A DNA stretch of 64,000 nt from an uncultured Burkholderiales bacterium (GTDB lineage: Bacteria; Pseudomonadota; Gammaproteobacteria; Burkholderiales; Eutrophovitaceae), in NCBI GenBank assembly GCA_951812315.1, contig CATOSA010000036.1:1237-65236 (forward strand), written 5' to 3'. Shown in pieces: positions 1-64,000 of the stretch (position 1 is its first letter; each line of letters starts with the position of its first letter). The notes beneath the pieces are model-generated. The model was not told the DNA's origin. It saw only the letters and a program-made list of their open reading frames with translations, and ran no database searches. The position numbers and the translations under genes are program-made.

Positions 1-204
1 GACGGCGCCGCTCAGCGTCACCGAGCGCGGAATCTCAATCGGCTGTTTTGGTGTTTTCGTCACACTGCGTACGTTGGCGTTAAGCGCGGCGCGTTGCTTT
101 GGCGTATAGAACAATCGCCCGAGCGCATTGTCCTTGGCAATGGCCGCATGCGTGGACACGACGGCAAGTACTGCAAGAAAAAACACGTGATACAGGAATT
201 TCAT
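1..204 (-). CDS. MSHA/T4P-locus exported protein (MshK/PilP-like), 3' end cut by window edge
   Basis: Manual translation from ATG 204: MKFLYHVFFLAVLAVVSTHAAIAKDNALGRLFYTPKQRAAL...; signal peptide plus LGRLFxTPxQR motif; overlaps the upstream stop. Confidence 0.7.
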   Translation of the reverse strand, partial: MKFLYHVFFLAVLAVVSTHAAIAKDNALGRLFYTPKQRAALNANVRSVTKTPKQPIEIPRSVTLSGAV

Positions 205-812
205 GATTCGTCCTGTACTGGCGGCTGCATTGTGATCCATTCGATCTGGCAGCTTGCGCTCAAATTGCGAGTGCGCGGTTGTGGCTTGTCGTTGTGAGCG
301 GGTTCCAGCGAGCACGACCGCAACGAGTAAGTGCCGACTTGCTTGCTCTCGAGTGCCTCGACGAACCGGAGGAAATGTCCTTCATGGACCGCCCCGAAAC
401 GAATGTCCATGGTCGATTCTCGCAAATGGGTGGCGATCGGTTCGTCCGAAAGCATGCCTGTATAGGTGCCCTGAGCGCTCAGCCGATATTGCACGCCGAA
501 GTTTCCCAGGCTGCGGTCAACCGTGCGCAGCGTATCAATCCACTTCAGTCGATTTTCAGAGCCGATAAATCCGCGTGCTTGCAGCGCCCTGTATTCCGGC
601 AGGTACTGCGCAATCATCGCCTTTTCGATATCCGAGTCCTGATAGCGGCGCTGCGCTTCGTTGGTATTGATTCGTGCCATGCGTACGCGCTCGGCGGCCG
701 CAGCGAACTTGTCCTCGGAAAAGTCGATCAACAGCACTGTGAAGATGACCGAAGCGATCAGCGCGGCGACCGGTATTCTTATCGGTTTCAGATCTTTGCG
801 GTCGAATTTCAT
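201..812 (-). CDS. PilO/MshJ-like pilus assembly inner-membrane protein
   Basis: N-terminal TM, coiled coil, position in operon. Confidence 0.65.
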   Translation of the reverse strand: MKFDRKDLKPIRIPVAALIASVIFTVLLIDFSEDKFAAAAERVRMARINTNEAQRRYQDSDIEKAMIAQYLPEYRALQARGFIGSENRLKWIDTLRTVDRSLGNFGVQYRLSAQGTYTGMLSDEPIATHLRESTMDIRFGAVHEGHFLRFVEALESKQVGTYSLRSCSLEPAHNDKPQPRTRNLSASCQIEWITMQPPVQDES

Positions 813-2361
813 TGCGAACCCGTCTCCGGATGCAGCACGACGGCGATCTGAAATGGAGCGCTTGCGCTGCCTTGTATGCTGGTTGTACTGCCGTTCAGAC
901 CGTTGGTCGGGTCGAGGTCAAGCGGCAGTCGCAACACGCCCACGTGAGCGACCCTTTCGTCACTGGCAATCCGGCGTATGAATGCACGAATGGCGGTCAG
1001 AGCGGCGCGATTGTCGCCTTCGTAGGAGCGTACTTCGGCAGAGACGATGCCGTACTGTGCAGCGCCATTCACAAGATTCGGGGTGAAGTCCACCGATTGA
1101 GGTCCTGATTGAATTTCGTCGGGGCGATCATGGTTCCACTCGATTCTGCCGAGCCCGATATTGGGGGCGTCAGTGAGTGCAGCGCCGAGCAGTGATAGCA
1201 ATGGCCGTGGTGTGCGCCGGTCCGCATCAATGCGTTTCGCCACTTCGACGCTGTCGCGCAATATCTGTGACGAGGCAGGGGCTTCAGGGAAATGTTCTGT
1301 AACTTCCTGGTAGCGCCTTTGGTAATTTCTCATCTCCTGTACAAGGCGCTCCGCCTCTGCTTCGCTGCGCATGACGCGAACACCGTCCACTGTTGCCCAC
1401 AATAGCCCGACCGCAACAATTGCTGCGGTTGCTGCATAGATGAATTTGCCGACGACGTGGACCTGCAAACGCGTTTTCAGGGTCGGCGGTGCCAGGTTCA
1501 TCGCGGGGCGGCCGTTTGCCAACAACTGAAGATGCAAGGCATCGGCGAAATTCGCCATGTCTGTTGCTGTCGTTCCGAGATGGCTTTGCAGCTCTGCCGG
1601 GCCGAACCGTACGCACTTCATGTTGGGTCGTTCGCGAGCGATTGCTTTCGGCAACTGCGCAAGCGAATCGTCCTGGTCGAGAATCAGCACTGTCACAATG
1701 TCATCGACGTGCGTCAGTGTCAGCGCGTCCAGATACATTCGGGTGCTATTGATTTCTTCCGAATACAGCGAAGTATTTTGCTCGCCGTCATCACGCGTCG
1801 GCGTAAGGCGACTGACGAGCATTTTGAGACCCTTGCAGAACGTTTGCCGAAGGCCGGATTCATTCTTGCTCACCAGCAACAGGTCGGTTTGTTCGAGCTT
1901 CAGTCCGTCTATGATTGACAGCGCCACGACCGGCAGAAGGTAGATGCCGGCAACCGGCACCTTCAGCGCGTTTACGATTTTCAGCCATGGTGTGAGCAAC
2001 TCGGGACGCGTGATGGCTGCGAACAGATACTGATTCTCCCGGCGCCGGCCAACGATGTGGTCTTGTAGTGCAGCGGAGGCGAACTGTGTGCCTCTGTGAA
2101 GAGTTGGCGTTGTTTGCGTGTTATCAGCTGCCGGCGGTCACCGCTCGGTGCGTGCGGCAGCTTTTCGATCCGGTAATCCTCGTCAATGGAATCGGCCATG
2201 ATGCTGACCGTCGACCTTGGCCAGCGACGAACGTAGGCTTCAAAAGCCGACCACCCTTGTTCATCGTTCCCGAATTTGCGTATATCGGTAAGCCGACCGC
2301 GCCGCGATATCGCCGCAGTCGCATTTTCCGCTGATACACACATGACGATTCTGACTGCCAT
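809..2361 (-). pseudogene. PilM/PilN-like pilus assembly protein, frameshifted near 2090
   Basis: ORFs 1981-2361 and 809-1999 join if the frame shifts at ...LF|RGTQFASAALQ...YLFAAITRPELLTPW. Confidence 0.7.
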
Positions 2362-2369
2362 AGCTATGT

Positions 2370-3575
2370 TCAGAGATCCAGTTGTCCGAGCATTTCGTAC
2401 AACGGCGTGAGCACCGAAAACAGAATGAGTGCGAGGATGATGCCCAACACCAGCGTCAATGTGGGCTCAAGTAGCTTAAGTGCTTTTTCCACCGACTCAT
2501 TGACGTCGCGATTGTAGAAATAGGTAATGTTAAGTAGCGCTGTATCCAGCGCCCCGGTCGCTTCTCCGACGCGCAACATGCGCACCACCAACGGGGGAAA
2601 CATACCGAGATTCTGAAATGCTTCGGAAAGATTCTCGCCGGCGTTTATTTGCTGGCCTGCGCGGCGCAGTCCGTCAGCAACATATACGTTGTCGACAATA
2701 TCCTCACTTGTGCGCATGGCGTCCAGTACGGTGATACCGGAGCGATACATGAGGGCAAAGAAATTGGCAAAGCGGGCGAGAAGTATTTTTTCGAGAATCC
2801 GTCCAATGATCGGAAGCCGCAAGATCAGGTAGTCAAACGCATATTTGGCGCGCGTATTGGTTCGCACGACTGTTGTCGCAATGATGCTGGCGAGCACGGC
2901 CAGGATCAGTACCAGCCACCAGTAATTGGCAGTGATGTCGGAAAGCGCGATAAGCACCCGTGTTTGCAGTGGCAGATCCAGACCCATGGTTGTTAGAAGC
3001 CCGACCATTTTTGGCACCAGATACAGCAAAAGAAAGATAACGACAGCGCCCACGACGACGAATACCAGAGCCGGATACATCAGCAGTTTGCGTGTTTGTG
3101 CAATGAGCTCGTCCTGCCAGCGCAAGGTAGTGCCAAGATTTTCGAACACCTCGGTCAATTGACCAGAGATCTCCCCGGCGCGTATCAGGCTGACAAATAC
3201 TTTGCTGAATGCCTGCGGGTACGCGGCGAACGATTCGGACAAGGTTTTGCCGCCCTCGATATCTTCCAGAATCGAGGTGAGGATGTCGCGAAATCCTGGA
3301 TTGTCGAGCCCGTCGCGCAGGTCGCGCAAGCCGTCCACGATTGGAATACTCGCGCGCGATACCTGCTCCATGTCAAAGCAGAAAGTGATCAGGTCTTGAC
3401 GGGTGATGCTGCCGTTGCCGGTCGAAGGCGCATTGCGCGCGGTCGTTTTGGAGGTGATCAGATCCAGGCCCATCTTGCGCAGGCGCAGCTCGAGATCGAC
3501 TTCGTTGAAGGCGTCCAGCCGCCCGCGTGCGTGATGCCCGTCTGCGTCAATTGCCTTGTACTGATACGAGGGCAT
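2370..3575 (-). CDS. Type II secretion F / PilC / MshG platform protein
   Basis: Two T2SSF repeats (LIRAGEISGQL, MLRVGEATGAL), three TMs. Confidence 0.92.
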   Translation of the reverse strand: MPSYQYKAIDADGHHARGRLDAFNEVDLELRLRKMGLDLITSKTTARNAPSTGNGSITRQDLITFCFDMEQVSRASIPIVDGLRDLRDGLDNPGFRDILTSILEDIEGGKTLSESFAAYPQAFSKVFVSLIRAGEISGQLTEVFENLGTTLRWQDELIAQTRKLLMYPALVFVVVGAVVIFLLLYLVPKMVGLLTTMGLDLPLQTRVLIALSDITANYWWLVLILAVLASIIATTVVRTNTRAKYAFDYLILRLPIIGRILEKILLARFANFFALMYRSGITVLDAMRTSEDIVDNVYVADGLRRAGQQINAGENLSEAFQNLGMFPPLVVRMLRVGEATGALDTALLNITYFYNRDVNESVEKALKLLEPTLTLVLGIILALILFSVLTPLYEMLGQLDL

Positions 3576-3656
3576 TTCGCTATTTCCCGGTGTTCCCCGG
3601 CAGTGTGCGTTGCGTGAGGTCTGTCGGCGCCATGTCGGGTGGTTGCCTCACGAGTG

Positions 3657-5363
3657 TCACTGTGCGCGCGAAGTCAGGTCGATGGCGCGAGCCACTTCCG
3701 ACAAGCTGGTGACGCCCTCTACAACCCGTTGCAGTCCTTCTTCTGCAAGCGGGCGAAATCCCTTTGACATTGCAGCTTCGCGCAATTCGCGGGTGGTCGC
3801 ACGGCGCGCAACAAGTTCGTCCATATCTGCATCCATATGCAGAATTTCGAGCACGGCGCTGCGCCCCTTGTAACCGCGGTGATTGCATTTCGGGCAACCA
3901 ACTGGTCGATAGAGTTTTTGATCGGGTCCGATGTGCTGCCCGAGCAGAATGCGCTCTTCTTCGTTGGGCAAGTAGGCCTCCTTGCAGTGGGTGCACAGTG
4001 AACGAACCAGACGCTGCGCCAGCACGCCGATAATATTCCCGGCCATGATGTCGGGCACGATTCCAATATCGAGCAAGCGCGGAAAAGTCCCGAGGGCGGA
4101 GTTGGTATGCAAGGTCGTGAATACCTGGTGACCAGTCATCGCTGCGCGAAACGCCATTTCCGCAGTGTCCTTGTCACGCACCTCGCCGACCAGAATGATG
4201 TCCGGATCCTGGCGCATCATAGAGCGAATGCCGCTGGCAAAGTCCACCCGCGCGGATTCATTCACGGACGTCTGGCGCATCAGCGTAACCGGATACTCGA
4301 CCGGGTCCTCGAGCGTCATAATATTCACCGATTCGACGTTCAGTTTGGCGAGCATCGAGTACAGTGTCGTTGTTTTTCCGCTGCCGGTCGGACCGGTGAT
4401 GATCAGAATGCCTTCAGGGCGGGCGAGCATGAGGTTGAGCTTGCTCGTCGCGTCATTCGGCAGTCGCATATTCTCCAGTGAAATGATCGATTTTTCCCTG
4501 TCGAGTACGCGTAGCACGACGTTCTCGCCCCAGATGGTCGGCTGCGAGGAGACCCGGAAGTCCACTGGCCGGCCGTTCAGATTTAGCGAGATACGGCCGT
4601 CCTGTGGTGCGCGCGTTTCGGCAATGTTCATTCCGCTGATCACTTTCAGCCGCACTGCAATTCCAGCCCAGTAGTTCTTGTGAAGGCTGCGCACCTGTTC
4701 AAGAACGCCATCGACCCGATAGCGGATTCGCAGGAACGCGTATTCAGGTTCGAAGTGAATGTCCGAGGTGCCCCGTTTGACGGCATCCACCAGAAGTGCC
4801 CCGACGAGGCGGACAATTGGCTGCGTGTATTCGTCACTGCTTTCTTGTTGCAGACTCTGATAATCGATTTCGCCGGTCTCGATCTCGCGCAGAATTCCGT
4901 CCACCGAAAGTTCGAACCCGTAGAAGTGATCGATGAACTCGTCGAGCTGTGCCTGGCCTGCCAGCACTGTTTTGATCTGCACGCGGCTGCCGACCATTGC
5001 TCGCAACTGGTCGAGTGCCGAAAGGTTGAATACTTCGGTGATCGCGATGATCAGCTGATTTTCCTGGGCGTCGAGCGCGATCGGCAGCAATCGATGTCGT
5101 CTGGCAAAATCCTGCGGTACCAGATTCAGGGCTTCCGCGTCGACCAGGACCTGGCCAAGGTCGATACTTTCCTGGCCAATCGTGCGCGCCATGATGTCGC
5201 GTATCACCGCCTCGGTGACAAAACCGAGTTGAACAAGCAGTCTCCCGATCGGGATCTTCTGGTCGCCTTGTTCGGTCAGTGCGATACGTAGCTGATCCTG
5301 GGTAATCAATCCCTGCTGGATCAGAAGTTCGCCTAGACGGAGCTTCTTCCGTTGCTCGGCCAT
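3657..5363 (-). CDS. GspE/PilB/MshE assembly ATPase with N-terminal MshEN domain
   Basis: Walker A GPTGSGKT, LVGEVRD, CxxC...CxxC, RLGELLIQQGLITQDQLRIALTEQ. Confidence 0.93.
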   Translation of the reverse strand: MAEQRKKLRLGELLIQQGLITQDQLRIALTEQGDQKIPIGRLLVQLGFVTEAVIRDIMARTIGQESIDLGQVLVDAEALNLVPQDFARRHRLLPIALDAQENQLIIAITEVFNLSALDQLRAMVGSRVQIKTVLAGQAQLDEFIDHFYGFELSVDGILREIETGEIDYQSLQQESSDEYTQPIVRLVGALLVDAVKRGTSDIHFEPEYAFLRIRYRVDGVLEQVRSLHKNYWAGIAVRLKVISGMNIAETRAPQDGRISLNLNGRPVDFRVSSQPTIWGENVVLRVLDREKSIISLENMRLPNDATSKLNLMLARPEGILIITGPTGSGKTTTLYSMLAKLNVESVNIMTLEDPVEYPVTLMRQTSVNESARVDFASGIRSMMRQDPDIILVGEVRDKDTAEMAFRAAMTGHQVFTTLHTNSALGTFPRLLDIGIVPDIMAGNIIGVLAQRLVRSLCTHCKEAYLPNEEERILLGQHIGPDQKLYRPVGCPKCNHRGYKGRSAVLEILHMDADMDELVARRATTRELREAAMSKGFRPLAEEGLQRVVEGVTSLSEVARAIDLTSRAQ

Positions 5364-5378
5364 TGCTTGTGCCCGCTT

Positions 5379-6726
5379 TTAGTCGACCCGCGCCGAGAGC
5401 TGGCCGACGCGTTCGATAGCGAGTCCTTGATCGAAGTTCGCGCGCAATGCGATAGTACTGCAGGGCCGGTCGGGCTTGTCCCAGATGCTCGAGACCTACC
5501 GCCAGATTAAACGCATAGTCGGAGTTGTCGGGCTGAAACTGATACGCCTGGAAGTAGGCATCCTGGGCGCGTGACCACTTTCCCTGCTCGGCATATAGAT
5601 TGCCGAGCGTGAAGTAGAGGAATCCCGACGGTTCGCGTGTGATTAATTGCTTGAGTTTGCTTTCTGCAGGAACCGGGTCCGCGTTGCCAAGAAGCGCGAT
5701 CAACCCCGCCTGGGCATAGCTGTTCCGGGGTTCCAACTCCAGAACCCGAGCGTAATACTGACTCGCGGCATCGGTACGGCCCTGTCTTCACGAGATTGCC
5801 GCCATGCCCAATAGCGCATCAACGCTATCAGCATCGCGCGCGAGCACCCTGACGTAGAACGAGCGCGCGTCCTCATACTGACCCCTTTGTATGGCCTCGT
5901 AGGCTGCCAACAGCATCGAGTCGATTGGCGAAACCGTTGCTTCCTGTTGTTTCACCCAAATATTCTGGCTCGAATCGGGTTGATCGGCCGAATCGTCATT
6001 GAGACTCGGCGAAGCCGGAATATCAACTGTTTCGACAGCATTGCTGTCCACGGCATATTCATTAACCGGCGTGGTCCTGGACACGGCCCGGCTCGGGCGA
6101 ATTGCGCGTTCCGGCTCGGTCGCTGGCTCCGCGCCGGACGCGATCGTGCCGGTAAATGTCGCGCTTGATGCAGTCGTGCCGGATTCGCCACCAGCGGGCT
6201 CGGTAATGCCAGCGGCGGCTGCGCCCGGCCGCGCTTCGTTTGTGTCTTCTGACCGATTTTCAGGCGTCCCGGCGATCGGCAATCCGGAAATGCGCGCCGG
6301 CTTGCTTGCCATTTCAATCGGCGGCGCAATTGCGGCGCCGTGAATCGGAGCGCTTGACGGGATCGGTGACGACCGGAACATGCCCGGATTGGATACCTGA
6401 ATATAGACATAGAGGCCGTAACCGATTGCGAACAGCGCCGCCAATGCCATAAACGACAGCATATGGTGGTCTTGCACCCAGTTCAGCGCCGAATAGCGGG
6501 GCGTGTCATTGGCTTGCAGCACATCGGTCGCATATTCCGGTGATGCCGGCGGCTCTGTCAGCTCAGGTTCCAGCGGAACAGACGCGGACGATGACCCTGG
6601 CCGCGTATCGGCCAATGGTTCGAGCGATAAATCCCTCAGGTCGTCCGCCTCCACCGAGGCGGTCATGCCTTGGTCGCCGACATGATTCTTAGAAGCTTTT
6701 TGCCGCGCCTCCAGAAGCAGGCTCAT
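5379..6726 (-). pseudogene. MshN-like TPR protein with in-frame TGA (5788-5790) and a 3' frameshift
   Basis: Frame continues LGMAAIS*RQGRTDAASQYYARVLELEPRN; a natural-looking end ANFDQGLAIERVGQLSARVD* lies in another frame. Confidence 0.75.
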
Positions 6727-8549
6727 GGATTCTCGCCGGTCGGATCAATCGTTGGCAGCAAGCGCTGAAAAAACCGCAACTCGTCGCTGTCCAGAGTCGG
6801 ATTGGAAATCACCGTCACTTTCAGAAACACAATGAGTTCGTTCTTGGTGACTTCTTCGTCACGGTAGGCAAAGACGTCGCCAACATTGGGTAAGTCTCCG
6901 ACGAATGGCACCTGGTCGCGGTCACGCCGCACGTTGTCTTGCATCAGTCCGCCAAGCACGACCGTTTTTTGGCCGCTGCCGACCTGGAGCATTGACTCCA
7001 TTTCCCGAGTCTGAATTTCCGGGACCGGATTGGTGACGTTGGCCGCCGCAAGCGCAGGATTCGGATCGTTTACGAATCGTACGACCCGCGAAATGGTTGG
7101 CCGAATCGTCATGCTGACCATGCCATCTTCCGATATTTGCGGCATCACAGACATCACCAGGCCGACGGGAACCGTGCGCACGCTGGTGTCGAAGGTTTGC
7201 GTAACCGGTGCATTGACGTTGTTAATGGTTTCGACTTCAACTTCAAAGTAAACGACGTTGTCGATCACTTTGAGCATGGCGGGTTGATTGTTCAGCGCCA
7301 TGATTTTCGGGCTGGACAGGACCCGCGTATTGCCGAATTGCTGCAACAACGCAATTGACGCCGATATGTTGCCGACTGCGGAGGTGGGGTTGGCATAACC
7401 GATGAGCATGCGTGGCGCTGCGCTCAGGTTGCCGGCAAGCAATTCCTGATCAAACGAAAAACCGGTTCCGCCGGCAACGCGGCTCCAGTCCACACCGGCC
7501 TGATATTCGTTGGACAGTTGTACTTCGGCAATGGTGGCTTCGATCAGCACCTGGCGTTGCGTAGACGTCGTAATGCCGTCCAGATAGCGTTGCACCAGTT
7601 GCTGTTGTTTTTCCGTGCCAAGTACTGTGATGGACCCGGCGACCTCGTTGATGACGACCTTGTCCTTGGTGTCGATGCGGGCGGCCTGAGACGGTCCGAA
7701 CGCGGTATCAAACAGGCCGGCTGCGTTTGGGCCGGCGCTTGCGACTGCTTCAGCCTGGGCAATCCGGTCCTTCTTTGCCTGTTGCTCGGCTTGCGCCCGG
7801 GCGGCCTTTTGGTCAGCCGTGGCAGCGAGCGCATTCGTAACGGAAAGAATGCTTTCGAGATTGGCCCGTAGCACATTCCAGAAATCGACGTCCGATTGCG
7901 ATCCGATTGTCGTGCTCGATGACCCGCTATCGCCGCCACCCTGGTTGTCGCCAGCCGTCGCCGTCGTAATGTCGCCCCTGACCCCGAGACTGCCTGTGGA
8001 ATTCCTATTTACATTCACATAATCAATGAGATAGGTCTTGAAGTACTGGGTATCCGGAACGACAAGAATTGTCTTGCCCTTCGTTTCATAGCGGATACTC
8101 ACCTGATTCGAAATCCGTTCAAGAATCGCCGGAAATGTTTCATCAATGGCGTTCAAACTGACCACACCCTGAACGCTCGGATGAACGTCGATGTTCTGCT
8201 TGGTATCCCTGGCAAGCGCAAACAACAGCTCTTTTACCGGCACTTCATTGACGACCACGCTGTAGGTCGGCAGTTTGACTTGCGGTTTGGGGCGTGGAAT
8301 ATAGTCGCTGACCGTGACCAGCGGCGGAATCGCCTCGTCCTTTGGCGTCAGTTCCACCGTGTCCTTGCTGATGTGGGCTTCCGATGGCGGGATTGTCGGT
8401 TTGTACGACGCGCATGAAGACAGTAGCGCGAGCGCAGTGAAGATTCCAAGCCACGTCGAAGCCATTTTGCGGCGTGAAATCCCCGGCAGCGCAACATTGA
8501 CCATCCCGCGAGCGGCTGGCGCAGCCACTGAACAATCGTCTGCCGGCAT
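6723..8549 (-). CDS. MshL/GspD-type secretin lipoprotein
   Basis: Lipobox LLSSC, QVLIEATIAEV, VLSSPKIMALNNQPA, ELIVFLK; start uncertain. Confidence 0.9.
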   Translation of the reverse strand: MPADDCSVAAPAARGMVNVALPGISRRKMASTWLGIFTALALLSSCASYKPTIPPSEAHISKDTVELTPKDEAIPPLVTVSDYIPRPKPQVKLPTYSVVVNEVPVKELLFALARDTKQNIDVHPSVQGVVSLNAIDETFPAILERISNQVSIRYETKGKTILVVPDTQYFKTYLIDYVNVNRNSTGSLGVRGDITTATAGDNQGGGDSGSSSTTIGSQSDVDFWNVLRANLESILSVTNALAATADQKAARAQAEQQAKKDRIAQAEAVASAGPNAAGLFDTAFGPSQAARIDTKDKVVINEVAGSITVLGTEKQQQLVQRYLDGITTSTQRQVLIEATIAEVQLSNEYQAGVDWSRVAGGTGFSFDQELLAGNLSAAPRMLIGYANPTSAVGNISASIALLQQFGNTRVLSSPKIMALNNQPAMLKVIDNVVYFEVEVETINNVNAPVTQTFDTSVRTVPVGLVMSVMPQISEDGMVSMTIRPTISRVVRFVNDPNPALAAANVTNPVPEIQTREMESMLQVGSGQKTVVLGGLMQDNVRRDRDQVPFVGDLPNVGDVFAYRDEEVTKNELIVFLKVTVISNPTLDSDELRFFQRLLPTIDPTGENP

Positions 8550-8568
8550 GGTGACTTCGATCAAAATG

Positions 8569-10114
8569 TCAATAATCCTGCCAGTCGGCGGTACCCGCTT
8601 TGGCTGTCGGGGATCCGAGCGCGATCCCGGCGCGGGCGATTTCCGCGCGCACGCTCCCAACCGTCCGGAAATACGGGCGGTTGATACTGATTGGTTCGGG
8701 TAGCTCCTGAATCTCCCTATTTGCCTCCGTGCGAGTACCGTATGTCCCCAACACTACGGTAAAAGAAGGTCTTTGATTAGCAATAGTACGGTACACAAAA
8801 ACTCTTTCTATATCAACGTATTCGCGAAGTTTGTTTAGATCTTGCCGGAGAATTTCGGTATTGCTGGAACCGAGTAGCTGAATTGTGAAACTGCTGTCCT
8901 CCGTTGCGGCCAGCCAGCGCTCTGTTTCACTCAATCTTTGTGCCAGCACATCTGTTGGTTTCGATGATTCTTGTGCTGACGGGCCAGTCGCGTTGTTGGA
9001 TTTCTCATGCGATTGATTTGCCGTTGCTGGCAGTTGTGGTTAGCGCTTTCGCCTGGGGATTTGGCGGCAGCGATTCGTCGACATGTTCGACGGGCGGGTC
9101 GGTTGTCGAGGTTGAGGCGTAACGCGGGCCTGCGATTGGCTTCGGGGCAATGTTTGATCGCGCGTCACTGATTTCCATGAAGCCGATCGCTTCATGCTGG
9201 CGAATTTGCCTTAACGCAACCAGCGCGGCGAGCCCAATTACCCCGCCGATCAGCGCGCCAAGCATGATGTAGGTAAACGGTGACCGGCTACGTATGCCGG
9301 CGGAGACCGCGAACTCGCTATCGCGCACGGCGGCTTTCACGTGTTTGAGCGAAATGTTGTGGGTGTTATCGGCAAATGCTGCGAGGAATGCCTTGTCGGT
9401 GATGATATTGACGCGGCGGGTCAGGCCGGCGCTGATGCGGCTGATGTAACCAACGACGCGGCCATTGAATAGATCCGGTCCGCGATAACCTGCCGCGCGC
9501 AGCCGAAACATCAGGTAGGGGCGGACATCGGATACCGTAAACGGCGTCAACGTAAAACTGTGCGTGATTCTTTCGCGAAGCTGGCGAATTTCCGGCAAGC
9601 GGAGGTTGTCGTCGAGTTCGGGTTGGCCGAACAACACAATTTGCAACAGCTTGTGATGATTGGTTTCCAGGTTCGACAGCAGGCGCACTTCTTCAAGCGT
9701 CGCCAGCGGCATACTTTGCGACTCTTCGACAAACAGAACGACTTGCCGGCGCTGCGAATGCCGGTCCAACAGATAGTCGTTGAGCTGGTGCATGACTTCG
9801 ACGCGACTCGCATCTTTGTCGACAGTTAACTGCAGCTCGAACGCGATGGCATGCAGGATTTCCTGCGGGGATACGCTGGGGTTGGCGAGATAGACTGTCT
9901 CGATGTTCTCCGGCAGGCGCGTTTGCAGCATGCGGCACAGCATGGTCTTGCCGCTGCCTACTTCGCCGGTAACCTTGATCACTCCCTCACCCTGGGAGAT
10001 TGCGTAAATCAGCGCTTCAAGGATTGCACCCCGGTTTCCGCCTTCAAAAAACATATCCGTATCAGGCGTAATTTTGAACGGCGGCCGGGAGAGACCGAAG
10101 AAGCCGTAATACAT
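8569..10114 (-). pseudogene. ExeA/MshM-like AAA ATPase with C-terminal SPOR domain, apparently frameshifted at ~9005-9040
   Basis: MYYGFFGLSRPPFKITPD, GEVGSGKT, LQIVLFGQPEL; SPOR-like ORF 8569-8949 is open back to ~9040 in the adjacent frame; could be two genes. Confidence 0.6.
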
Positions 10115-10115
10115 T

Positions 10116-11573
10116 CTAGGTTTCGTCCCGCGGTACTTGTTCGTATCCTTGCATGCGGCTGTAGAGGGTGGTGCGGTGCATTCCCAGCAGTCTTGCGGCT
10201 TTGCTGAGATTCCCGTGCGTGATTTCGAGTGCCGCTTCTACGTAACTGCGTTCAAGATCTTTAAGCAACTGATCCAGATGTACGTTCTGTTGGCTTTGAA
10301 GATGTTTGCGAGCAGCGTCTATCGACAGCGACGAGTCGGAATCGGCAGCACCGTTCTGAGACGCTGCAGGTTCGGTCGACGCCGGATCGTCCCAGTCGAG
10401 TTCCGTGATCAGTTGGTCCGCGGTGACTGCTCTTTCGGGGTACTTGGTGCAAAGGCGAATCACGATATTGCGCAGTTCCCGCACATTGCCGGGGAAATTG
10501 TAGTCCAGCCACAATTTTGTTGCGACGGGATCCAGAGTGAATGGCTTGACGCCGCTTTGTTTTGCGTAAAACCCACCAAAATGATCCAGCAGCAGCAACT
10601 TGTCCAGGCCCATATCGCGTAACGCCGGAACTTGCACTGTGAACACGGACAGGCGGTGATACAGGTCGGCTCTGAAACGGCCTTCCTTGACCTCGGTGCG
10701 CAGATCGCGATTGGTCGCTGCAAGTACACGGGCATTGCTCAGCCGTGTTTGCGTTTCACCGACGCGCTGAAATTCTCCATTTTCAAGAACGCGTAGCAAC
10801 TTCGCCTGCAGTTCGAGCGGGAGCTCGCCAATTTCATCCAGAAACAGCGTGCCATCGCGGGCATCTTCGAAATAACCCGAGCGTGCGTTGCTGGCGCCTG
10901 TAAATGCCCCTTTGCTGTAACCGAACAAGGTCGGTTCGACCAGGGTCGGTGAGATCGCAGCGCAGTTCAGAGCCAGAAACGGCTTGTCGCTGCGCGGACT
11001 TTGCTGGTGCAATGAATTGGCGACCAGTTCCTTGCCGCTTCCGGACGCTCCTTCAACCAGTACAGGGAAGATTGAACCTGCGTACTGCGATATTTGCTGG
11101 TGTAGCAACGTAATTGCCGCGCCATTTCCAATCAATCCTGACTTGACTTCGACAGCACTTTGCTCGGCGACCGAGATCTCGCGGGCTTTTGCAAGCAGCG
11201 ATCTGAGCACTTCCGGCTCACAGGGCTTGGCAACAAATTCCATCGCGCCGAGTGTTCTTGCGTAGCGCGCATTGGACTCATCTGCTTGTCCCGAAAGGAC
11301 AATGATCTTCATCGACGGTGACGCAGCCAGCAGTTCGCCGATCAGGTGGAATCCTTCGTCCGGACGATGCGGCGCAGGAGGAAGACCAAGGTCGATGAGC
11401 GCGAGCTCCGGCGGCGAGTCCATTTGTCTGAGCAAACTCTTCACCTGCGTACGCGAGGCAGCGACGCGTACGCTGTAATCTTTGCCCAGCACATAGTCGA
11501 GCGTATCCGTGATCAACGGATCATCGTCAATAATGAGCAGTTCAGGTTTTTCGTTGGCAGCGGAGATATTCAC
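10116..11573 (-). CDS. Sigma54-dependent response regulator (NtrC family bEBP)
   Basis: Receiver domain, GASGSGKE, intact GAFTGA, FLDEIGE, Fis-type HTH. Confidence 0.93.
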
Positions 11574-11603
11574 GTTAATCTACACGCATTTAAAATGCTA
11601 TCA

Positions 11604-11619
11604 TGCAACAATTGTGCCT
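11604..11619 (-). promoter_or_regulatory. Putative sigma54 -24/-12 promoter
   Basis: Minus strand AGGCAC-AATTG-TTGCA versus consensus TGGCAC-N5-TTGCA, 30 bp upstream of the bEBP start. Confidence 0.7.
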
Positions 11620-11647
11620 GAAAAACCTTGCAGTTCATATGTTTGCG

Positions 11648-12370
11648 CTAACTTTCTCCAATACATGCGAGGTATGCCTGTTCCAGATTGCTCGCGTTGT
11701 GATGCTGCTTCAGGTCGGCAGGCGTTCCGGCGAAACGAAGAACCCCGTTATGGAGTACTGCCATAGCGTCGCAAACTTCGTCGACGTCCGCCAATGAGTG
11801 CGACGTCAGAAAAATGGTGCGACCCGATGCCCTGGCCGCGCCAAGCGCCGCCTTGAACAGCGCGCGAGCTTTAGGGTCCAGTCCGCTGCTTGGTTCGTCG
11901 AGTATCAACATGTCGCGTCCGCTGAGCAGGCAACTTGAAATGCCGAGTTTCTGGGTCATTCCCTTGGACAGGGCCCGCACCGGTTTGGCCAATACGTCCG
12001 AATCCAGATCTACTGACGCAAGCGTTTCGATGCACTGTTCAAGATCGAATTTGCGCTGATACATACCGGCCATGTATTCCAGAAAATCTTTGCCGGTCAG
12101 ATAGTAGGGCGGAACGAACCTTTCGGGAAGAAACGTGAGCCGTTTGCGTGCTTCGGTACGCCGGCAGGGCACGCCAAAGATTGCAATATCGCCCGCATCG
12201 AAGTCACAAAACGCGAGCATGCATTTGATCAGGGTGGTTTTGCCGGCACCGTTTGCACCGACTAGGCCAAAGGTCGTTCCAGCTTGCACTTTAAGTGCCA
12301 GTGAAGATAGTGCCTCGGTCTTTCCGTACCGTTTGCTCAGTCCGGCAACAGCGGTGGCAGTCACATTCAT
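11648..12370 (-). CDS. ABC transporter ATP-binding protein (pilus-locus associated)
   Basis: GANGAGKT, LSKGM, LILDEP; no permease gene adjacent. Confidence 0.88.
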   Translation of the reverse strand: MNVTATAVAGLSKRYGKTEALSSLALKVQAGTTFGLVGANGAGKTTLIKCMLAFCDFDAGDIAIFGVPCRRTEARKRLTFLPERFVPPYYLTGKDFLEYMAGMYQRKFDLEQCIETLASVDLDSDVLAKPVRALSKGMTQKLGISSCLLSGRDMLILDEPSSGLDPKARALFKAALGAARASGRTIFLTSHSLADVDEVCDAMAVLHNGVLRFAGTPADLKQHHNASNLEQAYLACIGES

Positions 12371-12611
12371 TTGAGGGGCTGGAAGAAATTATCGTGCGAA
12401 GTGCACTGTATCGTGGGTGCGGAAATTTTGGACAATGCAATTTTGGCAGAAGCGGCAGCTTCCTGCGATCATGTACGTTTGGTCGGCCCACCGCAATCTG
12501 TTCAGCGCAACATTGTCGGCTGTGCTTTGCATGAGGTCCATCTGAACGGGCTGCGCCATGCTGTCATGTCCGTTAGAATACCAGCCGCAAGAATACAACC
12601 TCAAAGGCAAC

Positions 12612-13418
12612 GTGGATTCTGAATCCTTGGTCGAGTTTGACGGCGTCGATTTTTCCTATGGCGCGACGCCGATACTGCGCAACGTCAGCATCGGCTTTCC
12701 CAAAGGCAAGATTATTGCTATTATGGGTGGGAGCGGCTCGGGGAAAACGACCCTGTTGCGTCTGATCGGCGGGCAGCTTAAACCAGACCAGGGCACGGTG
12801 CGCTTCGAAGGCGATGCCATCAATTCGATGTCTCATGCTCGGCTGTACGCATTGCGCAGACGCATGGGCATGCTTTTTCAGTTTGGTGCGTTGTTTACCG
12901 ATTTGTCGGTATTCGAGAACGTCGCTTTTCCGTATCGCGAGCATTTGCAATTACCCGAGTCGATGATTCGCGATCTGGTGCTTATGAAGCTGCACGCCGT
13001 CGGTTTGCGCGGCGCACACGATTTAAAGCCTGCGGAACTGTCCGGAGGGATGGCGCGACGGGTTGCGCTCGCGCGCGCGATTGCCCTGGACCCGCGCCTG
13101 ATCATGTACGATGAACCGTTTGCCGGTCTGGATCCCATTTCTGTGGCAATCATCGCCAACCTTATCCGCCGTCTGAATTCGGCGTTAGGGGCGACGTCGA
13201 TCATCGTCACGCACGACCTCGAAGCGTCTTTCAAGATCGTCGATTATGTCTACTTCATTGCCGAGGGCGAGATCGTTGCGCAGGGAACACCGGAAGACTT
13301 GTACGAATCCGAAGAACCGTACGTGCAGCAGTTTGTCCAAGGGGAGAGCGATGGCCCGGTGCGCTTCCACTATCCCGCCGGCCGCTACGATGCGGATCTC
13401 GGAATGAGTGTCGAATGA
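12612..13418 (+). CDS. mlaF: Phospholipid ABC transporter ATPase
   Basis: [34 protein letters not shown]; GTG start chosen. Confidence 0.92.
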
Positions 13419-14209
13419 TTTCTTCCGTGGCCAGTGGGTTGCGGGTGATCGGACGGCTTACCGTCGACGGAATCTGGCACCTCGGTGCCGCGAGCCGTTT
13501 TATGAGCATCGTTTTGATGCGCTCTGCCATGACGTTCCGCCGGTATCGCCTGTTGATTGACGAGATCTACTTTGCCGGGGCATTGTCGCTGATCATCATC
13601 GTAGTGTCCGGTTTGTTTGTCGGCCTTGTTCTCGGTTTGCAGGGCTATGAAACGTTAAAGCGCTACGGATCGGCGGAAGCTGTCGGTACACTTGTTGCGC
13701 TTTCGCTTGTAAGAGAGCTTGGACCAGTTGTTTCTGCATTGTTGTTTGCCAGCCGCGCCGGTTCGGCGATTACCGCTGAAATCGGGATCATGAAATCTAC
13801 CCAGCAATTGTCGGCAATGGAAATGATGGCGGTTGATCCATATGCGCGCGTGGTCGCACCGATGTTCTGGGGGGGCTTCATATCGATGCCACTTCTTGCT
13901 GCGATTTTCAGCGCAATGGGTATATTTGGTGGCTACTTGATCACCGTTGTTGTCATCGGTGTTGATGCTGGCGCGTTCTGGTCACAAATGCAGGCCAATG
14001 TTGATTTTCGTGGTGACATTCTTAACGGCGTGATCAAGAGCGTTGTGTTCGGCGCTGCTGTCACCGCGATCGCCGTCTTCGAAGGCTATGATGCGCCGCC
14101 AACGGCTGAAGGCGTGTCGCATGCGGTCACACGCACGGTCGTGACGTCAGCGCTGACCGTGCTGGCACTGGATTTCGTGCTTACCGCGTTCATGTTTACT
14201 GGAGTCTGA
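13415..14209 (+). CDS. mlaE: Lipid asymmetry ABC permease
   Basis: [26 protein letters not shown]. Confidence 0.93.
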
Positions 14210-14212
14210 CTG

Positions 14213-14683
14213 ATGGAACGCAAGACGGTTGATTTATGGGTCGGCATATTCGTTGCGGCCGGCTTTATAGGCTTGCTGGTGCTTGCGCTTAAAGTAGGGA
14301 ACGCAAGCACGGTCAAGGTGTCAGACGGCTATACGATTACCGCGGATTTTGACAATATTGGCGGTCTCAGAGCGCGAGCGCCGGTCAGAAGTGCAGGCGT
14401 CGTAGTCGGTCGTGTCGAATACGTCGGTTTCAGCAATGAAACGCTGCGCGCGAAAGTGATCATGCGAATCGATAATCGCTACGAATTTCCAAAGGATAGT
14501 TCGCTTTCGATTCTGACTTCAGGGCTACTCGGCGACCAGTTTATCGGGATTGATGGTGGTGCCGATACCGAACTGCTCGAAGATGGCGATCAGGTACGAT
14601 TGACTCAATCTGCAATTGTTCTTGAGAAGGTGATTGGCCAGTTCCTGTACGGCAAGGCCGTCGATGGTGGATCGGGAAATTGA
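14213..14683 (+). CDS. mlaD: MCE-domain lipid-binding protein
   Basis: FDNIGGLRARAPV, TSGLLGDQFI. Confidence 0.93.
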   Translation: MERKTVDLWVGIFVAAGFIGLLVLALKVGNASTVKVSDGYTITADFDNIGGLRARAPVRSAGVVVGRVEYVGFSNETLRAKVIMRIDNRYEFPKDSSLSILTSGLLGDQFIGIDGGADTELLEDGDQVRLTQSAIVLEKVIGQFLYGKAVDGGSGN

Positions 14684-14749
14684 TTTCGTGCGTCAGTCCG
14701 GCGGCAAATTGAATTCGCACGCAAATTGAGTTCGCCGGAAAATCTATAA

Positions 14750-15403
14750 ATGGAGATATCGAAAATGAACGCTGTGTCTAAACCCTTGCTGGTCATGTTT
14801 ATCTGGCTCGTTGGAGGGCTGTCACTGGTGATGGCGGCGTCACCTCCTCCGGACCAGTTGGTTAAGCAGACCATCGATGAAGTTCTGGCGATCATTCGTA
14901 GTGACGAACAGGTTCAATCGGGCGACGTTGCACGGATAGCGGAAGTCATGGAAGAGAAAATTGCGCCGCACTTCGATTTTCCGAGAATGACCAGACTTGC
15001 TGTCGGCCGCCCATGGCGCGACGCGACCCCGGAGCAGCGGCGAGCGCTCGTCAATGAGTTTCACAATCTGCTGATCAGAACCTACGCGAGCGCATTCAGC
15101 ATGTTCAATGCGATTTCCATCGAATACAGACCATTACGCATGGAAGAAGGGGCTACGAACGCCAAGGTGAATACGCTCATCCGTTTGCCGGGTGGCGCGC
15201 AGCCGATAGGGGTCGACTATGCGATGAAGCTGAAAGACGATGGCTGGAAAGTCTACGATGTGACTGTTGCCGGTGCCAGCATGATTATCAATTATCGGAA
15301 TCTTTTTTCGGAGGAAATACAGCGCGGCGGCCTCGACGGCTTATTGACGAGTCTGCAGGAGAAGAATGCCGGAGGCCTGTCAACAGCGGCTGGGGCACAA
15401 TGA
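14750..15403 (+). CDS. mlaC: Periplasmic phospholipid shuttle
   Basis: FDFPRMTRLAVG, WKVYDV; signal peptide. Confidence 0.9.
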   Translation: MEISKMNAVSKPLLVMFIWLVGGLSLVMAASPPPDQLVKQTIDEVLAIIRSDEQVQSGDVARIAEVMEEKIAPHFDFPRMTRLAVGRPWRDATPEQRRALVNEFHNLLIRTYASAFSMFNAISIEYRPLRMEEGATNAKVNTLIRLPGGAQPIGVDYAMKLKDDGWKVYDVTVAGASMIINYRNLFSEEIQRGGLDGLLTSLQEKNAGGLSTAAGAQ

Positions 15404-15690
15404 TCAGGGAGCAGGACGGACGACTTCACGTCAGCGGGCCGGTCACGCTTGAAAATGCGGTGGCGCTGCGTGAACAAAGTGAACAGTATTTCAATCGTCC
15501 ACAGTTACTATTTGATTTTTCCGAAGCACGCGAGATTGATTCAGCGGCAGTGAGTCTGATGCTGGAATGGTCGCGCAAGGCACGCGCGACAGGGTGTGAA
15601 GTGCGCTTTGCGAACCTTGGGGAATCAATTGTAAGTCTGACGGACCTTTACGGCGTTGACGATCTGATCCCTGCCGACGCCGCGAAATAG
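15400..15690 (+). CDS. mlaB: STAS-domain protein
   Basis: IDSAAVSLMLEW, LYGV; operon position. Confidence 0.88.
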   Translation: MIREQDGRLHVSGPVTLENAVALREQSEQYFNRPQLLFDFSEAREIDSAAVSLMLEWSRKARATGCEVRFANLGESIVSLTDLYGVDDLIPADAAK

Positions 15691-15772
15691 CGCATTTTCA
15701 GAGCGCCGGCCTTAGCGCTGAGCGGCGCCGGCGCCTAATCCATGAAGAACGTCTGTACAAAGACGCCGCAAC

Positions 15773-16675
15773 ATGTTGCCAGCCATTGAAATACATAATT
15801 TGAGCAAAGCCTACGGTGCCGTACAGGCATTGCCGACGATAGATCTGGACATTCCGCAAGGCGAGTTTTTCGCGTTACTTGGCCCTAACGGCGCCGGAAA
15901 AACCACCTTGATCAGTCTGATCGCGGGTCTCTCCAAGGCGGACGCTGGCTACGTACGAGTCATGGGGCACGATGTGATCAGGGATTATCGCCAGTCGCGC
16001 CGTGCGCTAGGCGTTGTGCCGCAGGAGTTGGTTTTCGATCCTTTCTTTTCAGTCATCGAGACACTGCGTCTGCAGTCCGGCTACTATGGGCTGCGCCGTA
16101 ATCAGCAATGGATCGATGAAATTCTCCACAATCTTGATTTGACCTCCAAGGCGGACGCAAATATGCGCGCTCTGTCGGGCGGCATGAAGCGCCGCGTTCT
16201 GGTGGCGCAGGCGCTTGTTCATAAACCGCCCGTTATTATCCTGGATGAGCCAACCGCCGGTGTCGATGTCGATCTTCGCCAGGGCCTGTGGGAATTCATC
16301 CACAAGCTCAACAGTGACGGTCATACCATTGTCCTGACCACACATTATCTGGAGGAGGCGGAAACGCTGTGTACGCGTATCGGAATGTTGAAACAGGGGC
16401 GAATGGTTGCACTTGACTCGACTGATAATCTCCTCAAGCGATTTTCCGGGTTGAAAATGCGGGTACGTATGGTCGGGGGGGCACCGCCCGAATCACTTCG
16501 TCCGTTACTCGCGGCGCCGGCCACGACTGACGAGTGGGTGCTCGCTCTGCGCGACTACGCGCACGCAGAGCAAGTGCTCGCAGAACTGCGCAAGAGCGAA
16601 CGGGAAATTGCCGGTATGGAGTTGACGCAGCCGGATCTCGAGGAGGTCTTCGTGTCAATCATGCGCGGAGAGTAG
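15773..16675 (+). CDS. yadG: ABC transporter ATP-binding protein (YadG-like)
   Basis: GPNGAGKT, GVVPQELVFDPF, LSGGMKRR. Confidence 0.8.
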   Translation: MLPAIEIHNLSKAYGAVQALPTIDLDIPQGEFFALLGPNGAGKTTLISLIAGLSKADAGYVRVMGHDVIRDYRQSRRALGVVPQELVFDPFFSVIETLRLQSGYYGLRRNQQWIDEILHNLDLTSKADANMRALSGGMKRRVLVAQALVHKPPVIILDEPTAGVDVDLRQGLWEFIHKLNSDGHTIVLTTHYLEEAETLCTRIGMLKQGRMVALDSTDNLLKRFSGLKMRVRMVGGAPPESLRPLLAAPATTDEWVLALRDYAHAEQVLAELRKSEREIAGMELTQPDLEEVFVSIMRGE

Positions 16676-16678
16676 AAG

Positions 16679-17437
16679 TTGCGCGGCTTTCTGACATTGT
16701 TCTACAAGGAGCTTCTCCGCTTCTGGAAAGTTGGTTTCCAGACGGTGGCTGCACCAATTTTGACCGCGATTCTCTACCTTCTGATTTTCTCGCACGTGCT
16801 CGAGGGACGCGTACAGGTCTATCCTGGAGTCAGCTATGGCGCGTTCCTGATACCTGGACTGGCGATGATGTCGATTTTGCAAAACGCGTTTGCGAATTCG
16901 TCTTCAAGCATTGCCCAGTCGAAAATCACCGGCAACATCGTCTTCATTTTGTTGCCTCCGCTGTCTCATTTCGAGTTCTATCTCGCGTATGTTCTCGCCT
17001 CGTGCGTGCGCGCCCTGGCAGTTGGCACGGGGGTTGTGCTTGCGACATCGCTGCTTTTTGTATCGTTGCCATTGGAACAACCAGTGTGGATCGTTGTGTT
17101 TGCGGTCCTTGGCGCCGCGATGCTGGGGACCCTGGGAATGGTCGCCGGCATCTGGGCCGAAAAGTTTGACCAGATCGCCGCGTTCCAGAATTTCATCATT
17201 ATTCCGCTGACGTTTCTGTCCGGGGTGTTCTACTCGATCCGTCCACTTCCGGAATTCTGGCAGAACGTATCGAAGTTGAACCCGTTCTTCTACATGATCG
17301 ACGGGTTCCGGTTCGGTTTCTTCGGCATCTCCGACGTTTCGCCATATTTGAGCCTGGCGATTGTCGGCAGTGCCCTTTTGGCCTTATCATGCGCGGCCTT
17401 ACTGATGATCACGCGTGGCTACAAGCTGCGCGCATAG
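16679..17437 (+). CDS. yadH: ABC-2 permease (YadH-like)
   Basis: PLTFLSGVFYS, NPFFYMIDGFR. Confidence 0.8.
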   Translation: MRGFLTLFYKELLRFWKVGFQTVAAPILTAILYLLIFSHVLEGRVQVYPGVSYGAFLIPGLAMMSILQNAFANSSSSIAQSKITGNIVFILLPPLSHFEFYLAYVLASCVRALAVGTGVVLATSLLFVSLPLEQPVWIVVFAVLGAAMLGTLGMVAGIWAEKFDQIAAFQNFIIIPLTFLSGVFYSIRPLPEFWQNVSKLNPFFYMIDGFRFGFFGISDVSPYLSLAIVGSALLALSCAALLMITRGYKLRA

Positions 17438-17459
17438 TTTAATCCTGCCACCCAAACCC

Positions 17460-18963
<1,504 letters not shown>

Positions 18964-19155
18964 GAAAACTTTCGGCGAAGCCAAGCGCGAAGCGGACATA
19001 TTTCAAGCGTACAAGTAGAGATCAAGCATCGGGCTTGCTGGATAGCGCCCAAGGCGTAGAAACGGTCGGCGCGGTCCAATGCGTCCTGCGTTCAAGATAC
19101 TATGCTGGGAAATTGGTCCGGTTAATGCATTTGTTCAAGAGATGAGAATCCTGTT

Positions 19156-19821
19156 TTGGTAAGCGATACAACCACTATTACGCTGGCACTTTCGAAAGGC
19201 CGGATATACGACGAGACGCTGCCGCTGCTTGAGACGGCCGGGATTCAGCCGCTGGACGATCCCGAAACATCCCGCAAACTGCTGATCGCCACCAATCGGG
19301 CGGATGTAAAAATCATCATCGTGCGCGCGTCCGATGTTCCTACGTACGTACAGTACGGGGCTGCCGACCTCGGGATCGCCGGGAAAGATGTTTTGCTCGA
19401 GCACGGCGGTGAAGGCTTGTATCAACCCCTGGATCTTGAAATTGCGCGCTGCCGCATGATGGTCGCTGTCGAGAACGAGTTCGATTACGAGTCGGCTGTT
19501 CGGCAAGGTGCGCGTCTGCGAGTTGCGACGAAGTATCTCAACACCGCGCGGGCACACTTCGGATCGAAAGGTGTGCACGTCGATTTGATCAAGCTGTATG
19601 GATCAATGGAACTCGCCCCGCTGGTTGGACTTGCCGAGGCAATCGTTGATCTGGTGTCGAGTGGAAATACATTAAAAGCCAACAATCTGCGCGCTGTCGA
19701 AGAGATCATGCCGATCAGTTCCCGGCTGATCGTTAATCAGGCTGCGCTCAAACTCAAGCGTCATCTTTTGCAGCCGATGCTTGACTCATTTTCAGAGGCA
19801 GTCGGCAAGGTGTCCCGATGA
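19156..19821 (+). CDS. hisG: ATP phosphoribosyltransferase (short form)
   Basis: [29 protein letters not shown]. Confidence 0.95.
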
Positions 19822-21119
19822 GCTTGATTGGCAGACTGTCTACCCAAGACCGCGATTTTTCCGAACGATTGCAAGCGCTGCTGTCTTTCGAGGAGACGCA
19901 GGACGCGGCCGTCGAGTCGGCGGTCACCGAAATCCTGCTTGCCGTGCGTAGCCGTGGCGACCAGGCGGTTCTGGAGTACACCGCCCGATTCGATGGCCTC
20001 AGCGCGGACAACATGGATGCACTGCGCTTGCAGCCTGATGTATTGCAGCGCGCACTGAATGCACTGCCGGCTGTGCAACGCGATGCACTTGAGGCAGCGG
20101 CAGCACGCATCCGCGCCTTCCATGAAAGACAAAGCGCGAGCTCGTGGAGCTATTCCGAGCCGGACGGCACTGCGCTCGGGCAGAAAGTTACGGCTCTTGA
20201 TCGCGTAGGCGTGTACGTGCCGGGCGGCAAGGCCGCGTACCCATCTACCGTACTGATGAACACGATTCCGGCCAAAGTGGCTGGCGTCCGCGAGGTTGTA
20301 ATGGTTGTTCCGACACCGGCTGGACGGCGCAACGACCTGGTGCTCGCGGCAGCCCATATCGCCGGCGTTGACTGTGTGTTCACGATTGGCGGCGCGCAGG
20401 CAATTGCAGCACTTGCGTACGGAACCAGCAGTATTCCCCAGGTCGACAAGATTGTCGGTCCAGGCAATGCTTATGTGGCCGCAGCCAAGCGCCGCGTATT
20501 TGGCGTGGTGGGCATCGACATGGTGGCCGGGCCTTCCGAGATTCTGGTTATTTGCGATGGCGCGACCGATCCCGACTGGATTGCGATGGACTTGTTTTCA
20601 CAGGCGGAGCATGACGAGATGGCGCAGGCAATATTGCTCTGTCCGGATGCGAATTTCATTGACAAGGTTGCCGCGAGTGTTGCGCGTCAATTGGGTGGCA
20701 TGCCGCGCCGGCAAATTATTGAGGCGTCTCTGGCTGCTCGCGGGGCGTTGATCCAGGTCGTTGATCTGGAGGAGGCATGTGATATCGCCAATCAGATTGC
20801 GCCCGAACACCTCGAATTGTCTGTCAAGAACCCACAGCGCTTGCTCGAGCGCGTCCGGAACGCAGGTGCAGTGTTTCTCGGACGCTACACTTCAGAGTCT
20901 CTCGGGGATTATTGCGCCGGTCCCAATCATGTGCTCCCGACATCCCGGTCCGCGCGTTTTTCTTCGCCTCTTGGCGTCTACGATTTTCAGAAACGGACCA
21001 GCGTGATTGACGTGTCGAAGGCCGGCGCGCAGACACTGGGGCTGATTGCGGCCGAATTGGCGCAGGGTGAGGGGTTGCCTGCCCACGCAGAGGCAGCGCG
21101 TCTGCGTATGGATCAATGA
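19818..21119 (+). CDS. hisD: Histidinol dehydrogenase
   Basis: [33 protein letters not shown]. Confidence 0.96.
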
Positions 21120-22177
21120 GCTGTTTCTGGAGTGACATCGTTCATCGTCTGACGCCGTATTTTCCAGGTGAACAGACCGAAAGCGCCGATGTTGTCAAAC
21201 TCAACACGAACGAAAATCCGTATGGCCCCAGTCCGCGTGTGTTTGACGCATTGCGCGCAGGTATCGACGACTCATTACGTCTGTATCCGGATCCCGCCAG
21301 TACCCGGCTGCGCGAGGCAATCGCCAGGCGTCATGACGTAACGCCAACGCAAGTTTTCGTTGGGAACGGCTCGGATGAAGTCCTTGCGCACACGTTTCGG
21401 GCTTTACTCATGCAAAGCGCGCCGGTGCTGTTTCCGGACATTACGTACAGTTTTTATCCGGTGTACTGCAAACTGTTTGGTGCCAAATACAAGGAAATCC
21501 CGCTCGGGGAAGCATTCCAGATCGATGTTGACGCCTATTTTCAGGATAACGGCGGAATTATTTTCCCCAATCCGAACGCGCCGACCGGGCGAGGGTTGGC
21601 GGTCTCAGAAATCGAACGATTGCTAAAATCGAACACGGAATCAGTGGTGGTCATAGACGAAGCGTATGTCGATTTCGGGTGCCAGTCGGTTGTGCCGCTA
21701 GTGCATGTGTATCCACAGTTGCTGGTGACCCACACATTATCGAAATCGCACGCATTGGCAGGACTGCGCGTCGGATATGCAATCGGGCACCCTGATCTCG
21801 TCGCTGCGCTTGATCGGGTCAAGAACAGCTTCAACTCTTACCCGCTGGATCGTCTGGCGCAGAGTGCTGCCATCGCAGCAATTGAAGATCGCGAGCATCT
21901 CCAGGCCACGTGCGGCAAGATTGTCGCAAGTCGTACCGCTCTGGGAACTGCGCTGCAGGACCTTGGGCTCGAAGTGCTGCCGTCGGACGCCAATTTTGTG
22001 CTGGTTCGCCATCCGGAGCGCGACGCTGCCGAATTGTCGGCCCGTCTTCGTGAGCGCAACGTTATCGTTCGGCACTTTCGCAAACCGCCTCGAATCGCGC
22101 CGTTTATTCGTGTCACGGTAGGTACAGATGCGCAGTGCGAAGAACTGATCGCGGCCTTGCGGAAGATTTTGAAATAG
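21116..22177 (+). CDS. hisC: Histidinol-phosphate aminotransferase
   Basis: [33 protein letters not shown]. Confidence 0.94.
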
Positions 22178-22252
22178 GCCAGATGATTGTGCTTATGGCT
22201 CCCGCGGCTACAATTTTGGGTTAGCATTGAATTAGTAAACCAATTACTCGTG

Positions 22253-22840
22253 ATGCGCAAAGCACAAGTCACACGCAATACGCTGGAGACGCAAATCCAG
22301 GTTGAACTCAACCTGGATGGCGACGGAAACTCGCAGTTGTCGTCCGGCATCGGATTTCTGGACCACATGCTCGATCAGGTTGCCCGGCATGGCCTGATCG
22401 ACCTCACCGTGCAAGCTAAGGGCGACTTGCATATCGATGCACATCACACCGTGGAAGATGTCGGGATAACCATGGGCCAGGCCTTCTACAAGGCTGTCGG
22501 CGACAAAAAGGGCGTGCGTCGCTACGGTCATGCCTATGTTCCGCTTGACGAGGCGTTGTCGCGGGTAGTTGTTGACTTGTCCGGCCGGCCGGGCCTGAAG
22601 TACAACGTCGCGTATGTACGTGGGCTTATCGGTGAATTTGACGTCGATCTGATTCGCGAATTCTTCCAGGGTTTCGTCAATCATGCCCAGGTGACGCTGC
22701 ATGTCGACAATCTGACGGGGGATAATGCGCACCACCAGGCCGAAACCATATTCAAGGCGTTTGGACGGGCGTTGCGTATGGCAGTCGAACTGGATCCCCG
22801 AAGCAGTGCAAGTTTGCCTTCGACCAAAGGGCGCCTCTAG
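22253..22840 (+). CDS. hisB: Imidazoleglycerol-phosphate dehydratase
   Basis: [21 protein letters not shown]. Confidence 0.96.
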
Positions 22841-22861
22841 GAATTTGAATCGTTCGGGCTT

Positions 22862-23545
22862 ATGGCCAATATCGCAGTAGTCGACTATGGAATGGGCAAT
22901 CTTCGTTCGGTCGCGAAGGCGCTCGAACATGTTGCGCCCGAGAGTTCGGTCATCGTTACGGCCAATGCGGAGGAACTCGGCAAGGCGGACCGGATTGTGT
23001 TCCCGGGCCAGGGTGCCATGCCCGACTGTATGCGCGAAGTCGATGTGCGTGGATTGCGCGAACCATTGTTGGAAGCTGCTGCATGTAAGCCGTTTCTCGG
23101 CTTATGTATCGGATTGCAGATGCTGTTTGAGCACAGTGAAGAAGGTGACATCGAGGGTCTGGGCATTTTGCCGGGGCGTGTTGTGCGTTTTCCGGCTGAG
23201 CGCATGCAAGATGGTGCGGGAAACAAGCTCAAGGTACCGCACATGGGATGGAACAACGTTTACCAGAAGCAGTCTCATCCAATGTGGGACGGAATTGACG
23301 ACGGCAGCCAGTTCTATTTTGTTCACAGCTTCTATGTTGAGCCGTCTGACCCGGCGATCGCTGCCGGCGAAACGCATTATCCGTTTGCCTTTACCTGTGC
23401 GGCCGCACGCAATAATATTTTTGCCGTTCAGTTTCATCCTGAAAAAAGCCAGTCCACTGGACTCAGGCTGTTGTCCAATTTTGTACGCTGGAGCGGATCG
23501 ACCGATGCGCCCGCAGACAAGGCGGCCAGAACCGCAATCGTTTGA
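22862..23545 (+). CDS. hisH: IGP synthase glutaminase subunit
   Basis: DYGMGNLRS, GLCIGLQ, QFHPEKS. Confidence 0.96.
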   Translation: MANIAVVDYGMGNLRSVAKALEHVAPESSVIVTANAEELGKADRIVFPGQGAMPDCMREVDVRGLREPLLEAAACKPFLGLCIGLQMLFEHSEEGDIEGLGILPGRVVRFPAERMQDGAGNKLKVPHMGWNNVYQKQSHPMWDGIDDGSQFYFVHSFYVEPSDPAIAAGETHYPFAFTCAAARNNIFAVQFHPEKSQSTGLRLLSNFVRWSGSTDAPADKAARTAIV

Positions 23546-23649
23546 GTCTGGCTCATCGATGAATTGCAATCCAATCATCCATGTAGTGACGAATGCCGCT
23601 CGGGCGGCTTGTTTCCTTACTTGAAAAAACCGTTAATAGACTCCCAATC

Positions 23650-24408
23650 ATGCTAATCATTCCAGCTATCGATCTGAAAGATGGTCATTGTGTTCGCCTG
23701 AAACAAGGCGAGATGGATGACGCGACCGTATTCTCGGATGACCCGGAAGCCATGGCTCGCCACTGGCTTGCTCAAGGCGCCAAGCGCCTGCATCTTGTGG
23801 ACCTCAATGGCGCCTTCGACGGCAAGCCACGCAACGAGGAAGCAATCAAGTCGGTGGTAGAGGCTGTTGGAGAAGATGTCCCGGTGCAACTCGGTGGCGG
23901 AATTCGCGATCTGGATACGATTGAACGCTATCTTGACGATGGCGTGTCCTACATTGTTGTCGGCACTGCGGCGGTCAAAACGCCAGGCTTTTTGCATGAC
24001 GCCTGCTATGCGTTCCCCGGGCATGTGATCGTCGGACTCGACGCCAGGGACGGCAAGGTTGCGGTAGAAGGATGGTCAAAAATGACTGGACATGACGTCA
24101 TCGATCTTGCGCAGAAGTTTCAGGATTACGGTGTAGAGGCAATCATTTATACCGATATTGGACGTGACGGGATGATGACTGGTCTGAATATTGAAGCTAC
24201 CGTCGAACTGGCGCGCGCGCTTACTGTTCCGGTTATCGCCAGCGGAGGTATCACCTCGATCAAGGATATTGAAAAGTTGTGTGCAATCGAGGAAGAGGGT
24301 GTCGTCGGCGCAATTACAGGTCGAGCGATATATGAGGGGACGCTCGATTTCGAAGCCGCGCAGAAGCTCGCACTTGAACTCAGTGAACCCAGTGAGAAAG
24401 GATCTTAG
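23650..24408 (+). CDS. hisA: ProFAR isomerase
   Basis: [25 protein letters not shown]. Confidence 0.96.
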
Positions 24409-24450
24409 GTTCATCGGACCGCTAGCGTCTGAATCGAACCTTGATAACTG

Positions 24451-25221
24451 ATGGGCCTTTCCAAACGAATTATTCCTTGCCTCGACGTCACTGGAGGGCG
24501 CGTTGTCAAGGGCGTGAACTTTGTCGGTCTCAGAGACGCAGGCGACCCGGTTGAAATTGCGAGACGTTACGATCAGCAGGGCGCGGACGAATTGTGTTTC
24601 CTGGACATCACTGCAAGTAGCGACGACCGTGGACTAATCATTCAGGTTATCGAGGACGTCGCCTCCCAGGTGTTTATTCCACTGACCGTTGGTGGTGGGG
24701 TTCGTGAAGTAAACGATGTCCGGAGGCTACTCAATGCCGGCGCCGACAAGGTGAGCATCAACACGGCAGCAGTGCTGAATCCGGCGCTCGTTTCAAATGC
24801 GGCAGGTCGTGTCGGGTCGCAGTGTATTGTTGTTGCGATCGATGCTCGCCGTATCGTGGACTCGTCACCGCTTCGCTGGGAAGTATTTACCCACGGGGGG
24901 CGCAAGCCGACAGGGATCGATGCAATCGAGTGGGGACGGCGCATGCAGGACGCGGGTGCAGGTGAAATATTGTTGACGAGCATGGATCGTGACGGAACCA
25001 GGGAAGGTTTCGATCTTGAACTGACGCGCGCATTTTCAGACAGTCTGGATGTGCCTATCATCGCCAGCGGGGGCGTTGGTGGCTTGCAGGACTTTGTGAA
25101 CGGCGTGCAGGCAGGTGGTGCGGACGCGCTGCTCGCGGCGAGCGTATTCCACTATTCAGAGCTGACCGTTGGTGAGGTCAAGCAAAGTCTGGCCGATTCA
25201 GGCGTAGAGGTGCGAGTGTGA
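24451..25221 (+). CDS. hisF: IGP synthase cyclase subunit
   Basis: [17 protein letters not shown]. Confidence 0.96.
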
Positions 25222-25610
25222 GCATAGAATGGCTGGACGAAGTCAAGTGGGACGAGAAAGGGCTTGTGCCAGCCATTGCGCAAGATGCCAGCAGTGGCAA
25301 GGTGTTGATGGTTGCATGGATGGATCGCCAAGCGCTGACGGAAACAGTTAGAACGGATCGAGCCGTATACTGGTCACGGTCGCGCTCGCGCCTCTGGTGC
25401 AAAGGGGAAGAATCAGGGCATATTCAAAGCGTCAAGAATATTTGCCTGGATTGCGATGGTGATGTGGTGCTGCTGGAGGTCGAACAGGCAGGCGGAATCG
25501 CCTGCCATACCGGTCGTGCGCACTGTTTCCATCGGAAGCTGGAAGCCGATGAGTGGGTGATCACGGAACCGGTATTACGGGATCCGGGCCTGATTTACAA
25601 AAGAAAATGA
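25218..25610 (+). CDS. hisI: Phosphoribosyl-AMP cyclohydrolase
   Basis: KGEESGH, DCDGD, ACHTG. Confidence 0.95.
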
Positions 25611-25936
25611 CTGATATTGAGATTCTCCGTCGAATTGCAGGCGTAATTGATTCGCGACGTAACGCTGATGCAAGCAGTTCGTACGTCGCCAAGCTGTTTG
25701 GGCAGGGGCACGACGCCATTCTCAAGAAAGTCGCCGAGGAGTCTGCAGAGACGCTTCTGGCGGCGAAAGACGGTGATAAACTGCATTTGGTTCGCGAAAC
25801 TGCAGACCTCTGGTTTCACAGCCTGGTAATGCTTTCGTACCACGGGCTCGGTCCCGACGACGTGCTCGACGAATTGAGCCGCCGGGAAGGCATATCAGGC
25901 ATTGAGGAGAAGGAAAGCCGTCAAGTGCCGGACTGA
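25607..25936 (+). CDS. hisE: Phosphoribosyl-ATP diphosphatase
   Basis: [24 protein letters not shown]. Confidence 0.94.
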
Positions 25937-26046
25937 GCCGACAGGTGACGCTCGCTGTGAGTTGTTGCCAGGGACGATTGCCCGGGCGAGTGGTCGGGAC
26001 GAGTGGACGGGGACAAATGGTCCGGCCAAATTCCGGGAAACTGCAC

Positions 26047-26406
26047 GTGCGTGATCAGGATTGTGTTTTTTGCAGGATTGTTCGGGGTGATATCCCGAGT
26101 GAAGAGGTGTACGAGGACGACGAGGTCCTCGCATTAAATGACATACACCCGGTTGCATCGGTGCATTTCATGATGATCCCGAAAAGGCACATTGCAACAT
26201 TTGGTGATGTGCAGTCCGACGATCGCGATGTTCTGGGCAATATGATGATTTTGGCGGGCAGGCTTGCCCGGGAGCAGTGAGCGACGGATGGATTTCGGAC
26301 AGTCGTCAATACTGGGCGAGTTGGGCGACAGGATATCTAACATCTGCACACGCATATAATCGGTGGAAAGGATCCTCTCCCAGGGATGATCCGGAAATCG
26401 AAGTAA
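26047..26406 (+). pseudogene. hinT: HIT-family (HinT-like) nucleotide-binding protein with two in-frame stops
   Basis: DCVFCRIV...[31 protein letters not shown]; TGA 26278-26280 and TAA 26338-26340 precede the HxHxH motif. Confidence 0.85.
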
Positions 26407-26429
26407 CTGAACTTTCGGGAGAGAAACAA

Positions 26430-26669
26430 ATGGGCACATTCAGCATCTGGCACTGGTTAATCGTTTTGGTTGTAGTCGTACTGGTATTTGGTACGAAAAA
26501 ACTCAGCAATCTTGGGTCTGACCTGGGTAAGGCGGTCAAGGGATTCAAAGAGGGCGTCCAAACCGAAGACGATGAGGAAACGCCGACGACGGCTACGGCC
26601 AAAATCGACGCCTCGCCCGTCAGTGGCGAGACCATAGAGGGCGAAGTCAAGGAAAAGTCGCAAGGCTGA
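26430..26669 (+). CDS. tatA: Twin-arginine translocase subunit A
   Basis: [12 protein letters not shown]...FGTKKL. Confidence 0.95.
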
Positions 26670-26700
26670 CTTCCTCGATTCACCGCCAATAAAGTCACCG

Positions 26701-27186
26701 ATGTTTAATTTCGGCATGACCGAGGTGATGATCATCGCCGTTGTTGGCTTGATCATCATTGGACCGGAACGCTTGCCAAGAGTGGCGCGTACGCTGGGTC
26801 ATTTATTCGGGCGCATGCAGCGTTACGTTACAGATATCAAGGCTGACATAAACCGGGAGGTCGAGCTCGACGAACTTCGCAAATTGCAGTCGTCGATGAA
26901 AGAGGCCGCGCAGGAAATCGAAGAGAGTGTTTCCAAGCAAGTCAACCTCATTGAAGACGAAGTCCAGCAGGCCGAGACAGAAACCCGGAAAAGCGTTGAG
27001 GAGGCCGCGCAGCCCGCGGCCGGCATTAATCTCATGCATGCGCTGAATCCGCCCGAGGTTCCGAACGAAGAGGCCGCAAAACTGGAAGGCGGGGCGGCAG
27101 AGCCAGTGCCTCTGGCTGATCCGGTTCCCGAGGCTGATCCTGGTCCGGACGCAAGTTCGACTGGTTCGGCAGGCAAGCAGGCGTAG
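26701..27186 (+). CDS. tatB: Twin-arginine translocase subunit B
   Basis: GPERLPRVARTLG. Confidence 0.95.
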   Translation: MFNFGMTEVMIIAVVGLIIIGPERLPRVARTLGHLFGRMQRYVTDIKADINREVELDELRKLQSSMKEAAQEIEESVSKQVNLIEDEVQQAETETRKSVEEAAQPAAGINLMHALNPPEVPNEEAAKLEGGAAEPVPLADPVPEADPGPDASSTGSAGKQA

Positions 27187-27241
27187 GTGGCATGGCGAGT
27201 ATCGAATCCTTGTCGCCTGCCGGGGTAACACGCACGCATAG

Positions 27242-28021
27242 ATGAGCGAATCCAGTACCTTTGTTTCGCACCTCATTGAGTTGAGGGACCGGCTGACGCG
27301 CGCCTTATTGGCGTTGCTGATCGTATTCGGATGCCTGTTCTACTGGGCGCGCGATATTTACACTTTGCTGGCGGCGCCTTTGCTTGCAGAGCTGCCTGAG
27401 GGCACGCAACTGATCGCAGTTGAGGTCGCTGCGCCATTCTTTGTGCCGGTCAAGGTGACGATGTTCGCCGCGTTCGTCATTGGATTACCGTACATTCTCT
27501 ATCAGGTCTGGGCTTTCGTTGCGCCCGGCCTCTATACGCACGAAAAGAAACTGATCGTTCCGTTGATTGCGACCAGTACCCTGCTATTTCTGATCGGAAT
27601 GGCGTTCGCCTATTTCGTCGTGTTTCCCGTGGTATTTCGCTTCATTACCGCCTTTGCGCCTGACGGCGTGGCGGTCATGACGGATATCCAGAAATATTTC
27701 GACTTTGTGCTGACGCTATTTCTCGCGTTTGGCGTTGCGTTTGAAACGCCGATTGCGGTGGTGATTCTGACTCGTTTTGGCATTGTCAGTGTTGAAAAAC
27801 TCAAGGAAGCACGCCCCTACGTGGTGGTCGGTGCATTCGTAATCGCTGCGATTTTCACACCGCCAGACGTGGTATCGCAGCTGTTGCTGGCGTTTCCGCT
27901 GTGGTTGCTTTACGAGGTCGGCCTGCTGGTGTCTTCCTGGATGGGAAAGCCGGAAGACAAGGAGCAAACGCAGTCCGAGTCGCAGCAGGTTAGCACTCCG
28001 TCGACTACTGACGAGTCATAA
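27242..28021 (+). CDS. tatC: Twin-arginine translocase subunit C
   Basis: SHLIELRDRL, FVAPGLY, TPPDVVSQ. Confidence 0.96.
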   Translation: MSESSTFVSHLIELRDRLTRALLALLIVFGCLFYWARDIYTLLAAPLLAELPEGTQLIAVEVAAPFFVPVKVTMFAAFVIGLPYILYQVWAFVAPGLYTHEKKLIVPLIATSTLLFLIGMAFAYFVVFPVVFRFITAFAPDGVAVMTDIQKYFDFVLTLFLAFGVAFETPIAVVILTRFGIVSVEKLKEARPYVVVGAFVIAAIFTPPDVVSQLLLAFPLWLLYEVGLLVSSWMGKPEDKEQTQSESQQVSTPSTTDES

Positions 28022-28040
28022 CGAGTTTCAGGCCTGCAGC

Positions 28041-29203
28041 CTACTTAAGCAGAGTGCCGCGTACGGGCCGCGGCCTGGTGCCAACCTTGATTTGAACCAG
28101 TGCTTCCTCGTCGTCACGCAGGATCTTCAACGTCGCTTGTTCGCCGGGCTTTAACGCGGCAATCAGGTTGAGCATTCGCGTTGAGTCCGTGACTTCGCGA
28201 GACTCGACTGCCATCAGGATGTCACCGCGCCGATACCTGCGCGCTCAGCCGGGCCTCCCGGTTGCACGCCGGCAATGAGTGTGCCGTTCGTCGTGGGCAA
28301 ATTGAACGATTCCGCCAGTTCCGGTGACATGTCCTGCACTTCGACACCAATCCAGCCTCGCGCTACCGAACCCGTCTGGACAATCTGTTCCATCACCTGG
28401 CGCGCAAGGTCTGACGGTATCGCGAATCCGATCCCCAGAGATCCACCGGTCCGGGAATAGATTGCGCTGTTTATCCCGACCAGATTTCCGGTAGCGTCTA
28501 CCAGCGCTCCGCCTGAATTACCGGGATTGATGGCCGCGTCAGTCTGGATGAAATTTTCGAAGGTGCTGATTCCAAGGTGGCTTCGCCCTTTTGCGCTGAC
28601 AATGCCCATGGTCACGGTCTGCCCGACACCGAACGGATTTCCGATCGCCAGGACCAGGTCTCCGACGCCCAGTTGCTTGGGGCTGCCAAAAGCGATAGCC
28701 GGCAGCTCAGCCAGGTCAACCTTGAGGACCGCAAGGTCGGTTTCAGGGTCCGTCCCAACGATGTTTGCAGGGGCTTTCCTGCCATCGGCCAGCGCGACTT
28801 TGATTTCGTCAGCGGTTTCTATAACATGATGATTTGTAAGAATATAGCCTTCTGCTCCGACGATAACACCGGAGCCAAGGCTGGCAGATTGGCGGCTTTC
28901 GCCGTCGAGTTGATCGCCGAAAAAGCGGCGAAACAGTGGGTCATCCATGAACGGATGTCGCGCCGGCTTTGTCTCCTTGGTCGTAAAAATGTTAACGACC
29001 GCCGGCATGGCCTTGTTGGCCGCAACTTTAAGGCTGCCGGTAGCAGGGCTGCCGCCCTGATTCTCGCCGGCCTCTCTGATCGTAATCACCCCACCGTTCG
29101 GCCGTGACAAGCTCACGAGATCCGGGCGAAGGGTGGTCACGACGAATAAGACCGCAAGACAGACCGTAACGGCCTGGGAAAATATCAACCAGAATTTGCG
29201 CAT
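28041..29203 (-). pseudogene. degQ: DegQ/DegS-family serine protease with a 1-nt frameshift in the PDZ domain (~28232)
   Basis: TNHHV, DLAVL, QTDAAINPGNSGG; PDZ remainder RGDILMAVES...LK* continues in another frame; may be a sequencing error. Confidence 0.7.
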
Positions 29204-29517
29204 GGCGCGGAATCAATTCAGCTAAGCTGCTAGAACACTGACTACATAAAATGGATAAAGGAGGCCAGTCATACTGCCCTGGCAGTCTGTCGGACTCACG
29301 ATAATTCGGCTGCAACGAGGGAGAACTGCCCAAATGTCACCGATTTCTCCTTACCTATTACTGATCTGCGCAGCTTCAATCAAATGCGTGGTATCGGCAA
29401 GATCTGTGCTCGCGATCCCATCGTTTCGCTATCGAACGCCTAATTCCGACACACTGCAAACGCAATTATGCCTTATTATCGGCCATGTCTAGAAGCGATC
29501 AATCACTTTCCGGGTCC

Positions 29518-29561
29518 GGACGAGCACTATTGCCACCAGGACGAGCACTATTGCCACCAGG
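29518..29561. repeat. Perfect 21-bp tandem duplication
   Basis: GGACGAGCACTATTGCCACCA x2 followed by GG. Confidence 0.9.
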
Positions 29562-29623
29562 CTTTGGAAATTTGGAAAGGGAAAACGCTATGTAAATCCG
29601 GGCGTTGATTTCGTGTCAGAGGT

Positions 29624-29653
29624 TTGACAATGCTTGCCTGCCACGATTAGAAT
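29624..29653 (+). promoter_or_regulatory. Sigma70 promoter of rplM-rpsI
   Basis: TTGACA-18 bp-TAGAAT, GC-rich discriminator. Confidence 0.7.
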
Positions 29654-29697
29654 TCGCGCCTTTCGCTTTTGGACGACACTCTTTTAAGTCGCTCGCT

Positions 29698-30126
29698 ATG
29701 AAAACATTTACTGCCAAGCCGGGCGACATCAGTCGCGACTGGCTGCTCATTGACGCGACCGACAAGGTGCTCGGGCGCCTGGCTGTTGAAATTGCCAAGC
29801 GTTTGCGCGGCAAACACAAGCCAATATACACGCCACACGTTGACACAGGTGATTTTGTCGTTGTTATCAACGCTGACAAGCTCCGCGTCACTGGCAATAA
29901 GGCACAGGACAAGACGTACTATCGGCACAGCGGATACCCCGGTGGATTGTACGAAACCAAATTCGGCAAAATGCACGCGCGTTTTCCGACCCGGCCGCTG
30001 GAACTGGCGGTCAAGGGGATGTTGCCAAAAGGACCGTTGGGATACGCAATGTTGAAGAAACTCAAGGTCTATAGTGGTGCGCAGCATCCACATACTGCGC
30101 AGCAGCCGCGCGCGTTGAATGTCTAG
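29698..30126 (+). CDS. rplM: 50S ribosomal protein L13
   Basis: [17 protein letters not shown]. Confidence 0.98.
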
Positions 30127-30135
30127 GAAATTCAA

Positions 30136-30534
30136 ATGATTACAGCAACTCAGTCGAATTATGGTACCGGCCGCCGCAAATCTGCGGTGGCGCGCGTTTA
30201 CATCAAGTCTGGTAGCGGGGCCATCGTGGTCAACGGTAAGTCTGTCGACGAGTTTTTCTCGCGCGAAACGGGACGCATGCTGGTCAGGCAACCACTTGAA
30301 CTGACCGAGCTTGTTAAGAACTTCGATATAGCCGTGAACGTCACCGGCGGTGGCGAATCGGGGCAAGCCGGAGCGGTACGCCACGGCATTGCGCGCGCGC
30401 TGGTCGAGTACGACTCATCGCTCAAACCGGCTTTGCGAAAAGCTGGCCTGATTACGCGTGATGCGCGCGAAGTAGAGCGCAAAAAAGTGGGTCTGCGAAA
30501 AGCGCGGCGGCGGCCACAGTACTCCAAGCGCTGA
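30136..30534 (+). CDS. rpsI: 30S ribosomal protein S9
   Basis: [23 protein letters not shown]. Confidence 0.98.
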
Positions 30535-30596
30535 TTTATTTCAGCTCTCGAAAAAGCCGCCATTTGAGACTGTGTAAATAGTCTGGGGTTTTTGAG

Positions 30597-30629
30597 AAAA
30601 TACCCGCACATTGTTGCGGGTATTTTTTT
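30597..30629. terminator. Terminator-like hairpin inside the IS1182 left end
   Basis: AAAATACCCGCA-CATTGT-TGCGGGTATTTT(TTT); identical at 54057-54089. Confidence 0.75.
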
Positions 30630-31517
30630 ATGCACATTCAGGGACAAAGCCGGGATCAGGCGACGCTATTTCCGGAGCGGCTCGATGATCTGATAGGCCA
30701 GGACAATGCAGTCCGGGTGATCGACGCGTTTGTTGATACGCTAGATTTGAATGCACTTGGTTTTGCCCGCATGCAGCTTCAGGCCACGGACCGGCCACCG
30801 TACCACCCGGGTGATGTGTTAAAGCTGTATTTGTACGGCTATATGCACCGAGTACGCAGCTCACGGTGTCTTGAGCGCGAGTGCCAGAAGAACCTCGAGG
30901 TTCTGTGGTTGCTGAACCGGCTGGCGCCAGATCACAAGACCATTGCCAACTTCCGGGTGGACAACCGTGTGGCCCTGACGCGCGTGTGTCGGGCGTTCGT
31001 GCAGTTTTGCCGCTCGCAAGCGCTGTATGGCGGCGAGCAAATCGCGGTTGATGGCAGCAAGTTCAGGGCGGACAACAGCCGCAGCCGAGTCACACACAAG
31101 AAAGATCTGCAACAGCGAGTCAGCGGCCTGGATCGCAGGATCGGAGCGTGGCTCGATGCGCTCGAAGACAATGAGGACAATGATGACCAAGGGCCCAACG
31201 GCGGCGACACCCAAGGCGCTCTTGGCGCACTCAGGGCCGAGCGCGAGACCTTAACCGAACGCATCCGGGCGATGGACGATGCGCAAGTCTCGGCGCAGCC
31301 CGATACGGACGAGCAGGCGCGGGTGATGCCCCGCGGACATATTGGCTACAACGTACAAAGCACGGTCGATGGCAAGCACCGCCTGATCGTGGATGTGGAC
31401 GTGGTACAAAATGCCAATGATTTGCAGCAGTTGTATCGCATGGCGCGACGCAGCCAACGCCAACTGCAGCGCGATCGGGTGCAGGTACTGGCCGATGCAG
31501 GCTTGTATGGTACGTCC

Positions 31518-31710
31518 TGCACCTGAGGGTGCCGGGGTGGAGGGACGATGCAGGCTATCTGCCGTAACCGGACAGACCGAACTAGCCATGTCCCCACTCT
31601 GTCTTTCTGAGCGTCGATTTGGGAAGCAGCGGCAAGTGTTTACGCACCTGACCGCCGATAGAAACAAGCTAACGCGGCAAAGACAGCCCCCCTCGGCACG
31701 TTTAAGTGTA
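31518..31710 (+). ncRNA. Putative IS110 bridge RNA
   Basis: Basal stem 31518-31534/31694-31710 encloses two stem-internal loop-hairpin arms; first arm holds a 13-nt identity to the target site; ends approximate. Confidence 0.8.
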
Positions 31711-31789
31711 CGGCGATACGGGCGGCTTGAGCACGGCGTTGTCCATGTATGCAGCCGTTGTTGCCATTGGCCGTGGAAGTGGAGCTTAC

Positions 31790-32737
31790 ATGTCTGATTC
31801 ACACAAGAGCATCGAAGTCATCGGCGCGGACATTAGCCAGTGCGAAATCGTTATTGCCTGGGCGCGCTCGCAGCGACCTTGCCAGCGTATTGCCAATAAG
31901 CGCGAGGCCATTGTGGTCTGGCTCAAACAACTTCCCGCAGGCTGTGTTATCGGCATGGAGGCCACGGGCCGGTTACATCAGCAGCTGGCTGATCTGGCTG
32001 CAGGACATGGACACGTCGTGTACGTCCTTAACCCCAAGCATGTAGCGTCTTACGCCAGGGGCGTGGGCCAGCGCGGCAAGACCGATCCAATGGACGCGGG
32101 CGTGATTGCCCGTTATGTCGTACCCAGCGCCTTGCAGCGCACGCTGCGTGATTTGATCAGCCAACGCGCGAGCGTCGTGCGTCATACTACGGCGCTGCGC
32201 CAGAGCATCCGGGCTACGGGCACGCGGTCCAACCGCGCCTTAAAGCGCGCGCATCAAGGCGCCTTGAAGAGCCTGAACACGCTGCTCGCCGAGCTCAACA
32301 ACGAGCTCAAACGCGTCATTGCACACAACGATGAACTGGAGAACAAACGCAAGCAACTGCAGCGCATTCGCGGCATTGGCTTTATCAACAGCGCGGCGTT
32401 GACCCATCGCTTCGATCACACGCCCTTTGCCAATAGCGATGCGGTGGTGGCCGCCTACGGATTGGACCCGCGCCCGAAGGATTCTGGTACTCATCAGGGC
32501 AAGCGGCGCCTGACCAAACAGGGCAATGCGGAGGATCGGCGGCTGATCTACCTGGCTGGGCAAGCAGCGGCAAAGACAAAATTGTTCAAACCAATTTATC
32601 GCGCACTACTAGCCAGGGGCTTGGCAACCACCGAGGCCATTGTGATCCTGGCCAGAAAGCTACTGCGCATCGCCTTTGCCATCTGGACTTCAGGACAACC
32701 GTTCAAGCCTGATATGGTCGGAAAAAAACCTTGCTAA
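31790..32737 (+). CDS. IS110 recombinase (DEDD RuvC-like + Tnp domain), 315 aa
   Basis: RBS GGAG; IGADIS, MEATG, KTDPMDA, GLDPRPKDSG, ILARKLLRIAFAIW. Confidence 0.92.
   Translation: MSDSHKSIEVIGADISQCEIVIAWARSQRPCQRIANKREAIVVWLKQLPAGCVIGMEATGRLHQQLADLAAGHGHVVYVLNPKHVASYARGVGQRGKTDPMDAGVIARYVVPSALQRTLRDLISQRASVVRHTTALRQSIRATGTRSNRALKRAHQGALKSLNTLLAELNNELKRVIAHNDELENKRKQLQRIRGIGFINSAALTHRFDHTPFANSDAVVAAYGLDPRPKDSGTHQGKRRLTKQGNAEDRRLIYLAGQAAAKTKLFKPIYRALLARGLATTEAIVILARKLLRIAFAIWTSGQPFKPDMVGKKPC
32731..32736 (+). promoter_or_regulatory. -35 half of the IS110 circle-junction promoter (-10 half TATGGT at 31506-31511)
   Basis: Joining the ends gives TTGCTA-17 bp-TATGGT. Confidence 0.7.
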
Positions 32738-33420
32738 AAACCATAGGAACTATTCCAATGGTCAGCTGCTAAAGCGCTGCCAGGCCCCCTATGTGCCGGT
32801 ACAGCGCGCCACGAACAACCAAGGCGATGGCTGCTACTTCGACAAATCGGAGTTTACCTACTGCGGCGAGGGCGATTACTACGAGTGCCCGGCCGGTGAG
32901 CACTTGCCAAAGAAGACCCAGTCGAACAAGCAGCGCCACTGGCTGTACACCAGTGAGGCGTGCACGAACTGTCACATCAAGGCGCGGTGTACGGCCGCTA
33001 AGCAGCGCTGGGTGACGCGCCACTTCGAGGAAGACGTGCTTAACGAGGTCGCCGATCGCACCGCGGCCAATCCACTCATGATGCAACGGCGCAACGGCAT
33101 GGTGGAACACCCATTTGGCACGCTCAAGCGGCGTATGGACGGCGGGCGTTTCCTGGTAAGAGGCATACAGAAGGTCAAAGCCGAGATGGCATTGGCCGTG
33201 ACCGCTTATAACCTGACCCGTGCTATTAACATCCCGGGAACGAAGCAACTCTGCAAGGCACTGGCTATCTAATCACAAATGAAAAAGAGGCCACCTCGAA
33301 CAAGATGGCCTCCGGGTTTTTACACAGCCTCCATTTGGTGGCTTTTTTTGTTTTGCGAGGCTGTCACGCTGGCCTAGTTAAGGTATTATCCTCAAATCAA
33401 CCTGTAAGTTATTGCCGTAA

Positions 33421-34449
33421 ATGATAAAAGTCGGAATTGTTGGTGGCACGGGTTACACCGGCGTCGAATTGTTGCGAATCCTTTGGAATCATCCTGAAGC
33501 TGAGCTTCAGGTTGTTACGTCACGCTCCGAAGCGGGCATGCCGATTGCCGATATGTTTCCAAGTTTGCGCGGCAAGGTGGACCTGAAATTTTCTGAGCCA
33601 AAGAAAGCGGGGCTTGAAGATTGTGATCTCGTATTCTTCGCAACGCCGCATGGTGTGGCGATGGACAACGCGCCTGCGTTGGTTGATGCGGGTGTCAAAG
33701 TCATCGATCTTGCCGCGGATTTTCGCCTGCAGAACTTGTTGCAATGGCGAAAGTGGTACCAAATGGAGCACGCGGCGCCTGAGTTGCTGGCCGAGGCTGT
33801 CTACGGGTTGCCGGAAATGAATCGCGATCGCATTGCAAGAGCGCGCATCGTTGGAAATCCTGGTTGCTACGCGACGGCGGTGCAACTCGGTTTTCTGCCA
33901 TTGATCGAAGCTGATGTCGTCGATCGGTCACGTCTCATAGCCGACGCGAAGTCCGGTGTGAGTGGCGCCGGGCGAAAAGCCGAGCTCGGCATCGCCTTCT
34001 CTGAGACCGCCGACAACTTTCGGGCCTATGGTGTACCAGGGCACCGTCATCATCCAGAGATGGTTCATGGCCTTGGTGGAGCCGCGGGCAGGCCGGTGGA
34101 ATTGCTTTTCGTGCCACACCTGATTCCTTCAATTCGCGGTATTCATGCGACGCTCTACGCGCATTTGAACAGGGATATGGACCTGCAAACGCTCTACGAG
34201 AAGCGATTTGCAGATGAACCATTCATTGATGTCATGCCGGCGGGCAGCCACCCGGACACGCGCAGCGTACGCGGTTCGAATACCTGCCGAATTGCGATCC
34301 ACCGACCCGGTGGTGGCGACAAGGTTGTCGTGCTGGCGGTGTTGGACAATCTCGTCAAGGGCGCGTCCGGACAAGCAGTGCAGAGCATGAATCTGATGTT
34401 TGGACTTGACGAGGGCAGCGGGCTTGACCACATCGCGTTGATGCCGTGA
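33421..34449 (+). CDS. argC: N-acetyl-gamma-glutamyl-phosphate reductase
   Basis: [31 protein letters not shown]. Confidence 0.96.
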
Positions 34450-35204
34450 GCGCAATGAAAACGCTCAGATTGAAAAGGCTTCGCCGGCGGTTTGGAATTG
34501 CCGCACCGCGGGTCGCGATACGTACGCACGTGCCGTGGTATTGGCGATGGCTCACGTCTACGGTGTTACTTGTTGTAAGTGTCGCGCTCGCCTGGATCGC
34601 TTTTGACCTCGGGCGCCGCTATGCCGGATTTAATGCCAGCGAGGCGCAAGGTACCCAGTCCCGGCTGCAGGAATTGAACGCAAAAATGGAACTCGAGAAC
34701 GCAGTGTTGCGCAAGGAAGTTGCGGGCATCGAGCGCAAGCTTCAGATTGAATTGTCGGCCCAGGGCAATCTCACGGGTCAGATCCGTGCGTTATCAGAGG
34801 AAAACGCGTTGCTAAAAGAGGATTTGGCGTTTTTCCAGACCTTGATGGCCTCGGGGAGCGATCCTGGTGGCGTCACCGTCAACCGGTTCCGTATTGAACG
34901 CGACGCTCTACCCGGCGAATATCATTACAGGCTACTCATAGTCCAATCCAAACAGCGTGTACGGGAATTTCGCGGATCGCTTCAGCTGATCGTGGATTAC
35001 GAACGCAATGGCACGCCGGCAGTGATCACCTATCCTGAAGAGAGTGATGACACGCAGGCGTATAATTTGCGTTTCAAGTTCTACCAGAGGGTGGAAGGCA
35101 CGTTTACGCTGGATCCAGACGCTGTCATCAATGCGGTACAAGTCCGCGTCATGAAGAATGGAAATGCGACGCCTGTATCTACGCAAGCGGCCACTCTTTC
35201 CTGA
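34446..35204 (+). CDS. Conserved membrane-anchored coiled-coil protein (DUF6776-like)
   Basis: TM, coiled coil, [17 protein letters not shown]; usual neighbour of bactofilin. Confidence 0.75.
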
Positions 35205-35223
35205 TTACCCAATTGGAGAAACC

Positions 35224-35625
35224 ATGTTCGGAAACAAACCCACCAAACCGCAGAACCGCATTGACAGTCTGGTTGGCGCCGGCACTGTCGTAGAAGGTAA
35301 CATCGCGTTCTCTGGTGGGCTGCGGGTGGATGGACGTATTCGTGGAAACGTACTCACCGCGGATGACCAGCCAAGCACACTGGTAGTGAGCGAAAAGGCT
35401 CAGATTGAGGGCGAGATTCGCGTTTCGCACGCAGTTGTCAGCGGTACCGTCATTGGCCCTGTATTTGGCGCTGAATATGTCGAACTTCAGCCAAAATCCA
35501 ATGTCACAGGAGACGTACATTATCGTACACTGGAGATTCAACTGGGCGCCGTTGTGCAAGGCCGCCTGGTTCACGAAGATGAAGACAAAGCGAACAAAGT
35601 CGTACCGTTAGCCGCGTCCGAATGA
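35224..35625 (+). CDS. Bactofilin (polymer-forming cytoskeletal protein)
   Basis: IDSLVGAGTVVEGNIAFSGGLRVDG beta-helix repeats. Confidence 0.9.
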   Translation: MFGNKPTKPQNRIDSLVGAGTVVEGNIAFSGGLRVDGRIRGNVLTADDQPSTLVVSEKAQIEGEIRVSHAVVSGTVIGPVFGAEYVELQPKSNVTGDVHYRTLEIQLGAVVQGRLVHEDEDKANKVVPLAASE

Positions 35626-35705
35626 AGTGTACGTAGCAGGTGGACTGTACGTAACAAGGGTTTTATGTTTTTTGAGATTCAGCTGAATAGTTGGCAGGAG
35701 ATAGC

Positions 35706-36056
35706 ATGAATGCAGTAACAGAAATGCCCGCGCCGCTGGTTTTTAGTGACAGCGCTGCGCTGAAGGTCAAACAACTGATCGATGAAGAAGGAAACACCGA
35801 ACTGAAGCTCAGAGTTTTCGTCAGCGGTGGCGGCTGCTCGGGATTCCAGTACGGGTTTACGTTCGACGAAGAAATTAACGAAGATGACGCGAAGATGGAG
35901 AAAAATGGCGTTACATTGCTAATTGATGCCATGAGCTATCAGTACCTGGTCGGTGCCGAGATCGACTATCAGGAAGGCATCGAGGGCGCGCAGTTCGTGA
36001 TCAAGAATCCAAACGCAAGTTCAACATGCGGTTGTGGTTCTTCATTTTCTGCATGA
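35706..36056 (+). CDS. erpA: Fe-S cluster insertion protein
   Basis: [19 protein letters not shown]. Confidence 0.95.
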
Positions 36057-36150
36057 AGAATACGGGTTGAAAATAACGGCCTCAAATATATTGCCTGACG
36101 AAATGCGACACATTAGCGCCGCATAAGGTTCGGACAATCTGCTATTTGCT

Positions 36151-36184
36151 AAAAACGGAAGTACGCAAGTGCTTCCGTTTTTTT
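36151..36184. terminator. Bidirectional intrinsic terminator
   Basis: AAAAACGGAAGTAC-GCAA-GTGCTTCCGTTTTTTT between convergent genes. Confidence 0.85.
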
Positions 36185-36274
36185 ATTGCTGACAGGCCGG
36201 GGAGATAGTTTTTCACGATGGATTCGCACGCGGTGCCTGGCGATCCGGAACCGCTTCGTGGTGCGAATACGTGT

Positions 36275-37612
36275 TCAGTCCAGCAATGCGAGATTGGTGT
36301 CGCCAAGCAAGTCGAGCCTCTTTAGCTTCACGGCGGCCACGCTCTGGAATTCGTCACGGAGATCCGGGGTGATCGGTGGTCCCGGCGGCAGCGCCAGTGT
36401 GGCCGGATTGCGGTGTACGCCGTTGGCGAGAAATTCGTAGTGCAGGTGCGGGCCAGTCGCGCGGCCAGTTCGGCCAACGTAACCGATCACCTGGCCTTGC
36501 GATACACGCTTGCCGCGCCTCGTACTTTTCGCGAATCGCGATAGATGGGCGTAGCGCGTCGAATATCCATTGGCATGGCGCAGCGTTACCAGTTTTCCAT
36601 AACTGCCTTTGCGGCCAGCAAATTTCACCCAGCCGTCGGCAGTTGCACGAACCGGCGTGCCAGTTCGCGCGCCGTAGTCGATGCCGCGATGCGCGACCCA
36701 TTTACGCAGTATTGGATGGAATCGGGAGTTGGTATAGCGCGACGTAATGCGCGAGAAAGCCAGTGGCGAGCGAAGGAACGCTTTGCGCACGTTCTTGCCA
36801 TCAGGTGTGTAATAGCCGCCGCGCCCCTTTTTGTTCTCAAAGTAGACCGCGCGATAGGTCTTTCCCCTGTTGGTAAACTCCGCAGTGACGACGCGGCCAA
36901 CGCCAACAAATTCTCCATGTGCGTAATTTGCCTCGTACACGACTGCAAAGCGGTCTCCGGTGCGCAGATCGCGGTTGAAATCGATATCGCTGGAAAAAAT
37001 GTCGGCGAGCTGAATTGCAATATTCTCATGCAGTCCTGCGGCATCAGTGGCGCCGAACAACGAGGTGGCAATTTCGCCCGAGCTCTGTGAGATGCGCGCC
37101 TCGACATCAGGAATCTTTTCTGTTGCCCGGAACCCTTCTGGAGTGCGTTCTACCAGCAGTCGTTTGCCATTGGTATTGAGATAGGTGAGCTGCTCGAGAC
37201 GACCCTCGCTTGTCGTGACGGCGCGGACACTACGTCCTGGTCGTAACTGATACAGGGATCGAACTCCGCGCGCCTGGGAAAGGTAACTCGTCGCTTCGGG
37301 ATCATCCACGCCAAGCCGAACAAGAATTGTCGAAACAATATCGCCACGCTGAATACGCTCTTCACGCCAGAACTTGTGGGTTTCTGATGCTTCGGTTTCA
37401 ACGACTTCTTGGGCTGAGTGAGACGGAAGCTGCAGTTCTTCGACAACGCGATGGACTTCCAGGCCTTCAGCAGTTGTGTCGTGAGAAATGCCGAAGGCCG
37501 CTACGACGCTGAAGAAAAACAGGACTGCGAAGAGAATTGGCCATACAAGACCAAGACGAGGCGGCTGCGCACTATGGTTTTGCGCTAGAATTTCTTCTTT
37601 GTTCAAAGACAT
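36275..37612 (-). CDS. M23 family peptidoglycan DD-metalloendopeptidase
   Basis: HRGIDY, YAHLS, TGPHLHYE; divergent from tyrS. Confidence 0.92.
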   Translation of the reverse strand: MSLNKEEILAQNHSAQPPRLGLVWPILFAVLFFFSVVAAFGISHDTTAEGLEVHRVVEELQLPSHSAQEVVETEASETHKFWREERIQRGDIVSTILVRLGVDDPEATSYLSQARGVRSLYQLRPGRSVRAVTTSEGRLEQLTYLNTNGKRLLVERTPEGFRATEKIPDVEARISQSSGEIATSLFGATDAAGLHENIAIQLADIFSSDIDFNRDLRTGDRFAVVYEANYAHGEFVGVGRVVTAEFTNRGKTYRAVYFENKKGRGGYYTPDGKNVRKAFLRSPLAFSRITSRYTNSRFHPILRKWVAHRGIDYGARTGTPVRATADGWVKFAGRKGSYGKLVTLRHANGYSTRYAHLSRFAKSTRRGKRVSQGQVIGYVGRTGRATGPHLHYEFLANGVHRNPATLALPPGPPITPDLRDEFQSVAAVKLKRLDLLGDTNLALLD

Positions 37613-37779
37613 GCGAGAGCTTTGAGCCCGTTTGCGCGGAGCTTATCAGAATCGCTGTTCATAGAAAACCGGTATTGCAAGAAGTGGGGCATGCATAGCT
37701 CACTGAAACCGTAGCTTGTGACCGAGCGCTACCGGTTACGAAGTAATACCACGCATGGAAGGTCCGGATCGGAAAAATA

Positions 37780-38976
37780 GTGGACGTCAAGGAACAACTG
37801 GAGGTAATCAGGCGCGGCGCTGACGAAGTGCTTGTCGAGCAAGAACTCGCCGACAAACTCAATTCGGGAAAGCCGCTAAGGGTGAAGGCTGGATTCGACC
37901 CTACCGCTCCCGATTTGCACATCGGCCACACGGTCCTGATCAACAAGCTCCGCCAGTTCCAGGAACTGGGGCATCAGGTCATTTTTTTGATCGGCGACTT
38001 CACCGGGATGATCGGTGATCCGACCGGCAAAAACGCTACGCGACCGGCGTTGACTCGCGACGACGTCGAACGCAATGCGGCCACATACCAGGAACAAGTA
38101 TTCAAGATTCTTGACAAAGACCAAACCGAGATTGCATTCAACTCTACCTGGATGAATAAGTTCACCTCGGCAGACATGGTGCGCTTGGCCGCGTCGTACA
38201 CCGTTGCCCGGATGCTTGAGCGCGATGATTTTGGCAAGCGATACAAGGCTGGGCAACCAATTGCGATTCACGAATTCCTCTATCCGTTGGTTCAGGGCTA
38301 CGACTCGGTGGCATTGAAGGCGGATGTCGAACTGGGCGGAACCGACCAGAAATTCAACCTGCTGGTTGGTCGCGAATTGCAACGCCACTATGGCATGTCC
38401 TCGCAATGCATTCTGACCATGCCGTTGCTCGAAGGGCTGGATGGCGTCAACAAGATGTCCAAATCGCTCAACAACTATGTCGGCATAACCGAGCCTCCTG
38501 GAGAGATTTTTGGAAAGCTCATGTCGATTTCGGACGATTTGATGTGGCGTTATATGGAATTGTTGTCCTTTGAACCTTTGGCGCGCATTCGCGGCTGGAA
38601 GGATGAGGTTGCTGCAGGACGCAACCCGCGCGACATCAAGGTTGTGTTCGCGCAGGAAATCGTTGCGCGTTTCCACGACAAGGCTGCGGCGGAGAAGGCA
38701 TTAAGCGACTTTGAGGCGCAGTTTCGGCAGGGTAAATTGCCAGAAGATATTCCTGACTTTGAGGTCGCGGCCGGAACAGAAGCGCCAGGTCTTGTTCAGG
38801 TATTGAAGCAGATCGGCCTTACCAGCAGTACATCGGAAGCGATGCGTATGATCGGGCAGGGTGGTATCAGGCTCGATGGCGAAAAAATAGCAGACAAGAA
38901 TCTCAAGCTTTCGAAGGGAAAGACGGTCATTTTGCAAGTTGGCAAGCGCAAATTTGCCCGCGTCAGCGTCAACTGA
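37780..38976 (+). CDS. tyrS: Tyrosyl-tRNA synthetase
   Basis: [19 protein letters not shown]-terminal S4 domain. Confidence 0.97.
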
Positions 38977-39039
38977 GGCTGGTCGCAACACCATCAACTT
39001 CAAGTCTTTCAGTTTTCGTGGTTTTTCGATGAAAAACGC

Positions 39040-39103
39040 TTGACCGAATCGGTCCGGCACGTATAATCCGCCGTTCGCCCGAAAGGGCAATCGCTCTTTA
39101 AAA
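39040..39103 (+). promoter_or_regulatory. rRNA promoter and boxA
   Basis: TTGACC-16 bp-TATAAT, GC-rich discriminator, boxA-like CGCTCTTTAAAA. Confidence 0.85.
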
Positions 39104-39322
39104 AAATGGACAGCCAAAGCGTGTGGGTGCTTTGTGTTTTGTGCTGAAGGTCTGAGCCGGGGATTTGTTGGTTGTTTGTGGTTTGAATAGCTGATGAATG
39201 GTCCGGTCAAGGTATTAGGCATTAAATGTATTGCGCTCAAACGTAGAAGGATTCTTGATCAAGGAATCTTTTGAGTAAGAGCGGCACCGTGTTGTTGTAA
39301 AGACATGGTGCAAAGAAGGATT

Positions 39323-40866
<1,544 letters not shown>

Positions 40867-41010
40867 GAGAAAAGCGGACACAGGTACGGACATGAAGTAC
40901 CCACAACGCTTTGGCTGTCAGACATCAGGAATCGGGCATTGGGGGTTGAGGCATCAGGCAAGTACTTAAGTATCTGATGGCTCAACGCTTACACCTGGTT
41001 TCTGAGAAGC

Positions 41011-41087
<77 letters not shown>

Positions 41088-41095
41088 ACGATGAC

Positions 41096-41171
41096 GGGGC
41101 TATAGCTCAGCTGGGAGAGCGCCTGCTTTGCAAGCAGGAGGTCACCGGTTCGAACCCGGTTAGCTCCACCA
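41096..41171 (+). tRNA. tRNA-Ala(TGC)
   Basis: GGGGCTA acceptor stem, loop TTTGCAA, CCA end. Confidence 0.97.
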
Positions 41172-41462
41172 GTCACAGGAATCAGGTATCAGGGATCGGG
41201 CCTCAGTGAGTGCACTGGGAGTCGATTTCTGATACCTGAAGCTTATTGAGCGTCAGGGCTGTTCTTTAACAATACGGAAGAAGTTGATCTGAGAAGCTGC
41301 CATCAAGGAATGTGGGGCAGTGGACAGATCATGGGTTTAAAGATTGCATTGTTGTGCTTTGGGTCTGGCCGTTGGCTGGGTCTGAAGTGTAATGAAACAA
41401 GGCAAGCGCGTGAGGTCCTGTGGTGTTGTGTACTGAGCAGTAGAAGGTGCGCAAGGCTATAG

Positions 41463-44623
<3,161 letters not shown>

Positions 44624-44726
44624 TATAGCCTTGTGAATCTGAACGAGGCTATAGCGGGCTTGCCTGATGTAATCGAATAACCCAAAAGACTTCTTCCGGC
44701 CAGGCATTAAGCCTGGTGAACAGTTT

Positions 44727-44843
44727 TGCCTGGTGGCAATAGCGAGGTGGTCCCACGCCTTCCCATCCCGAACAGGACCGTGAAACGCTTCAGCGCCGAT
44801 GATAGTGCGAGGTATACCGTGCGAAAGTAGGACACTGCCAGGC
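44727..44843 (+). rRNA. rrf: 5S rRNA
   Basis: TGCCTGGTGGC ... CCCATCCCGAAC ... CTGCCAGGC. Confidence 0.96.
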
Positions 44844-44851
44844 TCCCAAAC

Positions 44852-44888
44852 AAAAACCCCCTATCGGTTTATCCGGTAGGGGGTTTTT
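44852..44888 (+). terminator. rrn operon terminator
   Basis: AAAAACCCCCTATCGG-TTTAT-CCGGTAGGGGGTTTTT. Confidence 0.88.
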
Positions 44889-44899
44889 ATTTGGACGTT

Positions 44900-45385
44900 T
44901 AGAAGTGGACCCCGAAACTTGGACACCCGCTTAAGTGAAATCTCCATGGGGTTCAGGCCGCGCTCTTCAACGCCGTTTGTTCGAAGTACACCGCATCGGG
45001 GGTACGCCGGTCAAGCCCAGTGTGAGGACGCCGGGTATTGTAAAAACGAAAGTATTTGTCCAGTCCGGCGCGTAATGCCGCCGGCGTTTCATACGCGCGC
45101 AGATACACGTCTTCGTACTTCACACTGCGCCACAACCGTTCGACGAACACGTTGTCGATCCAGCGAGCCTTGCCGTCCATGCTGATCGTCACTTCGTGCT
45201 CCTTGAGAACGCGGGTGAACGCATCGGCCGTGAACTGCGTGCCCTGATCGGTGTTGAATATCTCGGGTGTACCGTAGCGAGGTAATGCCTCTTCGAGCGC
45301 CTCGACGCAAAAGTCGCTGTCCATCGTGTTCGACGCCCGCCACGAAAGCACCTTGCGCGTATGCCAGTGCATAATCGCCACGAGC
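44900..45385 (-). mobile_element. IS3-family remnant (right end plus C-terminal OrfB)
   Basis: IFNTDQGTQF, DNVFVERLWRSVKYE, YNTRRPH; end TAGAAGTGGACCCC...TTGGACA; OrfA and first catalytic Asp missing. Confidence 0.85.
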
Positions 45386-45540
45386 TGTCATGAGCACGCA
45401 CCGCGAATTCCAAAAACTCCTTTATTGACTTCAATTTAGCGGAGGTATTTGATAGAATCCGCACCCAGAAAAGAGGTACCGGGCTTTGTGCCCGTTTTTT
45501 CGATGGGCAGAGCGCCCATTTTTTATTTGTAGCGTTGATA

Positions 45541-45969
45541 ATGGATCTTCTGGAGTTACTTGATCGAACGCTTCCCGGACTCGGATACGGGCTCGTGGAT
45601 ATTGAGCGTTCCAATCATGGCAAGTTGTTGCGCGTGTTTATCGACAAGCCGGAGGGCGTTACGGTCGATGACTGTGCCTTGGTAAGTAATCATCTGATCC
45701 GGTTTTTTCAGGTGGAAGGCATCGATTACGACCGGCTCGAGGTGTCCTCGCCAGGTCTGGATCGGCCGTTGCGAAAGTTGAAGGATTTCCAGCGTTTCGT
45801 TGGCGAGAAAGCTACGGTACGCATGAACATGGCCCTGAATGGGCAGAGGAACTTCGTCGGCATTCTGCGTGATGCTGACGAGGAGAAATTGAAAATAGAG
45901 ATCGACGGGGCACTGGTGTCGCTGGATATGGCAGACATCAGGAAGGCCCGTCTGATACCGGAAATTTAA
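45541..45969 (+). CDS. rimP: Ribosome maturation factor
   Basis: [19 protein letters not shown]. Confidence 0.95.
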
Positions 45970-45983
45970 CTGGAGAGAAGCAG

Positions 45984-47462
45984 ATGCGCAGCGAGATGTT
46001 GATGTTGGTAGACGCGCTTGCGCGAGAGAAGAATGTCGCCAAGGACATTGTGTTTGAATCTCTCGAGCTTGCGCTGGCTTCGGCCACCAAGAAGCGCTTC
46101 AATGAAGACGCGGATGCGCGCGTGCATATCGACCGTGAAACCGGAGATTATGAAAGTTTTCGCAGGTGGCAGGTCGTGCTGGATGAGGAGATCGAAGAAC
46201 CAGCAAGGCAATTGACACTTGAACAGGCACGAGAGCGGGATCCGGAGATCGAGCTTGAGGGGTATATCGAAGAACCGCTCGAGCCGATTGAGTTCGGTCG
46301 CATCGGGGCGCAGGCTGCCAAGCAGGTTATTCTGCAGAAGATTCGCGATGCTGAGCGAGAGCAGATTCTGAATGATTTTCTCGAGCGCGAGGAATTCATT
46401 GTCACCGGCAGCATCAAGCGTATGGAGCGTGGAAACGCGATCATCGAGTCGGGTCGAATCGAGGCAATCCTGCTACGTGATCAGATGATTCCCAAGGAAA
46501 ACCTCAGAGTCGGCGATCGGGTCCGCGCCTACCTGCTGAAAGTGGACCGTGCTGCACGCGGCCAGCAGCTGATATTGTCGCGGACAGTTCCGGAGTTTCT
46601 TGCCAAGTTGTTCGAACTCGAGGTGCCCGAAATCGAAGAAGGCCTGCTTGAGATCAAGGCCGCCGCGCGAGATCCGGGTTCGCGGGCGAAGATCGCAGTC
46701 CAGTCCAATGACCAGCGCATCGACCCTATAGGCACGTGCGTCGGGATGCGTGGTTCTCGTGTCCAGGCGGTAACGTCCGAGCTGGCGGGGGAAAGAGTGG
46801 ATATCATCCTTTGGTCACCTGAATCGGCGCAATTTGTAATCAATGCGCTGGCGCCTGCAGAAGTGAGTCGAATCACTGTAGACGAGGAAAAGCACAGCAT
46901 GGATATCGTCGTCGATGAAGAGAATCTGGCACAGACCATTGGCAGGGACGGGCAGAATGTTCGTCTGGCCAGTGAACTGACTGGCTGGGAGCTCAACATC
47001 ATGACGGAGGATGAGTCGAAACAGAAAAGTGATGAAGAGTTTTCGGTGGTTCGTTCCCTGTTCATGGAAAAGCTCGACGTTGACGAGGAACTGGCAGATG
47101 TTCTGATTCAGGAAGGTTTCAGCACGCTCGAAGAAATTGCCTACATTCCGATAAACGAAATGCAGGAAATTGAAGCATTCGACGAAGCGACCATTGAGGA
47201 GCTACGCAGCCGCGCAAGAAATTCGCTGCTGGTGCTTGCAATTGCCAGTGAGGAGCAGGTCGAAAACGTGGCGAGCGATCTTCTTAATCTTGAGGGCATG
47301 GACGGCGAGACGGCTCGACTGCTCGCTGCAAAAGGCATAACGACGCAGGAAGATCTGGCCGATCTGGCAGCGGATGATCTTGTCGAACTCGTCGAAATGG
47401 ATGTAGAGCGGGCTAAGGAACTGATCATGACCGCACGCGCACCGTGGTTCGCGGAAAACTAA
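45984..47462 (+). CDS. nusA: Transcription termination factor NusA
   Basis: [30 protein letters not shown]. Confidence 0.97.
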
Positions 47463-47479
47463 GGAGCAGGAATCGCTAA

Positions 47480-50032
47480 ATGGCAAAGGTAAACGTAGCG
47501 CAGTTCGCCACCGAGCTGAAACTTTCAGCCGATAAGCTGGTGGAGCAACTCAAGGCAGCCGGCGTCAAAAAGGCGTTGACGGAAGAAACTGCTCTGACAG
47601 AAGGCGACAAGACCAAGCTTCTGGATTATTTGCGCAATGCGCATGGCGCCAAAGACGGCAAAAGCAAAATTACGCTGACGCGGCGGCAAACGTCAGAAAT
47701 TCGCAAATCCGATGGCAGCGGCAAGGCGCGAACGATTCAGGTGGAAGTTCGCAAGAAGCGCGTACTCGTAAAGCGAGAACCAGCCGCAGATAAAGAGAAG
47801 AAGCCTGCGGCCCCTGCAGCGCAACCGGCACTGACAGCCAAGCAGGAAGAGGAGCGTGTAGAGGAAGCACGCAAGCAAGCCGAATTGATTGCCCGTCAGG
47901 CGTCGGAAGTCGCGGCGAAGAAAGTCAAGCGCAGCCAGAAAGCTGCGGAAAAAGCTGAAGCCGAGGTAAAGGCGGAGGCCGAGGCCAAGGAAAAGGCGGC
48001 AGCCAAGGAACAAAAGCCCGCAGAGAAGGCCGCTGATACTGTAGCCAAGAAGAAAGGTACCGAGGGTACTTTGCGCAAGCCGGCGGCGAAGCCTGGCGCG
48101 AAGAAGCCACCCAAGCGTGCGCCTGCACCGTGGAAAGAAGACCAGGGACGTCGCTGGACGATCAAGACGCGTGGTGCGGTGTCTGCAGGCGGGGACGGAT
48201 GGCATACGCGCAGTCGTCACCACAAGCACAAGAATGAGCATGCCGCGCAGGAGCAGGCAACACCGGTTGAGCCTATTGTCCGGGAAGTGTTGATTGCCGA
48301 AACCATTACGGTTGCAGATCTGGCGCACAAAATGTCTGTCAAGGCAGCCGAAGTCATCAAGGCATTGATGAAACTCGGTCAGATGGTGACGATCAATCAG
48401 GTGCTCGATCAGGAGACGGCGATGATCGTCGTTGACGAAATGGGGCATGTAGGAAAGAAGGCGAAGACAGTCGACCCCGAGTCTTTCCTGGAAGAAGAAG
48501 CAGGCCGCGAGGACATTCCTCTCGAGCCTCGTGCGCCGGTGGTAACCGTAATGGGGCATGTTGACCACGGAAAAACGTCGTTGCTGGATCATATTCGCCG
48601 CACCAGGGTTGCCAGCGGCGAGGCGGGCGGTATTACCCAGCATATCGGTGCTTATCACGTGGATACGCCGAAAGGCATGGTTACCTTCCTTGACACGCCC
48701 GGCCATGAAGCGTTTACAGCCATGCGTGCGCGCGGTGCAAAAGTCACCGATCTGGTCGTGCTGGTTGTTGCCGCTGATGACGGTGTCATGCCACAAACCA
48801 TTGAGGCCGTGCATCATGCGAAAGCAGGGGATACACCGATTGTTGTCGCGGTAAACAAGATTGACAAGACCGAGGCCAACCCGGAGCGCATCAAGCAGGA
48901 ACTCTCGCAGCAACAGGTAATCCCTGAAGACTGGGGCGGTGACACCATGTTCATGGAAGTCTCCGCAAAGACCGGTAAAGGGATTGATGCATTGCTTGAC
49001 GCTGTGCTGCTGCAGGCAGAGGTACTGGACCTGAAAGCGCCAAAAGGTGCGCTCGCGCGCGGCGTGGTCATCGAGTCGCGCCTTGACAAGGGACGTGGCC
49101 CGGTCGCGACGGTGCTGGTACAGGTGGGCACGCTCAAACGGGGCGACATTGTGCTAGCCGGTGCCGTCTTTGGCCGCGTACGTGCGATGCTGGATGAAGG
49201 TGGGCAGCAGATCCAGTCATCCGGGCCGTCAATTCCAGTCGAGATTCAGGGCCTTTCTGATGTGCCGGCCGCGGGCGAGGAAGTCATCGTGCTGGGTGAC
49301 GAGCGCAAGGCGCGTGAAATTGCGCTGTCCCGTCAGGGCAAATTCCGCGAGGTCAAGCTTGCCAAACAGCAAGCTGCCAAACTGGACAATATGTTCGACC
49401 AGATGAAGGCAGGCGAGACCAAGACGCTCTCGTTGATCGTCAAGGCGGACGTTCAAGGTTCATACGAGGCCCTTGCCCACGCGCTGACACAGTTGTCTAC
49501 CGACGAGGTGCGCGTAAACATCGTTCACTCGGGAGTCGGCGGAATTACCGAATCTGACGTCAATCTTGCACTTGCGTCCAATGCTGTTCTTATTGGATTT
49601 AATACCCGCGCTGATGCGACTGCGCGCAAACTCATTGCTGCACACGGCATTGATGTGCGCTACTACAATGTCATTTATAACGCGGTCGATGAAGTGAAGT
49701 CGGCTCTGGGCGGACTGCTCGCGCCAGAGAAGAAGGAAACCGTGCTCGGCATCGTCGAAGTGCGACAGGTATTCCGCATCTCCAAGGTCGGCACTGTCGC
49801 TGGATGCTATGTGCTTGAAGGCGCTGTCAAACGTGGTGCTGCGGTGCGGCTACTGCGGGACAATGTTGTTGTCTTCGACGGCGAACTCGACTCACTGAAA
49901 CGCTTCAAGGAAGACGTACGTGAAGTCAAAGCCGGTTTCGAATGCGGCCTTTCGATCAAGAATTTCGCCGATGTCAAAGAGGGGGATCAACTCGAGGTCT
50001 ACGAAGTTGTCGAGGTAGCTCGCTCGCTCTGA
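47480..50032 (+). CDS. infB: Translation initiation factor IF-2
   Basis: [17 protein letters not shown]. Confidence 0.98.
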
Positions 50033-50067
50033 CGATGTCCCGATTCTGATAGCAGAGACGAATTTAG

Positions 50068-50433
50068 TTGCCGAAGAATGCGTCACGGGCGGGACGACTT
50101 GCGGACCAGATTCAGCGAGAACTCGCCGAGCTGATCAGTAATGAATTGAAAGACCCGCGGGTCCAACTTGTTACGATCACCAGTGTCGAGGTCAGCGCCG
50201 ATTATCACCAGGCGCAGGTGTTTGTCACTACATTGATGGGCGACGGCGCGATCGATTCGGCACTCGAAGGTTTGCAACGGGCCTCAGGATTTTTACGTTC
50301 TCGTCTTGCCGACTCATTGCGAACACGAACCGTTCCCGAACTACATTTTGTCTATGACGAATCAGTCGAACGCGGAACGCGGCTGTCGCGCCTGATTGAA
50401 GAGGCCGTGGGAAAACCCCGCGACGACACCTGA
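50068..50433 (+). CDS. rbfA: 30S ribosome-binding factor
   Basis: LKDPRV, VPELHFVYD. Confidence 0.95.
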   Translation: MPKNASRAGRLADQIQRELAELISNELKDPRVQLVTITSVEVSADYHQAQVFVTTLMGDGAIDSALEGLQRASGFLRSRLADSLRTRTVPELHFVYDESVERGTRLSRLIEEAVGKPRDDT

Positions 50434-50439
50434 GCTCTG

Positions 50440-51366
50440 GTGACATCCGGAAACGCACCGCAAGAGGGTTCGGCCAGAGCAACCGGAATAGATGGTGTTC
50501 TTCTGCTCGATAAACCCTCCGGAATCACATCGAACATCGCATTACAGAGAATACGCCGATTGTATGGCCGGGCCAAAGCGGGGCACACTGGAACCCTGGA
50601 CCCGCTGGCGACCGGGCTTTTGCCGATCTGCCTTGGTGAAGCGACCAAGTTCTCTCATCCTATCCTGACGTTCGATAAAACCTACGCCGCGAGCATGCGA
50701 CTGGGCTTGCGCAGTAGCACAGGCGATGCCGAAGGCGTCATTTCAAAAACTGCTGACCCGAGTTTCAGCGATGACGAACTAACTGCAGCAATCGCCGCGT
50801 TAACGGGGGAAATCGAGCAGTTGCCGCCGATGTACAGCGCGGTCAAAGTCAATGGCGAACGTCTCTACAAGCTCGCCAGAAAGGGTGTCGTAGCCGAACG
50901 CAAATCACGTCGTGTTCATATCCGGCATCTTGAGGTGACGCACAGGTCAGATTCGGATCTGAGCATTTCCGTGACATGCAGTAAAGGCACCTATATCAGG
51001 ACGCTCGCCGAGGATCTTGGGGATCGACTGGGATGCGGCGCCTATCTGACTGCATTGCGCCGAACTGCGATCGGTTCCTTGCGGTTGTCGGATGCGCTGG
51101 GACTGGATGAACTCGAGGATCTGCCAGTTGCAGATCGAATCGCCCGGCTCAAACCGGTTGACCTGCTGCTGAATGTATTGCCAAGACTCAGCCTTGGCGA
51201 TGCGGATGCGAAGCGATTGTGCAACGGGTTGGTTCTGACGGATGTGGCAGGTTCTCCAGCGGCCGAGATCAGGGTTTATTCTGCCGATGGGCGTTTCCTG
51301 GGTCTGGGAGAAGTAGATGAAGATCTAAGCCTCAGGCCCAAGAGACTGCTTTCGCAGGCTTTTTGA
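50440..51366 (+). CDS. truB: tRNA pseudouridine(55) synthase
   Basis: GHTGTLDPLATG, CSKGTYIR. Confidence 0.96.
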   Translation: MTSGNAPQEGSARATGIDGVLLLDKPSGITSNIALQRIRRLYGRAKAGHTGTLDPLATGLLPICLGEATKFSHPILTFDKTYAASMRLGLRSSTGDAEGVISKTADPSFSDDELTAAIAALTGEIEQLPPMYSAVKVNGERLYKLARKGVVAERKSRRVHIRHLEVTHRSDSDLSISVTCSKGTYIRTLAEDLGDRLGCGAYLTALRRTAIGSLRLSDALGLDELEDLPVADRIARLKPVDLLLNVLPRLSLGDADAKRLCNGLVLTDVAGSPAAEIRVYSADGRFLGLGEVDEDLSLRPKRLLSQAF

Positions 51367-51390
51367 GTGGCCGTAAGTACAGAAAATGGC

Positions 51391-51419
51391 TTGGAAAAGC
51401 GCTAACCCGCGGTTATAAT
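51391..51419 (+). promoter_or_regulatory. Sigma70 promoter of rpsO-pnp
   Basis: TTGGAA-17 bp-TATAAT, GC-rich discriminator. Confidence 0.7.
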
Positions 51420-51448
51420 CGCCGCCTTTCTTGTGGAGACTAAATGTA

Positions 51449-51718
51449 ATGGCGATGACGACGGCCAAAAAGGCCCAATTGGTGAGCGACTATCAGAGGG
51501 GAAAGAGTGATACCGGATCTCCTGAAGTGCAGGTCGCACTGCTGACGGCGCACATCAATGACCTCACTGGACATTTCAAGTCTCACGTCAAGGATCATCA
51601 CTCCCGCCGGGGCCTGCTGAGGATGGTAAGCCAGCGTCGAAAACTGCTGGATTACCTGCGCAAATCAGACGTTGACCGCTATCGCCAGGTCATCGAACGC
51701 CTCGGGCTGCGCAAATAA
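51449..51718 (+). CDS. rpsO: 30S ribosomal protein S15
   Basis: [21 protein letters not shown]. Confidence 0.98.
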
Positions 51719-51842
51719 CAGGGCCGTGTCCCTTCGAGTAGCGAAATACCCAATTTCCCTACTATTCATCTTGGCCGACTTTCGGCCGGTCGCTTGGCGC
51801 GGATAACGTTTCCGCGCCACTTTTACTTTTGAGGGCAGTATT

Positions 51843-53954
51843 TTGAACCTAACGCGGAAAACGATTCAGTACGGACGTCACCAACTCAGCATTGAGACAG
51901 GTGAGATTGCTCGCCAGGCGAGTGGTGCAGTATTGGTAACCATGGACGACACCGTCGTCCTCGTCACTGTCGTCGGAAAGAAAGAGGCCAGACCCGGGCA
52001 GGAGTTTTTCCCGCTGACCGTGGACTATCAGGAAAAAACCTATGCCGCGGGCAAAATTCCCGGCGGCTTCTTCAAACGGGAGGGCCGTCCGTCAGAAAAA
52101 GAGACGCTGACCTGCCGCCTGATTGATCGTCCGATCCGTCCGTTGTTCCCGGACGGCTTCTTCAATGAAATACAATTAATTTGTACGGTCGTATCGTCCA
52201 ACAACGAAATCGATTCCGATATTCCGGCAATGATCGGTGCGTCTGCCGCACTCGCAATATCGGGCATTCCGTTTGATGGTCCGATTGGCGCTGCGCGAGT
52301 CGGTTATATCAATGACGAGTACGTTCTTAATCCGACGCAAACCGAACTCGGCGAGACGAAACTCAACCTGGTCGTTGCGGGCACCAAGCAGGCCGTGCTG
52401 ATGGTCGAATCCGAAGCCGAGCAGTTGTCTGAAGACGTGATGCTCGGCGCAGTGGTCTACGGTCACGAGCAGATGCAGGCCGTCATCGACACCATCAACG
52501 AGATGGTCGAAGAAGTCGGCAAGCCACTGTGGGACTGGGTTGCTCCTGCCAAGGACACGGCCCTGGTTGACAGCGTGCGCGAGGTGGCAGAAGGCGCGAT
52601 TCGCGAGGCATATCAGATTACGCAGAAACAGGATCGCACGGCCAAAGTCAAAGAGGTGCGTGCCGATGTCATCTCCAAGCTCGTTCCGGAAGATGCCGAC
52701 AGCTCTGCGGCAAAAAGCGTTGAAGAGATCTTCGGCGATCTCGAGAAAGAAATTGTGCGTCGCCAGGTTCTGAATGGTGAGCCGCGCATTGACGGCCGTG
52801 ACACACGTACCGTCCGTCCAATCAGTATTCGCACTGGCCTTCTGCCGCGCGTTCACGGTTCGGCGTTGTTTACTCGTGGTGAAACCCAGGCCATGGTAAC
52901 TGCGACCCTGGGCACCGCTCGCGACGAACAAATCATCGATTCGATCCAGGGCGAGTACAAAGAGCACTTCATGCTCCACTACAATATGCCGCCTTACGCG
53001 ACAGGCGAGACCGGGCGTGTGGGTACGCCCAAACGTCGCGAAGTGGGCCATGGGCGATTGGCAAAGCGGACATTGCTCGCGGTACTGCCAGCACCCGAAG
53101 ATTTTGGTTACTCGCTGCGCGTCGTATCCGAAATCACCGAGTCCAATGGTTCCAGTTCGATGGCTTCGGTATGCGGCGGCTGTCTTGCGATGATGGATGC
53201 TGGCGTACCTTTAAAAGCCCATGTCGCGGGAATCGCGATGGGGCTGATCAAGGAAGGTAATCGTTTCGCAGTGCTCACCGATATCCTTGGTGACGAAGAT
53301 CATCTCGGCGACATGGACTTCAAGGTTGCCGGTAGTGAGAGCGGAATCACCGCGCTACAAATGGATATCAAGATTCAGGGCATCACCAAGGAGATTATGC
53401 ATCTCGCGCTGCAGCAAGCGCGTGAAGCACGTCTGCATATTCTCAAGCAAATGCACGATGCACTCGATTCGCCCCGCACGGAATTGTCAGCATTCGCACC
53501 GCGCATGATTCAGCTGAAGATCAAACCTGAGAAGATCCGCGATGTAATCGGAAAAGGCGGCGCGGTCATTCGCGCAATCACTGAAGAAACCGGAACGACC
53601 ATCGATATTCAGGATGATGGCTCGGTGACGATCGCGTGCGTATCCTCGGAAGGTGGCGAAGCGGCCCAGAAGCGTATTGAGGAAATCACAGCCGAAGTCG
53701 AAGTCGGTCGGTTATATGACGGCGTCGTTCTGAAACTGCTTGATTTCGGCGCCATCGTGAGTGTGCTGCCCGGTAAGGATGGCTTGCTGCATATCTCGCA
53801 AATTGCGGAAGAGCGCGTGAAGGCGGTCAGTGACCATCTCAAGGAAGGCCAGCAAGTTCGTGTCAAAGTACTCGAGGCTGATGACAAAGGCCGGCTTCGC
53901 TTGAGCATGAAAGCGGTGAGCGCCGAAGAGCGCGCGGAGAAAGCAACAAATTAA
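51843..53954 (+). CDS. pnp: Polyribonucleotide nucleotidyltransferase
   Basis: [29 protein letters not shown] and S1 domains. Confidence 0.98.
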
Positions 53955-54025
53955 CTTGCATCTGGCAGCATCGTTATCGCCTGGCTGAACGGGCGGACAA
54001 AGGGAAAGCCCGCAATCAAGCGAAA

Positions 54026-55312
54026 GAGACTGTGTAAATAGTCTGGGGTTTTTGAGAAAATACCCGCACATTGTTGCGGGTATTTTTTTATGCACATTCA
54101 GGGACAAAGCCGGGATCAGGCGACGCTATTTCCGGAGCGGCTCGATGATCTGATAGGCCAGGACAATGCAGTCCGGGTGATCGACGCGTTTGTTGATACG
54201 CTAGATTTGAATGCACTTGGTTTTGCCCGCATGCAGCTTCAGGCCACGGGCCGGCCACCGTACCACCCGGGTGATGTGTTAAAGCCGTATTTGTACGGCT
54301 ATATGCACCGAGTACGCAGCTCACGGTGTCTTGAGCGCGAGTGCCGGAAGAACCTCGAGGTGCTGTGGTTGCTGAACCGGCTGGCGCCAGATCACAAGAC
54401 CATTGCCAACTTCCGGGTGGACAACCGTGTGGCCCTGACGCGCGTGTGTCGGGCGTTCGTGCAGTTTTGCCGCTCGCAAGCGCTGTATGGCGGCGAGCAA
54501 ATCGCGGTTGATGGCAGCAAGTTCAGGGCGGACAACAGCCGCAGCCGAGTCACACACAAGAAAGATCTGCAACAGCGAGTCAGCGGCCTGGATCGCAGGA
54601 TCGGAGCGTGGCTCGATGCGCTCGAAGACAATGAGGACAATGATGACCAAGGGCCCAACGGCGGCGACACCCAAGGCGCTCTTGGCGCACTCAGGGCCGA
54701 GCGCGAGACCTTAACCGAACGCATCCGGGCGATGGACGATGCGCAAGTCTCGGCGCAGCCCGATACGGACGAGCAGGCGCGGGTGATGCCCCGCGCACAT
54801 ATTGGCTACAACGTACAAAGCACGGTCGATGGCAAGCACCGCCTGATCGTGGATGTGGACGTGGTACAAAATGCCAATGATTTGCAGCAGTTGTATCGCA
54901 TGGCGCGACGCAGCCAACGCCAACTGCAGCGCGATCGGGTGCAGGTACTGGCCGATGCAGGCTATTCCAATGGTCAGCTGCTAAAGCGCTGCCAGGCCCC
55001 CTATGTGCCGGTACAGCGCGCCACGAACAACCAAGGCGATGGCTGTACACCAGTGAGGCGTGCACGAACTGTCACATCAAGGCGCGGTGTACGGCCGCTA
55101 AGCAGCGCTGGGTGACGCGCCACTTCGAGGAAGACGTGCTTAACGAGGTCGCCGATCGCACCGCGGCCAATCCACTCATGATGCAACGGCGCAAAGGCAT
55201 GGTGGAACACCCATTTGGCACGCTCAAGCGGCGTATGGACGGCGGGCGTTTCCTGGTAAGAGGCATACAGAAGGTCAAAACCGAGATGGCCTCCGGGTTT
55301 TTACACAGCCTC
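54026..55312 (+). mobile_element. IS1182-family element, copy 2 (1287 bp, two internal deletions, transposase pseudogene)
   Basis: Near-identical to copy 1 with the same IRs; lacks IS110; 112- and 119-bp deletions. Confidence 0.92.
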
Positions 55313-55437
55313 AACATTGCGGGCTTTTTTGTTCGAGACGATTCTGTATCTTGCGGCCCTGGATATGACATGGCACCAGCTGTCGGCCATTTTGCGTTGG
55401 GTATAATCGACGCGCCAACTTAATAGTGGAACGCTAA

Positions 55438-57129
55438 ATGACAAACAACAAATCCAGTCGAAGCGGTGGTCGCGTACTTGTCGACCAGCTCAAGATTCAC
55501 GGCGTCGAAACTGCGTTCTGCGTACCGGGTGAAAGTTATCTCGACGTCATCGATTCGCTTTACGATCATCGCGAATCGATCAAGCTGGTCGTCTGTCGCC
55601 AGGAGGGTGGTGCGGCTTTCATGGCCGAGGCCTACGGCAAGTGCACCGGCAAACCGGGAATTTGCATGGTCACCCGTGGGCCAGGGGCCACGAATGCCAG
55701 TATTGGCGTTCACACGGCATATCAGGACTCCAGCCCGATGATTCTTCTTGTCGGTCAAGTCAGCCGCGACATGATCGAACGTGAAGCGTTTCAGGAAGTC
55801 GACTTTCGCAGGATGTTTGGGCAGATGACAAAATGGGTCGCGCAAATAGATGATGCCCGCAGGATTCCGGAATACATGAGTCACGCGTTTCATCTCGCTG
55901 TGTCGGGACGGCCCGGCCCGGTGGTACTCGCTCTGCCTGAAGACATGCTCGTATCGGAAGTTGATGTCGCAGACGCCGCACCATATCGAACGGTCAAACC
56001 GAGCCCCTCTGCAGACGCTCTGGATCAGTTGCGCGGTATGCTCGAAACGGCGCAGCGTCCGTTGGTGTTACTGGGTGGCGGAGACTGGTCAGAAAAAGCG
56101 TGTGATGATATTCGCGGCTTTATCGAGGCGAATAATCTCCCGGTGGGGTGCACATTTCGCAGGCAGGACCTGATTGATAACCGCCACCCCAATTATTGCG
56201 GTGACGTTGGCATTGGTCTCAATCCGCTGCTCGCCAAACGCATAAAGGCTGCGGACCTGATCGTTGCAATTGGACCGCGCCTTGGCGAGATGACCACCGG
56301 TGGATACACCATGTTCGAAATTCCCCGACCGGGCAAAGCGTTGGTTCACGTTCATCCCGGCGTCGATGAACTTGGCAGGGTCTATCAGGCGGACTTGATG
56401 ATCAATTCCGGAATGGGTGAATTCGCCCACACCGCCTCAGTGATGCCGGCGGTGGATTCATCGGCTTGGCGTGACTGGACGCATCAGGCGCACGAGGATT
56501 ACCTGAAGAACATCGAGCCGCAGGCATCGCAAGGCAAGGTTGATCTCGCGCAAGTAATGATGGAGTTGCGCAAACAACTGCCGGCTGATGCGATCATGAC
56601 CACGGGCGCTGGCAACTACACAGGTTGGGTACAGCGTTACTGGCAGTACGCTGCAATACGCAGTCAACTCGGACCGACCAATGGTGCGATGGGGTATGGA
56701 GTGCCGTCGGCTGTTGCCGCAAAACTGGCATTTCCGCAACGCACCGTGGCAAGCTTTTCAGGAGATGGCTGTTTCTTGATGAATGGCCAGGAATTGGCGA
56801 CCGCGGCACAGTACGATCTGAAGATACTGTTCTTCGTGATCAACAACGGTATGTACGGGACCATCCGTATGCATCAGGAAAGAGAATATCCGGCGCGTGT
56901 ACATGGCACGGACTTGCGCAATCCGGATTTTGCAGGACTCGCCGCAGCCTACGGAATTCACAGCGCAACTGTTGAGCGCAGCGATGAATTTCCCCAAGTA
57001 TTGGCGGATGCGATTGCGCAACAGGGGCCGGCACTGATAGAAATTCGCACCGACCCGAACGTGATAACAACGCGAGGCACGCTCAGCGCAATGCGTGAAA
57101 ATGCGCGCAAGTCGCAAGGACAGAACTGA
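55438..57129 (+). CDS. Thiamine pyrophosphate-binding protein (acetolactate synthase-like)
   Basis: CVPGESY, CRQEGGA, TRGPGATN, GDGCFLMN...NN. Confidence 0.9.
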   Translation: MTNNKSSRSGGRVLVDQLKIHGVETAFCVPGESYLDVIDSLYDHRESIKLVVCRQEGGAAFMAEAYGKCTGKPGICMVTRGPGATNASIGVHTAYQDSSPMILLVGQVSRDMIEREAFQEVDFRRMFGQMTKWVAQIDDARRIPEYMSHAFHLAVSGRPGPVVLALPEDMLVSEVDVADAAPYRTVKPSPSADALDQLRGMLETAQRPLVLLGGGDWSEKACDDIRGFIEANNLPVGCTFRRQDLIDNRHPNYCGDVGIGLNPLLAKRIKAADLIVAIGPRLGEMTTGGYTMFEIPRPGKALVHVHPGVDELGRVYQADLMINSGMGEFAHTASVMPAVDSSAWRDWTHQAHEDYLKNIEPQASQGKVDLAQVMMELRKQLPADAIMTTGAGNYTGWVQRYWQYAAIRSQLGPTNGAMGYGVPSAVAAKLAFPQRTVASFSGDGCFLMNGQELATAAQYDLKILFFVINNGMYGTIRMHQEREYPARVHGTDLRNPDFAGLAAAYGIHSATVERSDEFPQVLADAIAQQGPALIEIRTDPNVITTRGTLSAMRENARKSQGQN

Positions 57130-57325
57130 TGGGTGCTGACTGCTTGTCGGGATTGCCTGGCCGCTAGCCGCGCTCAGGTCCAAACGGCCAGGTCCAAACT
57201 GCCAGGTGAAAATTGGCCGCGGCCTGGTTCAATTTAGCCGCGCCGAGCTCCAAATTGGTCGTGTCGATTCAGCAACGGCACACTCATGCTGCCTCGCAAA
57301 GGCAAATGCGTTTGGGCGCTCTGCG

Positions 57326-58957
57326 CTAGAAACCTACGGCCTGGCCGTCACGGCGCGGCTCGGATGCTGCGGCATATCCGTTCTCCAGACGCATGATCAG
57401 CTGCGCCGCGCCGACCTCCTGACTACCGTTCGGCACCGCAACGACCTCATGCCCAAGATCTGAAAGGCCGGTCAATACTTCCTTGGAGTATCCCTGTTCA
57501 ACGAGCAAGGTATTGTCCGGCAGGACTTTCCAGCGCGGGGCATCGGCGGCTGCCTGGGGGTTTTGCAGGAAGTCAGCGGTACGCACCATCATTTGCACGT
57601 GGCCCTGTGCCTGCATATCCGCACCCATGACGCCGAAACTCATTAACGGGTCTGCACCACGCGTTACGAATCCGGGAATGATGGTGTGAAACGGGCGTTT
57701 GCCACCGTCCACGCAGTTCGGATGACCGGGCGTAAGGTTGAAGCCGTAAGCGCGGTTTTGCAGGCTAATGCCGGTTCCCGGAACGACCACGCCGGAGCCG
57801 AATCCAGAGTAGTTTGACTGAATGTACGAGACCATCATTCCGGAGGCGTCGGCGGCCGTCAGGTAAACCGTTTCGGAACCGGGTGGTTTTCCATGTGCGT
57901 AAATTTGGGCACGCTTGGGGTCGATCATCGACGCGCGTTCGCGAAGATAGTCGGAGTCCTGCAACCCGGACGCAGGCAGTTCCATCGACGCCGGATCGGC
58001 TACGTAGCGGTAGGTGTCAGCAAACGCGAGTTTCATAGCTTCGACTTGCAGATGTACGGCTGCGGCAGAGTCGGGTCGCATCGAGCCGAGATCGAAATGC
58101 TCGAGCATGCCCAGTGCCATCAGCGCTGCGATACCCTGTCCGTTGGGTGGGATCTCGTGCAACGTCAGTGAGCGGTAAGTTTGAGAAATCGGATCGACGA
58201 CGTCTGCCTGATGTGACGCGAGATCGTCCATCGTCATGGCGCCGCCATGCTCGGTGCTGCATGCCACGATTTTCTCTGCCAGTTCGCCACGATAGAAGGC
58301 ATCACCACGCGTGTCGGCAATTAGCCGCAATGATCGTGCATGATCAGGTGAGCGGAAGCGCTCGCCGGCGAGCGGCGCTCTTCCGTCAGGCATAAAAGTC
58401 TCGCTGAATCCAGGTCGATCCTGCAGGCGCGGCGCCTGGCCTTGCCATTGTTCAGCAATGACCGGTGAGACCAGAAATCCGTTCTGGGCGTATTCAATCG
58501 CTGGTTCGAACAGTTTCTCAAATGGCAATTTCCCGAACGAATCGGACAATGAAACCCAGGTTGATACAACCCCTGGCACCGTGACGCTTTCCCATCCTTC
58601 GGTCGGCATTTGTGTCCGGCCGGCAAATCTGGCCGGCGTCCACGCTCGCGGCGAGCGCCCGGACCCATTCAGACCATGCAGCTTATTGCCGTCCGATACG
58701 ATCGCAAACCCGTCGGAGCCGATACCATTCATCGTAGGTTCTACGACCGTGAGGGTAATAGCCGTCGCAACGATGGCGTCCGCCGCGTTGCCGCCGGCCA
58801 GAAGCATGCGCAAGCCAGCCTGCGCGGCGAGAGGTTGGGATGTCGCCACGGCGTTATTTGCGAGTACAGGGCTGCGACGCGACACGTATGGTAATTGCCA
58901 GTCGATCGATGAAGATTTGGTCAATGGAGATCTGCTTTTGGAGAGTTGGGATGGCAA
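57326..58957 (-). CDS. ggt: Gamma-glutamyltransferase family protein
   Basis: ATSQPLA, VVEPTMNGIGSD, nucleophile ETVYL, KRPFHTIIP. Confidence 0.9.
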   Translation of the reverse strand: MPSQLSKSRSPLTKSSSIDWQLPYVSRRSPVLANNAVATSQPLAAQAGLRMLLAGGNAADAIVATAITLTVVEPTMNGIGSDGFAIVSDGNKLHGLNGSGRSPRAWTPARFAGRTQMPTEGWESVTVPGVVSTWVSLSDSFGKLPFEKLFEPAIEYAQNGFLVSPVIAEQWQGQAPRLQDRPGFSETFMPDGRAPLAGERFRSPDHARSLRLIADTRGDAFYRGELAEKIVACSTEHGGAMTMDDLASHQADVVDPISQTYRSLTLHEIPPNGQGIAALMALGMLEHFDLGSMRPDSAAAVHLQVEAMKLAFADTYRYVADPASMELPASGLQDSDYLRERASMIDPKRAQIYAHGKPPGSETVYLTAADASGMMVSYIQSNYSGFGSGVVVPGTGISLQNRAYGFNLTPGHPNCVDGGKRPFHTIIPGFVTRGADPLMSFGVMGADMQAQGHVQMMVRTADFLQNPQAAADAPRWKVLPDNTLLVEQGYSKEVLTGLSDLGHEVVAVPNGSQEVGAAQLIMRLENGYAAASEPRRDGQAVGF

Positions 58958-59170
58958 TGAACTCTGACGTTGCCGACAGCATCATGCAGAGGACGGGAGT
59001 TTGCGTGATTAACGAGGGCGAGTTCAGTGCAGCAATGATTCGCCAGGCCAGTTATTCACCACAGGTGGTATTTTCTCTTTTAATGCGCTACTGGGCAATG
59101 GCTGGGCGTTGAACACGCGGACGCTCTTTCCGGCCTCCATCACCAGTGCCGAAATCGGTGGCCCGTCGTA

Positions 59171-59953
59171 CTAGCGATTGCAAACCGGAACGGCCATTGC
59201 GTGCATGGTTGCGCCGGAGAGAACGTTCTCGGCGAATGCGGCGAGGCCCAGCTGTTGCGGTTTGCTATTGGGTGGATAGTCGATGACAAATTCCCGAACG
59301 ACTTGTTCTCCGGGGGCAATTGTCACTGCATCACTGAGGGTGCGAACAACATGCTCGTGATACAGCTTTTTGCCGGCATTCTCACCAGCTTTGATTTCGC
59401 TGTGCAATCCGTTTTCGAATAATACGACGTACACTCGGGCGCTTTGCGCAGCACGATTGCTGATCTTCAGTGAAGCGCGCACAGATTTGGCACTTGTACT
59501 TTGTTCCAGGCTCATCTTGACTGGCGCGGGCTGACGGTTGACAGGTTGCAAGGTCTCGGCCAACCTGCCCGCCACCCACGGTCTGCGCAAGTCGCTGCCG
59601 TTGAAGACAAATTGCGGCGTATAGATGAAAGGCGCATTGTTGCGGTCTGCTACGGCTTGCTGTCGCTTTGAATATGCAGGCTGGGCGAATCGGTCAGTCC
59701 AACCAATGTAGTCCCAGTAATCGACGTGAAATGCAAGTGGAATAACCTGGCGCGCGTCAAAGCCGCGATCGCGTAGACTGTTCAGCCATCGATCGGCGGG
59801 CGGGCAGCTGTTACATCCTTCAGACGTATACAGTTCGAGTAGCGCAACGCGATGGTCGGTACTTTCCGCAACGCACGAGGCGGCGTGCGATATGCGGTCA
59901 AATCCGCTCAGTATCAACGTCAGGGTGGTGAGGGCGATCGCGTATCGGGTCAT
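59171..59953 (-). CDS. DUF1223 thioredoxin-like exported protein
   Basis: ELYTSEGCNSCPPAD, HVDYWDYIGW, YTPQ, GENAG. Confidence 0.88.
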   Translation of the reverse strand: MTRYAIALTTLTLILSGFDRISHAASCVAESTDHRVALLELYTSEGCNSCPPADRWLNSLRDRGFDARQVIPLAFHVDYWDYIGWTDRFAQPAYSKRQQAVADRNNAPFIYTPQFVFNGSDLRRPWVAGRLAETLQPVNRQPAPVKMSLEQSTSAKSVRASLKISNRAAQSARVYVVLFENGLHSEIKAGENAGKKLYHEHVVRTLSDAVTIAPGEQVVREFVIDYPPNSKPQQLGLAAFAENVLSGATMHAMAVPVCNR

Positions 59954-60171
59954 GGTTTGGTGTGACGGAGGGTTGGTCGGAGTTTGCTATGATTGCGCTT
60001 TGACACGCTCGTTGACACAGGTTGGACCCACATCAGGACGTCGTGGACACGCGTGGCGGTAGCTTCGTGAGTTCCTTCCCCAATTTGCTGATACGCAAGG
60101 ATGCCTCCAATGGATGCGACGCAACTGTTGGAGGGTATGGCGTCCGTGTATGCGCCTTGTTCGGGGCTTCT

Positions 60172-60807
60172 ATGACGCAGTATCTTAACGTTCATGCCAG
60201 GAATCCGCAGCTGCGCCTGATTCGCAAGGCGGCAGACATGCTTCGCTCGGGAGGCTTGATCGTCTATCCGACCGATTCGTGTTACGCACTTGGGTGCACG
60301 ATGGGTAACAAGGATGCACTGGATCGCTTGCGTCAAATTCGTCAGGTTGACGAACATCATCACTTCACGCTGGTATGCAGCGGGCTGTCCGATATTGCTC
60401 GCTACACCAATGTTGATAATGTCCAGTATCGTCTCCTACGCATGACAACGCCTGGAAGTTATGTATTCATTCTCAAAGCGAATCGGGGCGTTCCCAAGCG
60501 GGTACTCAATGGCCGACGCAAGACAATCGGGCTACGCGTACCGGATCATGCTGTTGTGTCGATGTTGCTTGAAGAGATCGGAGAGCCGATTCTAAGTTCG
60601 ACTCTGATCCTGCCGGGTGAAGAACTGCCGGCGCGCGATGTTGACGAAGTGCGGGATGAACTTCGCAATCAGGTAGATCTTGTGCTCGACAGCGGCTCCT
60701 GCGGCGTTGAGATGGCGACAGTAGTCGATCTGACCAGTGACGCGCCATCGATTGTGCGCGAGGGGAAGGGACCATTGCACCCATTTGGTCTCGGTGGAGC
60801 CGCCTGA
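60172..60807 (+). CDS. yciO: Sua5/YciO/YrdC family protein
   Basis: IVYPTDSCYALG, RKTIGLRVP; ATG 60172 preferred. Confidence 0.88.
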   Translation: MTQYLNVHARNPQLRLIRKAADMLRSGGLIVYPTDSCYALGCTMGNKDALDRLRQIRQVDEHHHFTLVCSGLSDIARYTNVDNVQYRLLRMTTPGSYVFILKANRGVPKRVLNGRRKTIGLRVPDHAVVSMLLEEIGEPILSSTLILPGEELPARDVDEVRDELRNQVDLVLDSGSCGVEMATVVDLTSDAPSIVREGKGPLHPFGLGGAA

Positions 60808-60810
60808 CCG

Positions 60811-61464
60811 GTGGACATCGCGAACCTTATTCAGCTCATTGCCCTGTATGCGATTCCCGGCATATTTGCTATTACGCTGCACGAGGCGGCGCATGGTTAT
60901 GCTGCCAGGCATTTTGGCGACCCCACTGCTTATCAGGCGGGCCGCATCAGTCTCAATCCGTTGCGCCACATCGACCCGATCGGAACCCTGCTAATTCCGG
61001 CCGTGGTGTTGTTTGCCAGTGGCGGCAAGTTTGCGTTCGGCTGGGCCAAACCAGTGCCAGTCAATTTCGCAAGGTTGCGTAATCCCAAGCGCGACATGTT
61101 CTGGGTCGCTGCCGCCGGGCCAGGTGCCAATTTATTCATGGCCGTACTTTGGACTTTGATTCTGAAATTTGTTGCGGGCCTGCCTGTTAACTACTTTACC
61201 GAGCCAGCTCTGCGCATGGCACAGGGTGGGATTATCATCAATATCGTACTCATGGTCCTGAATCTGGTTCCCTTGCCGCCGCTTGACGGTGGCCGCATTG
61301 CCGTCAGTTTGCTTCCGCAGCGGCTGGCATATCAGTTTTCGCGTCTGGAGCCTTACGGGATGATCATCTTGATGGTGCTCTTATTTACCGGCGCGCTTGG
61401 CGCCGTGATGATGCCGATGATGCGCGCAGCTTTTTCGGTATTAAGTTTCGTTTTCGGCATTTGA
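60811..61464 (+). CDS. Site-2 protease (M50) family
   Basis: HEAAH, AGPGAN, NLVPLPPLDG. Confidence 0.92.
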   Translation: MDIANLIQLIALYAIPGIFAITLHEAAHGYAARHFGDPTAYQAGRISLNPLRHIDPIGTLLIPAVVLFASGGKFAFGWAKPVPVNFARLRNPKRDMFWVAAAGPGANLFMAVLWTLILKFVAGLPVNYFTEPALRMAQGGIIINIVLMVLNLVPLPPLDGGRIAVSLLPQRLAYQFSRLEPYGMIILMVLLFTGALGAVMMPMMRAAFSVLSFVFGI

Positions 61465-61497
61465 CGGAGATCCGGTTTCTGATGGAGATTGAATTTG

Positions 61498-62700
61498 ATG
61501 TTTGACGACCGCGTGCTGTCCGGCATGCGACCCACCGGCGCATTGCACCTGGGGCACTATCACGGCGTGCTGAAGAACTGGATCAAACTTCAGCACGAAC
61601 ATCACTGTCTTTACTTCGTTGCCGACTGGCACGCGCTGACAACGCACTACGACACGCCGGAAATCATCGAAGACAACGTGTGGGATATGCTGATCGACTG
61701 GCTTGCAGCCGGTGTTGATCCTGCGCAGGCGACACTGTTTATACAGTCGCGTGTGCGTGAGCACGCGGAACTTCATTTGCTGATGTCGATGATTACGCCG
61801 CTGGGTTGGCTGGAAAGGGTGCCGACCTACAAGGATCAGCAAGAGAAGCTGTCAGAGAAGGACCTCTCCACATACGGATTTCTTGGTTACCCGCTGCTGC
61901 AGAGCGCTGATATTCTGATCTACAGGGCCAATCTGGTTCCTGTTGGTGACGATCAGGTACCGCATATCGAATTTACCCGTGAGATTGCGCGCCGCTTCAA
62001 TCATGTGTTCGGCCGTGATCCCGGATTCGAAGAAAAGGCCGAATCTGCGATAAAAAAACTTGGTGCCAAGCGCGGCAAACTTTATCGCGAACTTCGTACG
62101 CGCTACCAGGAGCAAGGCGATGACGAGGCGCTGGAATCCGCGCGCGCGTTACTTGAAGAGGCCGCGAATCTGTCGATGGGAGATCGCGAACGATTGTTTG
62201 GCTATCTCGAAGGGGGCGGCAAGATGATTCTTTCCGAGCCGCAGGCGCTATTGACCGAAGCCTCGCGCATGCCCGGCCTGGATGGTCACAAGATGTCCAA
62301 ATCGTATAACAATACGATTACGCTCCGTGAAGATTCGGCAAGCGTGAATCAAAAAATTCGCACCATGCCCACTGACCCGGCCCGGGTCAGGCGAACCGAT
62401 CCGGGCGACCCGGAAAAATGCCCTGTATGGCAATTTCACCTGGTCTATACCGACGACAAGACGCAGAAGTGGGCGGAGCAGGGCTGCAAAAGTGCCGGCA
62501 TCGGGTGCATAGAATGCAAACAGCCTGTTATTGAAGCGATACAAAAAGAATTGGCGCCAATCAATGAACGCGCACAAGCCTATCTGGACGATCCCACCCT
62601 GGTCAGGAACATCATTGCAGATGGCAACGACCGGGCACGCAAGATCGCAAAAGAGACCATGCGAGACGTTCGCGAGTCGATGGGGCTCGACTACAGCTAG
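61498..62700 (+). CDS. trpS: Tryptophanyl-tRNA synthetase
   Basis: SGMRPTGALHLGH, VPVGDDQ, KMSKS. Confidence 0.97.
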   Translation: MFDDRVLSGMRPTGALHLGHYHGVLKNWIKLQHEHHCLYFVADWHALTTHYDTPEIIEDNVWDMLIDWLAAGVDPAQATLFIQSRVREHAELHLLMSMITPLGWLERVPTYKDQQEKLSEKDLSTYGFLGYPLLQSADILIYRANLVPVGDDQVPHIEFTREIARRFNHVFGRDPGFEEKAESAIKKLGAKRGKLYRELRTRYQEQGDDEALESARALLEEAANLSMGDRERLFGYLEGGGKMILSEPQALLTEASRMPGLDGHKMSKSYNNTITLREDSASVNQKIRTMPTDPARVRRTDPGDPEKCPVWQFHLVYTDDKTQKWAEQGCKSAGIGCIECKQPVIEAIQKELAPINERAQAYLDDPTLVRNIIADGNDRARKIAKETMRDVRESMGLDYS

Positions 62701-62810
62701 ATTCATTGGGTAGTGCTTGTGACTACCGCGCTGGCGCGCTTAACCTGCCTGGGGCAGGATATTGGCTCCGGCATAACCTGAAGGCTAGTCTACGCCGCAA
62801 ACTGGTAGCG

Positions 62811-63257
62811 TCAGGCCTTCTGCCTCATCAAACGCTGTTGCTCACGTTGCCAGTCTTTTTCCTTTTGCACGTGGCGCTTGTCATGCTGTTTTTTGCCTTT
62901 GGCTAGACCGATATTCAGCTTGATGCGTCCGCGGCTGTAATGCAAATCAAGCGGCACCAGCGTGTAGCCGGCGCGTTCTACTTTGCCAACGAGTTTTTCT
63001 ATTTCTGCAGCATGCAGCAATAGTTTGCGGGTACGTACGGGATCGGCAGCGACGTGTGTTGACGCCGTGGACAACGGACTGATATGAGCGCCGATCAGGA
63101 ATAATTCGGCTTCCTTGACGACGACATAGGCCTCTTTCAACTGGGCGCGTCCCGCGCGAATTGCTTTGACTTCCCAGCCTTCGAGAGCGAGACCACCTTC
63201 GAATCGCTCCTCGATAAAGTAGTCGTGAAAAGCTTTCTTGTTCTGAATAATGCTCAT
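62811..63257 (-). CDS. smpB: SsrA-binding protein
   Basis: [25 protein letters not shown]. Confidence 0.97.
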
Positions 63258-63458
63258 TAGCGTCGTGGCCCGGAAAACTTCGCTATTCTATCGAAGACTA
63301 CGTAATTTCCAGAGCAATCACTGACTCCTTGCCCTGTGCAATAGTGCACCTGCCCGGAAACGGTCTGGTTCGCGGGATATCTGGACCGGTAAACGCCGGA
63401 TTTCGTTAATACAGATCCAGTCAGTGTTTTGATCGAGTATGCTTGAACAAATCCGTTT

Positions 63459-63896
63459 ATGGCCCTTGTCGAAAAATCAATGCTGGTCGAATATCCGGCC
63501 GAAAGCATGTTCTCACTCGTTCATGATGTAGAACGTTATCCGGAGTTTCTCCCGTGGTGCGGCGCAGCCGAGATACTGAACAGGGATGATCAGACCGTCC
63601 ATGCCACGTTACAGATCAACTACAAGGGCATCAAGCAGCGGTTTTCTACCCGCAACCGGGTAGAAGCACCAAATCTGATCGAAATCACTCTGGTCGAAGG
63701 GCCATTCAAGCATCTTGACGGCCGTTGGCGGTTTACCCCGCTAGGGGACGAAGCATGCAAAGTTGAGTTCGCGCTTCATTACGAGTTTGTGAACCGATTG
63801 CTGGAGAAACTTGTCGGCCCGGTATTCAACTACATCGCCAATTCTTTCGTTGACGCCTTCGTCAATCGTGCCGCATCGCTCTACAGAAAACGTTGA
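63459..63896 (+). CDS. ratA: RatA/PasT START-domain protein
   Basis: DVERYPEFLPWC, GPFKHLDGRWRF; divergent from smpB. Confidence 0.92.
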   Translation: MALVEKSMLVEYPAESMFSLVHDVERYPEFLPWCGAAEILNRDDQTVHATLQINYKGIKQRFSTRNRVEAPNLIEITLVEGPFKHLDGRWRFTPLGDEACKVEFALHYEFVNRLLEKLVGPVFNYIANSFVDAFVNRAASLYRKR

Positions 63897-64000
63897 TGTC
63901 GGCAATCAGGGTTGAAATCGTATATGCGCTGTCGGATCACCAGACGATCGCCCAGCTAGAGCTTGATTCCACATCGACGGTGCGGCAGGCGATCAGCGCG
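63896..64000 (+). CDS. rnfH: RnfH/RatB family protein, truncated by window end
   Basis: MSAIRVEIVYALSDHQ...STVRQAI; overlaps the ratA stop. Confidence 0.8.
   Translation, partial: MSAIRVEIVYALSDHQTIAQLELDSTSTVRQAISA

Follow-up and report, generated by a model that had tools for sequence, protein, structure and literature searches.

An IS621-like IS110 element whose predicted bridge RNA guide fits a MITE end and, with one mismatch, the IS1182 transposase gene that it interrupts

The stretch of DNA analysed here, 64 000 nucleotides of a contig from an uncultured Burkholderiales bacterium (hereafter the window), carries an IS1182-family element split by an IS110-family element, together with a second IS1182 copy in which the corresponding site is uninterrupted. 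Comparison of interrupted with uninterrupted IS1182 copies places a CT core on both sides of a 1246 bp insert, the scarless empty site reading ...GCCGATGCAGG-CT-ATTCC...; an earlier sequence-only reading had likewise put the IS110 element at this CT, and the borders agree with it. The features of the locus are as follows.

30551–31503, forward strand: left arm of the IS1182-family element, whose transposase ORF begins at 30630 and is broken off behind codons L-A-D-A-G
31502–31503, forward strand: CT core, left copy, from the empty-site comparison
31504–32749, forward strand: IS110-family (IS621-like) element, 1246 bp variant, with borders from the empty site
31790–32737, forward strand: DEDD/serine recombinase ORF of 315 aa (PF01548 and PF02371), with an in-frame 11 aa deletion relative to a 326 aa form
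32731–32736, forward strand: TTGCTA, a possible −35 box, tentatively read by eye
32750–32751, forward strand: CT core, right copy, from the empty-site comparison
32750–33349, forward strand: right arm of the IS1182-family element, with the 3' part of the transposase gene, which ends at 33272
54953–54965, forward strand: uninterrupted site in the other, degraded IS1182 copy of the window, which has an ORF of 341 aa

The inserted element belongs to the IS110 family and is an IS621-like bridge recombinase system. It has a left end of 286 nt of non-coding DNA 5' of the recombinase gene and, like other members of the family, lacks terminal inverted repeats. The recombinase has an N-terminal DEDD RuvC-like domain (PF01548, E 2.8e-14) and a C-terminal Tnp domain with the catalytic serine (PF02371, E 7.8e-14); the 326 aa form encoded in the same genome scores 182 bits against NF033542, 'IS110 family RNA-guided transposase' (cutoff 140), and matches the IS621 transposase structure chain 8wt6_A with E 1.9e-24. 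Residues D14, E57, D99, D102 and S232 are invariant in an alignment of 21 sequences; the serine of the D-S-G motif is matched to that of IS621 E-S-G. Directly behind the D99/D102 motif the window recombinase lacks 11 residues, six of them conserved at 90% or more. This deletion marks the 1246 bp variant, represented by eight complete and near-identical copies including that of the window, and the full 326 aa protein is encoded by seven copies of 1278–1280 bp; the 315 aa recombinase may be active itself, or the shorter variant may have been moved in trans. A promoter and terminator scan of the integrated copy (31380–31850) gave no promoter-like site and no match, and it would be at the circle junction alone that TTGCTA comes to lie 17 nt from TATGGT (31506–31511).

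The interrupted gene is that of an IS1182-family transposase, as the sequence-only reading had proposed. The 464 aa product of an intact copy found elsewhere in the genome reaches 357 bits against NF033551 (cutoff 270), and a domain search finds DUF772, DDE_Tnp_1 and DDE_Tnp_1_6 on the two transposase halves in the window. The IS110 insertion cuts the gene just after D289-A-G of a D-A-G-Y motif, whose aspartate we take to be the second catalytic Asp (the D-x-G-Y/F motif of IS4/IS5-type transposases); D289 falls near position 82–87 of the 200 in the PF01609 profile, which is compatible with this assignment. The insertions of IS110 in IS1182 are real, and the transposase is inactivated by them.

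The sequence-only reading also found that the non-coding left end of the IS110 element contains a 13/13 copy of the empty site, and took it for the target guide of an IS621-type bridge RNA. The copy is confirmed: the window has CGATGCAGGCTAT at exactly two places, 31546–31558 and 54953–54965, and no other occurrence is found there even with one mismatch, against a chance expectation of about 0.12 at one mismatch or fewer and with at least two matches in 1 of 100 shuffles. In IS621 the 5' strand of the target-binding loop carries the left target and core, and the 3' strand the reverse complement of the core and right target (PMC11208160). The corresponding parts of the predicted bridge RNA, as aligned over 30 related sequences, would be these.

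31516–31535, forward strand: 5' stem-loop; consensus helix 1, 97.6% of cells paired
31536–31598, forward strand: target-binding loop with its closing stem, 31536–31547 pairing with 31589–31598; helix 2, 99.3% paired
31548–31556, forward strand: left target guide AUGCAGG plus CU, in an IS621-type layout and matching the left flank in relatives
31559–31575, forward strand: inner hairpin capping the target-binding loop; helix 4, 100% paired, with an invariant stem and a variable loop
31582–31585, forward strand: right target guide CUAG, the reverse complement of CT-AG, whose first base covaries with right-target position RT+2
31586–31587, forward strand: CC at the handshake position, complementing the target's own GG and not donor AA
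31599–31686, forward strand: donor-binding loop, with outer stems 31599–31606/31679–31686 and 31611–31614/31672–31675
31621–31625, forward strand: candidate left donor guide GGGAA, its last base following the last base of the element right end
31662–31670, forward strand: putative right donor guide AAACAAG followed by CU, ACAAG being the reverse complement of CT+TGT

The closing stem and the CUGCCG-UAAC-CGGACAG hairpin that the sequence-only reading had drawn around the match are both part of the consensus structure, and its TAGCC lies at 31583–31587. In the 44-pair consensus model 98.7% of cells are paired, compared with 35–48% when the partners are slid. Compensatory changes occur in two of the 44 pairs, one each in helices 5 and 6 of the donor loop (CG/UA 19/7 and GC/AU 15/12), and most stems never vary, so that the stems are better described as conserved than as proven by covariation. 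The 289 nt left end folded by itself is not unusually stable (z = −0.42); support for the structure therefore comes entirely from the alignment. An Rfam search of 31000–33300 returned no family at E≤1.

Since no recombinase relative at E≤1e-30 was present in 28 other genomes of the same family, relatives were drawn from species-genome contigs and from metagenome contigs, 80 of 354 metagenome relatives being taken in. A near-invariant scaffold surrounds a variable segment in 33 of 38 loci (58–81% protein identity), and covariation was counted over the 30 distinct flank/guide combinations that these 33 loci provide. Five loci (L143, L144, L145, L150 and L151) were excluded from the counts as having no loop scaffold; their matches begin near the contig start, and the left end may be cut off. 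The right end is uncertain at a looser setting in L142, L146 and L163; L146, with an odd flank (CAAACC) at one mismatch or fewer, was kept and is the source of the mismatches at the core T and at RT positions.

Over these relatives the left guide matches the seven bases left of the core in 26–30 of 29–30 combinations per position, four of the positions being variable, and distinct natural guides are each accompanied by a matching flank (GCGGG, CCAGG, CCGGG, UUACGGG and AGCCGGG among others). On the 3' strand the base facing RT+2 agrees in 28/30 (25/27 in a second count), with GUAG accompanying CT-AC and CUAG accompanying CT-AG. [quoted passage not shown] The proposed 13-base guide is accordingly shortened: AUGCAGG and CU make up nine established positions, and three of the 13 matched bases are a coincidence with constant scaffold. 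C31546 equals the target base in 11/29 relatives and G31547 in 1/29, and both pair inside the closing stem (C-G in 29/30 and G-U in 30/30); U31558, two bases past the core, matches RT+2 in 0/30. A31557 matches RT+1 in 28/30, which says nothing on guiding because RT+1 is always A. An extension of the right guide to RT+3–RT+7 was rejected, the 3' strand matching there in 5–13 of 27, which is near chance; a bulged pairing of GAA(C)UAG with IS1182 CT-ATTC can be drawn on paper and has no comparative support.

These data also bear on the idea that the 13-mer guides nothing and arose by duplication of the flank or by chance. The unremarkable single-sequence fold and the lack of an Rfam match would suit it, but the segment runs across the core, is found 42 nt into the element in 20/20 copies and covaries with the flank across the 30 relatives, which makes such an origin exceedingly improbable.

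The donor-binding loop may be readable in a similar way on its 3' strand. AAACAAG itself occupies 31662–31668; relatives read AUACAAG, the reverse complement of CT+TGTAT, and the first six bases of the element left end are invariant among them. On the 5' strand, the candidate left donor guide shows no evident core pairing; the base after GGGA is A where the element ends in ...GGAA (six loci) and U where it ends in ...GGAT (about 21), three exceptions aside.

Within the 4.27 Mb assembly that holds the window (70 contigs) there are 19 complete and six partial copies of the element. The guide bases are identical in the 20 copies that have a left end, one of which has an A-to-C change in the closing stem. 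Twelve of the 20 lie at the inverted-repeat ends of a MITE, after ...CTTCGTGAAATATGCAGG-CT and in constant orientation relative to the repeat end, so that both place and direction within the other element's terminal inverted repeat are fixed. IS1182 harbours five complete copies and, as its right flank shows, one that is truncated at the 5' end, and 3/20 are at other sites. The MITE is about 244 bp long; its inverted-repeat ends occur 69 times at two mismatches or fewer, 21 of 24 inward-facing end pairs are 242–259 bp apart, and most are flanked by CTAG. It may be of IS630 type, with TA within CTAG. An Rfam search of the MITE gave only a chance-level miRNA match. A 3.7 kb stretch between two MITE ends (L219) was considered as the autonomous parent of the MITE and not accepted; it contains an IS1595-family transposase and restriction-modification gene fragments.

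Both classes of site share ATGCAGG-CT-A, and the next base is G at the MITE junctions and T in IS1182. Because the right guide CUAG specifies CT-AG, the IS1182 sequence is a 10-of-11 site. The occupancy of perfect and one-mismatch sites in the genome is as follows.

ATGCAGGCTAG (perfect site): occupied by eight complete copies plus two known from the right end only; empty, 0
ATGCAGGCTAT (...CTAT): occupied by five plus one; empty, 22 (19 in IS1182, three unique)
ATGCAGGCTAA (...CTAA): occupied by three; empty, 2
ATGCAGGCTAC (...CTAC): occupied, 0; empty, 2
ATGCGGGCTAG (the commonest MITE end): occupied, 0; empty, 19

Perfect sites are saturated, a mismatch at RT+2 is tolerated at a lower rate (sites used: A 3/5, T 6/28, C 0/2), and one at the third base to the left of the core not at all (0/19). 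The difference between perfect and CTAT sites has p = 1.7e-5 in a Fisher test, a value that overstates the case because the copies are not independent events, and occupancy mirrors not just intrinsic efficiency but also history and selection.

The sequence-only reading held that the lineage is a hyperparasite whose guide evolved to hit the GAT GCA GGC TAT (D-A-G-Y) codons, a constrained and multicopy site in IS1182. Several observations speak for this: the 13/13 identity, with the left guide and core matching IS1182 at 9/9 positions; the occupation of 6/25 IS1182 copies, each with the transposase truncated at D289-A-G; and the fact that all five complete IS1182-resident copies are of the youngest, near-identical 1246 bp variant, as would fit a recent move of niche. 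It is weakened by the attribution of three of the 13 matches to constant scaffold, and by a right guide that is mismatched to CT-AT and perfect for CT-AG. Moreover, 15 of the 20 copies with a known left flank lie outside IS1182, 12 of them at MITE ends, and no perfect site is left empty as against 19 empty sites in IS1182. A near-cognate 11-mer is expected by chance in about 2.5% of elements of 1.55 kb, and is therefore no rarity among all the repeat families that a genome contains. Its proponent had named same-guide copies at unrelated sequences as evidence against it; such copies are found, at MITE ends and elsewhere, and tell against it in weakened form since those sites share the 10-mer ATGCAGGCTA.

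The relatives point the same way. The sequence-only reading had proposed to see whether the insertion sites of homologues are DxGY codons of DDE transposases and whether the guide segment covaries with them. The seven left bases do track the flank and the three scaffold bases do not. In 160 relatives' loci (478 kb, with many short flanks), tblastn with the IS1182 transposase as query gave no match, so that an IS1182-like gene adjoins none of them. The closest relative among the matches listed, L139 (1279 bp, 81% aa identity), shares the element ends, combines guide GCGGG with flank GCGGG-CT-AG, and lies at the end of a MITE of the same family, 82–84% identical to the copies in the present genome over some 255 bp. 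A contig from a marine-sediment run (X5) has a roughly 95%-identical element after a MITE repeat end with the same left guide, and L168 (60% aa identity) has the window's left guide at an unrelated site ending in CT-AA; both are counted against a guide made for IS1182. Most other relatives have ATCCGGG-CT-AC and lie at the ends of small palindromic repeats. None of the contigs of X4, X5 and X6 bridges an IS1182/IS110 junction. Taken together, these findings speak more for a secondary target with one mismatch than for a guide directed at D-A-G-Y, and we regard the hyperparasite proposal as unlikely.

The G-to-A guide difference from L139, which creates the match to IS1182, nonetheless deserves separate consideration. 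Since the A-for-G base is also needed for the IS1182 match, selection for access to IS1182 is possible, and the change may have been favoured because it opened IS1182. A doubtful but more specific version would have retargeting half-way complete, the change from GCGGG to GCAGG having left the majority of MITE ends behind and opened about 25 IS1182 sites, with selection now favouring IS1182. If this were true, IS1182 would be a host-neutral, multicopy landing pad, and the IS-on-IS parasite one that is emerging rather than established. As to the present state of guide and sites, the right guide still reads CUAG, where AUAG would fit IS1182 perfectly, and 19 majority MITE ends are still empty.

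The best explanation, to which we give a probability of about 0.8, is of an IS621-like element whose home target is the MITE end with CTAG and for which IS1182 is a one-mismatch secondary target. The left end would give rise to a bridge RNA roughly 175 nt long, in which a 5' stem-loop is followed by one loop that binds the target, reading an 11-base site, and another that binds the donor. The cognate sequence would be met mainly where the MITE terminal inverted repeat joins its CTAG flank, the home niche also of L139, and the IS1182 site, mismatched at RT+2, would be used with lower efficiency, each such insertion truncating the transposase right after the Asp of D-A-G-Y.

How often IS1182 has been entered is a separate matter. 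The resident copies could descend from one or a few off-target insertions, the composite having been multiplied by IS1182 transposase in trans or by inter-copy recombination; IS1182 would then scarcely be a target in its own right. A G at the position equivalent to window 31336 is present in 5/5 complete occupied copies and in 8/24 overall (p = 0.0013), two occupied copies share an IS110 SNP (element base 11) together with an IS1182 left-arm haplotype, and the 464 aa ORF is kept in 8/19 empty IS1182 copies, which could supply transposase. The shared IS1182 allele and IS110 SNP point to a common descent of at least some occupied copies. Occupied copies nevertheless differ in a 47 bp right-arm deletion (present in three, absent in two), in left-arm haplotype and in an A/G SNP inside IS110, so a single origin would need later recombination. 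We therefore hold this account of the composites to be possible, short of an even chance, and place the number of independent IS1182 insertion events somewhere between one and six.

Insertion of IS110/IS1111-type elements at a site within another mobile element's terminal inverted repeat, seen here in 12/20 copies, has counterparts: IS1383 reportedly inserts into the inverted repeats of IS1384, and IS4321/IS5075 are said to insert into Tn21 repeats. The targets of those elements are full transposon or IS ends, whereas here they are a non-coding MITE end and a near-cognate coding site. A literature search made largely at the level of titles gave no description of IS110 in the D-A-G-Y codons of IS1182, and Supplementary Data 2 of PMC11208160 may list the guide. 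Insertion of IS110-type elements into mobile-element ends and the use of near-cognate off-targets are both already described, and no new principle is involved.

The closest comparison is with IS621 of Escherichia coli (PMC11208160; PMC11208158), which, in the parts of those papers drawn on here, shares with the present element a DEDD plus serine recombinase, an upstream non-coding region, a CT core, an RNA some 175 nt long in which two internal loops follow a 5' stem-loop, a 9 nt left guide on the 5' strand and a 4 nt right guide on the 3' strand. The wild-type IS621 target, ATCAGGCCTAC, resembles the ATCCGGG-CT-AC of most relatives; it is a REP element, in place of the MITE repeat end and CTAG found here. 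Besides the candidate left donor guide lacking evident core pairing, the systems differ at the handshake position. In IS621, target-loop bases are complementary to the donor and not to the cognate target, and handshake bases matching the target allowed cleavage and blocked strand exchange (PMC11208160; PMC11208158, as far as the parts drawn on go). The present element departs from this rule: CC complements the target GG in 27–30 of 30 relatives, in which the donor has AA or AT. Because CC pairs with the target's own GG, the IS621 rules may not transfer in full, and the subfamily, judged by its conserved bases, may differ from IS621 at the strand-exchange step. The subfamily thus flags a conserved departure from the handshake rule, and its roughly ten natural guide variants on a near-invariant scaffold should be useful for defining the programmable positions.

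Two further systems bear on site choice. ISPpu10 is likewise an IS110 element restricted to a single repeated sequence and its copies, and its 'dual-match' mechanism is reported to require, in addition to RNA pairing, a DNA hairpin on the 5' side of the target (bioRxiv 10.64898/2026.03.19.712850); by analogy, a hairpin requirement of this kind could explain the unequal occupancy of identical 11-mers here. Bridge recombinases also insert at sites that match the core and one arm with the other arm imperfect (bioRxiv 10.64898/2026.08.31.748434; Durrant 2024, PMC11208160, both in the parts consulted), and the IS1182 site, which matches the left arm, core and RT+1, would belong with these half-match off-targets. 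Those data, as far as the consulted parts go, come from IS621 in E. coli or in vitro, whereas the present census is that of a natural genome, selection and history included, which serves as a natural specificity experiment in which one guide has met dozens of perfect and one-mismatch sites.

The DNA that encodes the guide of the IS110 element (window 31546-31558, and the same segment in 19 other copies of the element) is identical to the IS1182 13-mer, and is therefore itself a 10-of-11 target, that is, a site with one mismatch to the 11-base cognate formed by the left guide, the CT core and the right flank. None of these 20 guide-DNA sites is occupied, compared with 6 of the 25 IS1182 sites in the genome containing the window (p = 0.027), and three unique ATGCAGGCTAT sites in that genome are likewise empty. 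Flanking context or selection must also affect occupancy. The 464 aa ORF is kept in only 8 of the 19 empty IS1182 copies in this genome. The uninterrupted IS1182 copy in the window is as follows:

Window 54100-55300, second IS1182 copy, degraded

Relative to copy 1 it has lost about 130 bp internally and terminates differently on the right; the ORF it contains spans 341 aa.

The same genome harbours a MITE family of approximately 244 bp, with terminal inverted repeats of 18-20 bp and CTAG flanks in most cases, whose repeat ends number 69. Its ends are seen, for instance, at two loci:

G000:C25:7150-7550 (L221), MITE example
G000:C6:285300-289200 (L219), pair of MITE ends 3.7 kb apart

The ends of the family occur in two variants, GCGGG and GCAGG, with the IS110 element present only at GCAGG ends; the same family also adjoins L139, the metagenomic closest relative of the element. 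Between the L219 ends lies a transposase gene of the IS1595 family, together with partial genes for type I restriction-modification or defence methyltransferases. At about five MITE ends (for example on contigs C20, C8, C26, C46 and C67) the sequence is ATATGCAGG-CT-TG, and what follows is not the IS110 element; such ends may be variant flanks, or else remnants or footprints that the element left behind. A second IS110-like left end, on contig C22 near base 27413, shares its first 20 or so bases with the element but differs from it in the loop sequence and in the flank, which here is GTCAAG-CT; it is probably a distinct element carrying another guide.

The recombinase of the window's IS110 copy has an in-frame 11 aa deletion, flanked by two short direct repeats (window 32108-32112; columns 138-148 of protein alignment A1). 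Although six of the residues lost are conserved at 90% or more in the alignment, the variant is represented by eight complete, near-identical copies, among them all five complete IS1182 residents. A candidate junction promoter for both the RNA and the recombinase may be formed by two hexamers at the element's ends, which are spaced by 17 nt only when it is circularised:

Window 31506-31511, TATGGT, left end of the IS110 element
Window 32731-32736, TTGCTA, right end of the IS110 element

The target-loop handshake is CC (window 31586-31587), and comparison of this position in the window and 30 relatives indicates that it complements the GG of the cognate target and not the donor. This is the reverse of the rule for the Escherichia coli element IS621, in which strand exchange is blocked by such pairing.
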